DNA from: Candidatus Woesearchaeota archaeon
GTDB lineage: Archaea > Nanobdellota > Nanobdellia > Woesearchaeales > GCA-2686295
DNA: 64,000 nt
Reading direction: 5' to 3'
Assembly: GCA_937912225.1 (NCBI GenBank)
Contig: CALDOJ010000036.1
Span: 31,191-95,190 of the forward strand
Shown here: positions 1-64,000 of the stretch, one piece after another
Layout of the letters: each line of letters begins with the position of its first letter
Numbering within the stretch: position 1 is the first letter of the stretch
The notes under the pieces: generated by a model
Databases searched by the model: none
The model's input: only the letters and a program-made list of their open reading frames with translations
Told to the model about the DNA's origin: nothing
Position numbers and translations under genes: made by a program

Positions 1-1
1 T

Positions 2-3000
2 GTTTACAATAATGGTAGTGGATTCAAAAATATTTATGATGCTGATTGTAATGTTAATGGAAAAACAAATATTTATTACAATTTAACTTTAGATGCAATA
101 GGTGGAAACCACACCATCAGAGTTGTCATTGCATATTTGGGTACGCCAGGAGTTACTTGTGGAGCTGATTCTTCAACAGCAAAATGGACTGATACTGATG
201 ATATGACTTTTTATGTTAATCCACCACCTGATAATACTGTCCCCAGTGTTTCAAATCCTACGCCTGCAAATGGAACATTATATGAATTTCAAAGCGGATT
301 AGAAATAGATCTTTGCGTTAATATAACTGATAATTATGAACTAGATTCTAAAAGAGTTAATGTTACATGGAGTATTAATAGCCAAATATTTTCGCTTAGC
401 GCGTCTGGAGGAACATCTTATTGTTATGCATTTACAAATACTTCTTCAATAACAACTTATAATGTAACTTTTTTAGTTAATGATAGTTCTAATAACCAGA
501 ATAATTCGATAAATACTACTTTCATTATCCAAAGAACAACTAATATCACTATTGAATATCCTCTTCAAGGAAATGTTTATCCATACGAACCTCTTCAAAT
601 GAACATAACTGTTAGCGAAGGTTATGACGTGGATAAAGCATTTTACTCGTTAAACTCTGGTGCAAATACATCTATAATGAAAGACAGATATAATGCATCA
701 TTTACAACTTCTGATTCAGAAGGTGTGATTGGAGAAAACACTAGTACTTACAATAATCTTTCAATGTCTTTTAGAACAATTGAAAATATGAGTGTTAGAC
801 AAGTCGGATTACAATTAAAAAGAAATGGTTCTGGAAATAATTTTACTCAAATTCAAATAAGAACTGACAATGCAGGTCTTCCTTCATCCACTATTCTTGC
901 TTATGGAAACATTTCAAATAATTCTGTGAGCATTAATTACACCATGGTTAATATTACTTTAAACACCACTTTAAATTTAACAAATAACACTGTTTATTGG
1001 TTATTTTTAACACCTAATAGTTCAATTACAGATTTTTATACTTGGGAATCAAACAATAATAATTCTTATGCAACCGGAAATTATAGTAACAATGCAAGTT
1101 TAGATTTATTATTTTCAGTTTATGACAGATATAAATTTAGAACTATTTTTTCAGCGCTTTCAAAAAGCAACCACCAAATAATTGCTTATGCAAATAGTAG
1201 CTCTGAAGATAGCATTTCATCACCTTCAGTTAATTTCTCGATTGATTCAACAGCACCAATCATTTCAATTATTAATTACACGCCTTCAACAGCATCAAGT
1301 ATTGATCCAAATATAACAATTAATTATACAATAAATGTTACTGACAATATTGAAGTAGACACAGTTATAATTCAATATTTAAAACAAGGTAATTCCGTTT
1401 TTACAAATAGTACAACTGATAATTCAACAGGATTATTCATAGGAAATATTACCCCCACTTCCGAAGGTATTTGGATAGTTAGAGTTAAAGCAATTGACAG
1501 TTCTAACAATTCTAGACTCTCTTCAAATACAACTTTAAATGTAACTTATGAATATAATTGGAATATAACTCCAGGTTCATTTAATGAAACATCTGCGTTT
1601 TTAGATACAAACATCACTGTTGGAAATATTACTTTCAATAACTCTGGAGATTTTCCAATCAGTTTTAATATTTCTAAAACTGATTCAACTATTCCTTTAA
1701 TGTTTTTTAATGGTTCGGAAACATTTTCTTTTGTTGTTAGTCCATCAAGTCTTTCAATAATTTCAGTTATTACGACCGGACAAAATCTTGAAACTGAACA
1801 ACCAATGAGTATTTTTGTAAATGCTATAAATAGCACTTCAGAGCCAAGAAATAAAACTATAAACTTTACATTAATTTCGTATATTTCAGGTCCTTATTTG
1901 ACTGCTGAAATAACTACTTATGATTCAAATGTTAATCAAGGTCAAAATAGAATTGAATTAACTGCAAGAGTTAAAAATGTTGGTAATGAAACTGCTTATA
2001 ATGTTTCTAGTTATTGGGCTATTCCTAGTGATTGGACTGCTAAAACAAATTTAACTCAAAATTATTCAACCTTATCAATTGGAGAGCAAACTTCATTTAC
2101 AAGATATGTTAGTGTTGATTCTGATGCGTCGATTGGTAATAAAACTATTAACATAACAATTGTTTCGTCAGCCACTCAGAACAATTCTGATTCCAGAGTT
2201 GTTTTAGTTAATGGAACTGTTGAAGCAGAAGTTGTTGTTGTTAATAGTGGCGGAGGTGGGGGTGGCACTCGAACAGTTTACATTGCTCCTAGCGAAACTA
2301 AAGTTAATATTAGTTTAGAGGATATAGTTGAAATAAACAGAGGAACAAATGCAACCATCAATGCAACAATAGAAAACGTTGGTGATTTAGATTTACAGAA
2401 TGGTAGTTTTACTTTGGAAAATTTTCCATTAATTCATTATAAAATAACTCCTAATTCATTTGTTGAATTGAATACTAGTTCAAATTTCTCAGTTTCAATT
2501 TTTATTCAAATACCTAATTATTTTAATGGCGGGAAAAAAGAAGTTAGTTTTAATCTTGAAACAACAACCAAAGGAACAGTTAAGGAATTCAATAAAACTT
2601 TTACAATCATTGTTATTACTGAAGATAAAAGTTTAGCATTAGATTGTTTTAAAGAAGCAGAGAATTTGCTTAATATTAGTAAAGAAGAAGGACTTATAAT
2701 TAAAAGTTTAGATAAAAAACTTGTTGATGCAAAAAATAATTATGAAGATAAAAATTTTGTAGATGCAAATAATTTTTGTAAACAAATTCTAAAAGAATTA
2801 CAATTAGTTAAAGATATTAAAGTTAAAATCGACTCAATTCATAGTCGATATCAAGGATTAGAAGCTAATATATTTGAACTTAATGAACTTATAAGCTTAA
2901 TGGAGATGGCTTTTTCTCAGGAAGATTTTGAGCTTGCTAGTAAAAGAGCTGAACAAGCAGAATTATTATTAAATTTAAAAGAAGAAGAACAAAAAAGAAC

Positions 3001-3538
3001 TGTTAAAGAAGTATTTGAACTTGTTAAACTGAACAAAAAAGTTGTTGGTAGCTTATTAGTAATGGTTATTATAATCATTATTTTTGCTAATTCGTCACGA
3101 AAGCTTTTATCTGTTACAAAAAAACTGAATGTTCTTTCTGAACAACAAAACATATCTCATTCGAAAATTGATGATTTGCAAAGAAAATATTTTGTAAATA
3201 AAAGCATTCCAAGAATTTTATATGATAAAGAAAAAGCTTATCATACTAATAATCTTGCTATTCTTGAAAATAAAAAAAGTGAATTGAAATTAAAACGTTT
3301 ACAAATAATAAGTGGTAAAGATTTAGAAGATATTAAAAGAATTCAAAAAGAAGTTGAAGAAAATAAAAAAGAATTTCAAAGAAAATATTATGTTGATAAA
3401 ACTATAAGTAAAAAAACTTTCAAAAGATTAAATACTACTTTTGATAAAATCATGGACGAGTTAAATAAGAAACTTGAAATGAAAACAAAGAAAAAAATTA
3501 ATTTTAAACTTAAAAGATTGTTACGAAAACACAAATGA
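2..3538 (+). CDS. Large surface glycoprotein-type protein (Ig/CARDB-like repeats, C-terminal TM anchor, coiled-coil cytoplasmic tail); 5' end off-window
   Basis: The frame of the called 137..3538 ORF stays open back to base 2, and the TTG-start product lacks a signal peptide, so the true start is upstream of the window. About 65 N-x-S/T sequons by hand count. CARDB-like strings VKNVGNETAYNV and IENVGDLDLQNG. G6 linker. TM VVGSLLVMVIIIIIF. Lys/Glu coiled-coil tail with two LQRKY[FY] motifs. Confidence 0.6.
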   Translation, partial: VYNNGSGFKNIYDADCNVNGKTNIYYNLTLDAIGGNHTIRVVIAYLGTPGVTCGADSSTAKWTDTDDMTFYVNPPPDNTVPSVSNPTPANGTLYEFQSGLEIDLCVNITDNYELDSKRVNVTWSINSQIFSLSASGGTSYCYAFTNTSSITTYNVTFLVNDSSNNQNNSINTTFIIQRTTNITIEYPLQGNVYPYEPLQMNITVSEGYDVDKAFYSLNSGANTSIMKDRYNASFTTSDSEGVIGENTSTYNNLSMSFRTIENMSVRQVGLQLKRNGSGNNFTQIQIRTDNAGLPSSTILAYGNISNNSVSINYTMVNITLNTTLNLTNNTVYWLFLTPNSSITDFYTWESNNNNSYATGNYSNNASLDLLFSVYDRYKFRTIFSALSKSNHQIIAYANSSSEDSISSPSVNFSIDSTAPIISIINYTPSTASSIDPNITINYTINVTDNIEVDTVIIQYLKQGNSVFTNSTTDNSTGLFIGNITPTSEGIWIVRVKAIDSSNNSRLSSNTTLNVTYEYNWNITPGSFNETSAFLDTNITVGNITFNNSGDFPISFNISKTDSTIPLMFFNGSETFSFVVSPSSLSIISVITTGQNLETEQPMSIFVNAINSTSEPRNKTINFTLISYISGPYLTAEITTYDSNVNQGQNRIELTARVKNVGNETAYNVSSYWAIPSDWTAKTNLTQNYSTLSIGEQTSFTRYVSVDSDASIGNKTINITIVSSATQNNSDSRVVLVNGTVEAEVVVVNSGGGGGGTRTVYIAPSETKVNISLEDIVEINRGTNATINATIENVGDLDLQNGSFTLENFPLIHYKITPNSFVELNTSSNFSVSIFIQIPNYFNGGKKEVSFNLETTTKGTVKEFNKTFTIIVITEDKSLALDCFKEAENLLNISKEEGLIIKSLDKKLVDAKNNYEDKNFVDANNFCKQILKELQLVKDIKVKIDSIHSRYQGLEANIFELNELISLMEMAFSQEDFELASKRAEQAELLLNLKEEEQKRTVKEVFELVKLNKKVVGSLLVMVIIIIIFANSSRKLLSVTKKLNVLSEQQNISHSKIDDLQRKYFVNKSIPRILYDKEKAYHTNNLAILENKKSELKLKRLQIISGKDLEDIKRIQKEVEENKKEFQRKYYVDKTISKKTFKRLNTTFDKIMDELNKKLEMKTKKKINFKLKRLLRKHK

Positions 3539-4881
3539 TATTTCAAAAAACTAAACTAATAGGATTAAGTATTATGATTGTTTTATTAATCTGTTCTGTA
3601 GAGGGAGCAACTGAACAAAGCATATTATCCAGTCTTTCTAAAATTGAAGTTTTAAAACAAGAAATGATTGATTCAGGTATAAATGTTCTTTTAATGAATG
3701 ATTTGATTGCAGAAGTTAATATTTATCTTGATGAGAATAGATTCGATGATGCAGAGACGGTTATTCAATCAATTTATCAAATTAAAGATTCTGCTTTTAA
3801 AACTCAAAATGAAATGTCTCGTGTTAATAAACTATACCTCGAATTGTTAGATAAAAATATTAGTTTAGTAACTGTTAGTAATGCTAAACTTGAATCGGAT
3901 CTTGTTTATGCTAAAAGAGAGTTTGAAAATGAAAATTATGCAGAATCATTAACATTATTAACAAAAGTTGAGTCTGTTCTCTTAGAGAATATAGGACTTA
4001 GATTTAATTCATTAAAAGAATTAATTTTGGAGCTAGAATTAAAGGCTGAAGAATTAAATACTCCTTCTTCACGTATTAAAACTTTAAAAGATTTGCTTGA
4101 TGAATCATTAGAGAAAGGTTTAATTGATGAATTGATTATTATTGAAGATGAACTTGATGAAATAAAAAATAGTTTTGAATTTATCAAAGAACTTAGAGCA
4201 GATTTTTTATTATTAGAACAATCCAATCTTTCAACAGAGAGATTATCCGATGGTTTACGTGATGCAGAGATTGACTTAAGTTTTTCTGATTATAAATCTG
4301 CTAATGCCAAGTTTGCTGAACTGAAGCTTTTAAAAGATAAAATTTTGACTGTGAAAAAAAATGTTGAAACTTTAGAAAATCTTTTTTTAGAAGAAGAATA
4401 TGGTGATTTAGAAATTGAAGCTCTTGAATCTAGTTTAAAAAAAGCTAATGAAGAATTATACCTCGGCAATTACGAATTAGCTGAAGAAATAGTTTTGCAG
4501 GTTAAAATTGATTATGAAAATTTGAAAGCAGATTCATTGGTTAAAACAGTTGGTGCAAGAAAAGAGCAACTTAGCTTTCAAGAGTTTATTAAAAAAAATC
4601 TTGGTTTAATAGTAATCATTCTAATTGTTGGTATTTTGGCAATGATTTTAACAAAGAAAACTTGGATGTTTGCTTTAAGGAAAAAATTACTTAGAAATCA
4701 CAATAAAGAACTTGACGTTAATAGGAAAATGGTTGATGACCTTCAAAGAAAATATTACATTAAAAGAACTATTTCTAGAGAAACTTATGATGAAAGTTTT
4801 GAATTGCTTAGTGGAAACATAATGGAATTAGATGATAAGATTTCTTTATTAAACAAAAAGATTAAAAAGGACAAGAAATAA
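3535..4881 (+). CDS. Secreted coiled-coil protein with C-terminal TM anchor and short cytoplasmic LQRKYY-motif tail
   Basis: ATGA overlap with the upstream gene. N-terminal signal-like LIGLSIMIVLLICSVEGA, then a long heptad-rich Leu/Glu/Lys region. TM LGLIVIILIVGILAMILT. Tail DDLQRKYYIKRTISRETYDE matches the tails of the upstream protein. Confidence 0.55.
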   Translation: MIFQKTKLIGLSIMIVLLICSVEGATEQSILSSLSKIEVLKQEMIDSGINVLLMNDLIAEVNIYLDENRFDDAETVIQSIYQIKDSAFKTQNEMSRVNKLYLELLDKNISLVTVSNAKLESDLVYAKREFENENYAESLTLLTKVESVLLENIGLRFNSLKELILELELKAEELNTPSSRIKTLKDLLDESLEKGLIDELIIIEDELDEIKNSFEFIKELRADFLLLEQSNLSTERLSDGLRDAEIDLSFSDYKSANAKFAELKLLKDKILTVKKNVETLENLFLEEEYGDLEIEALESSLKKANEELYLGNYELAEEIVLQVKIDYENLKADSLVKTVGARKEQLSFQEFIKKNLGLIVIILIVGILAMILTKKTWMFALRKKLLRNHNKELDVNRKMVDDLQRKYYIKRTISRETYDESFELLSGNIMELDDKISLLNKKIKKDKK

Positions 4882-4892
4882 GAAGTATAATC

Positions 4893-5420
4893 ATGGATTT
4901 ATATGAAGAAATAAAAAACAAACAAATCGTATTAGTTGTTCTTCCAAAAGCACAGTATATAAATAAGTTAATGGAAGTTGTTAAAGCAATTGATTCTGTT
5001 TCAAAAAAGATTTGTTATGTTGCTTTAAATAAGCCTTATAATAGCATTATGAGCATGCTTCAATCACATGAAATTCTTGTTGAGAAGTATTTTTTTATAG
5101 ATGTTCTTACTAGCTCTGTTAAGATTCCTGAACCTATCGAGTATTGCGAGTTTGTTCAATCTCCAAGTGCTTTAACTGATATAAGCTTGGGTTTTTCTAA
5201 AGCCATGCAAGAGAAAGGTTGTGATAATGCTATTTTTGATACTATTTCAACATTAATGATTTATCAAGACATTGGAGAAATTATTAAATTTACACAAAAC
5301 ATGATGACTAAGGCTCGAGTTAGCAATATGAAATCAGTTTATGTTACTCTAAAAGAAGACAGTGAAGAGTTAATTAAAGATTTGATGATGTTTGTTGATG
5401 GCGTTATTGAGTTAGAATAA
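4893..5420 (+). CDS. KaiC/RecA-fold-like small protein without a recognisable P-loop
   Basis: Layout resembles KaiC/RAD55-type signalling ATPase domains (IVLVVLP... CYVALNKPY ... FIDVLT ... AIFDTISTLM ... SVYVTL). No GxxxxGK[ST] is present. The family call is by eye only. Confidence 0.3.
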   Translation: MDLYEEIKNKQIVLVVLPKAQYINKLMEVVKAIDSVSKKICYVALNKPYNSIMSMLQSHEILVEKYFFIDVLTSSVKIPEPIEYCEFVQSPSALTDISLGFSKAMQEKGCDNAIFDTISTLMIYQDIGEIIKFTQNMMTKARVSNMKSVYVTLKEDSEELIKDLMMFVDGVIELE

Positions 5421-5462
5421 AAAATGAAAAAATTAATAAATGAATAAACAAAGGTGATACTT

Positions 5463-5831
5463 ATGGCTAAGAAAATTTTACTTGTGGATGACGAACCACA
5501 CATTATTGAACTTGAAAAAGCAATTCTTACACTTGAAGGTTTTGAAATTTTAACTGCTGAAGATGGAGCAACTGCTCTTGAAATATTAAAAACAGAAAAG
5601 CCTGACTTAGTTATTCTTGACATGATGATGCCTGGAATGAGTGGCAGGGAGACTTGTGACTCTATTCGAAAGAATCCTAAGACTAAAGATTTGAAGGTTA
5701 TCTTTGTGACTGTTGCTAAGTTTTCTGAGATGGGTCAAAAAAGTCTTGAAGAACTTGGAGTTTCAGATTATTTGACTAAACCATTTGATAATGATGAGTT
5801 AGTTGCAAGAGTTAAGAAAGCTTTAAAATAA
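5463..5831 (+). CDS. Stand-alone response regulator receiver (CheY-like)
   Basis: KILLVDDEP, phospho-acceptor context LVILDMMMPGMSG, FVTVAK, YLTKPF. The ATG at 5463 follows AAGGTGAT, so the GTG at 5454 called by the ORF track lies inside the SD. Confidence 0.9.
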   Translation: MAKKILLVDDEPHIIELEKAILTLEGFEILTAEDGATALEILKTEKPDLVILDMMMPGMSGRETCDSIRKNPKTKDLKVIFVTVAKFSEMGQKSLEELGVSDYLTKPFDNDELVARVKKALK

Positions 5832-5839
5832 ATCTAAAA

Positions 5840-8800
5840 TTAATTATTTTCTTTAAATCTATTAAATACTGTTAGTTCGTGTTCTCCTTCTGCTCTCTTT
5901 GTTGTTGGAAGTGTAAAATAAAATGTTGAACCTTTGTTTAGCTTACTTTCAACCCACATACTTCCGCCTAATACTTCAATTATTCCTTTTGAAATTGCAA
6001 GTCCTAAACCAGTTCCACCAACTTTTCTAGTATATGAAGAATCTGCTTGGTAGAATCGTTCAAAGATTTTCTTTAAGTTTTTCTTTTCAATTCCTGTTCC
6101 TTCATCTTTAACTGCAAATAATAATTCTTTATCTTGTTTTTTAACTGAGATAATTATTTTAGTGTTAGGTTTGTCAGAATATTTGACAGCATTGTTTACC
6201 AAATTTACAATTACTTGTGATAACCTGCTTTTATCAACAATTGCATCTTGGATTTTAGAATCAACATTCATTTCTAATTCGACCTGTTTTTTAGCGGCCA
6301 TCACATACAATTCATTAACAACATCTTTTACTAATTCTGATAAATTAATTTTTTCAAAAAAGAATTTCATTGTTCCAAGGTCCAGTCTTGATAAATCTAA
6401 AATATCATCAATTAATTGTTTTAATCTATCTGCATCTTTCATTACAATGCTTAAATAATAATCTCGTTGTGTTTTATTTTCTAAAATCTTCTTATTTTGT
6501 AAAAGTGTTGCAAACCCGTGAATTGATGCTAATGGAGTTTTTAATTCGTGAGCGGTAACTGAAATAAACTCGCTTTTGTATTTGTCCATTTTCTTCATTT
6601 CTTTATTTGCAGCATTTAGTTCTTTATTGATTCCAACTAATCTTTTTTCAGATATCTCAAGTTCTTCTTTTGAAAGACTAACATCTTCAAGAATGTTAAG
6701 AACTGCAGTTCTTGTTTTTTCAAGTTCTTCGACTTTGTTATTTAACTCTACAGTTTTATTTTCAACTAAAGTTTCTAGTTCTTCTTCATGTAACTGTAAT
6801 TCTTTCCGAGATTCTTCTAATTCTTTAGTTCTTTCTTTAACAGTTATTTCTAAGTTAGTAGTTATTTTTTGAAGTTCGTTTGTTTTTTCATCAACTTCTT
6901 TTCTAAGAGTGTTTGTTAATAAAAAATTAAAAACTATTCCTATTATTAAAATTGCAAACATAATTCCTGCAGTAGAAGTCCAAATACTATTTATAGTCTG
7001 TTCAACAAAAGAAACTACTTCTGCTTCATCCATTTTAGTTACAATTCCAACATCTAATTCGGGTATATAATTGGTTACAGCAATAACAGGTGTGTTTCGA
7101 TAATCATTAAAATCTAAAAACACATCTTGATTATTTAACAAAGCTTGTGTTATTGGAATTTCAGTATTTTCTTTTGGAATGATATCTTGAGCTTCTGCTT
7201 CTGTTTCAAACCTTCTTTTGGAAAAAAATTCTGCATCTCCATTTCTATTCCTAAATGCCACTAAACTTTCTCCAGTTTCTCCCATACCAATTTCGTTATT
7301 AAATTTTTCAACTAAGACTTCTGTGTTTAAATTTGCAACTAACACTCCTTCATTATAAGGTATTGAAATAGAAAAAAATATTTTTTCTTCAGTCTCAGAA
7401 TAATAAACTGATTTAAAATAAGTTTCAATTTTTCCAAATAGGAATGCCTCCTCAGTTGATTTATCTAAACCAATATTTTGTTCGTTTGAAGAAGCAATTA
7501 CTATTCCGTCAGAATTTAAAATAAATAACTCGTTAAATTCATTGATGTTATTAACAAGCTTTTTTTGTTCTTCGATTGAAAGTTCTTCATCAATTGCAAA
7601 AATTTTAAGTCTATATTCTTGCTCTTTAAGATATTCCTGAATAAACTTTGATTGTAAGTTAGCAATTGTAGATAATTGACTTGCTATTGTTAATGATCGT
7701 TCTTCTTTCATAGACTGAGTAACATTATATGTGTTAAAAAGAAATAATCCTAATATTAATAACAATGAAATACTAAGTAAAATTACAACAGTGTTTTTCT
7801 CAAAATGAATTAGTTTTAATTTATATAAAAAAAATACTATTATTAGAATTATGATACCTACACCTATAAACACAAACATTAACTTAGTTAAGGATAATTC
7901 TTCTGATTTAACTTCTTCCTTGAATTGAGATATGTCCTGAATAACAACAACTGTTCCAACTTTATTTCCTCCAGCATCATAAAGTGCAAAACCACCATCT
8001 ACAAACGTCTTTTCGCCTAATGAAAATTCATGAAACATGCTCCCTTCATCAGATGATAATTTAAAGTGATTCTCATTAAATGAAGCTTCATTAAAAAGCA
8101 AGTTTGTTTTATCTGTAGAATCAATCAAAAGAAAGTCGTCCATATCATAATAATTATTTCTCAGCCCTTTAAGTTCTCTTATAAAAGCCCATTCATGTTC
8201 ATCAATGAAATCTTTTTTAACAACTATTCCATAATCAAAACCTGTTTGTTGTTTCATAGCGTTAATGAACTTATCAATTTCTTGACCGAATTCAACATAA
8301 CCAATTAATTCACCATTATAATAATAAGGATGAACTACTCTTAATGCAAAGGCAGTCTTTCCAAGTTCTATTCCAGCACCCCAAGAATTTGATAATTTAG
8401 ATTGTTCAAATGTGATTCTTGTTATTTCATCACCAAAAATATCTTTATTATGAACTCGTAAAAGATTAGTTCCGTTTAAATTATAAAAATAAAAATGTGT
8501 TATATCATATACTTCCTTGTTTTTATTAAACATTTCAACAACTGAATTATACAATTTATCTCTATCTCCTTCTAAAAAGATTTTTTTATATTCTTCTTGT
8601 TCCATAAAATTAGTCATTAAATTTTTCAAAGTAGTTACATCTTTTTCATTTAAAACATCAAAAACTATTTTTGCGTCTTGAATATTTTTTAAAACTAATT
8701 TTTCAAGAGAGATTTCAGATAATAATTCTTCCTTAGAAGTAAGTGTGATTCCTGATTCATATTCATCCAAGTAAGTAGTTGCTGCAACATGTAATCCAAC

Positions 8801-9310
8801 ACCATCAGCTGTTTTAGCATTAACAAGAACTATATGCATATATTTCTGTTTAATACTTCCATCTGCTTCTTCCCAATCATAAATACCTTCAGCTTCAACC
8901 CCGCCTTCTGTTTTTGACATAATATTCCAAAAACCAGGAAGTTTATCTGCAAGATTATGAAGGTCTAAATTAACTATGCTTGGATTAACGTGAAATCTTG
9001 CAATTAAAGAATTGTAATCAGTTACTGCTGTATAACCAGATTTACCAACTTGTTGAACTGCAATTTCTTGAAAGTAAGAATCATTTTGAAGATCTAAAAC
9101 TGTTTTATCAGGATTTAATGTAATATAAATCTCGATTTGTTTTGCAACATCAATTGCTTTTTGTTTAATAAACAATTCCGCTTGTTTTAAGAATTCGTTA
9201 GTTGAAGAAGATTCATAATCTGCTACTGATGTAACAGTATTACTTTCAGCAACAACTAAAGTTGAAACTAATAAAAACAATACAAAAATTAATTTAAACA
9301 ATTTATTCAT
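5840..9310 (-). CDS. Membrane sensor histidine kinase with two extracytoplasmic sensor regions
   Basis: Signal/TM at the N-terminus, a TM pair near residue 480-530 and a third TM near 790. Long coiled coil with ELEKTRTAVLNILEDV. H-box SVTAHELKTPL, N-box LVNNAVKY, G-boxes VKDEGTGIE and GGTGLGLAISK. Confidence 0.9.
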   Translation of the reverse strand: MNKLFKLIFVLFLLVSTLVVAESNTVTSVADYESSSTNEFLKQAELFIKQKAIDVAKQIEIYITLNPDKTVLDLQNDSYFQEIAVQQVGKSGYTAVTDYNSLIARFHVNPSIVNLDLHNLADKLPGFWNIMSKTEGGVEAEGIYDWEEADGSIKQKYMHIVLVNAKTADGVGLHVAATTYLDEYESGITLTSKEELLSEISLEKLVLKNIQDAKIVFDVLNEKDVTTLKNLMTNFMEQEEYKKIFLEGDRDKLYNSVVEMFNKNKEVYDITHFYFYNLNGTNLLRVHNKDIFGDEITRITFEQSKLSNSWGAGIELGKTAFALRVVHPYYYNGELIGYVEFGQEIDKFINAMKQQTGFDYGIVVKKDFIDEHEWAFIRELKGLRNNYYDMDDFLLIDSTDKTNLLFNEASFNENHFKLSSDEGSMFHEFSLGEKTFVDGGFALYDAGGNKVGTVVVIQDISQFKEEVKSEELSLTKLMFVFIGVGIIILIIVFFLYKLKLIHFEKNTVVILLSISLLLILGLFLFNTYNVTQSMKEERSLTIASQLSTIANLQSKFIQEYLKEQEYRLKIFAIDEELSIEEQKKLVNNINEFNELFILNSDGIVIASSNEQNIGLDKSTEEAFLFGKIETYFKSVYYSETEEKIFFSISIPYNEGVLVANLNTEVLVEKFNNEIGMGETGESLVAFRNRNGDAEFFSKRRFETEAEAQDIIPKENTEIPITQALLNNQDVFLDFNDYRNTPVIAVTNYIPELDVGIVTKMDEAEVVSFVEQTINSIWTSTAGIMFAILIIGIVFNFLLTNTLRKEVDEKTNELQKITTNLEITVKERTKELEESRKELQLHEEELETLVENKTVELNNKVEELEKTRTAVLNILEDVSLSKEELEISEKRLVGINKELNAANKEMKKMDKYKSEFISVTAHELKTPLASIHGFATLLQNKKILENKTQRDYYLSIVMKDADRLKQLIDDILDLSRLDLGTMKFFFEKINLSELVKDVVNELYVMAAKKQVELEMNVDSKIQDAIVDKSRLSQVIVNLVNNAVKYSDKPNTKIIISVKKQDKELLFAVKDEGTGIEKKNLKKIFERFYQADSSYTRKVGGTGLGLAISKGIIEVLGGSMWVESKLNKGSTFYFTLPTTKRAEGEHELTVFNRFKENN

Positions 9311-10584
9311 TTTTTCTTTTCTAATTTTAATTCTAATTCTTTAACTTGTTTTTTTAATTCAACCATTTTCATTTCTCGTCCAACTGTTAAATTACTAAAT
9401 TTTTCTAGTTGTTCAATTTTTATTTTAAGCTCTTTTGTTCGGCTTTCTACTTCTGATTCTAATTCTTTCTCGTGATTTTTAATTTTATTATTTGATGTTT
9501 TTAACTCATCAGACATTTTATTAAATGCGACTGATAATTCTCCAAGTTCGTCTTTTGACTTGACTTGAATTTTATAATTAAGATTTTCTTTTGCGAATTC
9601 TTCAGTTCCTTTAACTATTTCTCCTAAAGGCGAAGTTATTGTTTTTGAAAAAAGGAATGCGAAAATACTTGCAAAAATTGTAATTAATAAACTAACAAAA
9701 ACTGTTGCTTTCATCAAATCATTTACTGGCTGTAATGCTTCTTCTGTATCTATGGCTGCTAACAGACAAATTTCTCGTTCTGGAATCCAAATATGATAAT
9801 CTATCACTTCAATATTTCTATAACCAATATATTTCAAAGAACTTTCTTTTCCGTCTAAGCAATCTTCAACACCTGAATTATAAATTGCGCCTTTAAGAGC
9901 CATGTCGTCTTTAAATCTTGATTCTGTTAACATATAATTAAATTTGTTCACTAAGTATGTTTCTCCTGTGTCACCCATACCAGAACGTTCAGTCAATATT
10001 GAACTAATAACTTTTAGATTAACTCTGCCAACCAATACTCCTTTAACTATTCCATTTTCATCTTTTATTGGTGTTGAAACAGTCATAGAAGGTAAATTTA
10101 ATGATAAATCATAATAAAAAGGTTGAATATAAGATTCTGTTAAACCACGCTTAAAATAAATTTCATTTGATTTAATCTTGCCTTCTTGTTTTTTATCAGT
10201 TGACATATGGGCTATGCCTTTTTCATTTAAGATAAATAATTCAAAAAAATTTTGACTTGGAGAATTTAAAGTTTTTATTAAATAATCTTGAAGTTTATGA
10301 TGAGCAATCATATCATTAGAATTTGAAACTTCATGAAAATTATTCATAGCATAAAATAAATTCAGAAGAGTCTCATCTTGAGATAATTCTTCTAAATGAT
10401 ATTTTTCTTCAATAATAAAACTTTCAACTTGATTGGCTTTTAATACTGCTATACTTTCTAATTGAGATCGGACTCTATCTTCAATAGAAGATTTACCTAT
10501 TATAAAAAAAATTAAACTACTTACAAGTATAATTATTAGAGCTAAACTAATAAACACGCTTATTAATTTTATACTTAGTTTCAA
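9307..10584 (-). CDS. Membrane sensor protein (Cache-like ectodomain + HAMP + coiled coil) with no kinase or other output domain
   Basis: Two TM helices flank a ~270-aa ectodomain. HAMP-like ITSPLGEIVKGTEEFAKENLNYKIQVKSKDELGELSVAFNKMSDEL. Ends in a coiled coil. ATGA overlap with the kinase gene. TTG start after AGAGGT. Confidence 0.7.
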   Translation of the reverse strand: MKLSIKLISVFISLALIIILVSSLIFFIIGKSSIEDRVRSQLESIAVLKANQVESFIIEEKYHLEELSQDETLLNLFYAMNNFHEVSNSNDMIAHHKLQDYLIKTLNSPSQNFFELFILNEKGIAHMSTDKKQEGKIKSNEIYFKRGLTESYIQPFYYDLSLNLPSMTVSTPIKDENGIVKGVLVGRVNLKVISSILTERSGMGDTGETYLVNKFNYMLTESRFKDDMALKGAIYNSGVEDCLDGKESSLKYIGYRNIEVIDYHIWIPEREICLLAAIDTEEALQPVNDLMKATVFVSLLITIFASIFAFLFSKTITSPLGEIVKGTEEFAKENLNYKIQVKSKDELGELSVAFNKMSDELKTSNNKIKNHEKELESEVESRTKELKIKIEQLEKFSNLTVGREMKMVELKKQVKELELKLEKKK

Positions 10585-10643
10585 ATTTTAAGTTCTAACC
10601 TCTTTTTTTAATAGTTCAATACATTCCAATATTTAAATCCGGT

Positions 10644-12548
10644 TCATTCTAAAAACTCAGTTGTAAAAACAGTTTCAATATCAAAAGAGTTTTCAAGTTC
10701 TCCAACAGAATCTAAATCTTCATATAGTTTCTGCCATTTTTCTTTAGTCATAAAACCTATTTTTTGTGATGAATCTGCTTTAAAATATTGAATTGAAGAT
10801 TGAAGCATGTTTTTTTGATGTACAGGGTCTAATCTTGCATCATATTCAAAAACAAATCCTGTTGAATCCTCAGGGTTTTCATAAACATACTCCCATCCTT
10901 TCAAAGTAGCTGATAAAAACTTTCTAACTAATTCCGGATTAGTTTTTATAAGCTCATCAGTTGTAAAGATAACATTATAATAACTATCAAATCCAAAATC
11001 TGAAGGGTACAAAACATTGACTTCATAATTCTCTTCTAAAGCTTCTTGTAATTCATTTATAGAAACTCCAGCAACTAAATCAACATTTTCATCAAATAAA
11101 GATTGCAAACCATATTGTTTAGATACAAAATTAATATTTGAAGAATCAACACCATTATTTTCTAAAAGAATCTTTTTGATGATTGCTTGTGAACCAATAC
11201 TTGCAATAGTTGTTCCTTCTAAATCTTTAAGAGATAAAATATTTTTTTCTTTTAAAGACAAAAACACTGTTGGATTCTTATAATAAACTGCCGCAATCGC
11301 CTTTAGTTTTGCACCAGAACTAATCTTCTTCAATAAATCAATTGGAATAGTAACTCCAAATTGATCATCTCCATTTATAACTCTATCTTCAATTGACGCA
11401 TCATAACCTGCTGAATGCAAATCAACTTTTAATCCTTCAGCACCATAATATCCTAGTTGGTCTGCAGCATAGAAACCTACGAATTGATTTTGATGCAACC
11501 AAGATAATTTTACATTTACTTCTTCTTCTTCTTCTTCTTCAGAATAAATTTTCTCTAAAAATTTAGTTGTATAAACTAATTCAGAACCAATTGGTCTACT
11601 TAATATTCCTTGTTCAAATAAAATTCTTTGAGTACCTTCCCATTCTTTAGATTCCATCCACCCAAGTGGACTGTCACCAGTATGAATTAAAGGAATACTC
11701 TGACTTAACATGTAAGTTTCATGTTCTCTTGTGCTATCAACAGCGTATTTTAAAACAGTTGTAACTGTTTCTTCTTCATTCTCAATAGCGTATTGCCAGC
11801 CTTTCAAAGTAGCTCTTAGAAAATCTTCTACTAATTCAGGATTATTATTAATCATATCATCAGTTGTAAACAATACATCTGCATAAATATTAGCTCCATA
11901 ATCGGCCATTAAAATCGTGTTTACTTCATGACCTGCTTGCATTGCTAAATGTGGTTCGTTAATAATATAACCAGTTGATACATCAGTATCACCAGCTAAT
12001 AATTCAGTCGCATCATAACCAATAGTTACTTCATTAATTTGACTACGATCAATCTTAAGCCTATTCATCATAGATGCATACAAAATTCCGACATTAATAT
12101 CAGTTCCATCACTAGCTCTTTCAATACCAACAGTTTTACCAACAAAATCTTGAGGACTAGTAATTCCGCTAGTTCCTAAAGAGTAAGCAACAACTGGATT
12201 AATTTTATATATTACTGCAATAGCTTTTAGTGGTAGACCTTGTTCTCGAGCTAAAATTAATTCATCAGCACCAGTTATTCCAAATTCGACATCACCTTTA
12301 GCAACAGCAGATATGGTTGGTTCTTCAAATGAAAAAGGCTCTATATTAACATTTAATCCTTCATCAGAATAAAAACTGTTTTCTTTAGCAACATAATTAC
12401 CTGCGAATTGAGATTGATGAAGCCATTTAAGTTTTAAAGTTACATCAGTTAGTTCTTTTTCTTTAAATAAGAAAAAACTAGATAACACTAAAATAGCAAC
12501 TAAAACAATAGCTGAGTTAATTAAAAAGGTTTTTTTTGTATGTTTCAT
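10644..12548 (-). CDS. Tandem-duplicated NMT1/THI5-like (NitT/TauT-type) solute-binding protein, membrane/signal anchored
   Basis: Two homologous halves (LKLKWLHQSQFAGNYVA... and VKLSWLHQNQFVGFYAA...) joined by an E7 linker. N-terminal hydrophobic anchor. Confidence 0.65.
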   Translation of the reverse strand: MKHTKKTFLINSAIVLVAILVLSSFFLFKEKELTDVTLKLKWLHQSQFAGNYVAKENSFYSDEGLNVNIEPFSFEEPTISAVAKGDVEFGITGADELILAREQGLPLKAIAVIYKINPVVAYSLGTSGITSPQDFVGKTVGIERASDGTDINVGILYASMMNRLKIDRSQINEVTIGYDATELLAGDTDVSTGYIINEPHLAMQAGHEVNTILMADYGANIYADVLFTTDDMINNNPELVEDFLRATLKGWQYAIENEEETVTTVLKYAVDSTREHETYMLSQSIPLIHTGDSPLGWMESKEWEGTQRILFEQGILSRPIGSELVYTTKFLEKIYSEEEEEEEVNVKLSWLHQNQFVGFYAADQLGYYGAEGLKVDLHSAGYDASIEDRVINGDDQFGVTIPIDLLKKISSGAKLKAIAAVYYKNPTVFLSLKEKNILSLKDLEGTTIASIGSQAIIKKILLENNGVDSSNINFVSKQYGLQSLFDENVDLVAGVSINELQEALEENYEVNVLYPSDFGFDSYYNVIFTTDELIKTNPELVRKFLSATLKGWEYVYENPEDSTGFVFEYDARLDPVHQKNMLQSSIQYFKADSSQKIGFMTKEKWQKLYEDLDSVGELENSFDIETVFTTEFLE

Positions 12549-12566
12549 TTATTAGCCTCCAGCTCT

Positions 12567-13355
12567 TTAAATCCATTTATTAGTTATTTCTTCTATTTGT
12601 TTTCCCCAAATCATCGTACCTAATACTTGATTAACTTCATTCATCAAAAGATTATTTTCTTTCATTGAAGCTAAGCCATAAAATTCTTGAGTAAAAGGAG
12701 TACCTACTACTTTTAATGAAGGATTATTTTTAACCAATTCTAAACCTGCAATGTAATCTATAATGATTGCACTTAAGTTATCATTCAATAATGCAACTGT
12801 TGCAAGATCATAATCTTCATAAGATAATACTAAAGATTCACCAGCATATTTTACTGCTTCATCATAACTAGTTGTATCCATTTGAACACCAACTTTTTTA
12901 CCAAGTAAATCTTCAGGAGTTAAAACTGATTCATCTTCAGCACTCACAACAATTACTTGACCGGCATTAAAATAAGGGATGGAAAATAACATTTCTTGAG
13001 ATCTTTCATCAGTAATAGTTATTGAAGAAATTGCAAAATCAACTTCTCCAGCTTTCACAGCAACGAATAATTCATCCCAACCATAATTAACAAATTCAAT
13101 TTCTAAATTTAAACGCAAAGCTATTTCTCTTGCAACATCAACGTCTATTCCTGCAAATTCACCATTTTCATCTAAGAACTCCATTGGTTCATAAGGAATA
13201 TTTGTACCAACAATTAACTTTCCTCGTTCTTGTACTTTTGAAAACGAATCATCACTTAATTGTTCATTTAACAATTCATCATTAGTTGATGTACAACTAA
13301 TAGTCATCAAAGACAATATTACTAGTACTAAAAAAAACGCTTGTTTATATTTCAT
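12567..13355 (-). CDS. Family-3 (amino-acid type) solute-binding protein, probable lipoprotein
   Basis: LIVGTNIPYEPMEFLDENGEFAGIDVDVAREIA...VDFAISSITITDERS...FSIPYFNAGQ. Signal ends in MTISCTS. Confidence 0.75.
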   Translation of the reverse strand: MKYKQAFFLVLVILSLMTISCTSTNDELLNEQLSDDSFSKVQERGKLIVGTNIPYEPMEFLDENGEFAGIDVDVAREIALRLNLEIEFVNYGWDELFVAVKAGEVDFAISSITITDERSQEMLFSIPYFNAGQVIVVSAEDESVLTPEDLLGKKVGVQMDTTSYDEAVKYAGESLVLSYEDYDLATVALLNDNLSAIIIDYIAGLELVKNNPSLKVVGTPFTQEFYGLASMKENNLLMNEVNQVLGTMIWGKQIEEITNKWI

Positions 13356-13368
13356 ATTTATTTCACCT

Positions 13369-16300
13369 TCATTGTTTTTTCTTTAATCGTTTAATTTCTT
13401 CTTTTAGTTTGATCATTTGTAATTCTCTATTAATTGCATACGTATGAAATTTTTCAAGTTCTTCAGTTCTTCTCTTCAATGCTTCATCAGATTTTTTTCT
13501 ATGAGTAACATCTCTAAGAGCTCCTGCTATTCCAATAATCTTCCCAGAAGAATTTTTAATAGGTGCTTCATCAATCTCAGCCCAAAATATTTCTCCATTT
13601 TTCTTCTTGAATTCTAAAATATAAGGTTTTTGAATTACTCCTGTCTTTAAAGCTTTCACAGTTAGTTTTAAACCTTCATCATTAATAGGGTTTTTTGTTG
13701 TTAAAGTAGTCCATTTAACCATCATCTCTTCTGGTGTGTAACCAAATACTCTTTTAGAAAGAGGATTCACATATGATAATTTATGATTTGTATCATGAAT
13801 GTAGAACATGTCATCACTATGTTCAATAATAGTTTTATATTTTTTCTCACTAGCTTCTAACAAGTTCTCTGCTTCTTTTTGATCAGTTATATCTCTAAAT
13901 ATTTCCATAATAACTTTTTTACCTTTAAGATTCATACCAACATGATTAATTTCATAAGTTCTATTCCCAGCAACCCCTGTTGTAATAATACTTCTTCGCT
14001 CACCTAATTTAATAGGTTTCTTCAATGGACAATCACCACATTGTTTTTTATTATCCTTATAAAGATTATAACATTTCTTTCCAATTGCTTTTTTTCCAAA
14101 AATGTTTAAGAAAAATTCATTCATGTAAAGAATATTTAAGTTTTCATCAACAATATCCATTCCTTCAGGTAAAGCCTTAAGAATATTTTCTGAAAACTCT
14201 TTTTCTTTTCGAAGTTCTCCTTCCGCAGTCTTTATATTTGTGATATCTGAAAGAACTCCCTCATAACCTTTCGCCACACCATTTTTATTATATACAATTC
14301 TAACACTATCTCGCACCCATTTTATATCTCCAGTCTTAGTTTTAAGTTTATACTCACTAAAAAAGTATTTATCTTTTTTCTTAAGAGCTTTATTTAAAAC
14401 AGGAGTTATACGCGTTACATCATCCTCAAACATTAGACTAACATACGATCTAACTTTGTTATTAATAACATCACTAACAGGAAAACCTGTAACTTCTTTA
14501 AATGCAAAACTTGCAAAAGAAAAAGTCCAATTCATATCACATTTGTAAACAACACCAGGAACAGTGTCTATCATATTTCTAAATTGTTCCTCGCTTTCTT
14601 TTAATTTTTCTTCTGCAAGTTTTTTATCTGTAATATCTTGAGTTGTTCCTATTAATTTAACTACAACTCCTTTCTCTTTTTTAGTTTTGCATCTTGCATT
14701 TACCCACACAATGTTCCCAGAAGGTTGAACTAAACGTATTTCTATATTATATCCAACACCTGTTTTAGTAGTATTCGCAACAGAATCATTAAATAAATTC
14801 CAATCCTTTGGATGAATATATTTCTTATGCTCTTTATAATTAAGTTCTCCTTTTTTTGGATCAATACCAAATATTTTAAATAATTGTTCAGACCAAATAG
14901 GTTGTGCAGTTTTAACATCAAAACTCCAACTTCCAATACTGGCTACTTCTTGTGCTTCCATTAATTGTTCTTCACTTACTATTAATTCTTCTTCTGCTTG
15001 TTTTCTTTCAGTAATATCTCTAATAACACCAACTACTTTAACTGGTTTATTATTCTCATAAATTAATTGTCCAGATTCTTCAGCAAAAATATATTTTCCA
15101 TTCTTAAGTTTAAGTCTGAATTCTGTTGTCGTAACTTTTCCCGTCTTCCAGAGCATTTCAAAATCTTTCATAACAGATTTCAAATCATCAGGATGAACAA
15201 AATTAGACAAAGGTTTTCCAAGAACTTCTTTTACTCTATAACCATATTTACCAATATTATCTGAAACAAAAATAATATTTCCATTAATATCATAACTATA
15301 AATTATGTCTGAGACTTTATTAACAAGAGTTTTGAATTTTTCTTCACTTTCTTTTAACTTTTTCTTTGAAAGTTCTCTGGAAGTAATATCTTGAAAAATA
15401 CAATGTGTTCTTTGAAACACACCATTTTCATCATATTCTGCAGTTCCATTATATTCAACAAGGATATGTTCGCCATTTTTTTGTTTCATAGAAAAGAGAA
15501 TATCACAAGCAGTACCTGTTTTTTTAAAATTAGAAAAATTTGATTTAAAATCATTTAATTTATCAGATGAAACAAACTCTGAAAAATTCTTACCAATAAC
15601 ATCTTGTTTTTTATATCCAAGAATGTTTAACCAAGCAGGATTAACGTCTAATAAATCCCCGTTTGAATCTAAAGATTGATATGGAACTGGAATTTTTTGG
15701 TAAACTGTTCTAAATTTATTCTCGCTTTCTATTAACTTAGTTTCAAAAAGCTTTTTTTCAGTTATGTCTTGAGTTATTCCAATTGCATTTATTGCTTTAC
15801 CTTTTTTATCAAATAATATCTTTGCTTTTTCTTTTACCCACTTTACTTTTCCTTTTACTATAATACGATGTTCAAGATTATAAACTCCAGACTTTAAACC
15901 TTCAGTCCACTTTTTAGCAACATATTCTTTGTCATCAGGATGAATGGTTGCTAAAAAACTTGATAAATTTAGAGAAGCTCCTTGTTTAACTCCAAATATC
16001 TTATAATTTTGTTCAGTCCATTCTAAAATGTCATTAACAATATCTAACTTCCAAGTTCCAATCAAACCAATTTCTTGCGATTTTAATAATTTTGATTCAC
16101 TTTCTTTTAAAGCTTCTTCTGAAAGTTTTTTTTCAGTAATATCAACTGCAGCAGCATAAATATATTTACCGGCATGCGTTGTTTGCCATTCTAAAGTTCT
16201 ATAAGAACCATTCTTATGTTTATATCGATTAACAAAATTAATTATAGAGTCTCCTTTTAGTTGTTTTTCTTTAAGCTCAACAGCTATTCTTTTTAAATCA

Positions 16301-17742
16301 TCAGGATGAGAAAGTTTAGTCCAACCAAGATCTAAAAATTCTTTTTTAGTATAACCCAACATAGATTTACAAGAATTATTAACATTAATTATAGTCCCAT
16401 CAACTTTTGAAATAGTCATTAAAACAGGCGCAGATTCAAAAATATCTTTTAATTTTTCTTCACTTTCTCTCAAATCTTCTTCTGCTTTCTTACGTTCTGT
16501 TGTTATAGTAAAATAAACTGATATGCCTTCTTTAGAAGGGTAAACTCTAACATCATACCAATTAATATAAGGTTTCTTTCCAAAAAAGATTTCAAAAGTA
16601 ACTAATTTATTATTTTTTAAAGCATAAGTATATTTTTCTTCAAATATACTTCCCTTAGCTTCTTTAAACACTTCATTAAATATTTGTTTGCCTAAAATAT
16701 CTTTGCTCTTTTTATTTAAAAGTTCTTCAGATTTTTTATTAAAATAAGTAAATCTAAGGTCTTGATTTAGTGTGAAAAATGCATCACTAATGCTTTCCAC
16801 AGTTGTTCTAAGTTTCTCTTCACTTTCAATTAATTTTTTTCCTATTCTATTTTTTCTCAGAAAATTGTTGAAAAGACCACTTATTGTTGAAATTTCGTCC
16901 TTAACTTTTTTATCTATTTTCGTCTCAGATTCAACAATATCCAAACCTATAAATCCTTTTAATTCATTGTTCTCTGTTAAAGGTATGGTGATTAAAGATT
17001 TGATTTTTTGTAATTGAAAATGTTTTTTTTCTAATTTTGCTTCAGAAGGTAATTTTGCTACACTTTCAACAACAAAAGGTTTTAGTTTTAGTATTTGTTT
17101 ATTAAACCAAGGTAATTCTTTTTTTAAATTAATATTTTTTAAATTATTTATTTCTGGCTTCACTCCTTTTCTACACCATTCATGAGTATTTGACATAAAC
17201 TTTCCTGAAACAGAAAAAATATAACTTCTATCTGCATGAAAATAATTTCCAATAGTTTCTAAAGCTTTATTTATAACATCATCAACTAATTCTTTATCAT
17301 AATCAATAAAAGACATAGAAAGTTCATTTAAGATATTCTCAAACAACAATTTTTGCTTTAAAAGTTTTTCTGCGTTTTTTTGTTCAGTAATATCTCTAAG
17401 AATTGTTTGTAAAGCAATTACTTTACCATTTTTCTTTATTGGTCGACTTTTATACTCCATAAAAAAGTTTCCTTTCGGAGCAATTATTTCAACAGAACCA
17501 TGAGTTGGTTTACCTTTAGCTAAGTCAAGCATTTCTTTTGTAAGCTGAAGAACATGTTTTTTTACAACCAATTTATACGTGGACTCACCAATTAAATCTG
17601 ATTCTTTAAAGCCATATTTATTAACTGCTTTATTTGCATAAAGAACTCTACCTTTTAGATCTATAAATAGAATTATATCTGTAAAGTTATCAAACAGGTC
17701 TGATTTAAAATTACTAGTACTAATCTCTGGTTTTTTACCCAT
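13369..17742 (-). CDS. Giant cytoplasmic multi-PAS/PAC (+GAF-like) sensor protein without output domain
   Basis: Ten recurring PAC-end linkers D[IV]T-x-[KR]K-x-EE-L-x-SE counted by eye. A GAF-like segment near residues 150-290. One PAS carries C-x10-C-x2-C. The protein ends in a short coiled coil. Confidence 0.8.
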   Translation of the reverse strand: MGKKPEISTSNFKSDLFDNFTDIILFIDLKGRVLYANKAVNKYGFKESDLIGESTYKLVVKKHVLQLTKEMLDLAKGKPTHGSVEIIAPKGNFFMEYKSRPIKKNGKVIALQTILRDITEQKNAEKLLKQKLLFENILNELSMSFIDYDKELVDDVINKALETIGNYFHADRSYIFSVSGKFMSNTHEWCRKGVKPEINNLKNINLKKELPWFNKQILKLKPFVVESVAKLPSEAKLEKKHFQLQKIKSLITIPLTENNELKGFIGLDIVESETKIDKKVKDEISTISGLFNNFLRKNRIGKKLIESEEKLRTTVESISDAFFTLNQDLRFTYFNKKSEELLNKKSKDILGKQIFNEVFKEAKGSIFEEKYTYALKNNKLVTFEIFFGKKPYINWYDVRVYPSKEGISVYFTITTERKKAEEDLRESEEKLKDIFESAPVLMTISKVDGTIINVNNSCKSMLGYTKKEFLDLGWTKLSHPDDLKRIAVELKEKQLKGDSIINFVNRYKHKNGSYRTLEWQTTHAGKYIYAAAVDITEKKLSEEALKESESKLLKSQEIGLIGTWKLDIVNDILEWTEQNYKIFGVKQGASLNLSSFLATIHPDDKEYVAKKWTEGLKSGVYNLEHRIIVKGKVKWVKEKAKILFDKKGKAINAIGITQDITEKKLFETKLIESENKFRTVYQKIPVPYQSLDSNGDLLDVNPAWLNILGYKKQDVIGKNFSEFVSSDKLNDFKSNFSNFKKTGTACDILFSMKQKNGEHILVEYNGTAEYDENGVFQRTHCIFQDITSRELSKKKLKESEEKFKTLVNKVSDIIYSYDINGNIIFVSDNIGKYGYRVKEVLGKPLSNFVHPDDLKSVMKDFEMLWKTGKVTTTEFRLKLKNGKYIFAEESGQLIYENNKPVKVVGVIRDITERKQAEEELIVSEEQLMEAQEVASIGSWSFDVKTAQPIWSEQLFKIFGIDPKKGELNYKEHKKYIHPKDWNLFNDSVANTTKTGVGYNIEIRLVQPSGNIVWVNARCKTKKEKGVVVKLIGTTQDITDKKLAEEKLKESEEQFRNMIDTVPGVVYKCDMNWTFSFASFAFKEVTGFPVSDVINNKVRSYVSLMFEDDVTRITPVLNKALKKKDKYFFSEYKLKTKTGDIKWVRDSVRIVYNKNGVAKGYEGVLSDITNIKTAEGELRKEKEFSENILKALPEGMDIVDENLNILYMNEFFLNIFGKKAIGKKCYNLYKDNKKQCGDCPLKKPIKLGERRSIITTGVAGNRTYEINHVGMNLKGKKVIMEIFRDITDQKEAENLLEASEKKYKTIIEHSDDMFYIHDTNHKLSYVNPLSKRVFGYTPEEMMVKWTTLTTKNPINDEGLKLTVKALKTGVIQKPYILEFKKKNGEIFWAEIDEAPIKNSSGKIIGIAGALRDVTHRKKSDEALKRRTEELEKFHTYAINRELQMIKLKEEIKRLKKKQ

Positions 17743-17788
17743 TTCCTCCCTCTTAATAATTTTCTAGTTTGACAGTATAAATACTTTC

Positions 17789-18925
17789 TTATTCGTCGGA
17801 ACTTTTAAACATATCTTCTGCAGTTGTTGGTTTTGTTTCAGATTCTTGTTCTGTTTGTACAACTGGTTCAGCTTTAGCAGGTGCAGAGTCTATAGATGCA
17901 AGTTCTGCAGGTGCAGTTTGTTTAACAGGTTCTTCTTCAACAGACTTTTCTTCGCTTTCACCTTCAGCTTTTACTTCTTGCTTTTTTCCTCCAAACAAAC
18001 CAAAAAGTTTTTTCTTTTCTTCAGGCTTAGATTCTTCTTCACTGTTTCTTTCTTCAGCTTCTGATTCTTCCAAATTAACCTTATACTTCTTTTGTAATTT
18101 ATCAGTTAATTGTTTAAACATTAATTTTAAATCAGTTTTTGTATGTTTACTTCTTTCGTCTAATAATTTAATAACTGTGCCTGTATGTTTCTCAAAATCA
18201 TTAAATTTGTTAAGCAAATCAACGAATTCTTTTTTCTCAGCTTTCTGATCAGTTTGAACTCTCATTTTATCAAAATCAGCTTGCATTTTTTTGAACTCAC
18301 GATTTATATCTTTAACTTGTGAATCAAATTTATCAAATTCAGAAAACTTTTTCTCAACATCTAAAAAAATCGTTTCAACTCTATCAGCATGTCTTTCAAC
18401 AATTGACTCGACTTTTTTAAGATTAGCCAACTCATTTTTTATTTCTTCATGTAATTTTATTATTTGCTCAGTTCCTTTGTAAACATCCATTTGACCACGC
18501 ATACCTTTCAACTGAGACATGATATCCTTCATCAAAGATTCATTTCCTTCAATGTTGGCCTTAAGAGCTTCAATTTTCCCATCTGTTTTTCGAAGTTCAG
18601 TCATGAATACACTTGGTTGAACTGTTTCTACTTCATCAATGGCTTTTGTGGCTTTTACTTCTACTTTTGAAAAAGCTTGTTCTAAATCATTAAGCATACC
18701 TCTAATCTCACCCATTTGTTCAGTTACAATTCCAAATCTTTCAGTAGTGGATTTTCTTATCTCATTTAAAGAATCAATCTGACCTTTTATTTTAGCCAGT
18801 TCTATTTCTACTTGTCCACCAAGATTAGCACCTCTATTTTTAGGGGATGATTCTTCTATTTCCTGCTCAGCAGGATTCTCATCACCTTCTCCTATAGTAG
18901 GGCCTGATTTATTCCAAAAAGCCAT
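17789..18925 (-). CDS. Coiled-coil protein with acidic N- and C-terminal tails
   Basis: Long heptad-like Lys/Glu/Leu core and acidic low-complexity ends. Overlaps the upstream gene by 17 nt. No family recognised. Confidence 0.45.
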   Translation of the reverse strand: MAFWNKSGPTIGEGDENPAEQEIEESSPKNRGANLGGQVEIELAKIKGQIDSLNEIRKSTTERFGIVTEQMGEIRGMLNDLEQAFSKVEVKATKAIDEVETVQPSVFMTELRKTDGKIEALKANIEGNESLMKDIMSQLKGMRGQMDVYKGTEQIIKLHEEIKNELANLKKVESIVERHADRVETIFLDVEKKFSEFDKFDSQVKDINREFKKMQADFDKMRVQTDQKAEKKEFVDLLNKFNDFEKHTGTVIKLLDERSKHTKTDLKLMFKQLTDKLQKKYKVNLEESEAEERNSEEESKPEEKKKLFGLFGGKKQEVKAEGESEEKSVEEEPVKQTAPAELASIDSAPAKAEPVVQTEQESETKPTTAEDMFKSSDE

Positions 18926-19775
18926 TATCTACCTCTTTTTTTTCTTTTAATATGTTTGACATTATTCTCTTATCCCTTATCCCTTTAATGTTTTTCGCTA
19001 ACTCAGGTTGATGAAAAACAAATTCAATCCACATTGAAAAATCATTATCATAGTTTCGTGTATGAAACTCAAAATCCTCAGGGTTCATAAAACTTAAAGC
19101 AGTTATTAAATCTTGTATTGATGTTAAAAGCTTCCCACTTTTCAAACGAAAGAATTTTTCAGGATCTATTACTAGTTCAAGTTTTGGTTCTGTAACTGTT
19201 TCATCAACTTCACTCTGAGGCTCTACTTCTAGCTTATCAGATTCTGTGGTTGTGACTGTCTCTTCAGAAGTATTTTCTGGCTTAACTGGTTCATTCTGAG
19301 GCTCTACTTCTGGTACATAAGAAGTTTCCTTCTGAACACTAGAACTTTCAGTTCTTTGTGTACTAGTAGCTTCGTTACTATTTTCTTCTTTTATATCTAA
19401 ATCTTCTCTGTTTGAATTATTCTCTTTCATTCCTTCTTCAAAAGCTTGAGCCTTTTCTTCATTTAACTTTTCTTTAATCTTTCTTTCAACTTCTGCTTTA
19501 ATATCTACCAAAGGTAATCTTGATTCTTCAATTAATTCCTCTTCTGAAAATTTTAAAATATTCTTAATAACTTCATAGTCTTCTTGTTTTCGAGTATACT
19601 GAGCCCATCGTAATTTTGAATCAAGACTTCTAAGATGAAAGTCTGCTATTGAAGGATTATGACCTTCTTTTCTTAATTCAGTTATTCTTGACTTTAACTC
19701 TCGAACATGACTTCTCAAATCCTCTGTTAAAATTTCATTTTCTTTATCCGAAACTAATTGTTTATTTTTACTCAT
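18909..19775 (-). CDS. Acidic protein with C-terminal copy of the NDF-x-W[VI] ~70-aa domain
   Basis: C-terminus KFFRLKSGKLLTSIQDLITALSFMNPEDFEFHTRNYDNDFSMWIEFVFHQPELAKNI aligns with the domains in the two upstream genes. ATGA overlap. Confidence 0.5.
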   Translation of the reverse strand: MSKNKQLVSDKENEILTEDLRSHVRELKSRITELRKEGHNPSIADFHLRSLDSKLRWAQYTRKQEDYEVIKNILKFSEEELIEESRLPLVDIKAEVERKIKEKLNEEKAQAFEEGMKENNSNREDLDIKEENSNEATSTQRTESSSVQKETSYVPEVEPQNEPVKPENTSEETVTTTESDKLEVEPQSEVDETVTEPKLELVIDPEKFFRLKSGKLLTSIQDLITALSFMNPEDFEFHTRNYDNDFSMWIEFVFHQPELAKNIKGIRDKRIMSNILKEKKEVDNGFLE

Positions 19776-20602
19776 TTCAATTTCTCATTTACTTCATCAT
19801 TCAAGTCATTTATATCAGAATCAAGTGCTCTTACTTGTCCTTCTACAAAACTTGGTTTTCCAAAAAATAATTTTCCTAAAAATTTATTATTACTAATTTT
19901 TTCTTTTATTTTTTGAAAAAAGTTTTTCTTTGATTTTTCTTTTGAATGAACTGATTCTTTCTTTTTAACTTTCTTTTTCACTTCCTTTTTTACTTCTTCG
20001 TCTTCCTTCTTAATTTCTTCAGCTTCTTTTTCAACTTTTTTCTCAGATTTTTCCTCTCTTGCTTCTTTTGATTCATCAAGTGCTTTTTGAATTTCTACAA
20101 CTTCAGGACTATTGTCTTCTTCAATTGTTTTATTCAAATTAATTTCTGGCAATTTAGAATCAGAATCAACTTCTTTTTCTGGCTCAACCAAGGGTTTAAC
20201 TTCTTGTTCATCAGCTTCTTTATTTGAATCGTCAGAAGTTTCATCTTTGAACATATCATCAATTTTCTTATTAGATTCTTGTTCTGATTCAAAAGGTTCT
20301 TTCTTAACAGGTTCTGATTCTGTTTTCTGATTTTCATCCGGATTCTTAATTAAATCGTGAAAATAATCATCGATTAATTTAATCATAGAATCCTTATCTT
20401 TAGCTTTTTCTAAAACATCCGCCAGTTCATTATTTTTGAAAACACCTTTAACCCAAATAGCAAAATCATTCTTCTCTGAATTAACATGCAAAGCGAATTC
20501 TTCATCAGATCCTTTATCTAAAAAAACTCTAAATTCACCTATAGTTCTCAAAACTTCTCCATTGCCTAAATAAAAATATTCCTCTTGTTTCAAATTCCTC
20601 AC
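19772..20602 (-). CDS. Acidic/Lys-rich protein with N-terminal copy of the NDF-x-W[VI] ~70-aa domain
   Basis: N-terminus EEYFYLGNGEVLRTIGEFRVFLDKGSDEEFALHVNSEKNDFAIWVKGVFKNNELADVL. Start is ambiguous: GTG 20602 lies inside GAGGTGA, and TTG 20593 is an alternative. Confidence 0.5.
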   Translation of the reverse strand: MRNLKQEEYFYLGNGEVLRTIGEFRVFLDKGSDEEFALHVNSEKNDFAIWVKGVFKNNELADVLEKAKDKDSMIKLIDDYFHDLIKNPDENQKTESEPVKKEPFESEQESNKKIDDMFKDETSDDSNKEADEQEVKPLVEPEKEVDSDSKLPEINLNKTIEEDNSPEVVEIQKALDESKEAREEKSEKKVEKEAEEIKKEDEEVKKEVKKKVKKKESVHSKEKSKKNFFQKIKEKISNNKFLGKLFFGKPSFVEGQVRALDSDINDLNDEVNEKLK

Positions 20603-20639
20603 CTCTTATGTGGATTTATTATTATTTGTTGTTTTCTAA

Positions 20640-22829
20640 TTAACCCTCCTGTAAAACATTAATTAATTCATCTTTTGAGTTTGCTGTTTGCATTCTATCG
20701 GCTAATTGGTCGTTGTGAAATACTCCTCGAACCCAACTAGCAAAATCGTTTTTATCATTAGACACATATTGTTTAAAATCATCATCATTAGTTTCTCTTA
20801 AATACTCGACTAATTCAAGTACGGATTTTATTTCTTTACCGCTTTGTAATCTAAAATATTGATCGGATGAAATGTCTTTTTTAACAACAATTTTTTCTAA
20901 ATCAGCATCTAATTCCTCTTCTTCCTTTTTCTTTTCAGTTCGAGATTCAGAATTTTCAACAAGTTTAGTTTCTGTTTCTAAATGTTCTTCTAATTCTTTT
21001 TTATCTGAATTTTCCAATTGAACAGGCTCTTCTGCTTCTTCTTTTACAGCAGTTTCTGGTTTAACTTCTGATTCAGAATCATCATCAGCCATCGCAGCAA
21101 ACGCTTTTTCTTGTTCTGTTATAGGCTCTTTCTTTTCAGGTTCAACAGCTTCTGCAAGTTTTGCCTCCTCTTCCTTTTCCTCTTTTTCTTCTACAGCTTC
21201 AACTGCTTCTTTATCAGATGTTGAGTCAAACCACTTTTCAGATTCTAATAATTTTTTCTCTTCATCAGTTAACTCTGGAAGTTTCTGTTTTTTACTCCTT
21301 AAATCAATCAAATCTAACATTTGTTGTTTATCTGGTTTAACCATCATATGCTGTGCTAATTCTTTATCTCCAACAGCATCTTTAACCCAATCAGCAAACT
21401 CATTCTTTTCTTTATTTACATGCTGATCATAATCACTTTGTTTCATCGCAGATAACTCATCATATAATGCTTTCAAACTAATAACTAACATACCATTTAC
21501 TAAACTTAGAATTTTATCAGGCGACACTTCTTTTCTGAAAAGATCAACTTCAACTGTTTCACCATCAGCGCTGCCACTAGCAGCTTCAACTGCTTCAGCT
21601 TCTTCTCTTGATTGTTTTGCTGCGTTAATAGATGCTTTAAAGTCATCTTCAGATACAAGTTTCTTTTCTTTCTTCTTAGGAACTTTTCCAATTTTTTCCC
21701 AATTTTTCTTAACTCTAGGTCTTAATCCTTCTAAATATACTTCAACCATGTTAAAATTTCCAACTTTTACTTTATCTAAAGATAATTTTAGTTCCAATTT
21801 CATATCAAATACATCAATTTCTAACTCTTCTAATTGTTCAAGTTCATACACTAATTGATCAATTTCATCATTGTATTTGTTATACTTTTCAAGTTCTTCA
21901 TCTGTTAATCTTTGTACTGAATGAAGGATTGGTCTGAATGTTACGAAGTATGGTTGACCTCTATTATATGACGCGTTTTGAACCATTCCACTTCCAACAC
22001 TGGCTTTAACTAATGATTTTAAAACACTATCACCATACTTAGTTTTAATTCTATCTAAGTCTCCTTCATCTCTAGTTCTCATTTGAACTTCTGTGTTAAT
22101 GTTCGCTTTAATCTGACCTACGAAGTCGGCCAAAACCTGAGATACTAACATAATCCCTATTCCCCACTTACGAAACTCTCTACATCCTCTTTCAATCTGT
22201 ACGAATCCATCACCACTACCTCCAAACTTAGGTAGAATTCTGTGAATCTCATCATAAATAATCATGAGTTTTAATGGCTCACTTTCAGTAGGTCTTTCAT
22301 CAAAAATTTGTCTAATAGTATTAGCTACAACTAAATCAATTCCTTTCGGATCCAACTTATTCATAGCATAAATTTGAATTTCGCCAGGTTTTGCATTCTT
22401 CTGAATTTCAATTACTTCTCGAGGATTAGTTATTTGTTTAACATTTCCATTGAATGCTTTTGCATCTTTAGGTTTCATTCCAAATCCAGGATAATACTTC
22501 AACATTCCTTTTTCTTTACATGGACGCAACATTCCGCTCCATTGAGCTGTAGGGTCAAAGGCAATTACCGCTACATCTTTTAACAAACATTCTTCTATTA
22601 TTACTTGAGCTGAAATAGATTTTCCTCCACCAGTTGACCCTGCTACAATTGAATGAATCTTTAACTGGTCTAAATCAAAATAAGTTTTATGGTCTGTTTC
22701 AGCAATTTTTCCCCACCAACCACTTCTAGGTCCTGGTTTTGGTAACTGAGTATAATCAACTTTAAGATGGAACCTTTTATTGGAATCCATTTTTTTCCAG
22801 ATTATAAAAGCTATTAATGCAATTGTCAA
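20640..22829 (-). CDS. Membrane-associated HerA/FtsK/VirB4-clade P-loop ATPase with two C-terminal NDF-x-W[VI] domains
   Basis: Walker A AGSTGGGKS, Walker B LMIIYDEIH and MLVSQ following it. Acidic low-complexity spacer. Two repeat domains, at residues ~431-508 and ~655-729. The called TTG start leaves only a partial TM (see finding on the in-frame TAG). Confidence 0.6.
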   Translation of the reverse strand: MTIALIAFIIWKKMDSNKRFHLKVDYTQLPKPGPRSGWWGKIAETDHKTYFDLDQLKIHSIVAGSTGGGKSISAQVIIEECLLKDVAVIAFDPTAQWSGMLRPCKEKGMLKYYPGFGMKPKDAKAFNGNVKQITNPREVIEIQKNAKPGEIQIYAMNKLDPKGIDLVVANTIRQIFDERPTESEPLKLMIIYDEIHRILPKFGGSGDGFVQIERGCREFRKWGIGIMLVSQVLADFVGQIKANINTEVQMRTRDEGDLDRIKTKYGDSVLKSLVKASVGSGMVQNASYNRGQPYFVTFRPILHSVQRLTDEELEKYNKYNDEIDQLVYELEQLEELEIDVFDMKLELKLSLDKVKVGNFNMVEVYLEGLRPRVKKNWEKIGKVPKKKEKKLVSEDDFKASINAAKQSREEAEAVEAASGSADGETVEVDLFRKEVSPDKILSLVNGMLVISLKALYDELSAMKQSDYDQHVNKEKNEFADWVKDAVGDKELAQHMMVKPDKQQMLDLIDLRSKKQKLPELTDEEKKLLESEKWFDSTSDKEAVEAVEEKEEKEEEAKLAEAVEPEKKEPITEQEKAFAAMADDDSESEVKPETAVKEEAEEPVQLENSDKKELEEHLETETKLVENSESRTEKKKEEEELDADLEKIVVKKDISSDQYFRLQSGKEIKSVLELVEYLRETNDDDFKQYVSNDKNDFASWVRGVFHNDQLADRMQTANSKDELINVLQEG

Positions 22830-22850
22830 TAAAGAACCAATTATTAATCC

Positions 22851-24614
22851 CTATTGCCAGAAAAATAATCCAAAGAAATACAACTGCCAAAATGGTGTTA
22901 CTACTTCAAAAATTTCACTTGTTCCAGCGCTAAATCCCAAATAATTAGCAGTTACTCTAATAATATAAACTCCTCTGGGTGCATCTTTAGGAATCTTAAC
23001 TGTTTTTAATAATGAAAAAGATGTTTTCAATAACACATTAGTACTATAAGTCCATAAAGTTGTGTTACCAGTTTCATCTTGAATAGTATAAAATAATGAA
23101 ACAGGATATTCTTGATCAGATAATAAATTTTTCAAATCTGTTTTGAATTGTAAATCTTCATTTGGATGAACTTGTTTCTTAGAAGAATCTAATTCCATTA
23201 ACAAAGCTTGTACTGGAAGTTGATTTGCAGATATTAATTCAACAGTTAATGGAATAGATGCATTAAAATCTCCTGTTATTTCTATAGTTCCATTATAAGT
23301 TCCTAATTCTCCTCTTCCAAAAATAGTTGGAGTAATACTACCCCTTTCATTTGGAGCAACTAATAATTTATTCTTATCCAACTCAACTAAATTAGCAATA
23401 TCACCTGTTACTTTGAAAAATGCCTGGGTTGTTCCTTCTTTATAACTATAAACAACTATTTCTTCTTGTAAGAAGTTTCCTAATCTAAGTTTTCTATTAA
23501 TAGTATTAAGTGAAATAACTATATCTGTTCCTTCAACTCTTTTTGGTTGTTCTACTTGTGGTACGAGTGGCGCTTCACCAGGACCAACATCATCACCAGG
23601 ACCAACATCTCTACCAGGACCAATACCAGTAAAATCGTTAGGTGTTACTGCTTGAACCAATATGATATTATGAATTGTTGTTTGATTCTTTACAATTGAA
23701 ACATTGTTTGCATATACATCATAACCTGATTTTATTGCAAAAATAGTATATTGTCCTTCAGGAGCTGTAATATTATAAAAACCAAACGTGTCAGATGCAT
23801 CATTATAATTCGAAATATGTATAATTACATCAGATATTGGAACTCCTGCTTCAGTTGTTACAATTCCTGCAATATTTCCTGGATTTGGTAAATCACCTTC
23901 TCCTTCAGCACATATATCATATGGATCTGGAAAGAAATAATATCTTTGCTCTGTAGCATTTGGAATTGGTAATATCATTTGATAATTTAACTGTCTTCCG
24001 TTAAAACCATTAGTCCAATTTCCGAGTTTTGGTGCTACAAATATTAATTCTCCATTACCATCTTGAAGAACACCCAAAGTGAAATTTTCAATACTTCCAT
24101 CCCCTCCATTAAGTGTTGTGGCTGGAATAGTTATTGGAGTATTACCTATTTCAATTGTAATATTATCTTTAAAAGTATTTGTTCCTGATAACTTTGCAGT
24201 GAATGAATCATATTGGTCCATTCCTAAAAAAGTATCTAGCACCGTTAAATTAGCTGGCTGAATATTTACAAAATCTAATAATTGAGGCATAACTGTACTT
24301 GCATACACTTCATGATCAATATCTGTTTCTAAACAATCAAATAATAAATTTGCTTCTAAAGTTTCCAATCCTTCTAAATCATAAAATGCTTCATTTTGAA
24401 ATCCTGGAACTCTTACTGCATAACCATATACTCCTGACCATAAAAAAGCAGGTAAACTCATATCAATATTTACTTCATAAATTACTCCTCCTTTCCCTGA
24501 AAAAGTATTAGTTGCCCAACCAATAAACTTGCTTGCAAAAACCAATCCGAATATAGCAAGAGCTACTAATAAAACTAATAATACTGTTTGTGCAGCTTTC
24601 TCTACATGTTTCAT
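22851..24614 (-). CDS. Secreted/anchored beta-rich envelope protein (carboxypeptidase-regulatory-like + Ig-like modules)
   Basis: N-terminal TM/signal TVLLVLLVALAIFGLVFA. GIVTTEAGVPISDVIIHISN...GQYTIFAIKSGYD. GPGRDVGPGDDVGPGEAP linker. Short hydrophobic C-terminus ends at TAG. Confidence 0.55.
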   Translation of the reverse strand: MKHVEKAAQTVLLVLLVALAIFGLVFASKFIGWATNTFSGKGGVIYEVNIDMSLPAFLWSGVYGYAVRVPGFQNEAFYDLEGLETLEANLLFDCLETDIDHEVYASTVMPQLLDFVNIQPANLTVLDTFLGMDQYDSFTAKLSGTNTFKDNITIEIGNTPITIPATTLNGGDGSIENFTLGVLQDGNGELIFVAPKLGNWTNGFNGRQLNYQMILPIPNATEQRYYFFPDPYDICAEGEGDLPNPGNIAGIVTTEAGVPISDVIIHISNYNDASDTFGFYNITAPEGQYTIFAIKSGYDVYANNVSIVKNQTTIHNIILVQAVTPNDFTGIGPGRDVGPGDDVGPGEAPLVPQVEQPKRVEGTDIVISLNTINRKLRLGNFLQEEIVVYSYKEGTTQAFFKVTGDIANLVELDKNKLLVAPNERGSITPTIFGRGELGTYNGTIEITGDFNASIPLTVELISANQLPVQALLMELDSSKKQVHPNEDLQFKTDLKNLLSDQEYPVSLFYTIQDETGNTTLWTYSTNVLLKTSFSLLKTVKIPKDAPRGVYIIRVTANYLGFSAGTSEIFEVVTPFWQLYFFGLFFWQ

Positions 24615-27553
24615 GATGCAATCCTCATTTGTAAAGTTTTTATTTTTTCAAACAACTCGGTTTTATAATCTTCATCTAATCTCTTATACACTTCTTCTAG
24701 CTGATGATAATAGTATCTTGCTTTTCCAATATTATCAGCTTTTATATTATTCTCAATATCTGAAACTAATTTCTGTGAATAACCATGATCCAACTTAGTA
24801 CATAAATTCCTAATTTTTTGATAAACTTCATTTTTTGAAGGAGTAGATAATTTTTCATAATACAATTTAATCTCTCTATAAATAAAATGAGCTTTATCAA
24901 GGTCATGAACTTCTAAATTATCAAGAGCATCATTTATCAATAAGTTAATAGTATGAATTTTCTTATCGCCAAATAAAACATAGTAAAAGAATCTCATCTT
25001 ATCTATTCTAATATGACTATGCCCTGCATATACTAATACTAAAACCATTATTAAAACTATCAAATAACCTTTTTTATCCATATTAACATTAAAGTCAAAT
25101 ATGGAATTTCCAGTTATAGAAGTTACCGCTTTAGTATATGAATCTTCAAACAAGACTGTTTGTGCTTTATCAATGTTCTCCAAATCTATTTGTTCATCAA
25201 AATAATAAATTATTTTTTGAGGGTTATCAAATTCAATTAATGGATCTTTCTCCAAAATTTTATGATTTGTTATTATTGTTAAATCATCGGTTGTCTCTGC
25301 TAATTCTTTTGGTATAGATTCTACAACTCTTAATTTATATGTGCTATTCACATATTTTAATTCTTTAACCACTAAAGTAATAGTTTTCTTTGTTCCATCA
25401 AAGTATTCTAATTCAACATTTCTGGCAGTTGTTGATATAGTTGCTTTTGATTGAGTTAATTTACTTGCTTCAAAAAATTTCTCTTTATCTAAATATTTTT
25501 TTATAGTTGAATATTTATCAGATACTTCTTTTAATTCAGGATCTCGAATATATTTAATAAACGCTTTATTTTCTAACACATTCACATTAACAATTATAGA
25601 ATTATAAGTATCAGATATTTTAGTTTCTAATGTTTGTATTTTATCTTCTTTTTCTTTTTCAGATAAAACATTATTGTAAGTTGCATCATTTATATCTCTA
25701 TAAGCTCTTTGTATTGTTACAATTGCACTTTTGATATTTTTCTCTATATCTAATACATCTATTACCCGTCGTTCATGAAGTCCTTTAGTTGATAAAGTAT
25801 CAATTATTGCGTATAATTCATCAGTAAATTCTGTTTCTGAAAAAGTTGTTTTTACGTCTATTACTTCATCAATTATTTTAAAAGTTCTTTCTTCTGTTGC
25901 TTTTGAATTCTTATCCGAATCTTCACATTCAATTTTCCATTTATAATCTTTATAATCTAATCCTGTCAATGAAAATATTTGTTCTGTGTTATCTGAAACT
26001 ATTTTTGTTCCTTTCTTTGTATACCAACTTTCATCCTTCTCTGCAGTATACAACACACAAGTTGTATCTCCTTGATCAGATACTTTAAATTTAACATCTA
26101 TACTTTTCGAATTAAATTCTTGTTTATCTGCAGGTGAAATAAGTTCAATACTTGGCGCAGTTACATCTTTTCCTTCTATTTCTGCAAGGTAAGTAATATT
26201 TTCCCTTAACCAGATTTCATCATAGAGAACTTCATAATTAGATTTTAAAACCGTTAATCTGTAAGTGCCTCTTGAAATATAAAATGTGTATTGACCTTTA
26301 CTATTTGTTATTCCTTCTCTATTTGCTAGTTCGATTCTTGCTCCAGATATAACACTTCCAGAATTTATATCTTTAACAGTTACAGCCAATTCCAATACAT
26401 TCTTAACAGTTATTGTTGTATTAAGAGACTTAGAATTTCCTTCTTCGTCAGTAACTGTTAACTTTTCAATGTATGAACCAGAATTTTCATAAGACATATT
26501 TATAGTATCATTAGTTTTAGTTGTTCCATCGCTTAAAGTCCAAAGATAAGTATATTCACCAATTCCGCCATTTACATAAGCTTCTAGTTCTGTTGGTTCA
26601 TCAACATCAACAGATTTATCTCCAACAACAGAAATTGTTATACTATTTTCAACTTCAAAACTTATTACATCAGTTAAAGTTGTATTTTGATATTCTAACT
26701 CTGTATTTGCAGCATAAGTTCCTACTTCTGTTGTGTAAGTCATTGATTCTGTTCTTGGAAATGTTCCATTTGTTATGGTTATTGTTTCTCCTAATGTGAA
26801 CCATCCTCCGCTTGAAGTTCCTATTTCAATTGTCATATTTGAACCATTTAATGCATTTATTGTGAAAGTTCCTGCTTCTCCTAAGCTGTAAGTTTCTTTA
26901 TTCAAACTAATGTTCAAGAATGGTGTTTCAATTTCTTCTTCAACGGTTTCATTCTCTATTGTAAATATTCTATTGCCACTAATATTTGCATTCCCAACAC
27001 TATCTTGACAACTTATATTCCAGTAATGCATTCCACTATCTGCAGAAATATTAACTATTTTTGAAGTTCCATTAATTGCAGTTATTGCTTGTATTGCATC
27101 ATCTAAAGTTAATATACAATTCATGCTTGTTGCAAAGTTATCTGTTGCTACGAAGGTTACATTCGTTAAATTAGTTAAGTTTGCATTATTGATTGGATTC
27201 TCTAAAACAATAATTGGTGCTGAGAGATCAATATTTATTGTTCGCTCAATAATACTTTCGCTGTTGTTCTCATCTGAGCAGTTAATATACCATTCATGAA
27301 CTCCTTCGGTCAAGGTTTCAGTAAATGTATTACTGCTTTCTGCTGATTTACTTTGTTCTTCTATTTGGTCTATAAATAAACTACAAGTGGTAGAATTAGT
27401 GTAATTAGTGAGTGTGAATGTAAAGTTAACATTTGAAGTATTATACACTGCATTATCTACAGGTACAATATCAGACATTGTTGAAGAAATTATTTGAAGA
27501 CTTAAAACTAACATGACCATCAACATAATTAATTTTGCTGATTTACTTCTCAT
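24611..27553 (-). CDS. Large surface protein (repeated Ig-like modules, PKD-like, carboxypeptidase-regulatory-like), TM anchor and helical cytoplasmic tail
   Basis: Signal peptide KLIMLMVMLVLSLQIISS. Repeats with a C...W[YN]I.C.D pattern. PKD-like EYTYLWTLSDGTTK...LTVTDEEGNS. TM GYLIVLIMVLVLVYAG. ~130-aa helical tail. Confidence 0.6.
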   Translation of the reverse strand: MRSKSAKLIMLMVMLVLSLQIISSTMSDIVPVDNAVYNTSNVNFTFTLTNYTNSTTCSLFIDQIEEQSKSAESSNTFTETLTEGVHEWYINCSDENNSESIIERTINIDLSAPIIVLENPINNANLTNLTNVTFVATDNFATSMNCILTLDDAIQAITAINGTSKIVNISADSGMHYWNISCQDSVGNANISGNRIFTIENETVEEEIETPFLNISLNKETYSLGEAGTFTINALNGSNMTIEIGTSSGGWFTLGETITITNGTFPRTESMTYTTEVGTYAANTELEYQNTTLTDVISFEVENSITISVVGDKSVDVDEPTELEAYVNGGIGEYTYLWTLSDGTTKTNDTINMSYENSGSYIEKLTVTDEEGNSKSLNTTITVKNVLELAVTVKDINSGSVISGARIELANREGITNSKGQYTFYISRGTYRLTVLKSNYEVLYDEIWLRENITYLAEIEGKDVTAPSIELISPADKQEFNSKSIDVKFKVSDQGDTTCVLYTAEKDESWYTKKGTKIVSDNTEQIFSLTGLDYKDYKWKIECEDSDKNSKATEERTFKIIDEVIDVKTTFSETEFTDELYAIIDTLSTKGLHERRVIDVLDIEKNIKSAIVTIQRAYRDINDATYNNVLSEKEKEDKIQTLETKISDTYNSIIVNVNVLENKAFIKYIRDPELKEVSDKYSTIKKYLDKEKFFEASKLTQSKATISTTARNVELEYFDGTKKTITLVVKELKYVNSTYKLRVVESIPKELAETTDDLTIITNHKILEKDPLIEFDNPQKIIYYFDEQIDLENIDKAQTVLFEDSYTKAVTSITGNSIFDFNVNMDKKGYLIVLIMVLVLVYAGHSHIRIDKMRFFYYVLFGDKKIHTINLLINDALDNLEVHDLDKAHFIYREIKLYYEKLSTPSKNEVYQKIRNLCTKLDHGYSQKLVSDIENNIKADNIGKARYYYHQLEEVYKRLDEDYKTELFEKIKTLQMRIAS

Positions 27554-27785
27554 TTTCTAGTCTCCCAATTAGCTTTTTTAATTCTTCTATCATCTGTTGA
27601 TTAGTTTGTTCTTGCTTTAATTTTGCAATTTTAGAAGTAACTGGTTCAGTAAAACTGAAGCATTTTGATCTAACAACAGAACGTATTTCTTCACTTAAAT
27701 CCATATAGTGATTTTTATCTGCTAGAATTCTTAGTTCTCTAACTAGTGTTGAGGGCATTCGTACGCTTACAACTGTATCTGTCAT
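27543..27785 (-). CDS. Ribbon-helix-helix DNA-binding protein with coiled-coil tail
   Basis: VVSVRMPSTLVRELRILADKNHYMDLSEEIRSVVR fits strand-helix-helix. Overlaps the next gene by 11 nt. Confidence 0.6.
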   Translation of the reverse strand: MTDTVVSVRMPSTLVRELRILADKNHYMDLSEEIRSVVRSKCFSFTEPVTSKIAKLKQEQTNQQMIEELKKLIGRLENEK

Positions 27786-27790
27786 CGTTG

Positions 27791-27946
27791 TTATTTGTTC
27801 TCTAGCACATACTGTCTTGAAAATTCTCTTATAGCCTCAGATCTAGAACTAAACACATTTTTTTTTACAAGGGTATCTAGAATTACAATAGTGTCGTCTG
27901 GTAATCTCACGTTTACTACTTCTATGTTTTTCTGAGGTTTCTGCAT
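27791..27946 (-). CDS. Small ribbon-helix-helix (CopG-like) protein, not in the supplied ORF track
   Basis: My own translation: MQKPQKNIEVVNVRLPDDTIVILDTLVKKNVFSSRSEAIREFSRQYVLENK. ATG at 27944-27946, TAA at 27791-27793. Ends 5 nt before the next RHH gene. Confidence 0.65.
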   Translation of the reverse strand: MQKPQKNIEVVNVRLPDDTIVILDTLVKKNVFSSRSEAIREFSRQYVLENK

Positions 27947-27952
27947 GGTCAC

Positions 27953-28019
27953 GTATGTTACTTGTAGTTTATTTGTATGTTATCTGTAAGTGTCTCTGTA
28001 GACCGAAATGACACTTGTA
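27953..28019. promoter_or_regulatory. Candidate RHH operator: direct repeats over the divergent promoter region
   Basis: GTATGTTACTTGTAG (27953-27967) and GTATGTTATCTGTAA (27975-27989) lie 22 bp apart. Extra YTGTA copies at 27996-28000 and 28015-28019. They flank a weak minus-strand TATA-like CAAATAAA about 24 nt from the ATG at 27946. Confidence 0.35.
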
Positions 28020-28111
28020 TGACAATTAACTGACATTAGTAGTATATAAATCTTTTGATTTCGTCTTTTGAAAGGAGAAACTATAAAAAACCAACAATAT
28101 TTCAAACAAAA

Positions 28112-28561
28112 ATGAAAGAATACGAAGTCCTAAGAAAAAAATATTCGCTGCCAAACCTAAAAGAATTAGAACAAGACTTTGGCTTTGAAGAAATAGAAGA
28201 ACAAAAATATTTATTACGAGCAATTGTTAAGAAAATAATAGATACAATTGAAACACACGCTAAATTGTTAGAAGAAATAATTAATCCAGAAGCAAGCATT
28301 AGTAATATGAACGAAGCAAGCTCTTTTAATGAAGAAGAAAAACCATTAATTCTTAAAAATTATAAAAAATTATTATTTTATCATCGAAGTCATATGCAAA
28401 TAAATTTAAATTATGATGAAAAAAGTTTTGCAGATTTTTTGAATACATTTTATGAAGATTGGCACAAAATAAAAGTTGATTTGAACACAATCATTGGCAA
28501 GATGAAAAACTCTTGGAAAAAAGACGTGAAAACAAAAATAGAATTAGGATATTTTGGATAA
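28112..28561 (+). CDS. Hypothetical helical protein
   Basis: First ATG in the ORF; the TTG at 28055 is upstream of the predicted TATA-to-TSS distance (TATATAAA at ~28044). No family recognised. Confidence 0.4.
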   Translation: MKEYEVLRKKYSLPNLKELEQDFGFEEIEEQKYLLRAIVKKIIDTIETHAKLLEEIINPEASISNMNEASSFNEEEKPLILKNYKKLLFYHRSHMQINLNYDEKSFADFLNTFYEDWHKIKVDLNTIIGKMKNSWKKDVKTKIELGYFG

Positions 28562-28588
28562 AAAAATAAACATGAGGGTAATGAAAAA

Positions 28589-29215
28589 ATGAATTTATTG
28601 ATATTAGGACCACAAGCTTCCGGAAAAGGAACACAAGCAAAAAGAATTGCTAAAGAACTAGGCATACCACACATCTCAACAGGAGATATTTTTAGAGACA
28701 ATATTGAAAGAGGAACAGATTTAGGGAAGAAAGTTCTTATGATTCAAGGCGGAGAACTAGTTCCGGATGAATTAACAAATAGCATCGTTAAAAATAGACT
28801 AAAACAAGAAGATTGTGCAAATGGATACATATTGGACGGGTATCCAAGAAATCTTGTACAAGCAGAATACTTAAACAGTATTAGCCAAATAGATGCAGTT
28901 ATTGATTTAGAAGTTCCAACAAAAGTAATAATGGAAAGAATTACTAGCAGAAGAGCTTGTGGAGATTGTAAAGCAGATTATAATATAATTTATATGAAAC
29001 CAAAACAAGAAGGTATCTGTGATAAATGTGAAGGAGAATTAATTCAACGAAAAGACGATACTCCAGGACCAATTAAAAAAAGATTAGATATTTATTATTC
29101 CCAAACACAACCATTAATTAGCTTCTATAAAGAACAAGGAGTCTCTCTTAAAGAAATTGATGGAGTAGGAACACCTGGCGAGATTCTTGATAGAATAATG
29201 AATGTTTTGCGTTAA
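28589..29215 (+). CDS. adk: Adenylate kinase, long bacterial-type with Cys4 zinc lid
   Basis: P-loop GPQASGKGTQ, LVPDELT, GYILDGYPRN. Lid CGDC...CDKC. Confidence 0.9.
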   Translation: MNLLILGPQASGKGTQAKRIAKELGIPHISTGDIFRDNIERGTDLGKKVLMIQGGELVPDELTNSIVKNRLKQEDCANGYILDGYPRNLVQAEYLNSISQIDAVIDLEVPTKVIMERITSRRACGDCKADYNIIYMKPKQEGICDKCEGELIQRKDDTPGPIKKRLDIYYSQTQPLISFYKEQGVSLKEIDGVGTPGEILDRIMNVLR

Positions 29216-29736
29216 AGCATACGATTATACAATTGTTCTTTTACTTTTTTTATTTCTTGTTTTCCAGTATGAATACTATTAGTAAATAATCCTAAAACCA
29301 TGCCAAGACTAAAACCTGCACCAATAATCATGCTTGAAGCGTGATAAATTTCACCAAACATTTCTTCAAACCTATAACCAGAAAAAGCAACTGCTGCAAC
29401 CCCGAATATGGTTGTCGCCATTAAACCATTACCAATGGGTTCAGGCATTTTCCAAATAGGACCTGTTTGAAAATAACCAAATTCATCTTGAACATTTCTT
29501 AAATTAGAAATCTGAGAATTATATTCGTTCCTTTTCTTTTTATTAAACCACAAAGAATAATTAAAATTTGTTTCAATTTCATCAAAAACACCATCTATTA
29601 TTTGTTTATCTGCAGGATCTTTTTCTGTACGATTATAATTATAAGTATTGATTAAATTTTGGACAGCCGATTCTAAATCAGGAAAGAAACTTTTCTCGTA
29701 TTTTTTTTGTTTACTCACGAAACTGCTCCCAAACAC
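29212..29736 (-). CDS. Hypothetical membrane protein (two C-terminal TM helices)
   Basis: Hydrophobic segments GLMATTIFGVAAVAFSG and SSMIIGAGFSLGMVLGLF. Stop overlaps the adk stop at a TTAA. Confidence 0.4.
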   Translation of the reverse strand: MFGSSFVSKQKKYEKSFFPDLESAVQNLINTYNYNRTEKDPADKQIIDGVFDEIETNFNYSLWFNKKKRNEYNSQISNLRNVQDEFGYFQTGPIWKMPEPIGNGLMATTIFGVAAVAFSGYRFEEMFGEIYHASSMIIGAGFSLGMVLGLFTNSIHTGKQEIKKVKEQLYNRML

Positions 29737-29768
29737 CTCTTATGGATTAATTTCAGATTTATTATTAT

Positions 29769-30743
29769 TTAAAGTTTTCTAGTTAATAATTCTTTAATAA
29801 CATAAGTTGCATAACTTCCTTTAGGTAAGTTAAAAGAAACATTTACTTTGAACATGCCTTTGTTTAAGTCATCTTCGACCATCGTTCCTACTTTTAAATC
29901 TTTTAATTCAATAAATAAATCTCGATCATTACCTTCGCAACTTAAATCAGGTAAACTAGGAATTATAAAATCTCTTTCAGAAATATTTTCTTCTTCTAAA
30001 ATTTCTTGAACTATTTGTTCAATTTTATCATTTGTATAATCAGTTCCAAAACCAACTATTGGAATTTTCTCGTTGTCCATTATATTAAGTTCTAAATATT
30101 TTGTAATTGTTTTATTAAAAATAAAACTTTGATATGCGTGAATAAATAATAACAAAATTTTTTTAGGTATTTTTCTTAAAGCTCCAACATAATCATTCAT
30201 ATTTTTTTTCAGATGTTCTTTTGTTTTTTGTTCATAATCGCCATTATTCAAAAGAATTTCGCTAACAGCTTTTTTGAAATCTTTTTTGAGAATACACCGT
30301 CCAATATTCACATTGTTATTTGAAAAACGTTGCTGATCAAAACAATTTGGAATTAAATCTAAATGTTTAATAGAAGTATTTTTTTCTAAGTTTCTTATTA
30401 CAATTTCAAAATAATTACCTTTCAAATGACCTAAAGAAAGAGGTTCTTTTGAAAAACCCATAAAAGTTAATTTCAAATCTTTAAGTTCATAATCATCAAG
30501 TTTATGTTTAAGTCTTTCAATTGAAATATACTGTTCAGTTACTGCATGTTTATCTTTATTACCAGCATAAGCAATTTTTGTTCTTCGAATATTTAAGTTA
30601 TTACAAATTGCTTGAATTGCTCTTTCAGTCGTATAATTCTTTTTCTCGAGCAAAAAAATTGAATAATCTCCTTCTTCTGACAGTTCATATCCAGGAATTT
30701 CTCTTACAAAAAAGTCTTCGGGAATTTGTTTTAACTTATACAT
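29769..30743 (-). CDS. truD: tRNA pseudouridine synthase TruD/Pus7 family
   Basis: IPEDFFVREI and AGNKDKHAVTEQ motifs. Start moved to the internal ATG (MYKLKQ) because the called extension runs toward the tRNA gene. Confidence 0.75.
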   Translation of the reverse strand: MYKLKQIPEDFFVREIPGYELSEEGDYSIFLLEKKNYTTERAIQAICNNLNIRRTKIAYAGNKDKHAVTEQYISIERLKHKLDDYELKDLKLTFMGFSKEPLSLGHLKGNYFEIVIRNLEKNTSIKHLDLIPNCFDQQRFSNNNVNIGRCILKKDFKKAVSEILLNNGDYEQKTKEHLKKNMNDYVGALRKIPKKILLLFIHAYQSFIFNKTITKYLELNIMDNEKIPIVGFGTDYTNDKIEQIVQEILEEENISERDFIIPSLPDLSCEGNDRDLFIELKDLKVGTMVEDDLNKGMFKVNVSFNLPKGSYATYVIKELLTRKL

Positions 30744-30803
30744 ATAAAACAAGAAATGAAAAAGATTTAAAAAACTTCCACTTATTCTCAACACTAAACA
30801 AAT

Positions 30804-30878
30804 GGACCTGTGGCGCAGTCTGGATAGCGCGATAGCCTCCTAAGCTATAGGTCGGGGGTTCAAATCCTCCCTGGTCCG
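30804..30878 (+). tRNA. tRNA-Arg (anticodon CCU)
   Basis: Hand-folded cloverleaf. Acceptor GGACCTG/CTGGTCC with one U-U at 6:67. D stem GCGC/GCGC with a GG loop. Anticodon stem ATAGC/GCTAT, loop CTCCTAA. T arm GGGGG-TTCAAAT-CCTCC. Discriminator G, no encoded CCA. GC-rich against an AT-rich background. Confidence 0.85.
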
Positions 30879-30925
30879 TCTATGTTTTCTAAAAATTTAT
30901 ATACTATTATTTTCTATCAAGTGTA

Positions 30926-31921
30926 ATGGGAAAGAAAATTTTGATTTCAGTGTCTGCAGTGACTGGAATCATCGCATTATACTTAATTTTCAAAGTTATT
31001 CCATTCAATGAAGTTCTTAACACATTTAAATCTGCCAATCCACTAACCTTATTAGGTTTTTTATGTGTTTCTTTTGGTTTAATGGCAGTTCTTTCTTGGA
31101 AATGGAAAGTTGTACTAAGAAGCCAAAATGTGATTATTCCATTCAAACATTTATTTGCATACAGATTAATTGGTTATGGTGTAAGCTATTTAACTCCTTC
31201 AGCAAAACTTGGCGGAGAACCTGTTAGAGCAGCTTTATTAACCAGACATGATATGAAATTCTCAGAAGCATTATCTTCAGTAGTTATTGATAAAACCATA
31301 GAAGTTGCTTCATCAGCAATCTTTTTTTTTATTGGTGTAATGATAGTATTCTTTAGATTCGCACTACCAGGTCAAATTGAAGTTACTATGATTTTATTTG
31401 CAATTATATTCTTAGCATTAATGGTTTTTATGTACCAAAGAATGTCGTCAGGAAAAGGATTCATCGCAAGTTTTTGTAAATTATTACGTCTTCATAAAGT
31501 TAAAAAATGGGCTTTATCTGAAAAGAAATTAGAAGAATTTGAAAGTAGAATAATAAAGTTTTTCCAAGAAGATAAAAAAGATTTCTTACTTGCATTTTTT
31601 GCTTGTTTTATGTCATGGGTTTTTATGTTCTTTGAATATAAGTTTGCAGCACTAATACTAGGTTATAATCTTTCTTTTGTTGCAATATTCTTAATTATTA
31701 GTTTTGTTGGAGCAGCGTTTATCGTTCCAGTTCCAATGGCCATTGGTTCGTTAGAAGCCAGTCAAGTAGCTGTTTTTACAATGTTGGGTTTAAAGTCAGC
31801 TGCAGGTGTTGCGCTTGCGTTCATTATTAGAATCAGAGATTTATTATGGAGTATTACAGGATTATTACTTCTTAGTTATTATGGACTTAAAATAAGTCAA
31901 ACTTTAAAGAAAAAATTTTGA
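30926..31921 (+). CDS. Flippase-like / LPG-synthase-TM-like polytopic membrane protein
   Basis: About 8 TM segments. LIGYGVSYLTPSAKLGGEPVRAALL resembles the UPF0104/flippase-like family signature. Confidence 0.5.
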   Translation: MGKKILISVSAVTGIIALYLIFKVIPFNEVLNTFKSANPLTLLGFLCVSFGLMAVLSWKWKVVLRSQNVIIPFKHLFAYRLIGYGVSYLTPSAKLGGEPVRAALLTRHDMKFSEALSSVVIDKTIEVASSAIFFFIGVMIVFFRFALPGQIEVTMILFAIIFLALMVFMYQRMSSGKGFIASFCKLLRLHKVKKWALSEKKLEEFESRIIKFFQEDKKDFLLAFFACFMSWVFMFFEYKFAALILGYNLSFVAIFLIISFVGAAFIVPVPMAIGSLEASQVAVFTMLGLKSAAGVALAFIIRIRDLLWSITGLLLLSYYGLKISQTLKKKF

Positions 31922-31925
31922 AAAA

Positions 31926-33032
31926 ATGAAACCTATTTTTATTGGAGAAGGTCTTCGAATGTTCAAACGTAGACGAAAGTATGAACAAGAAGGATTTAAG
32001 CCATATGAAGGTAATGCAAAGAATATTTGTGAACAAATTGTAAGAAATTGTTATAATAAAAAAGAAAACTATTTCATGACTAGCTTAGGGCATTTCTGCG
32101 AGTATTGGAGTCGAGATTTTGGACTTTGTGTTGAGTCTTTAAAAAAACTTGGTTATGAAAAAGAAATTAAAAGCACTCTTAATTATGCACTTAACATATT
32201 TCAAAAAAAAGGAAAAATAACTACGACCATTAATCCTAAAGGCAAACCATTCGACTTTCCAACATACGCACCTGACAGTCTTGGATTCACATTACATTCT
32301 TTAGTTACTTTAAATGATAAAGAACTAGTTGAAAAACATAAATCCTTTTTAGAAAAAGAAGTAAAAAGATATTATAAAAAAGTCATAAATAAAAAAACTG
32401 GCTTAGTGAAAAAAAAACATTTTAGTTCAATGAAGGATTTAGCTAAAAGAAAATCTTCTTGCTATGATAATATTATGAGCGGTTGGATTTCTAAAAACCT
32501 TGACTTGCTTGGCCTAAATAATCCTTTAAAAAAATATGACTTCAAAAAATTAATTTTAGATAATTTTTGGACCGGAACACATTTTATTGATGACCTTTCA
32601 GGAAGCAAAATTTTATCAGGTGATGCTAATACTTACTCATTCTGGACAAAATTATTCGAGGAAGAAGATTTAATTTCTTCTGCCATTAGTAAAGTTCAAA
32701 AGAAAGGATTAGATAAACCTTTTCCAATTAAATATAGTATTGAAAAGCCTAAAACTGTTTGGTACGACTTATTAAGTTCAGGTTATGAATTTCAAAGTAT
32801 TTGGGCAATGACAGGTATTCCCTTCATAAAAGTCGTTTTGAAAGTTGATGAAGAACTTGCTAAAAAATACTTTGATAAATATACTGCTTTAATTGAAGAG
32901 CATAAAACTTTTTTAGAAGTTTATGAAAAAGATGGCTCTATTTTCAAGAGATATAATTATGTCTCTGATGAAGCAATGCTTTGGGCTTCAATGTATTTAG
33001 AACTAGATTTTATTCTTAACAAAAATAGTTAA
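31926..33032 (+). CDS. Six-hairpin (alpha/alpha)6 glycosidase-like protein (glycogen-debranching C-terminal-like)
   Basis: CEYWSRDFG, SSMKDLAKRKSSCYDN, EVYEKDG...EAMLWAS resemble amylo-alpha-1,6-glucosidase-type barrels. By eye only. Confidence 0.35.
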   Translation: MKPIFIGEGLRMFKRRRKYEQEGFKPYEGNAKNICEQIVRNCYNKKENYFMTSLGHFCEYWSRDFGLCVESLKKLGYEKEIKSTLNYALNIFQKKGKITTTINPKGKPFDFPTYAPDSLGFTLHSLVTLNDKELVEKHKSFLEKEVKRYYKKVINKKTGLVKKKHFSSMKDLAKRKSSCYDNIMSGWISKNLDLLGLNNPLKKYDFKKLILDNFWTGTHFIDDLSGSKILSGDANTYSFWTKLFEEEDLISSAISKVQKKGLDKPFPIKYSIEKPKTVWYDLLSSGYEFQSIWAMTGIPFIKVVLKVDEELAKKYFDKYTALIEEHKTFLEVYEKDGSIFKRYNYVSDEAMLWASMYLELDFILNKNS

Positions 33033-33776
33033 CTCAGAAACAAGTTTTGCAGCTAAAGTTGATTCTTGTCCAACAATGTAATTTTTCTTTTTTCTAATAG
33101 AATCTAAAAACGAATGAATATCTCGTCCTTCACTACAAGTAACTGCATTTCCAAGCCATTCAAGACGATGACCATCACTTCCAGCAGTCAATCCTTTGTT
33201 TTCAGCCAAAGCCCATCCAAGAGATGAAAGATTAGCTCGTTTTTTCATAGCTGCATTTAAAACTTCTACAGCCACAAATTCACTCAGTAATTCTTTTCTT
33301 TTTTTACTGTTCAAAAAGTAGAAACTTTTTTTTGGTTGAACTGTAAAAGGATGTGCTACTGAAGAAACAGCATTTAAATCATGTGCTGCATCAATAATTT
33401 CTTGAATGGAAAGAGATGTTTTGTTAAATCGAAAACGTTTATGATACTTCAAGTTTTTTTTAACATATTTTTGATAAAAATTTACTAAATCTCCTTCTGA
33501 ATAAAAATAAAGCAAAATATCCTTATCATTCTTTGAAGTAACTTCAATACCTGGAATTACAAATAAATCCTTTTGTTCTAAAGCTAAAAGACTTCCTCGA
33601 ATATCATTATGATCTGTGACTGCAACTCCAATTCCAAGTGATTTAGCATGAGATAATACATCTTGTAATTTAGTTTTACAATCATGAGAATATTCTGTAT
33701 GAAAATGCATATCTACAACAGAATACTTTTTACCTAATTCGGCAAAATTAGGCAAAGCATAAGTAAATTGATTCAT
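33003..33776 (-). CDS. PHP-domain metal-dependent phosphoesterase
   Basis: VVDMHFHTEYSHDC, VAVTDHN, VAHPF, GSDGH. Ends with TAG. Confidence 0.7.
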   Translation of the reverse strand: MNQFTYALPNFAELGKKYSVVDMHFHTEYSHDCKTKLQDVLSHAKSLGIGVAVTDHNDIRGSLLALEQKDLFVIPGIEVTSKNDKDILLYFYSEGDLVNFYQKYVKKNLKYHKRFRFNKTSLSIQEIIDAAHDLNAVSSVAHPFTVQPKKSFYFLNSKKRKELLSEFVAVEVLNAAMKKRANLSSLGWALAENKGLTAGSDGHRLEWLGNAVTCSEGRDIHSFLDSIRKKKNYIVGQESTLAAKLVSELTIFVKNKI

Positions 33777-33805
33777 AATAATAATAATTCTAAAATTTAT
33801 AGTAT

Positions 33806-34336
33806 TTAAATCTTATCTTTAGTTATTCCAAGAAGATAGCCTGTATAATGAGTTATTGGAGGAAGTATTAAACTAATAATAACTAAGACTATTAATAAAT
33901 CCCATTCTGGAAAAAATATGAACGAAGTAAATAATAAAGCTCCAACGATGTAATCTAATTGATCAAATGGAATCCAAGGTTTTCCTGAACCAGTCCCTCT
34001 TCTTCTCTTAAAAAAAGATTCGACAGCATCACCAAAAATAGCTCCAAAAGCCATTAAAAAACCCAACCAAATTGTTTGAGTTTGATAATTAAATAAACTA
34101 ATATTCGCAAACCAAGGAAAATTGTAAAGATATTTCTGCAAAAGAAACATGAGTGTTCCAACAATTACTGCAAACACTATACCTCGAATGGTTTTATTAT
34201 CACCAAGAAGTCTTTTTCCTTTGTAAGATTTACCAAAATCTAAAGGTTTGTTAAGAAAAGGTATTTTTGAAACTAAAGGAGGAGTTAAGTTCGAAAAATA
34301 TGCTGGTACAAAAAAATATGATGCTTCTAAAATCAT
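33806..34336 (-). CDS. carS: CDP-archaeol synthase
   Basis: GDNKTIRG, GDAVESFFKRRRG, PFDQLDY. Polytopic membrane protein. Confidence 0.8.
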   Translation of the reverse strand: MILEASYFFVPAYFSNLTPPLVSKIPFLNKPLDFGKSYKGKRLLGDNKTIRGIVFAVIVGTLMFLLQKYLYNFPWFANISLFNYQTQTIWLGFLMAFGAIFGDAVESFFKRRRGTGSGKPWIPFDQLDYIVGALLFTSFIFFPEWDLLIVLVIISLILPPITHYTGYLLGITKDKI

Positions 34337-34878
34337 ATTAATACCTTTTTGAATTTTATTTTACTAATCATTAAAGCAATCGATATTACAACAAAAAAAG
34401 TTGTAACATTAATATTAACTTTCAAAAGAATGAGTGCTGGAAAAAGCACACCATTCACAGTTATTGGCATTCCAAGATACCCTTTAACTTGTTGTTTTAA
34501 AGAGTTAAATCTTGCAAGTCTATAAGCACCAGCTAAAACCATTAAAGCAACTAAGATTGCAAGTGCATCATTATTGTAAAAGAGGTAAACCATTATTGCA
34601 GGTGCAACTCCAAATGAAACAAGATCAGCTAGTGAATCAAGTTCTTCGCCAAGTTTTGATTCTGCTTTCAAACAACGAGCAAGTTTTCCATCAAGATAAT
34701 CAAATACAACTGCAACTAATAACGCAATAGCTGAAAAAACAAACAAACCTTTTATTGCTAAAAATATAGAGATTAACCCACACAAAATATTAAGAATGGT
34801 TGCTGTGTTTGGAAATATTTCCTTTTTCAAAACTTTTGAGTTTTGAGACCCAAAAATCTTAGATTTTTGTTGTTTCAT
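34333..34878 (-). CDS. pssA: CDP-alcohol phosphatidyltransferase, probable archaetidylserine synthase
   Basis: DYLDGKLAR-x8-G-x3-D-x3-D motif. Sits between carS and psd with ATGA overlaps on both sides. Confidence 0.7.
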   Translation of the reverse strand: MKQQKSKIFGSQNSKVLKKEIFPNTATILNILCGLISIFLAIKGLFVFSAIALLVAVVFDYLDGKLARCLKAESKLGEELDSLADLVSFGVAPAIMVYLFYNNDALAILVALMVLAGAYRLARFNSLKQQVKGYLGMPITVNGVLFPALILLKVNINVTTFFVVISIALMISKIKFKKVLI

Positions 34879-35489
34879 TTTCTTTCAGCAATAATAGATG
34901 ACCCAGCAGAAACTTTATCTCCTAGCTTAACTTTTAATTTTATCGTGCTGGGCAGGATAAGAGTTACTTGACTTCCCAACTTAATTAAACCTATCCTCTG
35001 ACCTTTAAGAACTTTCTCATTCTCTTTTACTAAAGGCACAATTCTTCTTGCAAGAAAACCTGCAATTTGAATTGATTTAACTTTAAATTTTTTATCTTGA
35101 AAAAGCATTTGAACATTTTCATTTTCAAAAGTTGAAGCAAGCGAACTAGCATTTAAGAATTTTCCATCACTATGCTTAACATATTTGACAGTTCCTGAAA
35201 TCGGTGCTCGATTAATATGAACATCAAATGGACTCATAAAAATTGAAACAATATATCCTTTGTTAGCAACATCTTTAGTAAAAGATTTTACATGACCTAA
35301 GAATTGTTTTTCAATATCAATTTTGTCTTCATCAAATTTCTTGATTAAAGTTATTTTTCCATCTGCAGGACTAATAATATTATTGCCTAAAGGTATTTGT
35401 CTTGCAGGGTCTCGAAGGAAATAAAACTGATGAAAAATTAAGAATGCAACGTAAAGAATTATTAAAATTATAAAAATAGTTCCAATCAT
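34875..35489 (-). CDS. psd: Phosphatidyl(archaetidyl)serine decarboxylase proenzyme
   Basis: SPFDVHINRAPISG and KLGSQV (LGS-type self-cleavage site). N-terminal TM. Confidence 0.75.
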   Translation of the reverse strand: MIGTIFIILIILYVAFLIFHQFYFLRDPARQIPLGNNIISPADGKITLIKKFDEDKIDIEKQFLGHVKSFTKDVANKGYIVSIFMSPFDVHINRAPISGTVKYVKHSDGKFLNASSLASTFENENVQMLFQDKKFKVKSIQIAGFLARRIVPLVKENEKVLKGQRIGLIKLGSQVTLILPSTIKLKVKLGDKVSAGSSIIAERK

Positions 35490-35545
35490 AAAAATAACTA
35501 AACATAAAATAGTTCAAAAAGTTTTCGTTTTTAAAAGAAAAATGC

Positions 35546-35562
35546 TCAGCAATAAAATTGCT
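35546..35562 (-). terminator. Hairpin plus T-run downstream of ppdK
   Basis: CAGCAAT-AAA-ATTGCTG perfect 7-bp inverted repeat, followed on the minus strand by a T-rich tract. Confidence 0.35.
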
Positions 35563-35617
35563 GGCAAGTTTTAAAAAAATTAAAACTTAAAAAAAATATA
35601 AAAAATTATTGTTTTGC

Positions 35618-38242
35618 TTAATCTCTTAGAGTTGCTTGAGCTGCTGCAAGTCTTGCAATTGGAACTCTGAATGGTGAGCAACTAACATAGTTTAATCCTG
35701 CTCTATAACAAAACTCTACGCTTGTAGGTTCTCCACCGTGTTCTCCACAAATTCCTAATTTTAAGTCTTTCTTAACAGATCGTCCTTTTTCTACAGCCAT
35801 TTCTACAAGCTGACCAACACCAGTTTGGTCTAATGATTGGAAAGGATCTCGTTCTAAAATACCTTTTTCAATATATTCAGGAACGAATGATCCAACATCA
35901 TCTCTTGAAAATCCAAGAGTCATTTGTGTTAAATCGTTTGTTCCAAAGCTGAAAAATTCTGCTTCTGCTGCAACTAAATCCGCTGTAAGAGCTGCTCTTG
36001 GTACTTCAATCATAGTTCCAATCATATATTTCACTTTTGAATCGTCACCAAGAACTCTTTTTGCAACTGCTAAAACAATTTCTTTTTGATTTTTAAACTC
36101 TTCAACGTTTCCAATTAATGGAATCATAACTTCAGGGTTTACTTCAATTCCTGATTCTGAAACTTCTTTTGCTGCTTCAAAAATTGCTTCTGCTTGCATT
36201 TGGGTAATTTCCGGGTAAGAAATTCCTAATCTACAGCCTCTATGACCAAGCATTGGATTAACTTCATGAAGTTCTTCGATTTTTTGCTTTAAAATTTCTG
36301 TTGTAGTGTTTAATTCTTCTGCAATACTTTCGATTTCTTTTTCTTCTCTAGGTAAAAATTCGTGTAGAGGCGGATCTAATAATCTTACTGTAATTGGTTT
36401 TCCTGCCATTACTTTGAATAAACCTGTAAAGTCATCTTTTTGGAAAGGTTTTAGTTTTGCTAAAGCTTTTTTTCTACCTTCAAGATCTGCTGATAAAATC
36501 ATTTCTCTAACTGCTCTGATTCTTTCACCTTCAAAAAACATATGCTCAGTTCTACAAAGACCAATTCCTTCTGCTCCAAAGCTAATTGCTTGTTCAGCAT
36601 CTTTTGGAGTGTCTGCATTTGTTCTAATTCCCATTGTTCTGAATTTGTCTGCCATCTCCATTAATTTTCCAAAGTCTCCGCTTAATACAGGATCAGTAGT
36701 TGGGATTTTACCTTCGAATACTTCTCCACTAGTTCCATCAAGAGTTATATAATCTCCTTCTACAAAACTAACACCACCCAATACTAAAGTTCGGTCTTTT
36801 TCACTAATTCTTGCTTCTCCAAGTCCTGAAACACAACATTTACCCATTCCTCTAGCAACAACTGCTGCATGGCTAGTCATACCGCCTTTTGCTGTTAAGA
36901 TTCCTTGAGCAGCATCCATTCCGATTAAGTCTTCTGGGCTTGTATCATTTCTAACTAAAATTACAACATCACCTTTTTTCTTCATTTCAACTGCTGCAAA
37001 GTTATCAAAAGCAATTTTTCCAACTGCTCCACCAGGCGAAGCTGGAAGTCCTTTTCCAATTGCGGTGTGTAATTGTTTTGCAATCGGATCAAGTTGTTTA
37101 TGTAATAATTGATCAAGTTGATTCGGGTCAACTCTTAGAACAGCTGTTTTTTCATCAATTAAACCTTCTTGTACCATTTCTACAGCCATTCTAACTGCTG
37201 CGTGAGCAGTTCTTTTTCCAGACCTTGTTTGCAAAATGTATAATTTTCCTTCTTGAATTGTAAACTCCATATCTTGCATGTCTTTGTAATGATCTTCTAC
37301 TTTATGATAAATTTCAACAAGTTCTTTGTATTGTTCTGGCATTCCTTCTTCCAATTTCGAAATTGGTTTTGGAGTTCTAATTCCAGCTACAACATCTTCT
37401 CCTTGTGCGTCCATTAAGTATTCGCCGTAAAAAATATTTTCTCCTGTTGCAGGGTCTCTTGTAAAGCAAACTCCTGTTCCGCTTGAATCGCCCATATTTC
37501 CAAAAACCATGACTTGTGCGTTAACTGCAGTTCCTTTTAATCCTCTGATATCATTTAATCTTCGATAAGTAATTGCTCTACCATTGTTCCATGAACCAAA
37601 TACTGCTTCAATTGACATTAATAATTGTTCTTTTGCATCTGTTGGAAATTTTCGACCTGATTTTTCTTCGATTAATTCTTTATATTTTTCAACTAAGAAT
37701 TTTAAATCTTTAGCATCTAATTCTGTATCGAATTTTACCCCTTTTGTTTCTTTAACATCGTCTAAAATACCTTCGAAATCATGATGTTCTACACCCATTA
37801 CAACGTCTCCAAACATTTGAAGAAATCGTCTGTATGAATCCCATGCAAATCTTTCATTTCCTGATTTTGTAGCAAGACCTTTTACTGCTGCATCATTCAA
37901 ACCAAGATTTAATACTGTGTCCATCATTCCTGGCATTGAAACAGCTGCTCCACTTCTAACAGATAATAAAAGTGGGTTTTCTGAATCTCCAAACTTTGCA
38001 TCCATTACTTTCTCAAGTTGTTCAAGGTGTTCTTCAATTTCCTTGATTGCTTGTTCAGGCATTTTCTTGCCTACTTCGTAAAATTCTGCACAAGTTTCTG
38101 TTGTTATTGTAAATCCTGGCGGTACTGGAATTCCTAGTGACGCCATCTCTGCTAGGTTAGCACCTTTACCACCTAGTACATCTTTCATATTTTTATTTCC
38201 TTCAGTCTTATCTGACCCAAAGAAGTATACATGTTTTACCAT
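35618..38242 (-). CDS. ppdK: Pyruvate, phosphate dikinase
   Basis: GGKGANLAEM, GGMTSHAAVVARG (phosphohistidine), LCRTEHMF, FFSFGTNDLTQ, full length 874 aa. Confidence 0.95.
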   Translation of the reverse strand: MVKHVYFFGSDKTEGNKNMKDVLGGKGANLAEMASLGIPVPPGFTITTETCAEFYEVGKKMPEQAIKEIEEHLEQLEKVMDAKFGDSENPLLLSVRSGAAVSMPGMMDTVLNLGLNDAAVKGLATKSGNERFAWDSYRRFLQMFGDVVMGVEHHDFEGILDDVKETKGVKFDTELDAKDLKFLVEKYKELIEEKSGRKFPTDAKEQLLMSIEAVFGSWNNGRAITYRRLNDIRGLKGTAVNAQVMVFGNMGDSSGTGVCFTRDPATGENIFYGEYLMDAQGEDVVAGIRTPKPISKLEEGMPEQYKELVEIYHKVEDHYKDMQDMEFTIQEGKLYILQTRSGKRTAHAAVRMAVEMVQEGLIDEKTAVLRVDPNQLDQLLHKQLDPIAKQLHTAIGKGLPASPGGAVGKIAFDNFAAVEMKKKGDVVILVRNDTSPEDLIGMDAAQGILTAKGGMTSHAAVVARGMGKCCVSGLGEARISEKDRTLVLGGVSFVEGDYITLDGTSGEVFEGKIPTTDPVLSGDFGKLMEMADKFRTMGIRTNADTPKDAEQAISFGAEGIGLCRTEHMFFEGERIRAVREMILSADLEGRKKALAKLKPFQKDDFTGLFKVMAGKPITVRLLDPPLHEFLPREEKEIESIAEELNTTTEILKQKIEELHEVNPMLGHRGCRLGISYPEITQMQAEAIFEAAKEVSESGIEVNPEVMIPLIGNVEEFKNQKEIVLAVAKRVLGDDSKVKYMIGTMIEVPRAALTADLVAAEAEFFSFGTNDLTQMTLGFSRDDVGSFVPEYIEKGILERDPFQSLDQTGVGQLVEMAVEKGRSVKKDLKLGICGEHGGEPTSVEFCYRAGLNYVSCSPFRVPIARLAAAQATLRD

Positions 38243-38424
38243 TTTTTATTTCACCTATAATATTTTTATAGACCCAAAAATTAATAATGATTTTTGATGC
38301 CTATATATCTCTATTTCCTATTTTATCTTACGTTTTTATTGATTCTCTAAGAACCTCAACTGACAGTAAAAAAAACCTCTTTTTAAAGATAGTTATGATA
38401 TAGAATATATGTTAGAAATCAGAG

Positions 38425-39210
38425 TTACTTTTTCAAAAGAATTCCAACAGGACAATGGTCACTTCCCATTACTTCTTGCAAGATAAATGCATCTTTTAAT
38501 TTCTTCTCTAAAACCTTTGAAACAAGAAAATAATCTATCCTCCAACCGACATTATTTGCTCGAGCATTAAACATGTAACTCCACCAAGAATATTCATGCT
38601 CTTTATTAGGGTAAAAATATCTGAATGTGTCAATTAAACCTGCTTCTAAATGTTTTGTCATGCCAAGTCTTTCAGTATCTGAGAATCCTGCATTTCCAGG
38701 TTTTGTTGCGGTTGTCATATTTGACTTAGGATTCTTCAAATCAATTTCTTTATGAGCAACATTTAAATCACCACAAATAATAACTGGTTTCTTATTTTCT
38801 AAACCTTTGACAAATTTTCTAAAATCATCATCCCATTTTTTTCGATAAGAAAGTCTTAAAAGTTCTCGCTTAGAATTTGGTGTATAAACATTCACTAAAA
38901 AGAACTCATCATATTCTAAAGTTAGAACTCGACCTTCAGCATCATGTTCTTCAATCGCCATTCCATACATTACTGATGACGGCTTGACTTTTGAAAATAC
39001 TGCAGTTCCAGAATAACCTTTTTTCTCTGCAGAGTTCCAGAAATGATGAGGATATTTATCTAACACCAAATCAACTTGATCAGGATGAGCTTTTGTTTCT
39101 TGAATACACAAAACATCAGGATCTTCCTTTTTTACAAAGTCTAAGAATCCTTTTTTTAAGGCTGCTCGAATTCCATTTACATTCCAAGAAATAAGTTTCA
39201 TATTTGTCAT
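38425..39210 (-). CDS. xth: Exodeoxyribonuclease III (AP endonuclease)
   Basis: SWNVNGIRA, LCIQETK, GDLNVAH, GSDHCPV. Confidence 0.9.
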   Translation of the reverse strand: MTNMKLISWNVNGIRAALKKGFLDFVKKEDPDVLCIQETKAHPDQVDLVLDKYPHHFWNSAEKKGYSGTAVFSKVKPSSVMYGMAIEEHDAEGRVLTLEYDEFFLVNVYTPNSKRELLRLSYRKKWDDDFRKFVKGLENKKPVIICGDLNVAHKEIDLKNPKSNMTTATKPGNAGFSDTERLGMTKHLEAGLIDTFRYFYPNKEHEYSWWSYMFNARANNVGWRIDYFLVSKVLEKKLKDAFILQEVMGSDHCPVGILLKK

Positions 39211-39252
39211 AAATAAAAGAAATTAAAAAAAGTTATATAAAGTTTTTTATTA

Positions 39253-39540
39253 TTACTTTCTAACATTAGAAAGATATTTTGCAATTGGAGAAAAAACACT
39301 CCACTTAGCATATAATTCAACTTCTTGTCGATATTCAGCTATTAAATGTTGAAACCCAATATTATTAAGTCCGTTTTTAATTTTATTTGAAACAGAAGTT
39401 AAAACTTTATTTGGCTTAATATTCAAAGGTTCAATATTTCTAATCATATCATCTAATGTTCCTGAACTACATTGAAGTGTTGTACATGCTAATTCATACC
39501 TTCCAATTTGATCCATTGCTTTTTGATATTTATCTCTCAT
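39253..39540 (-). CDS. Hypothetical small protein
   Basis: 95-codon ORF in a gene-sized gap. No family recognised. Confidence 0.35.
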   Translation of the reverse strand: MRDKYQKAMDQIGRYELACTTLQCSSGTLDDMIRNIEPLNIKPNKVLTSVSNKIKNGLNNIGFQHLIAEYRQEVELYAKWSVFSPIAKYLSNVRK

Positions 39541-39572
39541 AAAACTTAGAATTAAAAAGAATTATTTAAACC

Positions 39573-40991
39573 TTACTCTTTATGATGCTTTTTTAGAAGG
39601 TCCATGGCAGTCTTTCCATCAACTTTGCCTTGAAATTTACCCATAACCATACCCATTAAAGCTCCAATTGAAGCGCCAGAATTTTTATCAACTATTGCTT
39701 TAATCTCTTTTTCTAAATCACCTGTTGAAGCAACTTTGAATTTATTAAAATTAAGCTTTTTAGTTTTACTAAAATCTGCTAATAAATCAATTATTGAACC
39801 TTTAGGCAAATCTCCTACAACAACTTTTTTTAAAACTTCATCAGCAATCTTCTTAGTATCAACATCAATAGAATATCGTTTTTTCAAATCTTTTGGAATA
39901 TTTGTAAAGAAATCAACTACTAATTTGAAATCTTTATATTTCTTAAAGTAAGACTCAATATCAAACTTTTCTTTATCTGCAAAGCTTACTGCAAGTTTTG
40001 CATAATCATCATTTAAACCAAATATTTTTTTGAATCTTTTAATTTTATCGTCAATAGTTTCTAATTTTTGAAATTTACCAAATGCAGGTATAATTGTAGG
40101 AACATCAGTTTCTGGATACATTCTAGAAGCTCCAGGCATTGGTCTTAAAAAAGAAGTTGTAAAATCAGGTTCAGCCTTTCTTACTTCTTTTTCTATCTTT
40201 TTCTTTTTCTTAAGTAAATCAAGATGCCTTTGAATTTCATTGTCAACTACTTTTGGAATACTCTTTAAGTCTTGAAAACCTTTTATTTCAACTCTTTCTC
40301 CACCTTTAATTGAAATATTTACGTCTTGACGAATACTTCCAATTCCTCGTTTACAAGCACCAGTACTTCTAAGAATCATACCTATTTTTGCAGCTGTATC
40401 TTTACATTCAAGAGGATTAGCAATGTCTGGTTCAGTCGCAATTTCAATAAGTGGAATTCCTAATCTTGAAATATTATAAGTATCATGGTCTTTTGTTCTG
40501 TTCATTACTTGACAAGCTTCTTCTTCTAAACAAACAGATGAAATTCTTATTTTTTTACCGTTTATGTCAATATGACCATTCATACCAACTAATGCAGTTC
40601 TTTGAAAACCAGAAGTATTACTTCCATCAACAACTGTTTTTCTCATGACTTGAATTTTATCAACGATTCGACAGTTAAGAATTTGTGCTATTTGCAAACA
40701 AGTTTTAAGTGCATCCTTGTTAATCGGACCTGGTGGTTCTTCATCCATTTCAACTAAACAAGTAATATCATCATAACCCCAGTAAGTGAATAATTTTCCT
40801 TTTAATTGTTCGTATGCTGCAGCAATATCAACTTTTCCTGATTCTCCTGCACTTGCTCGAAGTTTTCGATCAAATGTAAAATCAGGTTTGTCTTTTCGAA
40901 TCTCAGTTGGACAATTACAAAAAAGCTTTTTACCTTCAAGCTGTTGATGAATTTCTATTCCAGATTTAAAACCAAGTTTTTTGTAGTCCAT
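39573..40991 (-). CDS. gatE: Glu-tRNA(Gln) amidotransferase subunit E (short form)
   Basis: MDYKKLGFKSGIEIHQQLEGKKLFCNCP, RPMPGASRMYPETD, YqeY-like tail GALMGMVMGKFQGKVDG. ATG 40991 follows AGGTGT; the GTG at 41003 is an alternative. Confidence 0.85.
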   Translation of the reverse strand: MDYKKLGFKSGIEIHQQLEGKKLFCNCPTEIRKDKPDFTFDRKLRASAGESGKVDIAAAYEQLKGKLFTYWGYDDITCLVEMDEEPPGPINKDALKTCLQIAQILNCRIVDKIQVMRKTVVDGSNTSGFQRTALVGMNGHIDINGKKIRISSVCLEEEACQVMNRTKDHDTYNISRLGIPLIEIATEPDIANPLECKDTAAKIGMILRSTGACKRGIGSIRQDVNISIKGGERVEIKGFQDLKSIPKVVDNEIQRHLDLLKKKKKIEKEVRKAEPDFTTSFLRPMPGASRMYPETDVPTIIPAFGKFQKLETIDDKIKRFKKIFGLNDDYAKLAVSFADKEKFDIESYFKKYKDFKLVVDFFTNIPKDLKKRYSIDVDTKKIADEVLKKVVVGDLPKGSIIDLLADFSKTKKLNFNKFKVASTGDLEKEIKAIVDKNSGASIGALMGMVMGKFQGKVDGKTAMDLLKKHHKE

Positions 40992-41003
40992 ATAATCATA
41001 CAC

Positions 41004-42293
41004 CTATATTAAGAATTCTTCTCGCTCACTTCTTTCAGAAAGTTCTCCTCTTAAATTCTTTTCAAATAATTCTTTGACGTCTTTTTTATGATTCGATAAT
41101 AACCATGCAAGCTTGATAAATGCTGTTTCTGGAGTCATGTCTGAATAATTTCCAATCACTCCTGCTTTAATTAAATCTCTTCCAGGAGAATAAACATTCA
41201 TGTCAATTCTTCCATAAATTGTTTGAGGCGCAACTACTACAGGCATTTTTTTAGCTAAGCTTTGAACTGCTTTCAAAATTTTCTCATTTTCACCAGTGAA
41301 TTCATCAACTTTCATACTCGGAATATGGCCTATTCCTAAAAGTTCAATAACTAATCCATCAAAGTTTTTGAAAGCTTCAAATTCAGAAGCATACATGTGA
41401 ACATGAGGTTTAATTAAACCAATTTTTAATTTTTCATCAAATAATTTAAGAGTTAATTTTTTCTTTAAATCTTTCTTTTCATAAGTTGTTGCAAAAGTCA
41501 CAGTTTCTTTTTCATAATTAATTCTTGCAATTGGACCTGCATTAATTGGTCTAAAAGCATCTCTTCTTGAAGTATGCATTTTTCGAACTTTAGTTCCAGG
41601 CAAAATCCAACAAATTTTATCATTAGTATTTTCATGCATACAAACTCCAACTCCAGAAAAATCCGTCTTAGTAATAAACAATGCAGCTGATAAAAGATTC
41701 ATTGCTGAATCAGTACTTCCTCGGTCAGAACTTCGTTGACTTCCAACAATTATAACTGGAATTCCAAGTCCTTCAAAAGCAAATGAAAGAGCAGCTGAAG
41801 TATAATGAATAGTATCTGTTCCTTGAGTCAAAATAATTCCATCAACTCCTTTTTTTACTTCTTCAGCAACCGCTTTAGCTAAAATATTATAATGAGGAAA
41901 ACGCATCATTTCTGATTGCATATTTCTTACAAGTTTACTTTTAATATTTGCTAAACCTTTAATTTCAGGAAACAAATTTAGTAAATCATCCTCTGTAAAC
42001 TTTGCAATTACAGCGCCTGTTGAATAATCAACTTTTGAAGCAATAGTTCCACCAGTATGAAGTATAGAAATGGTTTTTAAACCTTTTTTCATTACAGGTT
42101 TTGAACTTTTCTCAGAAATTTCTTTATATTTTTTTAAGACTTCAATCTTTTTAATTTCAGATTTTTTCAAACCAACATTATATCCGCTAACTAATTTTAA
42201 GAAAATAATGTTTGAATCTTCTTCAGGCATTAAAACACCTTCTAAAACATCATTTTTACAGAATACTTTTACCTTATCACCTACGTTAGCCAT
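41004..42293 (-). CDS. gatD: Glu-tRNA(Gln) amidotransferase subunit D (asparaginase-like)
   Basis: ILHTGGTIASKVDYSTGAV, LTQGTDTIHYT. Ends with TAG directly abutting gatE. Confidence 0.9.
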   Translation of the reverse strand: MANVGDKVKVFCKNDVLEGVLMPEEDSNIIFLKLVSGYNVGLKKSEIKKIEVLKKYKEISEKSSKPVMKKGLKTISILHTGGTIASKVDYSTGAVIAKFTEDDLLNLFPEIKGLANIKSKLVRNMQSEMMRFPHYNILAKAVAEEVKKGVDGIILTQGTDTIHYTSAALSFAFEGLGIPVIIVGSQRSSDRGSTDSAMNLLSAALFITKTDFSGVGVCMHENTNDKICWILPGTKVRKMHTSRRDAFRPINAGPIARINYEKETVTFATTYEKKDLKKKLTLKLFDEKLKIGLIKPHVHMYASEFEAFKNFDGLVIELLGIGHIPSMKVDEFTGENEKILKAVQSLAKKMPVVVAPQTIYGRIDMNVYSPGRDLIKAGVIGNYSDMTPETAFIKLAWLLSNHKKDVKELFEKNLRGELSERSEREEFLI

Positions 42294-42400
42294 ATAAGAA
42301 AATAAAAGAAAGAAGTATTTAAAAGTTTGGAATTATGAATAAATTCCGAACTTCAAAAAGTTTAATTTTTGTAATTATTGTTTAAAGTTTAAATATTATT

Positions 42401-42512
42401 TAACCATAATAACTTGATTTATCAGTTCCAACCCTTATCAGCGTTGACGGAACTAGCTCTCTGCTAGGTCGCGATGCAAAAAAAGCATCTAACCATAATA
42501 ACTTGGTTTATC
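42401..42512. repeat. 23-bp direct repeat duplicating the cdc48 3' end, bracketing a GC-rich hairpin element
   Basis: TAACCATAATAACTTGATTTATC (42401-42423) versus TAACCATAATAACTTGGTTTATC (42490-42512), 1 mismatch. The 66-nt interior is about 54% GC and contains AGTTCC...GGAACT, CTAGC-TCTCT-GCTAG and GATGC-A7-GCATC. Confidence 0.6.
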
Positions 42513-44765
42513 TTCTTGCATGCTTTTTGCATGAGCGCTTGTGAAATGATCTTTAAGTTTTTCATAAGCCTCGGCAATATCTTTAGTGGCACTTGGTCTA
42601 ACTTTTTTCAATGCTTCTTCAAAGAAAGCCATTTTTACAGTTTTAGCTTTCATATCATCTCTTAAAGCCATGATTGCTGCTTCTCTACAAACAGCTTCAA
42701 GATCTGCACCTACATATCCTTCGGTTTTATCGACTAACTTTTTCAAATCAAAATCTTTTGCTAATGGCATTCCTTTAGTATGAACTTTAAAGATTGCATT
42801 TCTGCTTCCTTTATCAGGAACAGGTGCTAAAACAATTCTATCAAATCTTCCTGGACGAAGAAGAGCAGTATCAAGCATGTCAGGTCTATTCGTTGCAGCA
42901 ATTATTACAACATCATTTAAATCTTGTAAACCATCCATTTCAGTTAAAAGTTGATTAACAACTCTTTCATTAACTTTTGAGTCAGCACTATCACTTCTTT
43001 TATGAGCCATAGAATCAATTTCATCAAAGAAAATTATTGTTGGAGATGTTTGTCTTGCTTTTTCAAAGATTTTTCTAACAGCTTTTTCACTTTCACCAAC
43101 CCACTTACTTAAAAGTTCAGGTCCTTTAACAAGAATAAAGTTTGCTTCACTTTCAGTTGCAACAGCTTTTGCAAGCAAAGTTTTACCAGTACCTGGTGCT
43201 CCATAAAGAAGAACTCCTCGAGGAGGTGTAATTCCCAATCTTGAAAAAGCTTCTTTTTTCTTCAAAGGCCATTCAACAGCTTCAATAAGTTCTTGTTTAA
43301 CTTCTTCTAAACCGCCAATATCAGTCCATTTAATATTTGGAATTTCAATTAATACTTCTCTCATAGCACTAGGTCTTACGACTTTTAATGATTCTTTAAA
43401 ATCATCTTGAGATAACTTTAATTTTTCAAGAACTTCTTGAGGAATTGTTTTCTCATCTTCAAGTTCTAGATCAGGAAGAACTCGTCTTAAAACAATCATA
43501 GCAGCTTCTCTTGCAAGAGCTGAAAGATCAGCACCTACAAACCCATGAGTTATTTCAGCCATTCGTTTTAAATTAACATTTTTATTAAGAGGCATGTTTC
43601 TAGTATGAATTTGTAAAATTTTATGTCGTCCTTCTTTTTGTGGAACACCAATTTCAATTTCTCGATCAAACCTACCAGGTCTTCGAAGTGCAGGATCAAG
43701 CGAGTTTGGAATGTTTGTTGCTGCAATTACAACTACTTTTCCTCGACTTTTTAACCCATCCATTAAAGCTAATAACTGAGCAACAACTCTTCTCTCTACT
43801 TCGCCTTTGCTTTCTTCTCGCTTAGAAGCAATAGCGTCAATTTCATCAATAAAAATTATTGAAGGACCATTCTTTTCTGCTTCTTCAAACTTCTTTCTAA
43901 GATTCTCTTCACTCTGACCATAATATTTACTCATAATTTCAGGACCATTAATTAAAAGAAAATTAGCATTTGTTTCATTAGCAACAGCTTTTGCTAACAA
44001 AGTTTTACCAGTTCCTGGAGGACCATGAAGCAGTACTCCTTTTGGTGGTTCAATTCCAAGAGTTTCAAAAACTTCAGGATGTTTTAATGGTAATTCAACC
44101 ATTTCTCTAACTTTTTTAATTTCAGATTCAAGTCCACCAACATCTTCATATGAAATATCAAAAACTTTTTCTTCTTGAACTTCAACTGATTCTGTTGAGT
44201 ATTTTACTTCTGTATGTTCTGTGATTAAAACTGCTTGTTTTGGATTTGCATCAGTTACGATGAATTTTAAATCTCCAAGACCAAAGCCCATCATAGTATC
44301 ATCAAGCATTGAAAACATATCATCAAAGAAAGGGTTACTAGACATAGTGTTTCTTCTTCTTTTAGTTCCGCCAAGCGAAACAATGTCTCCTTTCATAACT
44401 GCTCGTCCTAAAAGTCCTTTTTTGAAAATCTCAGGATTTGCTCGTACCATCACACCTTTTCGAGCTGGCGCAATAGTGATTTTTTTAGCTTCTTTAACAT
44501 CAACTTTTTTGACAGTAACCATTTCACCAATAGTTGTTTTAGCATTTCTTCTAATTAAACCGTCCATTCGAATCATGTTTAAACCAATATCTCCTGGTAG
44601 CGCCCTATCAGCTATTGCAACAGTAACTCTAGCACCATTAATTTCAACAATGTTTCCAGGTCTAATATCTAATTCTCGTAAGAAAGAACTATCAACTCTA
44701 ACAATTCCTTTGTTAACATCTTCTTGTATTGCTTCAGCAACTTTAAGTCTAATTTCGTTTGTAAT
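42489..44765 (-). CDS. cdc48: Cdc48/VAT-type tandem AAA+ ATPase
   Basis: Two Walker [16 protein letters not shown] / [15 protein letters not shown] and two DEID Walker B. The N-domain ([21 protein letters not shown]...GLNMIRMDG) is encoded upstream of the first ATG (44576). Proposed ATT start at 44763-44765 after GAGGGG. Ends with TAG. Confidence 0.85.
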
Positions 44766-44785
44766 GGTTATCCCCTCAAATAAAT

Positions 44786-44981
44786 ATTTTTGATGACTTT
44801 AGAGAATAAATAACTCTTTAAATTCTTTTTGGTTTAATGACTCCATTCTTTAAGAAAAATCATTATCCAAAAAAAGAATATTTTTGATTTAATGACTCCA
44901 TTCTTTAAAAAAAGTCATTATCCAAAAAAGAACTTTTTTGGTTTAATAACTGATTTCTTTAAAAAAAACTAAAAGAAATAG
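44786..44981. repeat. About 3.5 tandem copies of a ~55-bp unit upstream of cdc48, each with an internal palindrome
   Basis: Units start near 44786 (partial), 44826, 44881 and 44934. Unit 2 carries TAATGACT (44890-44897)-N15-AGTCATTA (44913-44920). Unit 1 carries TAATGA/TCATTA. Confidence 0.7.
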
Positions 44982-45011
44982 AAGGGGAAAAAATAATCTA
45001 AAAAAAAATGT

Positions 45012-45416
45012 TTATTGTTGTTTAAGCTTTGGTAATGGGATTGGTGCTGGTAGGCCCAGATCTTTACTTAAGATTAAAGCTTGAATATTGCATTTGTTAA
45101 GAACATTGTTCATAACTTGGTTTGTTGCTTCTTTAGGAATAGATTTGTTCTTTTTCCAAGAATCAAGAACTTCTTTAGCTGTTTTTTCATCAGATAACAA
45201 TACTAATTCGCCATTTAATTCTATATTTCCAATTCCAGGTTCATATTTTGAAGTGTATTGAAAAGTAAACTTCATTGCTTTTTGGTCACCACCAATTGCT
45301 AATTTTGCTTCTTTAACATCTTTAATAGTAACATTATTACTAATGCTAACTTTACCTGTAACAGGAAGTTTTTTTTCAATCATCATTTTTGTGAAATTTA
45401 ATCCAACTATTGCCAT
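45012..45416 (-). CDS. Hypothetical protein, possibly SecB-like fold
   Basis: The order of beta-rich N-half and C-terminal helix (VMNNVLNKCNIQALILSKDLGLPAPIPLP) loosely parallels SecB. Weak by-eye call. Confidence 0.25.
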   Translation of the reverse strand: MAIVGLNFTKMMIEKKLPVTGKVSISNNVTIKDVKEAKLAIGGDQKAMKFTFQYTSKYEPGIGNIELNGELVLLSDEKTAKEVLDSWKKNKSIPKEATNQVMNNVLNKCNIQALILSKDLGLPAPIPLPKLKQQ

Positions 45417-45502
45417 TTTTAAAATCCTCCGTGTTTGAATAACACCTTCTTCTCGTTATTAAGTTTTGGTTTATAAAAGTTTTGAATTTACAAGAATAAA
45501 AA

Positions 45503-45787
45503 GAAATATTTATATATAAAACCCGCTATCCTGAAGGTTATGATTACAAAAAGTGATTATGCGTGGCAATAGTAAACCTTTTTTCTTAGATAGTAATATA
45601 ATATTAACTGGTGATTATGCGTGGCATTTACAAATTCATAACTTATTTTAAAACTTCTAATGGCTTCTGGCGTTTGTTCTTCTAATTAAAAATTCTTAGA
45701 TTAAAAAATAAAATGAAATTTCGGAGGCAAACAAAAAATTGTAAGATTTTTGAGTCTCCTAAAATAAAATTTTCGGAGGAATATAAA
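45503..45787 (+). promoter_or_regulatory. trpB promoter plus ~250-nt leader with overlapping Trp-codon mini-ORFs
   Basis: GAAATATTTATATA (45503-45516) is identical to the trpS promoter core, and 23 nt later comes ATG 45540. The perfect 16-nt repeat GTGATTATGCGTGGCA lies at 45553-45568 and 45611-45626. Mini-ORFs are 45540-45572, 45559-45651 and 45617-45685. Confidence 0.4.
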
Positions 45788-46972
45788 ATGAATATAAAAA
45801 ATAATATACCAAATAAAAAAGGATTTTTCGGAGAGTACGGAGGTCAATTTGTACCAGAAGGATTAAAGATTGCAATGAATAATCTTACAAAAGATTATTT
45901 AAAAATAAAAAAAGACAAAACTTTCAAAAAAGAATTTGTTGAATTAATGAATAACTATGTGGGCAGACCATCAGCACTTTATTTTGCTAGAAATCTAAGC
46001 AAAAAATATGGTTGTAAGATCTACTTTAAAAGAGAAGATTTAAACCACACAGGAGCTCATAAAATTAACAACACTATAGGACAAGCTTTGCTTGCAAAAA
46101 GAATTGGCATAAAAAAAATTATTGCTGAAACTGGAGCAGGTCAACATGGAGTTGCAACAGCAACTGCAGCTGCATTGATGGGCTTAGAATGTGAAATTTT
46201 TATGGGAGAAATTGATGCAAAAAAACAGATGATGAATATTTATCGTATGCAATTGCTTGGAGCTAAAGTCAATGTTGTTAAAAAAGGTGGCAGAACCTTA
46301 AAAGATGCAGTTGATGCAGCACTTGAATACTATATGCACCATCCAGAAGTATTTTATCTTCTTGGTTCTGTTGTAGGTCCACACCCTTATCCAATGATGG
46401 TTCGTGATTTTCAATCAATTATTGGAAAAGAAGCAAAGAAACAAATAAAAAAGCAAGAAGGAAGATTACCCGACTACCTTGTTGCTTGTGTTGGTGGCGG
46501 AAGTAATGCAATTGGCTTGTTTTATGACTTTATACCTAACAAACAAGTTAAGTTAATAGGTGTAGAGCCTGCTGGTAAAGGACTAAAAACAGGTAAACAT
46601 GCAGCAACTATGACTCTTGGAAAACCAGGTGTTTTACATGGATTTTATAGTTATCTTTTACAAGATAAAGATGGTAATCCATTGCCTGTTTATTCTATAG
46701 CTTCAGGACTCGATTATCCTGGAGTTGGACCTGAACAAAGCTTTTTGAAAGATATTAAAAGAGCAGAATTTAAACATGTAACTGATGCTGAAGCTTTAGC
46801 AGCGTTTCATGAAACTTCTAGAATTGAAGGAATAATTCCTGCTTTAGAAACAAGCCATGCCCTTGCATATTCTTTCAAACTTGCAAAGAAGCTTAGAAAA
46901 GATCAAATTATTATTGTGAACTTTTCAGGTCGAGGAGACAAAGATGTAGAGTTTGTTGCAAGCCTGCATTAA
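45788..46972 (+). CDS. trpB: Tryptophan synthase beta chain (TrpB1-type), stand-alone
   Basis: [43 protein letters not shown] 45788 follows CGGAGGAAT. The called start at 45713 adds 25 non-conserved residues. Confidence 0.9.
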
Positions 46973-47003
46973 TTTTTTTTTTTTATTTTCAGAGGATAAA
47001 AAA

Positions 47004-47017
47004 GAAATATTTATATA
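47004..47017 (+). promoter_or_regulatory. trpS promoter core (TATA), probably giving a leaderless mRNA
   Basis: GAAATATTTATATA followed by exactly 23 nt and then the trpS ATG at 47041. No SD. Confidence 0.45.
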
Positions 47018-47040
47018 ACTAAAGAAGCAAACAAAATAAG

Positions 47041-48156
47041 ATGGATAAAACAATAATTACTCCTTGGGAAGTTAAAGGTAATGTTGATTATAATAAATTA
47101 ATAAGTGAATTTGGAGTTTCTAAAATTGATGAATCCTTAATGAAACAAATAGAAAAGCATGCAGGTGAAATTCATCATTTTCTTAGAAGAAATATTTTTT
47201 TTGCTCATAGAGATTTAAAGTTCTTTTTTGATGAATACGAGAAAGGTAATGCTTTTATGTACACTGGTTGTGGACCTTCAGGACCAATTCATATGGGACA
47301 TGCAACTGTTTGGATGTTTACTAAATGGCTTCAAGATAAACTAGGACTTGATCTTTGGTTTCAATTCACAGATGATGAAAAATTTCTTTTTAAAGATAAA
47401 TCAATGGATGAAATACAAAAATGGCTTTATGAAAATATGTTAGATGTTATTGCTTTAGGTTTTGATCCAAAAAAAACTCATTTTCTAATTGATACAAAAC
47501 ATGCAGGAATAATGTATCCTGAAGCAATCAAAGTTGCTAAAAAGATTACTTTTTCAACTGTAAAATCTGCATTTGGGTTTACTAACGAAAATAATCTTGG
47601 AACTATATTTTTTACTTCAATGCAAGCAGTTCCAGCATTTTTACCTAATATAATTGCGGGTAAAAAAATGGCTTGTTTAATCCCTCATGCAATAGACCAA
47701 GACCCACATTTTAGAGTTACAAGAGATGTCCTTCCAAAATTAGGACATTACAAACCAGCTTCTATTCAATCAATGTTTCTTCCGGGTTTAGGAGGTATGA
47801 AAGAAGATGGAAAACTTTCTTCTTCTACTGGTGAAGCGATTTATTTAACAGATGATAAAAAAACTGTTCGGAAAAAAATAATGAAATATGCTTTCTCTGG
47901 TGGTCAAGCAACACTTGAAGAACATAGAAAAAAAGGAGGTAACCCTGATATTGATGTTAGTTACCAATGGCTTCGATTCTTCGAAGAAGATGATAATAAA
48001 TTAAAAAAGATTTATGAAGATTATAAATCTGGAAAATTATTATCTGGAGAACTTAAACAAATTCTTGTTGATAAAATAAATGCTTTCTTAAAACAACATC
48101 AGAAGAATCGAGAAAAAGCTAAAGACAAACTCGATCAATTTATCTTTAAACAATAA
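47041..48156 (+). CDS. trpS: Tryptophanyl-tRNA synthetase, archaeal/eukaryal type
   Basis: GCGPSGPIHMGH (HIGH-type), KLSSS (KMSKS-type), overall length 371 aa. Confidence 0.9.
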   Translation: MDKTIITPWEVKGNVDYNKLISEFGVSKIDESLMKQIEKHAGEIHHFLRRNIFFAHRDLKFFFDEYEKGNAFMYTGCGPSGPIHMGHATVWMFTKWLQDKLGLDLWFQFTDDEKFLFKDKSMDEIQKWLYENMLDVIALGFDPKKTHFLIDTKHAGIMYPEAIKVAKKITFSTVKSAFGFTNENNLGTIFFTSMQAVPAFLPNIIAGKKMACLIPHAIDQDPHFRVTRDVLPKLGHYKPASIQSMFLPGLGGMKEDGKLSSSTGEAIYLTDDKKTVRKKIMKYAFSGGQATLEEHRKKGGNPDIDVSYQWLRFFEEDDNKLKKIYEDYKSGKLLSGELKQILVDKINAFLKQHQKNREKAKDKLDQFIFKQ

Positions 48157-48222
48157 TTTAAAGAAAAATATTTAAACATCCTAGCTTATAGTCTATAATA
48201 ATTTCATAAAAGAGGTGAAAAA

Positions 48223-48453
48223 ATGTTTAAAGTTGCTCCTTTACCTAGTAATTTCATGCTTGTTTCAATGCTTGGATTTATTTTTAGTGCTTATTTCTTA
48301 GATAACCCTGGTCTTAAAAGTTGGGCTTTTACTTTTATGTTGGTATTTGCAGTTATGTTTATTGCATCTATGATTAGTATGAGTAAAGCTCCTCTTGAAG
48401 ATGAAGAAATGCTAGAAGAATTAGCTATTCACAGGAAGATTCATAAAAAATAA
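48223..48453 (+). CDS. Small membrane protein
   Basis: Two hydrophobic helices. ATG follows AGAGGTGA. Confidence 0.45.
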   Translation: MFKVAPLPSNFMLVSMLGFIFSAYFLDNPGLKSWAFTFMLVFAVMFIASMISMSKAPLEDEEMLEELAIHRKIHKK

Positions 48454-48459
48454 TTAAAA

Positions 48460-49395
48460 ATGGGATTTTTTGATGCTTATAAAAAGAAAAAATTATTAAG
48501 TGCGCTAAAGAGCGATATAGAAATTACTTTAGGAACGCACATTAAAAGTATTATGACTAAGTACGTAATAAGTGTTCATCCTGATGAGAAGTTAATTGAT
48601 GCGGCAAACATAATTGTTGGAGAAAAAGTTTCTTGTGTGGTTGTAAAAGACGAGGAAGAGCCTATTGCAGTTCTTACTGAACGTGATTTTTTAAAAAAAG
48701 CTCCTTTAAATCAAGATGAATTTGAAACATTATTAGTTAAAGATCTTATGTCTTCGTCATTAATAACTGTTGAATCTAAAACAAATGTTTTTGATGCTGT
48801 AAAAATTCTTTCTAAAAACAATTTTCGTAAATTAGTAATTAAAGATATTAATTTACAAGGAATAGTTACTCAAACAGATTTTATTAAACTAATGGACCAG
48901 TTTTATGATAAGTTAACAATTAAAACTTCTGATTTAACAACTATACAAGATGTTATGACAAAAAATGTTTTGACAATTAATTATGGTGAGAAATTTAAAA
49001 AAGCAAAAGAAATGATGGCCCAAAAAGGTGTTGGTTCAATTGTTGTGATGAAAAATAATGAAGTTGCTGGAATAACTACTGAATATAATGTTGTTGCAGA
49101 ACTCGTTAAAGATGCTGGAAGAATAAACACTTTAAAAGTTGAAGAAACCATGAGTTCTCCAGTTATTGGTATAAAACCAGAAACAAATATTTTTGACGCG
49201 AATAGAATTATGATTAAAGAAAATATTAGAAGATTGCCTGTTATGAATGGTAATAAAATGGTTGGTATTATTACTCAAACAGATTTGTGTCGAGCGATGT
49301 ATTATTTCTTGAGAATGACTTTATGGCATTTAGAAAAAAATAGTTTAGAATTTGAACCTTTAGAAAAACAAACTGAAGAAAGTATAATGGTTTAA
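48460..49395 (+). CDS. CBS-domain protein (four CBS repeats)
   Basis: Four repeats of the I/V-M-T-x-x-V...V-x-E-x-D pattern, e.g. GIVTQTDF and GIITQTDL. Confidence 0.75.
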   Translation: MGFFDAYKKKKLLSALKSDIEITLGTHIKSIMTKYVISVHPDEKLIDAANIIVGEKVSCVVVKDEEEPIAVLTERDFLKKAPLNQDEFETLLVKDLMSSSLITVESKTNVFDAVKILSKNNFRKLVIKDINLQGIVTQTDFIKLMDQFYDKLTIKTSDLTTIQDVMTKNVLTINYGEKFKKAKEMMAQKGVGSIVVMKNNEVAGITTEYNVVAELVKDAGRINTLKVEETMSSPVIGIKPETNIFDANRIMIKENIRRLPVMNGNKMVGIITQTDLCRAMYYFLRMTLWHLEKNSLEFEPLEKQTEESIMV

Positions 49396-49434
49396 TTATT
49401 ATTCTTAATGAATTCAAAAAAAGATTAAAATAAC

Positions 49435-49734
49435 TTATTTGTTTAAAGCATCAAACTTCTCTTTTGCTTTACTTTCTTTCCAGAAAACTTCATGACTCGC
49501 TCTTTTTTCAAATAAAGAAATTGCAGTATTAATTATGTCTGATTGAAAATCTTTAAGGTTTTTATCTGAAAATAATTTCTTTGCATCATCAATACATTCT
49601 TTCATTAAAACAATATTATCTTCTCGACATTTTGATTCTTCTACTCTCTCTTCTTCTTCGCTTAAAAATATTTCTTCCCATTTAGGATAAGAACTTTTAT
49701 CAATTGTTTTTGGAAAAGATTTTGAAAACCCCAT
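49435..49734 (-). CDS. Hypothetical small acidic protein
   Basis: 99-codon ORF. No family recognised. Confidence 0.35.
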   Translation of the reverse strand: MGFSKSFPKTIDKSSYPKWEEIFLSEEEERVEESKCREDNIVLMKECIDDAKKLFSDKNLKDFQSDIINTAISLFEKRASHEVFWKESKAKEKFDALNK

Positions 49735-49757
49735 AATGTTAGAGAAGAGTTGGAGAT

Positions 49758-50954
49758 TTATAAAGTTAACCCGTAATCATCCGAAAGAGCTTCGGAGTGT
49801 GAACCTTTAAAAAATTTAAATGAAACAATTAATCCTAAAAATAGTAATAATCCGTTCACAACAAACAAAACTCCAAATCCATAAATATCAACTATAAGTC
49901 CGCTAAAAATATAGCTTAAAAAACCACCAATTTTTGCTAATGACATGTATGAACAAACAACTTCTGCTTCTTTATTTAACCGTTCACCAATATCTGACAT
50001 TAAAGTCCATGCAGATACATTCCAAATTGAAGACCCTATTCCTAAGAAAAAAAGTATTACTAATAATATTGTATAGTTTGATGCAAATGCTAATAATAGT
50101 AATGAAAAACTATAAATTAAAATTCCTACAAACATAACTTTTGACCTGCCAAATTTATCTGCTAAATGACCAAAATAGAATTGAAATAAATGTGCTATTC
50201 CAATAAAAAATATTGCTACTCCAATAAAACTATAACCTAAATTTAATTTTTCAATAATAAATAATGGTAAAAAAACTTTAATTGCAGGTTGACTTGCATG
50301 TGCAACAAAGCCAAGTATCGCCATTCCTCTTAATGGTCTGATTGATAAAAAATTCTTTAAACTATCTAAGAAATTAAAATCATTTTTGTGAATCTTTTTC
50401 CTTAATTTTGGATTTCTAAAAACAAGTATAAAGCTTAATAGAATTAAAAGAAATGCTGTTAATAAGAATGGTGCTTTAACAAATAATTTATCGGCTAGAA
50501 CTCCGCCAAGAACTGGTGCAATAATTGCACCGATGTATTGTATGCTAAGACTAATTCCAGAATATTTTCCTCTATCTTTATCTGAAAGATGATCTTCAAC
50601 TTTAGCTAATGCAATTAAAGTTACGATAGTTATTGCAAGTGCATCAAGAATTCTTGCAAATGCAATCAAAGACCATGAAGTTCCTGAAAGATAAATTATT
50701 ATTGCAAGAAGCTGTATCATTAAACCAAATATTATTATTCTAAGCTTTCCAATATCATCTGCTAATTTTCCAAAAATTGGTGAAAAGAAAATTATTGCAA
50801 GCGGCATAACTGAGAATATTAATCCTAATTGAAAATTATCAAAACCTAAACTCTTAATATAAGGAGCTAAAACCGGTTCTATAAGAAAAATTGCGAAAGT
50901 AAAAAATACACTTATGCCTGTAGCTTTTATATATTCTCTAAAGTGCAATTTCAA
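49758..50954 (-). CDS. MFS transporter
   Basis: About 12 TM segments. GKLADDIGKLR and GHLADKFGRSK loop motifs are typical of MFS. Confidence 0.75.
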   Translation of the reverse strand: MKLHFREYIKATGISVFFTFAIFLIEPVLAPYIKSLGFDNFQLGLIFSVMPLAIIFFSPIFGKLADDIGKLRIIIFGLMIQLLAIIIYLSGTSWSLIAFARILDALAITIVTLIALAKVEDHLSDKDRGKYSGISLSIQYIGAIIAPVLGGVLADKLFVKAPFLLTAFLLILLSFILVFRNPKLRKKIHKNDFNFLDSLKNFLSIRPLRGMAILGFVAHASQPAIKVFLPLFIIEKLNLGYSFIGVAIFFIGIAHLFQFYFGHLADKFGRSKVMFVGILIYSFSLLLLAFASNYTILLVILFFLGIGSSIWNVSAWTLMSDIGERLNKEAEVVCSYMSLAKIGGFLSYIFSGLIVDIYGFGVLFVVNGLLLFLGLIVSFKFFKGSHSEALSDDYGLTL

Positions 50955-50960
50955 ACCTCT

Positions 50961-52277
50961 TTATTCGAAAATTTTCTCTTTTTTATGTAGAGCAGATGGA
51001 GCTTCTCCTCCATGCCAAGTAAATCTTGGCCTGATTCTTATAGGATACATCTTCTCGTTAGTATCATCAAATATAATTGCAGAACCTTTTTCTCTAGGAA
51101 GATCATTTAATTGAGTTACTAAACCTTCACGCATATAAGACTGCATCAACATACCAAGTGCTTCAGTATCAAGCTTTGCAGTAATTCTATGAGCAATAAC
51201 AGTATCTGACTGAGTCATAACATCAGTATGAATTTTTCCTGGTTGCTGTGTTGCAAGAATTAAAGAAATTCCTGGTTGTCTTCCTTCTCTAAGAATTGTT
51301 ACAAGAGGGTCTGTTGCAGTAGTTTTTCCTTCTAATGGTAAAAATTCATGAGCTTCATCAATAACAAGCCATACAAGAGGAGATTCTTGTTTCTTAATTG
51401 CTTCATCTCCAAAGTAATTTACTGATTTATGAATGTCATGATACTCTTCTGATTTTCTAGCAACCATTCTTTCAATAAAAAGTTTTTGAGCAACTAAACC
51501 AATAACTAAATTCTTTATATTCCAAGAACCAGGCATTGTTGCATAACAAGATACATCTAAAACAGTTACTTGTCCACCTTTTGCTAAGTCACTAAGCGAA
51601 GTTCCTTCTTCATCAAAAACACCCCAATTATTTGCGTTCAAAAATTGATTTTTGGCAGCATTCTTTACTGAAGTATCAGCATCTTTGTTTTGCTTAATTG
51701 CAGAAAGTATATCTTTCATACTAAAGTCATCATTGTTTTCTTTTAAGTCGTGAATAACTGATTCAATTAATACACCAACTGGTTCGTGAGGACTAATTCC
51801 AAACGAGATGTTCCAATCTTCAGCATTTAATTCTGAAGGTTTTATTGAGAAAGGATGATCGGTTGGGATACCTTCATCTTTATATTTTTGATAGTAACCA
51901 ACAGGAGTGTATATTTGAACATCTAAACCTTTACCTTCTAGTTTCCATTCATCCAACAAATCTTTATCTTTCTTATTAGGATATTTCATAGTCCAATAAA
52001 TACCCATGGTATCAAGCATGATAACAGATATATTTTGTTTAATGTCTTTTGGCAAATTAGCCATACCTTCTGCAATAACACCCATAGTGTAAGATTTTCC
52101 GGATCCTCTCTTACCACATACAAAAATAACGTGTGAACGAACCATATCTAAAAAAACTTGATTAGAAAGAGAGGTAGTTCGACCCATCTTAACATAATGT
52201 TTTGCTAACAAAATAGTTCCTTCTGTTCCAAACTTTCTTTTGTCAGATTCACTTCGACCAACAACTATATCATACAT
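50961..52277 (-). CDS. HerA-like (DUF87-type) P-loop ATPase
   Basis: Walker A GKRGSGKSYT, Walker B WLVIDEAHEF, LILATQQP. A promoter-like AAATATTTATATT lies 22 nt upstream of the ATG. Confidence 0.75.
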   Translation of the reverse strand: MYDIVVGRSESDKRKFGTEGTILLAKHYVKMGRTTSLSNQVFLDMVRSHVIFVCGKRGSGKSYTMGVIAEGMANLPKDIKQNISVIMLDTMGIYWTMKYPNKKDKDLLDEWKLEGKGLDVQIYTPVGYYQKYKDEGIPTDHPFSIKPSELNAEDWNISFGISPHEPVGVLIESVIHDLKENNDDFSMKDILSAIKQNKDADTSVKNAAKNQFLNANNWGVFDEEGTSLSDLAKGGQVTVLDVSCYATMPGSWNIKNLVIGLVAQKLFIERMVARKSEEYHDIHKSVNYFGDEAIKKQESPLVWLVIDEAHEFLPLEGKTTATDPLVTILREGRQPGISLILATQQPGKIHTDVMTQSDTVIAHRITAKLDTEALGMLMQSYMREGLVTQLNDLPREKGSAIIFDDTNEKMYPIRIRPRFTWHGGEAPSALHKKEKIFE

Positions 52278-52334
52278 ATAGCTTATTTAGTAGAGAACTA
52301 ATATAAATATTTATTCTAATTGGATAGTAGAGTC

Positions 52335-52796
52335 TTACTCGCCAAGAATATTGATTGCAACATGCCTTTTACTTTTCAAAGGTCTAGGACAAGGACCATC
52401 AAATTCTGCAAAGATAATTCTTTGATATTTTCCAAGGTCAAGTTTTCCTTCATATAAAGAAATTGTTTCACTGTTTCTAGAATAAAGAGCTGCTTTAATA
52501 TGACTATGAGCATTAGGTGGTTCATCTTCAGGACAATTTCTTTTACTAACATCATTATGAAGATAATCCTTATGACTTGGAGCAACTTCATTCAAATAAT
52601 ACTCTAAATCTTTCAAAAGTCTTTCTTCATATTCATTAACCATTATGCCAGTTGTAGTGTGCATTGCTTGAACTAAAACTTGACCATTTTCTTTTCCAGA
52701 CTTTTTAATTTCTTCAAGAACTAAATCAGTAATATCTGTTAATTGTGTGTGATGTTCAGTTTCTAATTTTAAAATTGTTCTATACATATCAAACAT
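52335..52796 (-). CDS. YjbQ/UPF0047 family (secondary thiamine-phosphate synthase-like)
   Basis: HTTTGIMVNEYE, NAHSHIKAAL, GKYQRIIFAEFDG. Confidence 0.7.
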   Translation of the reverse strand: MFDMYRTILKLETEHHTQLTDITDLVLEEIKKSGKENGQVLVQAMHTTTGIMVNEYEERLLKDLEYYLNEVAPSHKDYLHNDVSKRNCPEDEPPNAHSHIKAALYSRNSETISLYEGKLDLGKYQRIIFAEFDGPCPRPLKSKRHVAINILGE

Positions 52797-52820
52797 TTTG
52801 CTTTAAAAAAATAAAAGTTA

Positions 52821-52845
52821 TTTATATAACTTTGTAAAAGCAAAA
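52821..52845. promoter_or_regulatory. Promoter-module repeat copy A
   Basis: TTTATATAACTTTGTAAAAGCAAAA, identical to 53493-53517. Confidence 0.45.
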
Positions 52846-52863
52846 AAATGTTAATTTTGTTGA

Positions 52864-53448
52864 TTATAATTTAATCAAAAATAATATTCCTATTAAAGCA
52901 ATAAATAAACCACAAACTCTAAGTGTTTTATTCAAAGCATTCTTCTTAGTGAACCAATAACCAAAATATAGTCCTGAAAGATGAATTATTATTGTTGTTA
53001 GAATAAATCCAACAACATACAAATAAGGACTTGCAATTTGAGGAACTTCCATTCCATGTGCATAACCGTGAAATATTCCAAAAAATGCAATAAAGAGACT
53101 TGTTATTATTATTGATAATTTTTTTTCTGAAAAAATAGCTATTCCTAAAATGATAACTGAAATTGCAATTCCTAATTCAACTCCAATAAAAGGAATAAAA
53201 TTTAAGCCCATAACTCCTCCAACAATCATAAATAATACAAAAATTAAAGGAACACTCCATAAAGCATAGCCACCTATTTGAGCACTTATTATTCCTACAC
53301 TAAGCATTGCCAACAAATGATCTGATCCGAAAATTGGATGGGTTAAACCTGCAATTAATCCACCCATACCATGACCTTGATGTCCTAAAACAAATTTACT
53401 AAATAAAGGAATATTAAGAAAAAAAATTAATATTTTTTTAAAATTCAT
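52864..53448 (-). CDS. hupE: HupE/UreJ family membrane protein
   Basis: GHQGHGMGGLIAGLTHPIFGSDHLLAMLSVG. Six hydrophobic segments. Confidence 0.75.
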   Translation of the reverse strand: MNFKKILIFFLNIPLFSKFVLGHQGHGMGGLIAGLTHPIFGSDHLLAMLSVGIISAQIGGYALWSVPLIFVLFMIVGGVMGLNFIPFIGVELGIAISVIILGIAIFSEKKLSIIITSLFIAFFGIFHGYAHGMEVPQIASPYLYVVGFILTTIIIHLSGLYFGYWFTKKNALNKTLRVCGLFIALIGILFLIKL

Positions 53449-53492
53449 ATTTAATCACAATAATAAGTTTTTAGCAGAAAAATAAAAATTTC

Positions 53493-53517
53493 TTTATATA
53501 ACTTTGTAAAAGCAAAA
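53493..53517. promoter_or_regulatory. Promoter-module repeat copy B
   Basis: TTTATATAACTTTGTAAAAGCAAAA. Lies about 65-90 nt upstream of the foldase gene. Confidence 0.45.
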
Positions 53518-53583
53518 CTTTAAATAAATAATTTCACTCATCATGACAAAAAGGGTGTGAAGAAATTATACTAGGTGATAATA

Positions 53584-55053
53584 GTGGCCAAAAAAAGAAT
53601 TAAGAAGACTACCCAAAAGACTTCTAAAAAATCATTAAAAGTTCCAAAACCTAAAAAAAGTTATACATGGATGATGCCTGTTTTAGGTGTAATAATAATC
53701 GCAGCAGTTTTATTTTTCAACAGAGGACACTTTGATGAAAAAGTAATAACTGGAGAAGGAAAAATTGTTGGTTATTTGAACAACAACGCAATATATCAAT
53801 CAGAAGTTCAAGCACAGTTTGAATTACTTCCACCAGAATTAAGTGGTTTAATGGATGAGAAAACTTTGTTAAGTCAAATGATTGATGAAAAAATCTTACT
53901 ATCTAAATCTGAAGAACTTGGATTAACTGCTAGCTCAGAAGAAGTTGAAGCTGAAATTAATAATATCTTAGCTCAAAACGGATTAACTGCTGAGCAATTA
54001 GATCAAAACTTACAAGCTCAAGGAGTTTCATTAAAAATATTAAAAGAAATGTTTGGAAAACAAATCTCAATTAATAAATTATTAACTCAAGAAGCATTTT
54101 CAAGAATTAAAATTAGTGAAGCAGACCTTCAAATGTTCTACGCTGCAAATCTTGACCAGTTTCAAACTGGAGAACAAGTTAAAGCAAGACATATTCTAGT
54201 TCAATATGGTGATATGAGCGAAGAAGAAACTTTATTGGCTATGAATGCGATTGAAAAATTATTAACAGAAGATGATTCAAACTTTTGTGAATTAGTAACT
54301 GAATATTCTGAAGATCCTGGAAGTATTTCTACATGCGGAGAATACACTTTCCCTAGAGGAATGATGGTCAAAGAATTTGAAGAAGCAGCATTTACTCAGG
54401 AAGTTGGTGAAAAAACAGTTGTTAAGACTCAATTTGGATATCATTTAGTTCAAACTTTAGAAAAACTTTCTGCAGAAACAGTTCCATTAGAAGCTGCTTC
54501 AGAACAAATAAGAGAAATCTTAGTAGTTCAAGAACAACAAACTGTTTTCGCATTATATGTTGAAGAATTAAAAGCAGAAAATGAAATCGTAAACTGTTAT
54601 GCAACTCCTGAAGTAGACTTGTGTATTGAAGAAGAAACTCAAGTTGAAGACTTGGATGAAGTTGAAGAAGAAGTAGAAGAAGATGAAACTATTGTTAATG
54701 AAATCGAGTTAGAAGATGAAACTATTGAAGTTGAAACAACTATTGAAATTTCAGGAGAAACAAAAACAGATTCAACTATGGATTTATTTGCCAAATGTTT
54801 AACTGAGAAAAATACTAAATTATACGGAACTTTCTGGAGTAGTCAAAGCACAACTCAGAAAGAAATGTTTGGAGATTCACTTCAATATTTAAATTATGTC
54901 GAATGTTCAATCGAAGGTAATACTAGAGATCAAACTGATACTTGTAGAGATGCAAATATTTCCGGTTATCCTACTTGGGAGATTAATGGTAGAAAATATC
55001 CAGGACCTCAAACATTAGAAAAAATTGCTCAATTAAGTGGATGCACGCTATAA
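53584..55053 (+). CDS. Membrane-anchored SurA/PrsA-like parvulin PPIase fused to a thioredoxin-like domain lacking CxxC
   Basis: TM YTWMMPVLGVIIIAAVLFF. Parvulin VKARHILV...FGYHLVQ. Acidic linker. C-terminal LYGTFWSSQSTTQKEMFG...YVEC...GYPTWEINGRKY...LSGC. GTG 53584 follows AGGTGAT. Confidence 0.7.
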   Translation: MAKKRIKKTTQKTSKKSLKVPKPKKSYTWMMPVLGVIIIAAVLFFNRGHFDEKVITGEGKIVGYLNNNAIYQSEVQAQFELLPPELSGLMDEKTLLSQMIDEKILLSKSEELGLTASSEEVEAEINNILAQNGLTAEQLDQNLQAQGVSLKILKEMFGKQISINKLLTQEAFSRIKISEADLQMFYAANLDQFQTGEQVKARHILVQYGDMSEEETLLAMNAIEKLLTEDDSNFCELVTEYSEDPGSISTCGEYTFPRGMMVKEFEEAAFTQEVGEKTVVKTQFGYHLVQTLEKLSAETVPLEAASEQIREILVVQEQQTVFALYVEELKAENEIVNCYATPEVDLCIEEETQVEDLDEVEEEVEEDETIVNEIELEDETIEVETTIEISGETKTDSTMDLFAKCLTEKNTKLYGTFWSSQSTTQKEMFGDSLQYLNYVECSIEGNTRDQTDTCRDANISGYPTWEINGRKYPGPQTLEKIAQLSGCTL

Positions 55054-55105
55054 GCGATATGTTTATAAAGTATATAACATTCACAATAGTTACTTTATGT
55101 GAAAT

Positions 55106-55262
55106 GGTCCTTTTTTGAGGGAAGCATTATGCTTTGCTATGAGATCAAGACACTCTTACATAAACCAGCCCGACACAGAGAGTAACTTAACGGAGCACGA
55201 CATTAGTCAAGCAATGAGTTTGAGCGTTGGTGCCTCGGGCAACATAACTTTTCAAGTTATGA
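55106..55262. ncRNA. Candidate structured RNA of unknown class (GC-rich island in a 460-nt gap)
   Basis: 55161-55240 is 41/80 GC by hand count against a ~30% background. Long-range complement GCCCGA (55168-55173)/TCGGGC (55235-55240). Local hairpin GAAGC-ATTAT-GCTTT. No convincing ORF. Confidence 0.3.
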
Positions 55263-55514
55263 AAAAAAACAATAATGTTCATTAATCATAGAACAAGTTC
55301 ACTATCATTCATTTATCACACAGTACCAAAGTATTTTGAATAGTAAAAAACTTGTTCTAAGAAAAAGTATAACTTATCATAATTATTTCATTTAAAATTA
55401 GTAAATAATCAGAGATTACCAATAGAGATAACAAAGACGATAAAACAACAAAAAGTTGTACTTTTTCTAAAAAAAAGCTTAGTGAATTATAAATTTAAAA
55501 GGAGGTCATTAAAA

Positions 55515-56765
55515 ATGGCAAAAATAGCACAAGTTGCAGCAAAATATATTGTTCATGCAAACATAAATATAGAAGGAGTCGTAGATAAACCAGATGTAAT
55601 AGGCGCAATCTTCGGACAAACAGAAGGATTATTAGGAGCTGATTTAGAATTAAGAGAGCTTCAAAGATCAGGAAGAATTGGTAGAATTGAAGTAAACGTT
55701 GAAACTAAAGGCGGTAAAACAACAGGAGAAATAATAATTCCTAGTTCATTAGACAAAGCTGAAACAGCAATTGTTGGAGCAGCTTTAGAAATTATTCAAA
55801 GAATTGGTCCTTGTAACGCAAAGATCAAAGTTGAAGGCATTGAAGATATTAGAATTTCAAAGAGACAATTCGTTATCGAGAGAGCAAAAGAACTTTTAAA
55901 AAACTTAATGGATGGAGTATTACCAGATTCACAAGAATTAGCTGATGAAGTAGCTTATTCAGTAAGAATTATGGAAATACAAGAATATGGTAAAGAAAGA
56001 TTACCTGCAGGACCAGGCATTGAAGATAGCGAAGAAATAATTCTTGTTGAAGGAAGAGCAGATGTTTTAACTCTTTTAAAACACGGTTTTAAAAACGCGA
56101 TTGCTATGAACGGAACAAGTGTTCCACAAACAATTATAGAACTTTGTAAAACAAAAGAAATAACTGTTTTCGTTGATGGAGATAGAGGGGGAGATCTTAT
56201 TATAAAAGAACTTTTCAACGTAGCGGAAGTTGACTTTGTTACAAAAGCTCCTGACGGAAAAGAAGTAGAAGAATTAACACAAAAAGAAATCCATAAAGCT
56301 TTAAGAAGTAAAGTTGCAGCAGAACAAGCTAAACTAGAAACAAAAGTAGCTCCTTCTCAAACTAGAGAAAAACCTGCACCTGCAAAACCATTTGAAAGAC
56401 GAAATGAAAAATTTTCAAGACCAGTTGCAAGAACTGAAGAAAGTAAACCCGCAGCTAAAGTTGAGAAGAAAAAACTTTCTTCTAAAGAAAAAGAGTCTTT
56501 TAATGGAATGTTAGAAGACCTTATTGGAACAAGAGGCGCTTATGTTTTAGATGAGAGTCTTAATATTTTAGGAAAAGTTCCTGTTTCAGAACTTCAAAGT
56601 ACAATTAGAAGTTTAAGATCTGGAATTTATGCCGTTATCTTAGATGGAACAATTGAAAAAGACCTTGTAAGCATTGCTGAAAGAGCAAATGTTAATATTT
56701 TAGTAGCAATGGATTGCAAAGTTAAATCTACAAGAGTTCAAATATTTACAGGCGACGACTTGTAA
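55515..56765 (+). CDS. dnaG: Archaeal DnaG (Toprim) primase-like/exosome-associated protein
   Basis: AKYIVHANI..GVVDKPDVIGAIFGQTEGLLG, ILVEGRADV, VFVDGDRGGDLI. ATG 55515 follows GGAGGTCAT. Confidence 0.9.
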   Translation: MAKIAQVAAKYIVHANINIEGVVDKPDVIGAIFGQTEGLLGADLELRELQRSGRIGRIEVNVETKGGKTTGEIIIPSSLDKAETAIVGAALEIIQRIGPCNAKIKVEGIEDIRISKRQFVIERAKELLKNLMDGVLPDSQELADEVAYSVRIMEIQEYGKERLPAGPGIEDSEEIILVEGRADVLTLLKHGFKNAIAMNGTSVPQTIIELCKTKEITVFVDGDRGGDLIIKELFNVAEVDFVTKAPDGKEVEELTQKEIHKALRSKVAAEQAKLETKVAPSQTREKPAPAKPFERRNEKFSRPVARTEESKPAAKVEKKKLSSKEKESFNGMLEDLIGTRGAYVLDESLNILGKVPVSELQSTIRSLRSGIYAVILDGTIEKDLVSIAERANVNILVAMDCKVKSTRVQIFTGDDL

Positions 56766-56800
56766 ATGTTATTTTTTTCTTTTTATTTTAATATTCTATA

Positions 56801-57490
56801 ATGACTCAAACCAAAGAAGAATGGAAAGTTTTTAAAAACGTTTTCTCAGAATTTTCTTTAAGGAGCTTATTTAAACTTCAGACAGAAGGTCATTTTGAAG
56901 AATTGGTAAGCCCTATTATGATTGGTAAGGAAGCTAATGTTTTTTCTGCAATAACTAAGGAAGGCGACACCATCATTGTAAAAATTTATCGACTTGAAAA
57001 TTGTAATTTTAATAAGATGTATCAGTATATTAGAGCAGACCCTAGATTTGCAAAATTAAAAAGACAAAAACGTGATATTGTATTTGCTTGGACTCAAAGA
57101 GAATACAAAAATTTAATGGTCGCACGAGAAGCCATAAATGTTCCAACACCTATAACTTTTAAGAATAATATTTTAGTTATGGAAATGATTGGCGATCCAG
57201 CTCCAATGTTAAAAGATTGTAGACCTGATGATGCAGAAGATTTCTTAAAACAAGTTCTTGAAACTGTACAACTATTAAAAGAAAAAGGGTTAGTTCATGG
57301 AGACTTATCTGAATTTAACATCTTAAACGAAAATGAAAAACCAGTATTCATAGATTTCTCACAATCAACTCTTACAAAGACGCCTAATGCTAAGGATTTG
57401 TATGATCGAGACTTAGAAAACTTAAAAAGATTCTTTTCTAAACTAATTAAAAAGGACAGAATTGAAGAAATATTTAAAGAATTTTTTTAA
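56801..57490 (+). CDS. rio1: RIO-type serine protein kinase
   Basis: GKEANVF, IIVKIYR, LVHGDLSEFNIL, IDFSQS. Confidence 0.8.
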   Translation: MTQTKEEWKVFKNVFSEFSLRSLFKLQTEGHFEELVSPIMIGKEANVFSAITKEGDTIIVKIYRLENCNFNKMYQYIRADPRFAKLKRQKRDIVFAWTQREYKNLMVAREAINVPTPITFKNNILVMEMIGDPAPMLKDCRPDDAEDFLKQVLETVQLLKEKGLVHGDLSEFNILNENEKPVFIDFSQSTLTKTPNAKDLYDRDLENLKRFFSKLIKKDRIEEIFKEFF

Positions 57491-57525
57491 TAACATTTTT
57501 ATAGGAAGTTTTTTTCTAAACTTGT

Positions 57526-58068
57526 ATGGACGAGTATATTCATGAGATAAAAATTCCAAAGGCAAGAATCGCAGTACTTATAGGTACAAAAGGCGAAACT
57601 AAGAACGAATTAGAAGAATATACTAGAACTAGCATAGATGTTGATTCTAAAGAAGGAGAAGTTAAAATTAGTGGAACTGATCCTATTAAACTTTACGCTG
57701 TTAAAGAGATGATTCTTGCAATTAGTAGAGGGTTTAATCCTGATATTGCTAAATTATTATTAAAAGCAGATTATGTTATTGAAATTGTTTCATTAGCAGA
57801 GTTTTCTGACAAAAAAAATCAATTAGATAGAGTTCGTGGACGAGTAATTGGTAAAAAAGGAAAATCCAGAGCTACAATCGAAAACTTAACCGATACTTAT
57901 GTTTCTGTTTACGGGAAAACTATTTCTATTATTGGTGAATCTCATAAAGTAACTCTTGCAAGAAAAGCTGTTGAAAATTTATTAAAAGGCAGTACACATT
58001 CAGCAGTTTACAAATGGCTTGAAAAGAATCGTCAAAAAATGAAACAAGAAGAAATAACTGGTTTCTAA
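57526..58068 (+). CDS. KH-domain RNA-binding protein (Dim2/Pno1-like)
   Basis: Two KH-like GxxG segments (IGTKGETK, IGKKGKSR). Adjacent to the RIO kinase, as is typical in archaea. Confidence 0.7.
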   Translation: MDEYIHEIKIPKARIAVLIGTKGETKNELEEYTRTSIDVDSKEGEVKISGTDPIKLYAVKEMILAISRGFNPDIAKLLLKADYVIEIVSLAEFSDKKNQLDRVRGRVIGKKGKSRATIENLTDTYVSVYGKTISIIGESHKVTLARKAVENLLKGSTHSAVYKWLEKNRQKMKQEEITGF

Positions 58069-58550
58069 GCACTTAATAATTGAATATCTTTTGCTCTATA
58101 ACAAAAATCTTTTTCTTGATCATCATTTATTTTATCACATAAAAAATCTTTTTCAAAAAGAGTCACATAACAACCATACTTTTGTTCATCGCCAACAATA
58201 TTTTTACAACCACTTCCAAAAGCCATAGTTGATTCTTGAATTTCAGGTTGAATAACTAGAATATCTTTATTAACTAATTCTCTACTCAAATCTAATTTTG
58301 CAATTGCAAAATACATCATAGAAATAAATACTAATATTAAAAAGAACAATCCAACAACAATTGATATCTCATGTTTAGTTTTTTTTAAAGAACCTTTTTT
58401 TTGTTCTGCAAATATATAATCAACCGCTATATCAAAATCACCTGAAGAAGTTCCTCTTTTGACAAGATAGTCTCTTATTGTTTTTAAATCATAACCTGCC
58501 TTCATCTGATCCTGAATATAAGAAATAAGTTCCGAACTCACCATGTTCAA
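58065..58550 (-). CDS. Hypothetical single-pass membrane protein with Cys-rich ectodomain
   Basis: N-terminal helical module, TM ISIVVGLFFLILVFISMMYFAIA, and five Cys in the C-terminal ~55 residues. Confidence 0.4.
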   Translation of the reverse strand: MNMVSSELISYIQDQMKAGYDLKTIRDYLVKRGTSSGDFDIAVDYIFAEQKKGSLKKTKHEISIVVGLFFLILVFISMMYFAIAKLDLSRELVNKDILVIQPEIQESTMAFGSGCKNIVGDEQKYGCYVTLFEKDFLCDKINDDQEKDFCYRAKDIQLLSA

Positions 58551-58641
58551 TTAATTGCAGTAGTTATATTTAAATCTTTTTAACTAAAATCGAGTAGAAA
58601 GATTTATTAAGGAAAACTAAATTATCAAAATTGAAAAAAAT

Positions 58642-60429
58642 ATGACTGAAATAACACCGAGTCTAGATTCATTCAATAAGACTGAAGAAACACCAACCAA
58701 CGAATCTAGTGAACCAAAAAATAATTCTCCAATACAAAAACCAAAACAAACAACTACTGCTCACGAATTAGCTAAGAAGCAAAGAGATATTTCTATATCA
58801 GAATTTTTTGAAAAAAATAGACATTTACTTGGTTTTGATAATAAAAGAAAAGCACTTCTTACAACTGTTAAAGAAGCCGTAGATAATGCACTTGATGCAT
58901 GTGACGAATCAGGCATCTTACCCGAACTTGAAATTACAATGGTCGATATGGGTAATGACCGATTCAAAATTTCTATTGAAGATAATGGTCCTGGAATTGT
59001 TAAAGCTCAAATTCCTAAAATTTTCGCAAAATTATTGTATGGTTCTAAGTTTCATAGTTTGAAACAAAACCGAGGTCAACAAGGTATTGGTATTTCTGCA
59101 TCTGTTATGTATGGACAACTTACTACTGGTAAAGCTGCAAGAATTATTAGTAAAATTCATCCTAATGAACCAGCCCATTATTACGAATTAACAATTGATA
59201 CTCAAAAGAATAAACCAAAAATTGTCAAAGAAGAAACAAAAGAATGGTATAAAGAACATGGTACTAGAATTGAAATCGATCTTGAAGGTTCTTACCTTAA
59301 AGGCAATCAATCAGTTGATGAATATTTAAAACAAACTGCAATTATTAATCCTCACGCAACTATTACTTATGTTAATCCTAAATCTGAACAAATAATGTTT
59401 CCTAGAGCAACTGACGAGCTTCCAAAGCAATCTGCAGAAATCAAACCTCATCCTTATGGTATTGAACTTGGAATGCTTATTAAAATGTTAGAATGGAGCG
59501 AATGTAAAACTGTTAAAAAATTTTTACAAACAGAATTCTCAAGAGTTAGTAGTAGAAATGCTGATGATATTTTAGAACGGTCAGCTATTATTTCTAATAC
59601 TAAACCTAATAAAGTTAATAGAGAAATGGCTGAGCGAATAATGGAAGCAATTAAAAAAACTAAATTAATGGCTCCACCTACTGACTGTATTAGTCCAATT
59701 GGTTCAAACTTGCTTGAAAAAGGTCTTAGAAAAGAAGTTAATGCTGAATTTTATACTAGTATTACAAGACCACCTTCTGTTTATAGAGGTAATCCTTTTG
59801 TTATTGAAGCAGCTCTTGCTTATGGCGGATTAATTCCTAAAGAAGGTTCAATTCAAGTTTTAAGATATGCAAATAAAGTTCCACTCCTCTATCAACAAGG
59901 TGCTTGTGCAGTTACTCAATCAATTGCAAAAACTTCTTGGAGATCATATGGACTTACTCAATCTGGAAGTAATCTTCCTCAAGGTCCGGTTGTTATCTTA
60001 GTTCATATTGCATCTGTTTGGGTTCCTTTTACTAGCGAGGCTAAAGAAGCTATTGCTCATTATCCTGAAATTATTAAAGAAGTTAAACTTGCATTACAAG
60101 AAATTGGAAGAAATCTTTACAGGTATGTTGCAAAGAAACGAAAAGTTCATGATGAAATGAAAAAAAGAAGTTACATTGAAAGTTATATTCCTCATGTTTC
60201 TAGCGCTCTAAAAGAAATTCTTGAATTTTCAGATATTGAAGAACAAAATATTACTGAATTATTAGAAAAACTGCTTGAAAAGCATCGTGGTGAAATTGAC
60301 GAAATGGAATTTGATAAAAACAAAAATACTGATTATGATGAAGATTTTGCTAAAATTGGTAAAGAAGAGAAAAGTGAAGATGACGAAGATTTAGATAATG
60401 AAGATTCAGACGAGGAACAAGATGAATAA
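58642..60429 (+). CDS. top6B: DNA topoisomerase VI subunit B
   Basis: Bergerat-fold motifs TTVKEAVDNALDA, EDNGPGI, GQQGIGIS. Acidic C-terminal tail. Confidence 0.9.
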   Translation: MTEITPSLDSFNKTEETPTNESSEPKNNSPIQKPKQTTTAHELAKKQRDISISEFFEKNRHLLGFDNKRKALLTTVKEAVDNALDACDESGILPELEITMVDMGNDRFKISIEDNGPGIVKAQIPKIFAKLLYGSKFHSLKQNRGQQGIGISASVMYGQLTTGKAARIISKIHPNEPAHYYELTIDTQKNKPKIVKEETKEWYKEHGTRIEIDLEGSYLKGNQSVDEYLKQTAIINPHATITYVNPKSEQIMFPRATDELPKQSAEIKPHPYGIELGMLIKMLEWSECKTVKKFLQTEFSRVSSRNADDILERSAIISNTKPNKVNREMAERIMEAIKKTKLMAPPTDCISPIGSNLLEKGLRKEVNAEFYTSITRPPSVYRGNPFVIEAALAYGGLIPKEGSIQVLRYANKVPLLYQQGACAVTQSIAKTSWRSYGLTQSGSNLPQGPVVILVHIASVWVPFTSEAKEAIAHYPEIIKEVKLALQEIGRNLYRYVAKKRKVHDEMKKRSYIESYIPHVSSALKEILEFSDIEEQNITELLEKLLEKHRGEIDEMEFDKNKNTDYDEDFAKIGKEEKSEDDEDLDNEDSDEEQDE

Positions 60430-61507
60430 CCCAGTACTACAAAAAATACATGAAGAAGCTAAGAAAATTTTTGAAGCTATCAAAAAGAAAGAAAAACCTT
60501 CATTAGAATCCCCTGTTAGAAGTTTAAGTAATGTTAATTATGATGCCGATATTGGTTATTTTGAATTAAGTGGAAATATGAAAAAAAGAACTCTTGCAGC
60601 GTCAACTGTTAAAACTTTTGCTCAAACTTTAAGAATGATGGGTTTGTCAAAAGAGATCATTGAAAAAAATGATATTGCAACAAAAAGAGAAGCTTATTAT
60701 GTTAGTAAAAATTGGGGTGATTCAAGATTTAAAGAACAACCAGAATCAGATACTGTAATGGATGACATTGAAGCAATGTTTGAAGTTAATCGTGAACAAC
60801 TTGGTTTTATTCCTGAAGAAAAAGGCGGAGATATCGCTGGAAAACTCGTCGTAATTGATAAAGATCCTGATTCTGGTAAAGAAATAAGAATTGATTGTAC
60901 AAAATTCGGAAGTGGTGCTTATTCTATTCCTTCAAGTGTTGAAGAATTAAAATTTGAAACTAATGCTCAGTTTATTTTAGCTATTGAAACAGCCGGTATG
61001 TTTCAAAGGTTAGTAAAACATAATTATTGGAAAAAAGCTAATTGTATTCTTATTAGTATGGGTGGAGTTCCAACTCGTGCTTGTCGTAGATTTATTAGAA
61101 GACTTAGTGATAATGTTAATATTCCTGTATTTGTATTTACTGATGGTGATCCGTATGGATTTTTGAATATTTATCGAACTTTAAAAGTTGGTTCTGGTAA
61201 CGCAGCTCACATTAACAAATATTTTTGTGTTCCAAAAGCAAAATTTATTGGTATTACTCCTCAAGATATTATTGATTATAAATTGCCAAGTCATCCTTTA
61301 AAAGAAGTTGATATTAAAAGAATTAAAGACGGTATTAAAAACGATCCATTTGTTAAATATCATAAATCTTGGCAAAGAGCTTTAAAACAACAAATGCAAA
61401 TGAAGGTAAGAGCCGAGCAGCAAGCACTTGCAAAACACGGTTTAAACTTCGTAATTTCTAATTATTTGCCTGAGAAATTAAAAAATCCTGATTCTTGGCT
61501 TGATTAG
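60422..61507 (+). CDS. top6A: DNA topoisomerase VI subunit A (Spo11-like)
   Basis: REAYYV (catalytic Tyr context), Toprim LAIETAGMF and FTDGDPYG. ATG 60422 overlaps the top6B stop (ATGAATAA). Confidence 0.9.
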   Translation: MNNPVLQKIHEEAKKIFEAIKKKEKPSLESPVRSLSNVNYDADIGYFELSGNMKKRTLAASTVKTFAQTLRMMGLSKEIIEKNDIATKREAYYVSKNWGDSRFKEQPESDTVMDDIEAMFEVNREQLGFIPEEKGGDIAGKLVVIDKDPDSGKEIRIDCTKFGSGAYSIPSSVEELKFETNAQFILAIETAGMFQRLVKHNYWKKANCILISMGGVPTRACRRFIRRLSDNVNIPVFVFTDGDPYGFLNIYRTLKVGSGNAAHINKYFCVPKAKFIGITPQDIIDYKLPSHPLKEVDIKRIKDGIKNDPFVKYHKSWQRALKQQMQMKVRAEQQALAKHGLNFVISNYLPEKLKNPDSWLD

Positions 61508-61714
61508 GAAAACAATCTTCTACAGAGCAATGATTTTTAGTTCTAAAAGGTATTTAATAAGAATCGATTTTAGAAATCAATAGATTTTTAAAAATTATTA
61601 GAGTTTTAATATTAATGTTAATTACAAAAAATAATTTTTTAGAATTGTCAGAAATTAAAAATTTCTGCAATACAAAACTTTTTTTGTTATATCATAATTC
61701 TAAGGAGGAGAATT

Positions 61715-62377
61715 ATGCTTAAAACAGATTTACATTTACATGCAGGTGAAGATATTCATCATAAATTAAAATATTCTTCTAAAAAATTAATTGATTATGC
61801 TGCGAGTAAAGGTTTCAATGTCTTAAGTTTAACATTTCATGAACATGTTTATTTCAATAAAAAAATTGAATCTTATGCTAAGAAAAAAGGCATTCTGCTT
61901 ATTCCTGGTGTTGAGCGTTATATTGAAGATAAAGAAGTTCTTATTTACAATGTTACAAAGAAAGAGTATAAAAATTTGAATACTTTTGATGATTTACGAA
62001 AGTTAAAAAAACGAAAGAATATTTTGATTATTGCTCCTCATCCTTTCTTTCTAAGATCTAATTGTCTTGGCAAAAAACTTGAAGAGAATATCGATTTATT
62101 TGATGGAATTGAATACAGTCATTTTTATCTTTCTTGGTTTAATAGAAATAAAAAAGCTGTAAAAATTGCTATAAAATATAATAAAACTTTAATTGGAACT
62201 AGTGACGCTCATAACTTGCATCAAATGAATAGCACTTTTTCTTTAGTTAATTCAAATCCAACTATTAAAAGTTTTTTTAATGCTGTTAGAAATAATAAAA
62301 CACAACTTATAACAAAACCTATTTCTTTATCTCGTTTCTTGTGGAGATCTATTAAAGTAGTTCTTGACCTTGAATAG
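61715..62377 (+). CDS. PHP-domain phosphoesterase
   Basis: TDLHLHAGEDIHH, IIAPHPF, GTSDAHN. ATG follows AAGGAGGAG. Confidence 0.65.
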   Translation: MLKTDLHLHAGEDIHHKLKYSSKKLIDYAASKGFNVLSLTFHEHVYFNKKIESYAKKKGILLIPGVERYIEDKEVLIYNVTKKEYKNLNTFDDLRKLKKRKNILIIAPHPFFLRSNCLGKKLEENIDLFDGIEYSHFYLSWFNRNKKAVKIAIKYNKTLIGTSDAHNLHQMNSTFSLVNSNPTIKSFFNAVRNNKTQLITKPISLSRFLWRSIKVVLDLE

Positions 62378-62414
62378 CAATATTTAAATAATACTAAAGC
62401 TAATTTTCACTTAT

Positions 62415-63008
62415 ATGTCTATGGAACTATTGCGACCGGGAGATGAAAGAGATATTTTTGCTGCTAAGTATGAGGTTGAAAAGCAAGATGTCTTGAATTT
62501 TAAAAATTTCTACAAGCACATGCATGAATGGTTAGAAGACGAAGGATTTGTTGATCCTGAAGGTATGAAAGATAAATTTGAATCGTTTTATTTTGAAAAA
62601 TTAACAACTAGTGGTTTGAAAGAACATCGTATTTGGTGGAGATGTGTTTTTATTCCTGGAGAAAGTTCTTATGTTCGATACGTATTAAAAATTGATTTTC
62701 AAAACTTAGCCATGAAAGATACTGAAATAATGCATCATGGACAAAAATTTAAAACTAATTCTGTTGATGCAGTTGTTAGGGTTGAAGCTTGGGTTCAATT
62801 GGATTATCAAGATCAATGGCAAAAACATTGGTTTTTGAAACATTTTGATTCTTTTTTTAGAAGAAGAATTTTTCATGAACGATGGGAAGAGCATAAACGA
62901 GAACTTTACAAAAAAGCTTATAATTTTCAGAAACGAATGAAACAATTCTTAGAACAAAAAACTTATGAGCCTATGCCTAAGATTTTCAGACATAAAAGAG
63001 GAGTTTAA
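62415..63008 (+). CDS. Hypothetical Trp/His-rich protein
   Basis: 197-codon ORF. No family recognised. Confidence 0.4.
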   Translation: MSMELLRPGDERDIFAAKYEVEKQDVLNFKNFYKHMHEWLEDEGFVDPEGMKDKFESFYFEKLTTSGLKEHRIWWRCVFIPGESSYVRYVLKIDFQNLAMKDTEIMHHGQKFKTNSVDAVVRVEAWVQLDYQDQWQKHWFLKHFDSFFRRRIFHERWEEHKRELYKKAYNFQKRMKQFLEQKTYEPMPKIFRHKRGV

Positions 63009-63047
63009 GACCAAAAATTTTTATAAGTTTTAATTATCTCTTAATTT

Positions 63048-64000
63048 ATGAAAGAAATTATTAATTTTGTTCTTAAAAATCTCAATAAACAAAGTAATGG
63101 TGAAAATATTCCTGTTTTTAGCAATTCTAAATCAGAAGCAGTTAATATTTCTAGTGATAATTTTTGCGAGTTAAAAGAAAAATCTTCTAGTTTGAAAATC
63201 GGATTTGTTGATGGTGGTAACTCTGAATTAATTTGTGCTAATAATTTATCTTTACATTTTATTAGAATTGCAGGCGTTATTTATCAAAATAAAAAAAAGA
63301 TTTTAATTAAGAAAAAAGAATTTTATTGTTTATCTACATATGACAATAATAAATTTAAAACTAAAATTTTTCCAAATGAAACATTTAAAGAATTAACATT
63401 TGATAGTTTTGATTCTAGCATTAGAGAAGGTAAATCTAGAATTGATATTTCTAAAATTGGACAATTAGTTCGAAGACTTGCCGAATTAGAAATGAGTGCT
63501 AATTTAATTAAAGAATCTGATGCATTAGTAATTGATGGTTCTTTAGAGGAGAAATTTACTTTCGAAGAAGATTTCTTGAAAACTTTATTTTCCAAAGCTA
63601 AAGATAAAACTATTATTGGTTTTAATAAAACAAATTCGATTTTAACAACTAATGGTAGTTCAGTTAGTGCTATTCTTTCTAATATGAAAGAAGGTAGTTG
63701 GTTTTATCATCCTATTATAAAAAATCCTTCTAATTATGATTTATACTTTGTTAAATTAAATAATCATTCAAAACATTCATTTCGAATTGATGCTTATAAT
63801 AATCCTGTAAGTTTATTTTCTGAATTATCTAATATGAGCAAAGACCCTATTTTTGTTGGTTATCCTTATGGTTTAATTGAAGTTGATAGACTTGCAAGAA
63901 TTAGTAATAAAGAAGCTGAACTTTTAAAAACAAGATTGGCTGTTGAATTTAGTTCTGATTGGAAAGAAGTCAAGAAGTATTTAACGAGTAAGAATGCTCA
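63048..64000 (+). CDS. NurA-like nuclease (3' end off-window); absent from the supplied ORF track
   Basis: My own translation from ATG 63048 is open to the window end: IGFVDGGNSEL, LVIDGSLE, GYPYGLIEVDRLARISNKE resemble NurA catalytic and C-terminal motifs. The 63323..63595 minus ORF is its shadow. Confidence 0.55.
   Translation, partial: MKEIINFVLKNLNKQSNGENIPVFSNSKSEAVNISSDNFCELKEKSSSLKIGFVDGGNSELICANNLSLHFIRIAGVIYQNKKKILIKKKEFYCLSTYDNNKFKTKIFPNETFKELTFDSFDSSIREGKSRIDISKIGQLVRRLAELEMSANLIKESDALVIDGSLEEKFTFEEDFLKTLFSKAKDKTIIGFNKTNSILTTNGSSVSAILSNMKEGSWFYHPIIKNPSNYDLYFVKLNNHSKHSFRIDAYNNPVSLFSELSNMSKDPIFVGYPYGLIEVDRLARISNKEAELLKTRLAVEFSSDWKEVKKYLTSKNA

Follow-up and report, generated by a model that had tools for sequence, protein, structure and literature searches.

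Overlapping leaderless Trp-codon mini-genes upstream of trpB in a DPANN archaeon, a probable ribosome-based sensor of tryptophan supply

The trpB-trpS locus and its promoters

The window, the whole 64-kb stretch of DNA that we analyzed, has 29.5% GC and comes from a DPANN archaeon. TrpB (TIGR00263), an archaeal-type TrpRS (NF008927), CDC48, and HerA, all encoded in the window, point to an archaeal host, and the nearest TrpB matches are from Woesearchaeota, Nanoarchaeota, and DPANN MAGs. Two tryptophan genes, trpB and trpS, lie next to each other (Table 1). The trpB gene starts at ATG 45788, behind a GGAGG Shine-Dalgarno sequence, and public gene calls agree with this start; one public annotation (P0121, JGI/IMG) gives TrpB 419 instead of 394 amino acids, which fits the in-frame ATG 45713. 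Within the spacer ahead of trpB, the gene's ribosome-binding site and start recur in decayed form (45704-45736).

Table 1. Features of the trpB-trpS locus and of the herA-like gene promoter
Feature	Positions	Strand	Notes
trpB-leader promoter: A-rich BRE-like stretch and TATA box TTTATATA (45509-45516)	45496-45516	+	Window consensus AAAnnTTTAWATA
ORF1, predicted leaderless 10-codon leader peptide MITKSDYAWQ-stop; Trp codon 45564-45566	45540-45572	+	Orthologues in relatives
ORF-La, +1 frame of ORF1: (V)IMRGNSKPFFLDSNIILTGDYAWHLQIHNLF-stop; Trp codon 45622-45624	45553-45651	+	FFLD block
Junction 16-mer, copy 1: GTGATTATGCGTGGCA; ORF1 Trp codon and GTG/ATG opening the +1 frame	45553-45568	+	Exact direct repeat
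T6 tract, 12 nt after the ORF1 TGG; Phe-Phe in ORF-La	45579-45584	+	Possible archaeal U-tract termination signal
ORF-Lb, +1 frame of ORF-La: (V)IMRGIYKFITYFKTSNGFWRLFF-stop; Trp codon 45668-45670	45611-45685	+	S-N-G-x-W end
Junction 16-mer, copy 2: same as copy 1, flanks dissimilar	45611-45626	+	Exact direct repeat
Untranslated spacer, 102 nt, with trpB Shine-Dalgarno GGAGG (45775-45779)	45686-45787	+	
trpB, stand-alone tryptophan synthase beta subunit (TrpB1 type), 394 aa	45788-46972	+	TIGR00263, 587 bits; PF00291
T12 tract right after the trpB stop codon	46973-46984	+	Likely trpB terminator, read from sequence
trpS promoter (BRE/TATA)	46996-47017	+	20/22 identical to trpB-leader promoter
trpS, archaeal-type tryptophan--tRNA ligase, predicted leaderless, without leader ORF	47041-48156	+	NF008927, 508 bits
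herA-like gene promoter: TAAATATTTATATT (52300-52313), 22 nt, ATG 52277	52277-52313	-	18/22 identical to trpB-leader promoter

Upstream of the trpB leader lies the stretch ATAAAAAGAAATATTTATATA (45496-45516), and upstream of trpS its counterpart ATAAAAAAGAAATATTTATATA (46996-47017). Both contain the 14-mer GAAATATTTATATA (45503-45516 and 47004-47017), which has no further exact copy in the 64 kb, and exactly 23 nt separate this core from an ATG at both sites (ATG 45540 and ATG 47041). The preliminary description had reported these near-identical promoters, as well as a similar arrangement on the minus strand before a herA-like gene, and every coordinate proved correct. Neither 23-nt spacer holds a usable Shine-Dalgarno sequence. 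The hexamer GAAGGT (45533-45538) cannot serve as one, because it is 1 nt from ATG 45540 and would precede the transcript.

The core ends in the TATA box TTTATATA at both sites (45509-45516 and 47010-47017), each time with AAAGAAATA in front, which gives TTTAWATA with a purine-rich BRE. Across the window, a TATA box lies 21 to 26 nt upstream of 12 of 50 gene starts, compared with 2.6% of all ATGs. This roughly 9-fold enrichment is strongly non-random, and 7 of 10 perfect TATA-plus-ATG sites open long genes. The geometry is kept in relatives, with the TATA box 22 to 27 nt before the trpS ATG in six loci and, in all 13 related loci, 21 to 25 nt before the ATG orthologous to that of the trpB leader. 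Such geometry and conservation support a class of leaderless mRNAs, as had been proposed, and suggest, again in line with that proposal, that ATG 45540 lies at the 5' end of its transcript; leaderless mRNAs are probably common in this genome. Both 21-mers are probably ordinary strong archaeal BRE/TATA promoters, with transcription starting at the ATG or a few bases from it.

Conserved short ORFs upstream of trpB

As originally described, ATG 45540 opens a 10-codon mini-ORF and not trpB. The mini-ORF had been taken as a by-product, and its Trp codon and the conserved leader-peptide system were overlooked. The window leader consists of three chained ORFs (ORF1, ORF-La, and ORF-Lb) in successive +1 frames, with one Trp codon in each. 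The end of ORF1 also forms a 10-nt inverted repeat with the start of a divergent 134-amino-acid gene, which we judged a chance match, given the many possible pairs in AT-rich DNA.

We compared 13 DPANN trpB loci (handles beginning with L below) with 64 to 81% pairwise TrpB identity and GC contents of 23 to 59%. Scanning genome and metagenome contigs with TrpB brought up nearly exclusively bacterial TrpB, with one new DPANN locus, L008; L007 is on the same contig as L004. Each of the 13 loci has short ORFs opened by the ATG behind the TATA box, with one near-terminal Trp codon apiece. ORF1 follows the pattern M..K[SG]D..W..stop, and the overlapping +1-frame ORF, ORF-L, follows ..FLD..S[NK]G.W.stop. 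Among the ORF1 orthologues are MTRKSDYQWH, MASKSDCRWR, MPTKSDLRWLQ, MQRVDLRWHI, MAHTGDCFWRR, MKGDCRWL, and MKGDLRWL, each followed by a stop. The FFLD block of ORF-La is common to L004, L167, L168, L170, L174, and L176, and the S-N-G-x-W end of ORF-Lb is kept with synonymous third-position changes in seven loci. The junction between frames has the consensus RGYGATTNNNNNTGGC over 13 junctions. A regular expression for the leader gave merely three weak matches among about 150 bacterial trpB loci, and scans of viral contigs for the leader pattern gave none. An ORF-L peptide profile had no match among 5.8 billion proteins, and the leader ORFs are absent from public protein collections. Seven of the 13 loci have trpB and trpS linked, and a tRNA-Trp gene separates leader from trpB in L171. 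The spacer from the last ORF to trpB is unconserved in sequence among loci and varies from 43 to 252 nt.

Several observations bear on whether these frames are coding. After the junction TGG, the +1 frame is open for 18 to 42 codons at 13 of 13 junctions, with W within the last nine residues, compared with 2 to 9 codons in frame 0 and 1 to 10 in frame +2 (Monte Carlo P per locus, 0.006 to 0.064). Between L004 and L176, 15 of 51 ORF-L nucleotides differ, nine of them at third codon positions; translated in the ORF-L frame, the two share 13/17 amino acids, compared with 8/16 when the other frames are read. Within the SNG motif, nearly all codon changes at Ser, Asn, and Gly fall on position 3, and in L170 the serine codon switches between TCN and AGC. 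FFLD is retained in the window and L004 through compensating indels. Judged by this third-position variation and these frame-restoring indels, ORF-L is under selection as a peptide.

The leader tryptophan is the sole invariant column in the ORF alignment, against a background in which Trp makes up 0.76% of residues, and C comes right after its UGG in 24 of 27 leader cases, compared with 13% in window genes. The locus has hallmarks of a leader-peptide attenuator, namely short ORFs upstream of trpB and co-oriented with it and conserved, over-represented Trp codons; there are no tandem Trp codons. ORF-L is 22 to 46 amino acids long, its conserved part being the last five to six residues and the short FLD block. 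A possible start in the +1 frame, GTG or TTG, is present at 10 of 13 junctions, and three junctions have no canonical start.

A proposed tryptophan sensor and alternative readings

The promoters are of a known kind, and the conserved, unannotated, overlapping Trp-codon mini-genes probably let ribosomes sense tryptophan supply and control trpB. The regulatory device for trpB is likely this leader-peptide system; trpS has no such leader. Sequence and comparison establish the geometry of the promoters, the ORFs with their Trp codons, and the selection on ORF-L; where transcription starts, whether ribosomes stall, which sign the response has, and how ribosome position reaches trpB, we infer as follows. 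The trpS promoter would drive trpS directly. The other promoter would yield a trpB leader of about 250 nt, translated from a 5'-terminal AUG and encoding short overlapping peptides with a single UGG a few codons before each stop. When charged tRNA-Trp is scarce, ribosomes would dwell at the UGG, in its conserved UGG-C context and after the peptide S-[DN]-x-x, also conserved; with ample charged tRNA-Trp, they would finish the leader ORFs and leave. An occupied leader could shield the transcript from premature termination (U-tracts with FttA/aCPSF1-type polarity) or from 5'-to-3' decay. TrpB, which converts indole and serine to Trp, would then be made when Trp is short.

We looked for an RNA structure that could tie ribosome position to trpB, and no conserved terminator, antiterminator, or Shine-Dalgarno-sequestering structure appeared in the compared loci. 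Rfam gave no match at E<=10 for the leader (45480-45830) and a tRNA-Arg alone for the whole window. Folding energies of four leaders did not exceed those of shuffles (MFE z scores of +0.39, +1.38, +0.37, and -0.32), RNAalifold found 0 conserved base pairs in 13 leaders, and neither approach revealed mutually exclusive terminator and antiterminator hairpins over the leader ORF. On these results, we dropped a classical hairpin attenuator, a riboswitch, and a T-box. Against the proposed sensor count the lack of such a linking structure, the unconserved spacer, the missing canonical +1 start at three junctions, and the single Trp codon of each ORF, where classical attenuators have tandem regulatory codons. 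Sequestration of the mycobacterial type was rejected because shuffled sequences gave duplexes as good as those between Shine-Dalgarno sequence and leader in 11 of 12 loci; L174 alone has significant pairing (z = -3.95), to codons just before the final UGG. A T5 or longer tract also occupies the T6-tract position in L004, L171, L172u1, and L167, though not in all loci. A conserved U-tract terminator after the last ORF was dropped as well, since a T5 or longer tract, the archaeal termination signal, follows in only 8 of 13 cases. Such tracts are common in AT-rich DNA.

A doubtful variant of the sensor is that ORF-L is entered by +1 frameshifting at a "hungry" ORF1 UGG, UGG-C being read as GGC, and not at a start codon of its own. 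Only Trp-starved ribosomes would slip, cross the U-tract, and reach the next UGG, twice in the window, at identical 16-mers; a well-supplied ribosome would read Trp and terminate two codons later, leaving a naked leader to be terminated or degraded. All 13 junctions do have ORF-L in the +1 frame, but they are homologous and so do not count as 13 independent events. In L171, L172u1, and L175, lineages with TrpB only 75 to 78% identical, no ATG, GTG, or TTG is found in the +1 frame, yet ORF-L is open and carries its terminal W. The near-invariant UGG-C yields GGC in the +1 frame, the duplicated 16-mer of the window repeats the same transition, and the sign is biologically sensible, with starvation extending translation over the T-tract. 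Against slippage, GTG lies exactly 11 nt before the TGG at nine junctions, with TTG in L169, and this fixed place implies that a start codon is preserved at those junctions. ORF-L begins directly at the leaderless ATG in L005 and L167. No slippery P-site codon is conserved (CGC/CGT/CGG, TTT, GCG, and CAA are all present), nor is any stimulatory element at fixed spacing. The upstream RGYGAT resembles a Shine-Dalgarno sequence, but we rejected it as a frameshift or pause stimulator, as true GGTGAT is found at only 3 of 13 junctions.

Classical attenuation has no need of the conserved K[SG]D, FLD, and S[NK]G residues, which suggest instead that the product acts as an arrest peptide or as a functional micro-protein. 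The FFLDN of the leaders may resemble the FNIDN of TnaC, a likeness on which we placed no weight. As an arrest peptide, S-[DN]-x-x-W-[RHQ]-stop would sense free L-tryptophan in the ribosomal tunnel and stall at or near termination, so that free Trp, and not the charging of tRNA, would exert the control. This is unlikely, though it would account for peptide-level conservation of residues other than Trp and for a W one to three codons before the stop in most ORFs, and TnaC, as presented in PMC8429421, is a precedent for a Trp-dependent leader-peptide stall. The distance from W to stop varies from 0 to 8 codons, and no detectable sequence relationship to TnaC was established. In addition, trpB is a biosynthetic or salvage gene, so a stall at high Trp would have to repress it, which needs a different downstream logic.

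Functional micro-proteins that sense nothing and are only transcribed along with trpB, for instance as partners of TrpB or TrpRS, are a rather unlikely reading. Purifying selection on ORF-L at the peptide level would suit them, and small proteins are described as common in archaea. However, so little of a peptide of such variable length is conserved, and its one invariant residue is the single Trp, with the UGG-C context kept whatever the next amino acid. Overlapping three-frame chains and duplications of the whole unit (in the window and L172) better fit a cis-acting device than a folded protein.

The preliminary description had instead suggested co-regulation of trpB and trpS from the shared 21-mer and offered the 21-mer as the marker of a regulon. 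The 21-mer would then be a Trp-specific operator overlapping BRE and TATA box, where a single transcription factor binds and governs both the trpB leader and trpS. In favor of this, trpB and trpS are neighbors with linked functions, and promoter-binding factors, TrpY and Tar, are known to control archaeal trp genes (PMC6737238). The ungapped identity of 20/22 is the highest of 66 promoter pairs (mean, 13.0; standard deviation, 2.3), and a column-preserving shuffle gave identities of at least 20 in 1.3% of trials (P about 0.013, or about 0.01), so that the likeness beyond a generic promoter is modest and only weakly unusual. The generic BRE/TATA consensus of the genome (AAAnnTTTAWATA) accounts for 11 of the 14 positions of the core, and the promoter of the unrelated herA-like gene already matches that of the trpB leader at 18 of 22. 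The closest syntenic relatives are L004 and L174; their trpB-leader promoters are GAAAGATTTAAATA and GAAACATTTAAATA, respectively, and the trpS promoters are ATAAATTTTATATA in both; each resembles its own orthologues, and the two kinds are not alike. The likeness therefore does not extend to a motif beyond the promoter, and neither the co-regulation nor the regulon is supported. We also dropped the idea of a regulator gene next door, as the divergent 134-amino-acid ORF has no relative in Pfam, NCBIfam, or PDB. An operator shared by the two genes is thus improbable.

Finally, an RNA-level element (a riboswitch, a T-box-like sensor of tRNA-Trp, or a TRAP-like protein site) is very improbable as the cause of conservation: the junction RGYGATTN5TGGC and the UGG-C are conserved at the nucleotide level, and the "variable" 5 nt are identical between copies of one genome (the window and L172), but the structure and Rfam searches above were negative, the third-position variation points to coding, and the tRNA-Trp of L171, with discriminator A as read from its sequence, would not pair with UGGC in T-box fashion.

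Comparison with known systems

Archaeal BRE/TATA promoters with leaderless mRNAs are well documented in Haloferax and Sulfolobus, with ribosome profiling in PMC7261190. The window promoters share with them TTTAWATA with an A-rich BRE-like stretch, 22 to 23 nt between the TATA 3' end and the ATG, and the lack of a Shine-Dalgarno sequence. They differ in nothing essential and are ordinary members of the known kind.

The known archaeal trp-gene regulators are DNA-binding proteins, TrpY in Methanothermobacter and Tar (TK0271) in Thermococcus (PMC6737238). Like the proposed leader system, TrpY and Tar control archaeal Trp biosynthesis genes at or near the promoter; unlike it, they do so through defined operator boxes. 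In the DPANN trpB loci, we found no conserved operator or regulator gene. TnaC of the E. coli tryptophanase operon, in the account of PMC8429421, is similar in being a Trp-related leader peptide with conserved nascent residues and a stall near the stop. It differs in sensing free Trp, in its target, a catabolic operon controlled by way of Rho, and in its conserved pattern (PMC8429421). Full-text literature searches returned no report of leader-peptide attenuation in archaea.

The prfB shift depends on a slippery CUU and a closely spaced Shine-Dalgarno-like element. The DPANN leaders have no conserved CUU or Shine-Dalgarno-like element, and most of their junctions have GTG or TTG. The likeness lies in a short ORF that ends just after a codon whose decoding rate would, by hypothesis here, report a cellular quantity, a conserved +1 ORF, a C after the sensed codon, and some members without a start codon for the +1 ORF. 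Bacterial prfB/RF2 autoregulation is a case of programmed +1 frameshifting at a slowly decoded A-site codon; frameshifting is reviewed in PMC5009743. The leader system is possibly a case of regulated frameshifting, and if the successive slips are real, it would be an amino-acid sensor made of serial programmed frameshifts and a ribosome-mediated attenuation in Archaea, absent from the literature that we searched.

A further known system is the mycobacterial leaderless polycysteine short-ORF attenuators, the "ribulon" (Canestrari et al., 10.1101/834739). There, as proposed for the DPANN leader, a transcript for amino-acid metabolism opens with a leaderless short ORF, which senses the cognate amino acid by ribosome pausing. 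The mycobacterial ORFs have runs of Cys codons and unmask a sequestered ribosome-binding site, whereas the DPANN ORFs have single Trp codons, and their Shine-Dalgarno pairing is significant in 1 of 12 loci. In the DPANN case, a lone salvage enzyme, TrpB, which makes Trp from indole, would be under regulation in genome-reduced symbionts, beside TrpRS and sometimes tRNA-Trp. The system would also be a concrete case of translation feeding back on archaeal transcription or mRNA fate, through FttA polarity, U-tract termination, or 5'-to-3' decay.

Ribosome-mediated attenuation by leader peptides is known from bacteria, in trpL of E. coli and Sinorhizobium and its relatives (PMC1262725, 10.1101/606483). 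Both trpL and the DPANN leader place a short ORF with cognate codons upstream of a Trp biosynthesis gene, and the proposed sensor in both is the dwelling of the ribosome at UGG. The DPANN leader differs from trpL in its archaeal host, its predicted leaderless mRNA, one UGG per ORF in place of a tandem pair, up to three +1-overlapping ORFs, conserved non-Trp residues, and the absence of detected terminator and antiterminator hairpins. If the proposed sensing is real, ribosome-based sensing of amino acids would be present in the third domain and would be workable without the hairpin switch of the bacterial paradigm.

Promoters of the trpB leader and trpS

We read the trpB-leader (trpL) and trpS promoters directly from the sequence, and a re-reading of 45300-47300 confirmed all coordinates. 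The two share a 14-mer (45503-45516 and 47004-47017; the only exact copies on searching the whole window), and each copy is separated by 23 nt from an ATG (45540 and 47041). The herA-like gene has a similar arrangement on the minus strand (TAAATATTTATATT + 22 nt + ATG 52277). These near-identical promoters, their equal spacing, and the herA-like parallel stand as given in the preliminary description. That description also proposed a class of leaderless mRNAs, a mini-ORF with which the trpB transcript begins, and co-regulation through a shared 21-mer; comparison supported the first two, and the third was not sustained.

The window has a GC content of 29.5%, its genes include CDC48, HerA, and an archaeal TrpRS, and its closest TrpB relatives carry the names Woesearchaeota, Nanoarchaeota, or DPANN; these features assign it to a DPANN archaeon. 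When we listed the upstream 70 nt for all long ORFs, AAAnnTTTAWATA recurred across many unrelated genes, 22-24 nt ahead of the ATG. A TATA box with at most one mismatch lies 21-26 nt upstream of 12/50 gene starts, versus 2.6% of all 2139 ATGs, and 7 of the 10 perfect TATA-plus-ATG sites open long genes. Archaeal TATA boxes are centred near -26/-27, so this spacing would put the A of each such ATG at +1, and leaderless transcripts are predicted to be the norm in this genome. One perfect promoter (AAAAATTTATATA) lies at most 10 nt behind the tRNA-Arg(CCT) gene (30803-30925 region) and 22 nt before the leaderless ATG 30926.

The trpL and trpS promoters are the most alike of 66 promoter pairs (20/22 identity; mean 13.0, sd 2.3), the trpL and herA promoters match at 18/22, and a column-preserving shuffle gives at least 20 in 1.3% of trials. 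In the closest syntenic relatives, loci L004 (TrpB 81% identical) and L174 (70%), the trpL promoters are GAAAGATTTAAATA and GAAACATTTAAATA and the trpS promoter is ATAAATTTTATATA in both; each resembles its own orthologue, and the two are unlike one another within a genome. Given the generic consensus, the herA match, and this mismatch, the near-identity makes a poor case for a Trp regulon. It is peculiar to the window genome and largely consensus. The promoter observation is thus already known biology, namely ordinary archaeal leaderless promoters.

The trpS gene adjoins trpB or lies one gene apart in 7/13 loci, and in six loci it has its own TATA + 22-27 nt + ATG, even behind a YggS-like gene. 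In one clade (L168, L172, and L175), that gene, which encodes a PLP-binding protein (Ala_racemase_N, PF01168), separates trpB from trpS, and the trpS TATA + 22-24 nt + ATG falls within or just past the 3' end of the YggS-like gene. In L004 (4237-4262) and L174 (3744-3773), AAAGGTGATATAAC immediately precedes the trpS ATG. Its SD-like GGTGAT would fall upstream of the predicted transcript start, indicating either a differing start site there or another role for the motif.

Leader architecture in 13 DPANN loci

The mini-ORF belongs to a larger, conserved leader-peptide system with Trp codons, the most interesting feature of the locus. We compared the DNA around TrpB relatives in 13 DPANN loci (pairwise TrpB identity 64-81%, GC 0.23-0.59), translating the leaders in three frames. 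One architecture is common to 13/13, with a TATA box 21-25 nt before the leader ATG. This ATG opens a short ORF (ORF1) of 8-22 codons in 11 loci, and in the window ATG 45540 opens ORF1 and not trpB, as previously described. Overlapping ORF1, but in the +1 frame, is a second ORF (ORF-L), which likewise terminates just past a single Trp. Loci L005 and L167 have no ORF1, and their leaderless ATG opens ORF-L itself (MEKINLGKTINFKINYNLFRISNGFWQ and MNSNNLFKNSTFFLDNIIFKISKGIWH, each followed by a stop).

The junction, a conserved stretch with the Trp codon of ORF1 and the codon opening the +1 frame, is present twice in the window (GTGATTATGCGTGGCA; 45553 and 45611, the positions of the two GTG codons), so that three ORFs are chained, each in the +1 frame of the one before. 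Their Trp codons start at 45564, 45622, and 45668. L172 carries two complete promoter-plus-leader units in tandem before trpB (2150-2460), each with a TATA box, a leaderless ORF1, and an overlapping +1 ORF-L. Its junction 12-mer, TTGCCGCTGGCT, is the same in both units, though these positions differ among genomes; the 16-mers of the window are alike in this. A regular expression for the two peptide motifs matched every DPANN locus it was run on. On about 150 bacterial trpB loci it gave only three weak matches, and one of these (SDTGWWA-stop) resembles bacterial trpL. The leader peptides had no match in a collection of 5.8 billion proteins.

Features of the trpB leader and neighboring genes (window coordinates; L numbers are related DPANN loci)
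Feature	Locus	Position	Sequence or annotation
trpB-leader promoter	window	45496-45516	ATAAAAAGAAATATTTATATA
trpS promoter	window	46996-47017	ATAAAAAAGAAATATTTATATA
trpS	window	47041-48156	archaeal-type TrpRS, NF008927
trpB	window	45788-46972; ATG 45788, 8 nt past GGAGG	TIGR00263 (587 bits); start as in public gene calls
ORF1	window	45540-45572	MITKSDYAWQ-stop
ORF1	L004		MTRKSDYQWH-stop
ORF1	L176		MASKSDCRWR-stop
ORF1	L168		MPTKSDLRWLQ-stop
ORF1	L169		MQRVDLRWHI-stop
ORF1	L170		MAHTGDCFWRR-stop
ORF1	L172, unit 1		MKGDCRWL-stop
ORF1	L175		MKGDLRWL-stop
ORF1	L174		MIGKSDCFWLQDCSFPR-stop
ORF1	L008		MTDGDSRWHGQPILNR-stop
ORF1	L171		MKNLNFSKLKKGDCRWQELHFS-stop
ORF1	L172, unit 2		MEKILAVKSGCRWLDQLTS-stop
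ORF-La	window	45553-45651	...PFFLDSNIILTGDYAWH...
ORF-Lb	window	45611-45685	...KTSNGFWRLFF-stop
ORF-L	L004		VIINGIRPYFFLDTSIFKISNGTWRCF-stop
ORF-L	L176		VIVGGVRFFLDTSIFKVSSGFWR-stop
ORF-L, end	L174		...RTSNGFWH-stop

The DPANN TrpB stands alone, with no trpA or other trp gene within 64 kb, and its nearest non-DPANN relatives are from CPR and Clostridia (62-68% identity), which suggests a bacterial-type enzyme for indole salvage. In L171, the leader ORFs and trpB are separated by a tRNA-Trp(CCA) gene (2385-2460) that immediately follows a T10 tract and has no evident TATA box of its own; the next-but-one gene encodes a fusion of a B3_4 domain with a class-I W/Y synthetase domain. The window contains a second, decayed copy of the ribosome-binding site and start codon of trpB (45704-45736; AAATTTCGGAGG / ATAAAATGAAAT). 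It yields an in-frame ATG at 45713, and the frame open from there to the trpB stop encodes 419 aa, the length listed by one public annotation (JGI/IMG) in place of 394. A 134-aa ORF (45012-45416, minus strand), divergent from the leader promoter and conserved next to CDC48 in L004 and L174, had no Pfam, NCBIfam, or PDB relative.

Translation of ORF-L

At 13/13 junctions, the +1 frame from the junction TGG stays open for 18-42 codons with W within the last 9 residues, while the open stretch is 2-9 codons in frame 0 and 1-10 in frame +2. The Monte Carlo P per locus, for a +1 frame that runs 10 or more codons and has W among its final six, is 0.006-0.064; Trp accounts for 0.76% of the amino acids in proteins of the window, and W is the sole invariant column of the ORF-L alignment. 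Between L004 and L176, 15/51 aligned nt differ, 9 of them at ORF-L third positions, and amino-acid identity is 13/17 in the ORF-L frame versus 8/16 in the other frames, both of which contain stops. Across the seven loci with S-N-G-x-W, codon positions 1 and 2 are nearly invariant and position 3 has 3-4 states; the Ser codon is AGC in L170 and TCN elsewhere. FFLD is retained in both the window and L004 because indels there compensate for each other (12 nt + CTTAGAT versus 13 nt + CTAGAT past TGG). Together, the open frame, third-position variation, indel compensation, and Ser codon switch argue that ORF-L is translated and under selection as a peptide. At the nucleotide level, C directly follows UGG in 24/27 leader Trp codons versus 13% in the window's genes, and the next codon is often the rare Arg CGN, not AGA.

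ORF-L could be reached by internal initiation or reinitiation, as ten junctions have GTG or TTG exactly 11 nt before TGG, and L169 has changed GTG to TTG, still a start codon. In L171, L172 unit 1, and L175, members of a single TrpB clade (75-78% identity), that position reads GCG and the +1 frame lacks a canonical start, yet ORF-L is kept with its terminal Trp. These cases would fit a relay in which ribosomes shift +1 at a hungry UGG, reading UGG-C as GGC, as would the +1 relation at 13/13 junctions and the doubled 16-mer, which repeats the same frame step. There is no conserved slippery codon, and we consider such a shift unlikely; it carries a small chance of something categorically new.

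A candidate tryptophan sensor and known systems

We found no Rfam family, including T-box, at E<=10 in the leader. Folding was no better than shuffles (z = +0.39 in the window, +1.38 in L170, +0.37 in L008, and -0.32 in L168), and RNAalifold returned zero conserved pairs. The trpB Shine-Dalgarno segment showed no significant pairing with the leader in 11 other loci, L174 being the sole exception. A T5-or-longer tract follows the last ORF in 8/13 cases, and the trpB spacer (43-252 nt) is not conserved among loci. The leader is thus not an attenuator of the bacterial hairpin-switch type.

In L174, the SD segment can pair with the T-S-N-G codons that immediately precede the final UGG (2392-2406 and 2483-2495; z = -3.95, -15 kcal/mol), a layout that would be expected if a stalled ribosome attenuated translation. 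In L168 (397-430) and L175 (2420-2470), a small hairpin (GAGCCCTAGGCT) right after the ORF-L stop is followed by a T8 tract and may be a lineage-specific terminator.

We propose that when charged tRNA-Trp is low, ribosomes would dwell at the leader UGG codons, an effect possibly sharpened by the pyrimidine after UGG and by the nascent peptide with its conserved S-[DN]-x-x. The occupied leader would escape premature termination or decay, so that TrpB would be produced under Trp shortage. In archaea this could plausibly work in two ways: untranslated RNA may undergo U-tract/FttA-dependent termination, or a stalled ribosome may block 5'-to-3' decay. Archaeal polarity is credited to FttA (aCPSF1), and aCPSF1 works together with U-tracts (PMC12548453, PMC8716108). 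The ORF1-less L005 and L167 imply that the core sensor would be the last leader module, a leaderless ORF ending S-[NK]-G-x-W-x-stop, with ORF1 as an added gate.

Archaeal Trp regulators on record are proteins, TrpY and Tar (PMC6737238), and the literature we searched contained no description of leader-peptide control in archaea. Closest in logic are bacterial trpL attenuators and the mycobacterial leaderless polycysteine sORF attenuators (10.1101/834739), but the DPANN leader is without their defining features of a hairpin switch, an RBS-sequestering duplex, and runs of regulatory codons. The leader peptides resemble TnaC (PMC8429421), to which no homology is established, in having conserved residues in the nascent chain and a proposed stall site close to the stop.

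Follow-up and report, generated by a model that had tools for sequence, protein, structure and literature searches.

Upstream of its tryptophan synthase gene, the window (the whole 64-kb stretch of DNA analysed here) carries what appears to be a conserved cis-regulatory leader of DPANN-type stand-alone trpB. From sequence comparison and folding models we propose, with moderate confidence, that this leader acts by ribosome-mediated translational attenuation that senses Trp-tRNA. The first-pass annotation had suggested that ribosomes stalling at the Trp codons of mini-ORFs control trpB, and this core idea is strongly supported by our comparison with relatives and by modelling of the window. As the same mini-ORF design precedes trpB in 13 related genomes, the ribosome probably senses the Trp supply. 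The argument is carried by sequence and its comparison, namely by the conservation of the leader, its reading frames, its coding signature, its leaderless geometry and a predicted sequestration of the RBS in the window and in the related loci L171 and L175. The leader and the genes behind it are laid out as follows.

45509..45516, plus strand: TATA box TTTATATA of the leader promoter, beginning 31 nt before the ORF1 ATG
45540..45572, plus strand: ORF1, a short ORF1-type leader peptide (MITKSDYAWQ-stop) with UGG1 at 45564-45566, assigned by translation and homologous uORFs
45553..45568, plus strand: copy 1 of the 16-mer, with the conserved module G[U/C]GAUU-N5-UGG-C, made up of SD-like GUGAUU (45553-58), GCG (45561-63), UGG (45564-66) and C (45567)
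45553..45651, plus strand: ORF2, (VI)MRGNSKPFFLDSNIILTGDYAWHLQIHNLF-stop, starting at GTG 45553 or ATG 45559, with UGG2 at 45622-45624
45579..45591, plus strand: U-rich tract and UUCUUAGAU motif (ORF2 codons F-F-L-D), about +25 nt from UGG1 in most relatives
45611..45626, plus strand: copy 2 of the 16-mer, a lineage-specific second module copy at the position of the terminal N-G-x-W codons in relatives
45611..45685, plus strand: ORF3, (VI)MRGIYKFITYFKTSNGFWRLFF-stop, starting at GTG 45611 or ATG 45617, with UGG3 at 45668-45670
45788..46972, plus strand: trpB, stand-alone tryptophan synthase beta chain with a PALP domain, the putative regulated gene; its nearest proteins bear the annotation tryptophan synthase beta
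47041..48156, plus strand: trpS, archaeal-type tryptophanyl-tRNA synthetase, adjoining trpB, with its own TATA at -31 (47010-47017)

In agreement with the earlier description, three nested mini-ORFs with the same translations were found upstream of trpB, each with a single Trp codon (TGG at 45564, 45622 and 45668), and the 16-mer GTGATTATGCGTGGCA forms a perfect direct repeat. A third match was absent from the 64 kb, even when 3 mismatches were permitted; about 0.15 matches are expected by chance, and two or more occurred in 1 of 100 shuffles. ORF2 lies in the +1 frame relative to ORF1 and reads copy 2 as G-D-Y-A-W. ORF3 lies in the +1 frame relative to ORF2, and its 3' end is the conserved terminal sensor F-K-T-S-N-G-F-W-R-L-F-F-stop. 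Three further public assemblies of the same organism (L167-L169) contain an identical leader, copy 2 included, which makes an assembly error unlikely. The distant relative L175, with a TrpB 70% identical, has the exact 16-mer once. Since the flanks of the two copies are unrelated, only 16 nt are common to both; a recent tandem duplication was rejected as the origin of the repeat because the stretch separating the copies is unrelated to the one that follows them. UGG1 and UGG2 of the window are 58 nt (3n+1) apart, as are UGG1 and the terminal UGG in L001, L165, L170 and L175. With copy 2 at this canonical +58 position and within unrelated flanks, a short conversion or overwrite is more likely. 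Judged by the comparison of the leaders, the 16-nt repeat itself is found in this genome alone; it is not the conserved feature, but a lineage-specific copy of a conserved module.

Conservation of the leader in related genomes, which the earlier annotation had named as a check, is borne out by Trp-codon uORFs and a coding signature in 13 further archaeal loci. In these DPANN-type loci, with a GC content of 23-59% and differing flanking genes, the uORF unit again stands before a stand-alone trpB. Two of the loci came from a genome scan and the others from 11 of 12 look-ups by exact protein, the twelfth of which returned the window organism's own strain copies; the 12 were taken from more than 100 listed TrpB proteins of at least 65% identity. 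TrpB scans of metagenome contigs and viral contigs gave bacterial relatives only, or nothing, and the leader unit was not found before trpB in about 158 bacterial loci. A short uORF of 7-22 codons with the motif G[U/C]GAUU-N5-UGG-C is present in 11 of the 13 loci (L001, L002, L164, L165 and L170-L176), where it encodes an ORF1-type peptide M-x(1-3)-[SG]-D-x-x-W-x(1-9)-stop. All 13 have a longer uORF ending in [K/R]-I-S-N-G-x-W-x(0-3)-stop, which is in the +1 frame wherever the short uORF exists. The UUCUUAGAU motif is kept as F-F-L-D, while unit 1 of L174 keeps its nucleotides in another frame, and CTAG is 3.5-fold enriched in the leaders. In most relatives trpS adjoins, and within two of the loci tRNA-Trp genes were found. 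The DPANN hosts are uncultured and genome-reduced and keep only trpB, the role of which is probably indole salvage.

The promoter suggests how translation of the leader might begin. With its TATA box beginning 31 nt upstream of the ORF1 ATG, the window leader should give a leaderless transcript with its 5' end at or near 45540. A TATA-like 8-mer begins 29-33 nt before the first uORF ATG in all 16 leader units, and SD-less protein genes of the window share this TATA geometry (-30 to -34). Such positioning across 13 loci suggests leaderless mRNA in trpB leaders. The reading frames are likewise strictly ordered. UGG1 shares the frame of the uORF ATG in 14 of 14 units, and the step from one UGG to the next measures 3n+1 nt in all 15 transitions, most commonly 58 nt. 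Every uORF contains exactly one UGG; Trp codons are single, never tandem, and there is no run of the cognate codon.

For the trpB RBS, the first-pass annotation had pointed to a TCTCC that could pair with either an upstream CGGAGGC or the Shine-Dalgarno sequence. All three elements are present (CGGAGGC at 45722-28, TCTCC at 45755-59, GGAGG at 45775-79), and thermodynamic modelling of the window reproduced the suggested sequester/anti-sequester switch, which can be described by four segments.

45663..45675, plus strand: segment 1, GGCUUCUGGCGUU, which holds UGG3; predicted to pair with the decoy at 45721-45728 in free RNA (MFE and ensemble)
45722..45728, plus strand: segment 2, the decoy SD-like CGGAGGC; predicted to pair with segment 1 in free RNA and with segment 3 when a ribosome covers UGG3
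45752..45759, plus strand: segment 3, anti-SD GAGUCUCC; predicted to pair with the trpB SD in free RNA with a probability of about 0.63
45775..45779, plus strand: segment 4, the trpB Shine-Dalgarno GGAGG

A modelled ribosome footprint on UGG3 raised the unpaired probability of the trpB SD from 0.12 to 0.59. This was the best unmasking of all positions tested, and none of 40 shuffles matched it. The decoy CGGAGGC is the direct-repeat partner of the real RBS (repeat family D4). Modelled unmasking was also seen in L172 (0.01 to 0.58) and L175 (0.00 to 0.31). RBS-sequestering helices at the same place were predicted in L171 (17 bp, -21.9 kcal/mol, p<0.002) and L175 (12 bp, p=0.002), with a Fisher combined p=0.003. 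L002 gave a mixed result: the modelled ribosome mask produced no unmasking, yet there is direct RBS complementarity (-15.5 kcal/mol, p=0.04). In L001, L164, L170 and L176, sequestration of the RBS by the UGG region was not predicted. The switch is thus predicted in the window, but as a general feature it stood only in part: the particular hairpins are not conserved, and sequestration is predicted for only some half of the relatives. Direct complementarity of the UGG region to the anti-SD segment was rejected as a universal feature, being significant in L171, L175 and L002 only. RNAalifold found 0 conserved pairs in 9 leaders, and the window leader folded no more stably than its shuffles (z = +0.39). 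A bacterial-type promoter and terminator scan showed no terminator-like site and no intrinsic terminator hairpin in the window leader. Termination at oligo-T was dismissed as a universal output, since T5-T10 tracts are found past the last UGG in only roughly one leader out of two.

We hence propose the following course of events. Transcription would begin at or beside the ATG of the first mini-ORF, and ribosomes would translate from the leaderless mRNA short overlapping leader peptides with one invariant Trp codon each. When charged tRNA-Trp is scarce, the ribosome would pause on UGG. A pause on the last UGG (45668-70 in the window) would cover the segment with which the decoy CGGAGGC is otherwise paired; the freed decoy could then take up the anti-SD UCUCC, so that the trpB Shine-Dalgarno is released and trpB is translated. 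With plentiful Trp, termination would follow a few codons on, the ribosome would leave, and the RBS would be re-sequestered. The upstream module (SD-like GUGAUU, rare GC-rich codon, UGG-C) may couple each frame to the next (+1), and the extra module copy of the window may turn this into a three-tier relay. The pausing on UGG, the direction of regulation and the mode of entry into ORF2 and ORF3 are what we infer here.

Entry into the later ORFs is the point that attenuation as such does not account for: the +1 ORF is without a canonical start codon in three units and without a preceding SD in every unit. Moreover, independent initiation of ORF2 would be blocked by any ribosome that stalls at UGG1, and regulation would have the wrong sign. 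The module itself is very regular. All 15 copies fit [G/U][U/C]G[A/G]UU-N5-UGG-C with invariant spacing, and GAUU is found in 14 of them, unit 2 of L174 having GGUU. Pairing of the module with the 16S 3' tail ranges from -5.6 to -10.7 kcal/mol over all copies and amounts to -6.2 kcal/mol in the window. The codon before UGG is rare (in the window, 5% of Ala codons are GCG), the zero frame stops 1-9 codons past UGG, and in the three units without canonical start the conserved +1 ORF is open. A tentative extension, to which we give a minor share of our belief, is that the module serves as a sensor of Trp starvation by programmed +1 frameshifting and relays ribosomes to the last UGG. The leaderless AUG of ORF1 would then be the sole initiation site. 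With plentiful Trp-tRNA, UGG would be decoded and termination would occur within a few codons; with scarce Trp-tRNA, the ribosome waiting at UGG would shift by +1, read GGC and enter the next frame. Having reached the last UGG, the shifted ribosome would pause there and unmask the trpB RBS. The module parts would correspond to the SD-like GUGAUU, 2-3 nt, a rare GC-rich P-site codon, UGG and C, and the two copies of the window, 58 nt (3n+1) apart, would make a three-stage relay. A slippery P-site codon was found among the module copies as UUU-U in L170 and L171 only, the others having CGC, CGU, CGG, GCG or CAA; a Ty3-like +1 shift without slippage might still operate at the module. If true, the relay would be without precedent on two counts, as a +1 programmed frameshift in Archaea and as a frameshift that serves, in any organism, as an amino-acid sensor.

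Two other roles for the SD-like element were considered and rejected. For initiation downstream, the codon with the right spacing would be an N-UG overlapping UGG, but N is C in 7 of 15 copies. The third-frame 'ORF-X' that this would open usually stops at the UAG of UUCUAGAU, and we take it for a mere shadow of the remaining frames, because of those 7 copies and because the in-frame ATG would go unexplained. As a C/D box, GUGAUU lacks the GA of RUGAUGA.

The terminal block bears on what the ribosome may respond to. Its conservation extends over 12 units, in which third codon positions are degenerate (Gly GGN, Ser UCN). Differences by codon position are 229/277/384, and 124 codon differences are synonymous, compared with 41 and 87 in the other two frames. 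As variation in the longer uORF thus falls mainly on synonymous third positions, we regard this uORF, terminal block included, as translated on the strength of its coding signature. Codon-counting attenuators normally conserve the regulatory codons alone. Here, the terminal 9-10 residues are conserved as amino acids through synonymous codon changes, for which sensing of a hungry codon has no need, and this hints at an effect of the nascent peptide. In most units, Trp lies 1-4 codons before the stop. The end ...F-K-I-S-N-G-x-W-[R/H/Q]-stop might hence stall the ribosome from within the exit tunnel, at or near the stop codon, in the manner of TnaC or the AAP; the signal would be free tryptophan or indole, the TrpB substrate, rather than uncharged tRNA. 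We consider such an arrest sensor rather unlikely. Pfam and NCBIfam scans of the leader peptides matched no family at E<=10, so that similarity to TnaC or other leader-peptide families was not seen, and the peptides do not have the W...D...P spacing of TnaC. A stall at high Trp would also need an extra step to repress a biosynthetic gene. Furthermore, the ORF1-type module is constrained at the nucleotide and not at the peptide level, with Ser always AGU and Asp always GAU.

That same constraint would suit a DNA operator, with G[T/C]GATT-N5-TGGC and TTCTAGAT bound by a Trp-responsive transcription factor and the mini-ORFs incidental. GAT is never GAC, Ser is always AGT, TTCTAGAT stands in a different frame in unit 1 of L174, and, counted from the predicted start, the motifs fall within +11 to +50; TrpY, the known archaeal trp regulator, is a DNA-binding repressor. 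An operator would nevertheless leave unexplained the in-frame ATG (14/14), the invariant in-frame TGG with stops soon after, the 3n+1 spacing (15/15) and the synonymous-site pattern of the terminal peptide, and the motif is neither palindromic nor, except in the window, repeated. We therefore regard this reading as very improbable. We give equally little credence to the mini-ORFs being small proteins with a function of their own and merely linked to trpB, or chance products of AT-rich DNA. The terminal peptide is conserved like a protein, and AT-rich intergenic DNA gives rise to many short ORFs. The peptides, however, travel with trpB through differing gene neighbourhoods, each has one Trp at a fixed place, and their bodies are poorly conserved outside two short blocks; the terminal motif, expected about once per 24 kb per strand, is found in nearly every leader. 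The least credible reading is a structured riboswitch- or T-box-like RNA that senses tRNA-Trp or Trp directly with UGG as specifier: a long 5' region before an amino-acid gene, the invariant UGG followed by C and T-box-like leaders at Firmicute-type trpB loci from the same search would fit, but Rfam gave no match in the window (gathering threshold) or its leader (E<=10) and tRNAs only in the 13 related loci, neither conserved pairs nor unusual folding stability were seen, and discriminator A of the linked tRNA-Trp in L173 speaks against T-box-like pairing of its 3' end, which would need UGGU where UGGC is observed.

Attenuation by leader peptides is a textbook mechanism of bacteria, and archaea couple transcription and translation too. 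To our knowledge, the ribosome as an amino-acid sensor via attenuation is not established in archaea, and no Trp leader peptide or attenuator from archaea turned up in our searches of the literature. The trpB leader hence offers a concrete, conserved and sequence-defined candidate for archaeal attenuation that is open to mutational prediction, and it bears on how scavenging may be controlled in minimal cells that have no dedicated regulators. Regulated recoding in Archaea is a further possibility, raised by the SD-like/UGG-C module and by the strict +1 relation of the ORFs. Archaeal uORFs have been described as not well characterised (PMC7261190), and archaeal recoding established so far comprises stop-codon readthrough and one -1 frameshift only (PMC8037382).

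Among known systems, the trpL leaders of Enterobacteria and Actinobacteria likewise place a Trp-codon leader peptide before a Trp biosynthetic gene, and the predicted four-segment pairing of the window (1:2/3:4 versus 2:3, with the Trp codon within segment 1) resembles theirs. In contrast to trpL, the trpB leader lacks an intrinsic terminator hairpin, so that its predicted output is RBS access and not transcription termination; its Trp codons are single and not tandem, whereas classical attenuators have runs of the regulatory codon; its structure is not conserved among relatives; and its host is archaeal. With TnaC and other arrest peptides, e.g., the fungal arginine attenuator peptide, it shares a short uORF, a conserved Trp peptide and key residues near the stop, and as for TnaC the controlled gene belongs to Trp metabolism. 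Sequence or motif similarity to TnaC is lacking, with D-x10-W-x-stop or N-G-x-W-x-stop instead of W-x3-D-x7-P-stop. At high Trp, TnaC blocks Rho and thereby switches on a catabolic operon, whereas trpB is biosynthetic or salvage and its host is without Rho.

The module can be compared with the prfB frameshift site (AGGGGG-N3-CUU-UGA-C), in which an SD-like element is likewise followed, after a spacer of short and fixed length, by a P-site codon, a slow A-site codon and a conserved C. In both, the zero frame soon stops, the conserved ORF goes on in +1, and UUU-U variants exist. In yeast, the Ty1 +1 frameshift site is CUU-AGG-C. Different from prfB, the trpB leader has the sense codon UGG as its slow codon and mostly non-slippery codons (CGC, GCG) in the P site; its SD-like element corresponds to GUGAU within the extended SD, which leaves the effective spacing less strained, and frameshifting is putative. 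TrpY of Methanothermobacter also controls archaeal Trp biosynthetic genes by Trp availability. TrpY is a protein that binds DNA at promoter TRP boxes, and neither a leader peptide nor a ribosome takes part, in contrast to what we propose for trpB.

The closest experimentally shown case is that of the mycobacterial leaderless Cys-codon sORFs, in which stalled ribosomes unmask the RBS (Canestrari et al., bioRxiv 10.1101/834739). As with these polycysteine sORFs, the trpB mRNA is predicted to be leaderless and to open with a short, putatively sensory ORF; the codons concerned match the amino acid that the downstream gene serves to make, and in silico, in the window and some relatives, a stalled ribosome would block an RBS-sequestering structure. 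The mycobacterial system is bacterial and uses runs of Cys codons in a single ORF. The trpB leader, in contrast, is archaeal, with one Trp codon per ORF and a conserved terminal peptide, and arranges 2-3 overlapping ORFs in successive +1 frames via the SD-like/UGG-C module.

The putative leader occupies the 371-bp spacer between a divergent gene and trpB, in a window of about 29% GC that carries the archaeal markers GatD/GatE and CDC48.

45012-45416, minus strand: divergent 134-aa gene
45540-45572: ORF1, Trp codon UGG1 at 45564
45559-45651: ORF2, Trp codon UGG2 at 45622
45617-45685: ORF3, Trp codon UGG3 at 45668
45788-46972: stand-alone trpB
47041-48156: archaeal-type trpS, downstream of trpB

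Retranslation reproduced the three nested mini-ORFs of the first-pass annotation, each with a single Trp codon, and the 16-mer GTGATTATGCGTGGCA that it had reported as a direct repeat is found exactly at 45553-45568 and 45611-45626; no third copy matched within the 64 kb when three mismatches were allowed. Three further assemblies of this organism carry the identical leader, and an Rfam search with it gave no family. The divergent gene had no Pfam match; a syntenic homologue (54% identity) adjoins the trpB leader in the relative L001 too, and the gene is probably present in L171 as well. The window TrpB is of bacterial type, with its nearest relatives in Woesearchaeota, Nanoarchaeota and unclassified 'DPANN' archaea (67-81% identity), followed by CPR bacteria and Clostridia (~64%). 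An alternative in-frame ATG at 45713 would give a 419-aa ORF (added region 45713-45787; JGI gene call P0121); homologues and the Shine-Dalgarno (SD) sequence at 45775 indicate that 45788 is the real start. A decoy, TTTCGGAGG, inside this N-terminal extension is a repeat of the true RBS (repeat family D4).

Archaeal relatives L001 and L002 were obtained from a genome scan with TrpB, and eleven further distinct loci by looking up the most similar TrpB proteins (L161-L166, L170-L176). A related leader lies directly 5' of trpB in all 13 of these archaeal loci, at GC contents from 23% to 59% and next to varying genes (hydrogenase, FtsZ, topoisomerase VI, enolase and others), and is absent from about 158 bacterial trpB loci of the same searches. 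The leader is conserved in these archaea; no secondary structure is conserved across it. Some bacterial loci had leaders of other kinds: in L009 (Candidatus Kerfeldbacteria, CPR; 3787-3900), a one-Trp small ORF, MKNLQHNLINWNITLITG and stop, precedes a stand-alone trpB and is followed by a GC-rich hairpin and T7 tract (CTGCCTGGTGGCAGGGTATTTTTTT), which looks like a bacterial-type attenuator candidate; T-box-like sequences (GGTGGTACCACG) lie 5' of trpB in the Mollicutes-like L007 and L066.

The archaeal leaders share a common plan. The first uORF ATG is preceded by a TATA box (TTTAWATA) whose start lies 29-33 nt upstream, and the distance in the window's SD-less protein genes is -30 to -34 nt; from this matching geometry, the leader mRNA is most likely leaderless. 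In 12 of 14 organisms that ATG opens an ORF1-type peptide, M-x(1-3)-[S/G]-D-x-x-W-x(1-9)-stop, and ATG and TGG are in frame in 14/14 units. A longer ORF starts within the motif in the +1 frame, frequently contains an internal F-F-L-D block and ends in [I/Y/F]-[F/S]-[K/R]-[I/V/T]-[S/A]-[N/S]-G-x-W-[R/H/Q]-x(0-3)-stop. ORF1 is absent from L161 and L163, where the long peptide's own ATG sits at the leaderless position (MEKINLGKTINFKINYNLFRISNGFWQ and MNSNNLFKNSTFFLDNIIFKISKGIWH, respectively, each followed by a stop). L173 (2002-2365) and L174 (2176-2457) carry a tandem pair of complete units 5' of one trpB, every unit with a TATA box of its own; the second type ends in ...[S/D]-E-I-W-x-stop, versus N-G-x-W elsewhere. 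CTAG is ~3.5-fold enriched in all 14 leaders (5.3 versus 1.5 per kb elsewhere in the loci; e.g., L001 3873 and 3953, L170 2432, 2469 and 2481), partly from a conserved UUCUAGAU (L-D) motif that also gives stops in the other two frames. Many window protein genes have a TATA box 30-34 nt 5' of their ATG and no SD (e.g., 30926, 33776(-), 39210(-), 42293(-), 62415), and others are led by GGAGG or GGUGA SDs; the genome thus mixes leaderless and SD-led genes. The trpS TATA box TTTATATA starts 31 nt 5' of its ATG (47010-47041), again with no SD. Probably, trpS is a separate leaderless transcript for which co-transcription with trpB is not required; no Trp-codon leader was found upstream of it in the window.

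Across 12 units, codon-position differences in the terminal block (229/277/384) were concentrated at third positions, and synonymous codon differences numbered 124, versus 41 and 87 for the two alternative frames. C, T and A are freely exchanged at the third base of the Gly codon GGN, the Trp codon is invariant, and between L001 and L176 (35% and 49% GC) differences are mostly synonymous. By chance, the terminal motif would occur about once per 24 kb per strand, and successive sensor TGGs are spaced 1 mod 3 in 15/15 cases. These patterns are signatures of ORFs that are translated and linked in frame; they do not point to a DNA site or a folded RNA.

The 16-mer belongs to a recurrent motif: all 15 copies compared fit [G/U][U/C]G[A/G]UU-N5-UGG-C, and GAUU is present in 14/15. 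This motif is constrained at the nucleotide level. Its Ser codon is always AGU, although AGU accounts for just 4-25% of Ser in the genomes concerned, its Asp codon is always GAU, also at 59% GC, and a rare GC-rich codon precedes UGG in each genome (e.g., GCG, 5% of Ala in the window; CGU, 0% of Arg in L165; CGC, 0% in L172). GUGAUU is complementary to the conserved 16S rRNA 3' tail, which we take to be GAUCACCUCCU; the pairing energy with this tail is between -5.6 and -10.7 kcal/mol for every copy. The 16-mer thus represents a conserved module of SD-like element, fixed short spacer, rare codon, Trp codon and C. The same SD-like element is the genuine trpB SD in L164 (GAGUGAUC-AAA-AUG) and L165 (GGUGAU-AAA-AUG). 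The identical 16 nt occur once in L175. UGG1 and the terminal UGG are exactly 58 nt apart in L001, L165, L170 and L175, as are the two window copies, and copy 2 aligns exactly onto the relatives' N-G-x-W; a module copy hence seems to have overwritten the old terminal sensor. The new one, KTSNGFW (UGG 45668-70), lies 46 nt farther downstream, and the leader now has three tiers whose frames step by +1 from one to the next.

Ribosome-mediated translational attenuation that senses charged tRNA-Trp is the best-supported reading of this leader: a ribosome pausing at the last UGG would unmask the trpB RBS. We placed a 30-nt ribosome footprint at every leader position and computed trpB SD accessibility. 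In the free window RNA the SD is predicted to be mostly paired (unpaired probability 0.12); a footprint on UGG3 raised this to 0.59, the maximum of all positions and equalled by 0/40 dinucleotide shuffles. The TCTCC sequester/anti-sequester switch suspected in the first-pass annotation was recovered in these folds, with one additional pair: in free RNA, segment 1 (45663-75, including UGG3) would pair the decoy CGGAGGC (45722-28) and UCUCC (45755-59) the SD (45775-79), and with UGG3 covered the decoy would capture UCUCC and release the SD. Unmasking was also predicted for L172 (0.01 to 0.58), L175 (0.00 to 0.31) and, similarly, L171. In L171 the R-T-S-N-G-F-(W) codons could form a continuous 17-bp helix with the trpB RBS (-21.9 kcal/mol, p<0.002), and L175 has a predicted 12-bp helix immediately 3' of the stop codon (p=0.002). 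Combining the tests for 12 leaders gave p=0.003. L001, L164, L170 and L176 showed no unmasking in the model; neither did L002 with the mask, yet its predicted direct RBS complementarity is -15.5 kcal/mol (p=0.04). The output is thus either heterogeneous or only partly captured by the footprint model. The window leader has an unremarkable folding energy (z = +0.39) and no intrinsic terminator, and T5-T10 tracts 3' of the last UGG occur in only about half of the leaders. L164 and L172 share a conserved GUGAGCCCUAGGCUU hairpin and T8 tract 3' of the leader peptide.

The gene context supports the attenuation reading: in most loci trpS adjoins trpB or sits one gene off, and two loci carry a tRNA-Trp (CCA) gene. 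In L173 (2385-2460) it follows the second leader unit, right after a T10 tract, and precedes trpB; in L175 (3685-3761) it separates trpB from trpS. Some DPANN genomes may thus have a small 'Trp supra-operon'. A PLP-binding YggS/Ala_racemase_N-family gene separates trpB and trpS in L164 (1690-2373), L172 (3729-4373) and L174 (3679-4320). Downstream of trpB, L173 4440-6164 encodes a B3_4 domain (PheRS-beta-like) joined to a class I W/Y tRNA synthetase domain, possibly a fused or unusual TrpRS.

ORF2 and ORF3 may each be initiated independently, at the motif's GUG/UUG; the window and L175 additionally have an in-frame AUG. However, three units have GCG there and an open +1 frame that lacks any canonical start, the GUG is not preceded by an SD, and a ribosome stalled at UGG1 would cover the start, giving the wrong regulatory sign. 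Alternatively, the hungry UGG could be the site of a programmed +1 shift. We regard this as rather unlikely; it would explain why start codons are missing, why the 3n+1 rule is strict and the SD-like spacing fixed, and why UGG has a rare P-site codon before it and a conserved C after it (+1 codon GGC), although the effective SD spacing shows no obvious strain.

Amino-acid-level conservation close to the stop codon suggested a nascent-peptide sensor of TnaC or AAP type, against which stand the awkward regulatory sign and the lack of any family match for the peptides. The evidence on frames and coding contradicts both a DNA operator and a riboswitch or T-box, and the latter has neither conserved structure nor Rfam matches in its favour.

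Leader-peptide attenuation is a known kind of control, here proposed in a domain without prior demonstration; full-text literature searches turned up no account of an archaeal Trp leader peptide or of archaeal Trp attenuation. We infer every mechanistic step from sequence, and the organisms are uncultured. Upstream ORFs of archaea are, by one account, not well characterised (PMC7261190), and established archaeal recoding comprises only stop-codon readthrough and one -1 frameshift (PMC8037382). The overlapping-frame architecture is unusual. In favour of a +1 shift, the module layout parallels the prfB site AGGGGG-N3-CUU-UGA-C, but its P-site codons are mostly not slippery. For attenuation, the trpB leader resembles the leaderless polycysteine sORFs of mycobacteria, in which an RBS-sequestering structure is blocked when ribosomes stall (bioRxiv 10.1101/834739), much as a paused ribosome is proposed to free the trpB RBS here.

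Follow-up and report, generated by a model that had tools for sequence, protein, structure and literature searches.

Does a tryptophan synthase beta subunit that is encoded beside a tryptophanyl-tRNA synthetase, away from every other trp gene, still need an alpha subunit, or could it convert scavenged indole into tryptophan by itself? This question is raised by a 64-kb stretch of DNA (hereafter the window) from a low-GC DPANN (Woesearchaeota-like) archaeon, in which trpB and an archaeal-type trpS lie on the same strand, 68 bp apart (Table 1). A preliminary description had reported a stand-alone trpB directly 5′ of trpS and no trpA, trpC, trpD, trpE, trpF or trpG in the window, and both observations hold. 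The two products pass their profile cutoffs, Pfam scans of all ORFs of at least 90 aa detected none of these other trp genes in the window, and when the window was translated in all six frames, a TrpA HMM that does recognise an archaeal TrpA gave no match with E ≤ 10. The analysis covers these 64 kb and 5–10 kb around each relative. The explanation that we consider likely is an orphan TrpB1-type enzyme that would act alone on indole and L-serine and supply tryptophan for tRNA charging, with expression linked to tryptophan.

Table 1 Features of the trpB–trpS region (positions in the window)
Feature	Position	Strand	Remarks
BRE/TATA-like promoter element AAAAGAAATATTTATATA of the trpB leader	45499-45516	+	Read from sequence; putative promoter
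Mini-ORF MITKSDYAWQ-stop at the predicted transcript start	45540-45572	+	Trp codon 45564-45566; conserved in relatives
Leader ORF-a, (M)IMRGNSKPFFLDSNIILTGDYAWHLQIHNLF-stop	45553-45651	+	+1 frame relative to the mini-ORF; begins with repeat copy 1 (45553-45568)
Leader ORF-b, (M)IMRGIYKFITYFKTSNGFWRLFF-stop	45611-45685	+	Trp codon 45668-45670; begins with repeat copy 2 (45611-45626)
Shine-Dalgarno-like GGAGG of trpB	45775-45779	+	9-13 nt before the ATG
trpB, orphan TrpB1-type tryptophan synthase beta subunit, 394 aa	45788-46972	+	TIGR00263
T12 run, oligo-T-terminator-like	46973-46984	+	Directly after the trpB stop codon; putative function
BRE/TATA-like element, second exact 18-nt copy	47000-47017	+	24 nt 5′ of the trpS ATG; putative
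trpS, tryptophan--tRNA ligase, eukaryote/Pyrococcus-like archaeal type, 371 aa	47041-48156	+	NF008927

The trpB frame could begin at 45713 or 45788, and we prefer the latter because of the GGAGG upstream, the starts of homologues and a 394-aa database protein (P0001); Shine-Dalgarno-like sequences lie 9–14 nt 5′ of the trpB ATG in 11 of 12 loci. The translation contains HTGAHKINN and ETGAGQHG, scores 586.9 bits on TIGR00263 (cutoff 392.45) and stays below the TrpB2 cutoffs (186 bits on TIGR01415, cutoff 518.85; 191.9 against 366 on PRK12391). It is ~68% identical to solved TrpB structures, with LBCA TrpB (5ey5) as the best PDB match at 539 bits. K87, E109, T110, Q114, H115, D305, E350 and S377 (E. 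coli numbering) are present in the window protein and invariant in the 13 DPANN orphans, as is the GGGSN loop at 232–236. We take E109 and D305 to be the residues that define the indole and serine chemistry. The enzyme thus shares fold, chemistry, and catalytic and PLP-binding residues with the canonical TrpB1 of Salmonella, E. coli and Pyrococcus furiosus (PfTrpB; 495 bits) and is ~55–63% identical to trpA-linked TrpBs. From these it differs in having no trpA nearby, in replaced alpha contacts in helix 6 and at the N-terminus, in R141K and in a one-residue deletion. The label “TrpB1-type” that the locus had been given is therefore borne out by the HMM scores but conceals that the protein belongs to a separate subgroup whose TrpA interface has changed.

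Several of these replacements fall where the partner would bind. Among the beta-subunit contacts to the alpha subunit are I20, N171, R175 and Q288/G292 (PMC8187860). In 121 trpA-linked TrpBs we found T20 in 96%, N171 in 98%, R175 in 96%, D176 in 93% and W177 in 100%; the window instead has G20, D171, E175, Y176 and Y177 (replacing T/I20, N171, R175, D176 and W177). Altogether, 15 positions that are at least 90% conserved in the 121 trpA-linked proteins are replaced in the DPANN orphans, including 20, 171, 175, 176, 177 and 294–302, and the subgroup also carries R141K and lacks one residue after helix 6. Among the matches listed, TrpBs with an adjacent trpA have N171 in 120 of 122 cases and S171 in the other 2, and trpA occurs in the fetched flanks of none of the 39 TrpBs with D/E171. 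The helix-6 replacements track perfectly with the lack of a neighbouring trpA across ~170 loci among the matches listed, of which the metagenome relatives (at most 64% identity) independently reproduced the association of residue 171 with trpA. No trpA was found at the 13 related DPANN loci.

The phylogeny agrees with this division. A grouping with TrpA-requiring subunits, which would have spoken against the initial proposal, was not recovered: the window TrpB stands apart from the trpA-linked archaeal TrpB of locus L061 and joins orphans, with neighbour-joining bootstraps of 86/100 for the DPANN clade and 98/100 for DPANN plus CPR-type sequences. Monophyly of all D171 TrpBs was not supported (0/50 bootstraps).

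Active TrpBs without TrpA have precedents. LBCA TrpB and the Pelodictyon luteolum enzyme plTrpB (Kinateder et al. 2025, PMC11917138) are likewise TrpB1 and are active without TrpA, differing from the window in that TrpA is still present or bound. Their stand-alone activity has been mapped to six residues termed Res6 (E36, E42, T53, S187, A279 and M280; PMC11917138), at which the window TrpB has T, V, S, S, F and Y. As only S187 matches, these determinants were rejected as an explanation, and any independence of the window enzyme would rest on other residues. The activating positions of PfTrpB, F274 and T292, were equally uninformative, with L and V in the window and not the evolved S. Rescue of tryptophan from exogenous indole is known for trpBA of genital Chlamydia trachomatis and for Bifidobacterium TrpB (PMC8376405, PMC11085991). 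There, as seemingly here, the pathway is reduced or partial. TrpB of Chlamydia, however, still requires a TrpA, itself impaired in catalysis, as its allosteric partner, whereas the window has no sign of TrpA and an altered interface. TrpB2 (TIGR01415), often stand-alone and proposed in work cited in PMC11917138 to be an O-phosphoserine-dependent indole-salvage paralogue, is a different subfamily; the window TrpB keeps the active-site Asp that is cited as a TrpB1 hallmark (PMC11917138).

On the archaeal TrpRS model NF008927 (cutoff 478), the product of the neighbouring trpS reaches 508.3 bits. Its best PDB matches are all TrpRS enzymes, led by 3hv0, 3i05 and 3jxe, and its class I HIGH- and KMSKS-like motifs read HMGH and KLSSS. 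Linkage of the two genes extends beyond the window: in 9 of 13 DPANN lineages trpS follows trpB at a distance of no more than three genes, with differing upstream contexts, and two unrelated TrpRS types, mutually 28–34% identical, fill this position. Since the DPANN lineages are related, the synteny is partly inherited, and the nine cases do not count as nine independent events. In three lineages yggS, which encodes a PLP-homeostasis protein, is inserted between trpB and trpS, and in two (L091 and L175) a tRNA-Trp(CCA) gene lies within the cluster. Bacterial orphans show comparable wiring. At locus L093 a bacterial trpS follows trpB after 25 nt, and T-box leaders lie directly 5′ of orphan D171 trpB at four bacterial loci (L008, L010, L011 and L070), with UGG as the specifier in the two that were read, L010 and L011.

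Within the window, the two genes are probably transcribed separately, as suggested by the T12 run and the BRE/TATA-like element in the gap. The 18-mer AAAAGAAATATTTATATA has just two exact occurrences in the window, 5′ of the trpB leader and 5′ of trpS, and the position of the second copy, if it acts as a promoter, implies a separate, almost leaderless transcript for trpS.

Taken together, we propose that TrpB would work as a beta-beta dimer that needs neither TrpA nor an indole tunnel to join free indole and L-serine to L-tryptophan. With TrpRS it would form a conserved “tryptophan supply” neighbourhood, to which relatives add tRNA-Trp and YggS, so that scavenged indole could become charged Trp-tRNA. 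Expression of trpB would probably be tied to the availability of Trp-tRNA through short upstream ORFs with invariant UGG codons. The indole-plus-serine salvage feeding tRNA charging that the preliminary description had suggested is supported by the intact catalytic residues together with the replaced TrpA-interface residues, the grouping with orphans, the linkage to trpS, tRNA-Trp and yggS, and the bacterial T-boxes; from the sequences, we infer two further parts of it, namely activity without TrpA and absence of the remaining trp pathway from the genome.

Two other accounts of the enzyme have to be weighed. The protein could be a normal beta subunit that pairs with a TrpA encoded elsewhere in the genome, perhaps along with the other pathway enzymes, the adjacency of trpB to trpS being incidental. 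Split arrangements of trpA and trpB exist: nine genes separate plTrpB from its trpA (PMC11917138), TrpBs with N171 and R175 also occur without a neighbouring trpA (2 GTDB loci and at least 7 metagenome loci), and some DPANN, such as certain Micrarchaeota, keep broad amino-acid biosynthesis (PMC12892359). We nevertheless assign this account little probability, since N171, R175 and W177, 96–100% conserved in the 121 TrpA-linked TrpBs, are all replaced in the window, trpA lies near none of the ~39 D171-type loci among the matches listed, and the protein groups with orphans and not with L061, its gene being linked to trpS, tRNA-Trp and yggS and not to trp genes. It is less probable still that the enzyme makes no tryptophan and catalyses another PLP-dependent beta-replacement or elimination, such as serine deamination or a reaction with another nucleophile or with O-phosphoserine. 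TrpB scaffolds are catalytically promiscuous, TrpB2 is described as using O-phosphoserine in work cited in PMC11917138, and the subgroup has R141K as well as changes at 294–302, close to the active-site lid. Such a shift of reaction is hard to reconcile with the invariance of E109, D305 and the whole PLP site, with a score far below the TrpB2 cutoff, and with wiring specific to tryptophan: bacterial relatives have UGG T-boxes, the cluster includes genes for tRNA-Trp and TrpRS, and the leader carries Trp codons.

This leader, upstream of trpB, holds three overlapping short ORFs in the window, predicted to be translated and with one UGG each; these codons start at 45564, 45622 and 45668. The 16-nt exact direct repeat GTGATTATGCGTGGCA occurs in it at 45553 and 45611, a two-copy layout common to the window and locus L176, with copies 58–61 nt apart. 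Relatives encode similar mini-ORF peptides 5′ of trpB (MTRKSDYQWH, MQKSDYAWHR, MASKSDCRWR and MKGDCRWL, each followed by a stop codon). A TATA-like box begins 27–31 nt 5′ of the ATG of the mini-ORF, and in 12 of 14 leaders this distance is 28–33 nt. The distance from ATG to GAT is a multiple of 3 in all 14 mini-ORF copies, indels thus preserving the frame, and a C directly follows the Trp codon (U-GGC) in 16 of 16 copies. The frame of leader ORF-b stays open from the first to the second Trp codon in 16 of 16 copies, where chance would give 3.85, and the other two are closed in all 16. Leader ORF-a likewise occupies an open frame where both others are closed. The leader ORF ends in a C-terminal S-N-G-[FY]-W-[RHQ] that is kept in 13 lineages (SNGFWR in the window), with synonymous variation of the Gly codon. 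The mini-ORF and the second conserved ORF overlap, and Trp is the sole invariant amino acid common to both. In the +1 frame an own start codon is missing in 3 of 16 copies, and GTG or TTG is usable as a start in 13 of 16; at locus L085 the same leader peptide is encoded as a single ORF with an ATG start at the predicted transcript start.

We also searched the leader for known RNA-based devices. No Rfam family matches the window leader, and the T-box model (RF00230) matched nothing in the window at its gathering threshold and nothing at E ≤ 1 across 45400–47100. RNAalifold found no conserved pairs, no conserved terminator/antiterminator pairing of the trpL type was seen in the leaders, and the window leader folds no better than shuffled sequence (MFE z-score 0.17); a riboswitch or T-box was accordingly rejected. 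A mode in which the conserved UGGC would pair with the 3′ end of the tRNA, as in a T-box, was rejected too, because the tRNA-Trp of the L175 cluster has discriminator A73 and would need UGGU. An oligo-T intrinsic terminator was dropped as a general output of the leader, since a T-run of at least 5 lies between leader and trpB in just 5 of 12 loci. Bacterial trpL attenuators, Trp T-boxes and mycobacterial leaderless Cys-rich short ORFs (bioRxiv 10.1101/834739) resemble the window in that a biosynthetic transcript begins with a short ORF in which the amino acid being made is encoded. They differ from it in that the window has an archaeal TATA-type promoter, one Trp codon per ORF and two overlapping frames, and the terminator/antiterminator structure of trpL attenuators is not conserved in leaders of the window type.

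The conserved Trp-codon leader is probably a ribosome-based sensor of tryptophan supply. One specific form, which we regard as improbable, is a sensor based on frameshifting. Here, translation of the mini-ORF (M-x-x-K-S-D-Y-x-W-x-stop) would normally end straight after UGG; when Trp-tRNA is scarce, the ribosome would wait at UGG, slip +1 onto the invariant GGC and read the conserved second frame toward trpB. The leader RNA might thereby be shielded from termination, or ribosomes might be delivered to the trpB start, and the two serial sites in the window and L176 would give a steeper response. In the literature searched we found no archaeal precedent for amino-acid sensing mediated by a leader peptide and the ribosome. 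The upstream element could alternatively be a repressor operator just downstream of the transcription start, or encode a small protein of unrelated role, and would then be no tryptophan sensor. We judge this unlikely, although it deserves more weight than the frameshift proposal: nucleotide conservation in the blocks GTGATT-N5-TGGC and TGG-N4-TGGC exceeds what coding would need (as in the C after UGG), the distance between the two copies in the window and L176 is operator-like, and neither a conserved RNA structure nor a universal terminator was found. An operator would, on the other hand, hardly account for the constant TATA-to-ATG spacing, the frame-keeping indels, a single open frame beside two closed ones, the synonymous Gly codon changes, or Trp as the sole shared invariant 5′ of a gene whose product makes tryptophan, nor for the single ATG-started ORF of L085. 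These features point to translation.

In the literature searched, we found no paper that connects DPANN archaea, tryptophan synthase and indole, or Woesearchaeota and the tryptophan synthase beta subunit, and searches on trpB in DPANN or Patescibacteria returned gene-inventory mentions only. The signature described here (D171, loss of R175 and W177, and K141) separates partner-free from TrpA-dependent TrpBs and is perfectly predictive over ~170 loci among the matches listed. It could sharpen metabolic reconstructions of DPANN archaea, CPR bacteria and Mollicutes-related bacteria, the last represented among the relatives by Acholeplasmataceae and Izemoplasmatales MAGs, and the natural TrpBs that it singles out as stand-alone could be of use in biocatalysis. 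The Trp-codon leader offers a concrete case in which amino-acid sensing in Archaea may be coupled to translation; were the frameshift reading true, such sensing would be ribosome-mediated and would work by a mechanism unlike bacterial attenuation. In conclusion, the locus suggests that indole may be a cross-fed currency of ultra-small symbionts that keep TrpB, TrpRS, tRNA-Trp and PLP maintenance as one module.

The trp genes of the window proved to be as the preliminary description had reported them, namely a TrpB1-type beta subunit encoded directly upstream of TrpRS and no other trp genes. The trpB product, for which an alternative in-frame ATG lies at 45713, reaches only 186 bits with the TrpB2 model (cutoff 519). 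Pfam scans of all window ORFs of at least 90 aa recovered no other trp genes, and a TrpA HMM made from ten trpA genes situated 3′ of trpB gave zero matches to the window translated in all six frames, with E values up to 10 allowed (as a control, it recovered the archaeal TrpA of the comparison locus L061 at 2e-54). Given these searches and both model scores (see the table), the observation is correct as written. The window has a G+C content of ~29% and encodes the archaeal markers GatD/GatE, CDP-archaeol synthase, topoisomerase VI A and B, DnaG-type primase, RIO kinase and a KH-domain protein. Database records place an identical TrpB on 16 contigs of up to 95 kb, and an identical TrpRS is present on 18 contigs examined from ENA, NCBI, JGI and Logan. 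The window also holds a dense sensory block, notable given the supposedly reduced genome, which encodes a 1457-aa many-PAS protein, a Cache/HisKA/HATPase sensor kinase, a Cache-HAMP protein, a receiver domain, and NMT1/THI5-like and SBP_bac_3 binding proteins.

Coordinates of features in the window and in loci of TrpB relatives (L numbers), with gene order at the DPANN trpB loci
Feature	Location	Remark
trpB	window 45788-46972	TIGR00263 586.9 bits (cutoff 392)
trpS, archaeal TrpRS	window 47041-48156	NF008927 508 bits (cutoff 478)
Leader mini-ORF MITKSDYAWQ	window 45540-45572	opened by ATG 3′ of TATA-like box
BRE/TATA-like element, 18 nt, AAAAGAAATATTTATATA	window 45499-45516	5′ of trpB leader, ~270 nt from trpB
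BRE/TATA-like element, identical 18-mer AAAAGAAATATTTATATA	window 47000-47017	24 nt 5′ of trpS ATG
Exact 16-nt leader repeat	window 45553 and 45611	
Imperfect 21-nt repeat	window 45716 and 45768	
GGAGG, CTCC, GGAGG	window 45725, 45756, 45775	within 45721-45779; the last is the trpB SD
Divergent gene, 132-134 aa	window 45012-45416 (-)	kept in window, L005, L087, L176
Sensory block	window 5454-17742	
trpS immediately 3′ of trpB	window, L005, L087, L091, L176	
trpB, yggS, trpS	L088, L174	
trpB, methyltransferase, unknown gene, yggS, trpS	L090	
trpB, HDIG-domain gene, trpS	L175	
No trpS near trpB	L006, L085, L092, L173	
tRNA-Trp(CCA)	L091 7185-7261	between trpB and trpS
tRNA-Trp(CCA)	L175 4885-4960	between leader and trpB
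yggS	L088 7179-7820; L174 6229-6873; L090 8669-9322	between trpB and trpS
trpS of second type	L005 11248-12333	same position as window trpS
trpS with N-terminal extension	L090 9319-11064; L175 6940-8700	
pdxS, pdxT	L015 11214-12804	Peregrinibacteria MAG; directly 3′ of orphan trpB
Orphan trpB, trpS	L093 3601-7220	bacterial; trpS 25 nt 3′ of trpB
T-boxes immediately 5′ of orphan D171-type trpB	L008 9684-9921; L010 4093-4331; L011 9633-9859; L070 9635-9862	

The closest relatives of this TrpB, at 67–81% identity, carry the labels Woesearchaeota, Nanoarchaeota, DPANN group or Nanobdellati archaeon; CPR/Patescibacteria proteins follow at ~65%. The phylogenetic placement that had been proposed as a check groups it with DPANN and bacterial orphans: in a neighbour-joining tree the DPANN TrpBs form a clade (86/100 bootstrap), sister to a bacterial group including Kerfeldbacteria and Peregrinibacteria (98/100) and apart from the trpA-linked Methanosarcinales TrpB. 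D171 TrpBs overall did not form one clean clade.

We aligned TrpBs from 172 loci among the matches listed, drawn from one-genome-per-species and metagenome collections. Residues are numbered on the E. coli TrpB sequence. With this numbering, K87, E109, D305 and S377 land on invariant alignment columns, and over 15 residue identities given in PMC8187860 agree. TrpBs with trpA in the flank carry N171 in 120 of 122 cases, S171 in the other two and D171 in none, and R175 is ~96% conserved among them; conversely, all 39 TrpBs with D/E171 lack trpA in the flank. D171 also occurs in 110/110 readable sequences among the best 120 database matches. Fifteen positions conserved to 90% or more across 121 trpA-linked TrpBs are all replaced in the 13 DPANN orphans, including that of the window (20, 105, 141, 171, 175, 176, 177, 243, 257, 294, 298, 301, 302, 370 and 392), with every catalytic and PLP-binding residue invariant. 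PMC8187860 describes positions 20, 171, 175 and the 288–292 region, which the replaced positions 294–302 adjoin, as contacting the alpha subunit. Judged from these residues, the window TrpB is of a predicted orphan type altered at the TrpA interface. The stand-alone-activity determinants of LBCA TrpB and plTrpB (PMC11917138) are mostly missing from it.

Across the 13 DPANN lineages (TrpBs 63–81% identical), trpA is absent from every locus examined, and the genes 5′ of trpB vary (CDC48, topoisomerase VI or a PF01877 protein). A T10 run 3′ of the leader ORF precedes the tRNA-Trp gene of L175. PLP-related genes accompany orphan trpB: yggS in three DPANN lineages, pdxS and pdxT in a Peregrinibacteria MAG. 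The protein encoded divergently from the trpB leader has no Pfam or NCBIfam match.

The TrpRSs at these loci fall into two types with only 28–34% mutual identity: a eukaryote/Pyrococcus-like type in the window and L090, and a second archaeal subfamily in seven other lineages. L005, the window's closest relative, has an 81% identical TrpB and ~70–81% identical genes flanking trpS, yet its TrpRS at the same position is of the other type (33% identical), which indicates that trpS was swapped in place while its pairing with trpB was kept. A homologous N-terminal extension of ~220 aa occurs on TrpRSs of both types; precomputed Pfam annotation places a B3_4 domain, also found in PheRS beta, on the L175 protein. 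We speculate that the extension might serve in editing or tRNA binding, which would matter if substituted indoles yield Trp analogues.

A T12 run immediately follows the trpB stop codon and trpS has its own BRE/TATA-like element, so the two genes are probably separate transcripts with identical core promoters. The shared 18-mer has only these two exact copies in the window, every other near-match having 3 mismatches, and may reflect co-regulation or merely a strong consensus promoter; the identity was not seen in L005. In 12 of 14 leaders the TATA-like box starts 28–33 nt 5′ of an ATG, the spacing expected from an archaeal TATA box to the transcription start. The GGAGG/CTCC/GGAGG layout in the window could mask or unmask the trpB SD; neither it nor the 21-nt repeat was conserved in the relatives inspected.

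The conserved leader 5′ of trpB, which the preliminary description did not mention, opens with a mini-ORF whose counterparts include MTRKSDYQWH, MQKSDYAWHR, MASKSDCRWR and MKGDCRWL, each ending at a stop codon. Its Asp and Trp are invariant save for one copy with Gly replacing Asp, and length differences are always multiples of three. An overlapping frame, +1 relative to the mini-ORF, runs on to the conserved C-terminal motif S-N-G-[FY]-W-[RHQ], in which different synonymous codons are used for Gly. Between the first and second Trp codons this frame is open and the other two are closed in all 16 copies; shuffling predicts 3.85 open of 16, although the copies are related and the trials thus not fully independent. 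The first motif occurs twice in the window and in L176, giving the window leader three short Trp-containing ORFs. Rfam has no family matching the leader, and neither a conserved secondary structure nor a universal oligo-T tract was found across the leaders.

We read the leader as a putative reporter of Trp-tRNA availability, which would be translated and sense supply through its Trp codons. A starvation-induced +1 frameshift would fit the C that follows the first UGG in 16/16 copies, the 3/16 copies whose +1 frame has no start codon, and the restriction of an obvious translation-initiation context to the mini-ORF. However, GTG or TTG is available as a +1-frame start in 13/16 copies, and the second peptide of L085, a single ORF with its ATG at the predicted transcript start, requires no frameshift. 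The nearest regulatory analogues of the proposed Trp-tRNA reporter are bacterial trpL, Trp T-boxes and mycobacterial leaderless Cys-rich short ORFs (bioRxiv 10.1101/834739); the literature searched contained no description of an archaeal leader of this kind.

Among bacteria, L093 has the closest TrpB relative among the metagenome matches listed, and its trpS is of bacterial type. A second, divergent trpS paralogue lies 5′ of that trpB and is divergently transcribed. The four T-box-preceded orphans belong to Clostridia-type Firmicutes, Acholeplasmataceae and Izemoplasmatales (MAG labels Eubacteriales, Clostridiales, Acholeplasmataceae and Izemoplasmatales), and both T-boxes inspected for the specifier (L010 and L011) carry UGG (Trp).

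TrpB is known to salvage indole in Chlamydia, where TrpA is needed, and in Bifidobacterium; an indole-scavenging role has also been proposed for TrpB2. trpB is among the last-step genes inferred for Micrarchaeota ancestral nodes (PMC12892359), and a groundwater CPR survey gives trpA and trpB frequencies. In the literature searched, we found no published description of the interface-altered subgroup, of its perfect anticorrelation with trpA, or of its linkage to trpS, tRNA-Trp and yggS. By itself the trpB–trpS pair causes only modest surprise; its value rises with the interface signature and the conserved Trp-codon leader. The trpS, tRNA-Trp, yggS, pdxS/pdxT and T-box contexts link this subgroup of TrpBs with the supply of Trp-tRNA in archaea and bacteria alike. 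The interface-altered orphan TrpB, its linkage to trpS and tRNA-Trp, and the bacterial Trp T-boxes thus support the earlier proposal that salvaged indole plus serine would feed tRNA charging in this archaeon.
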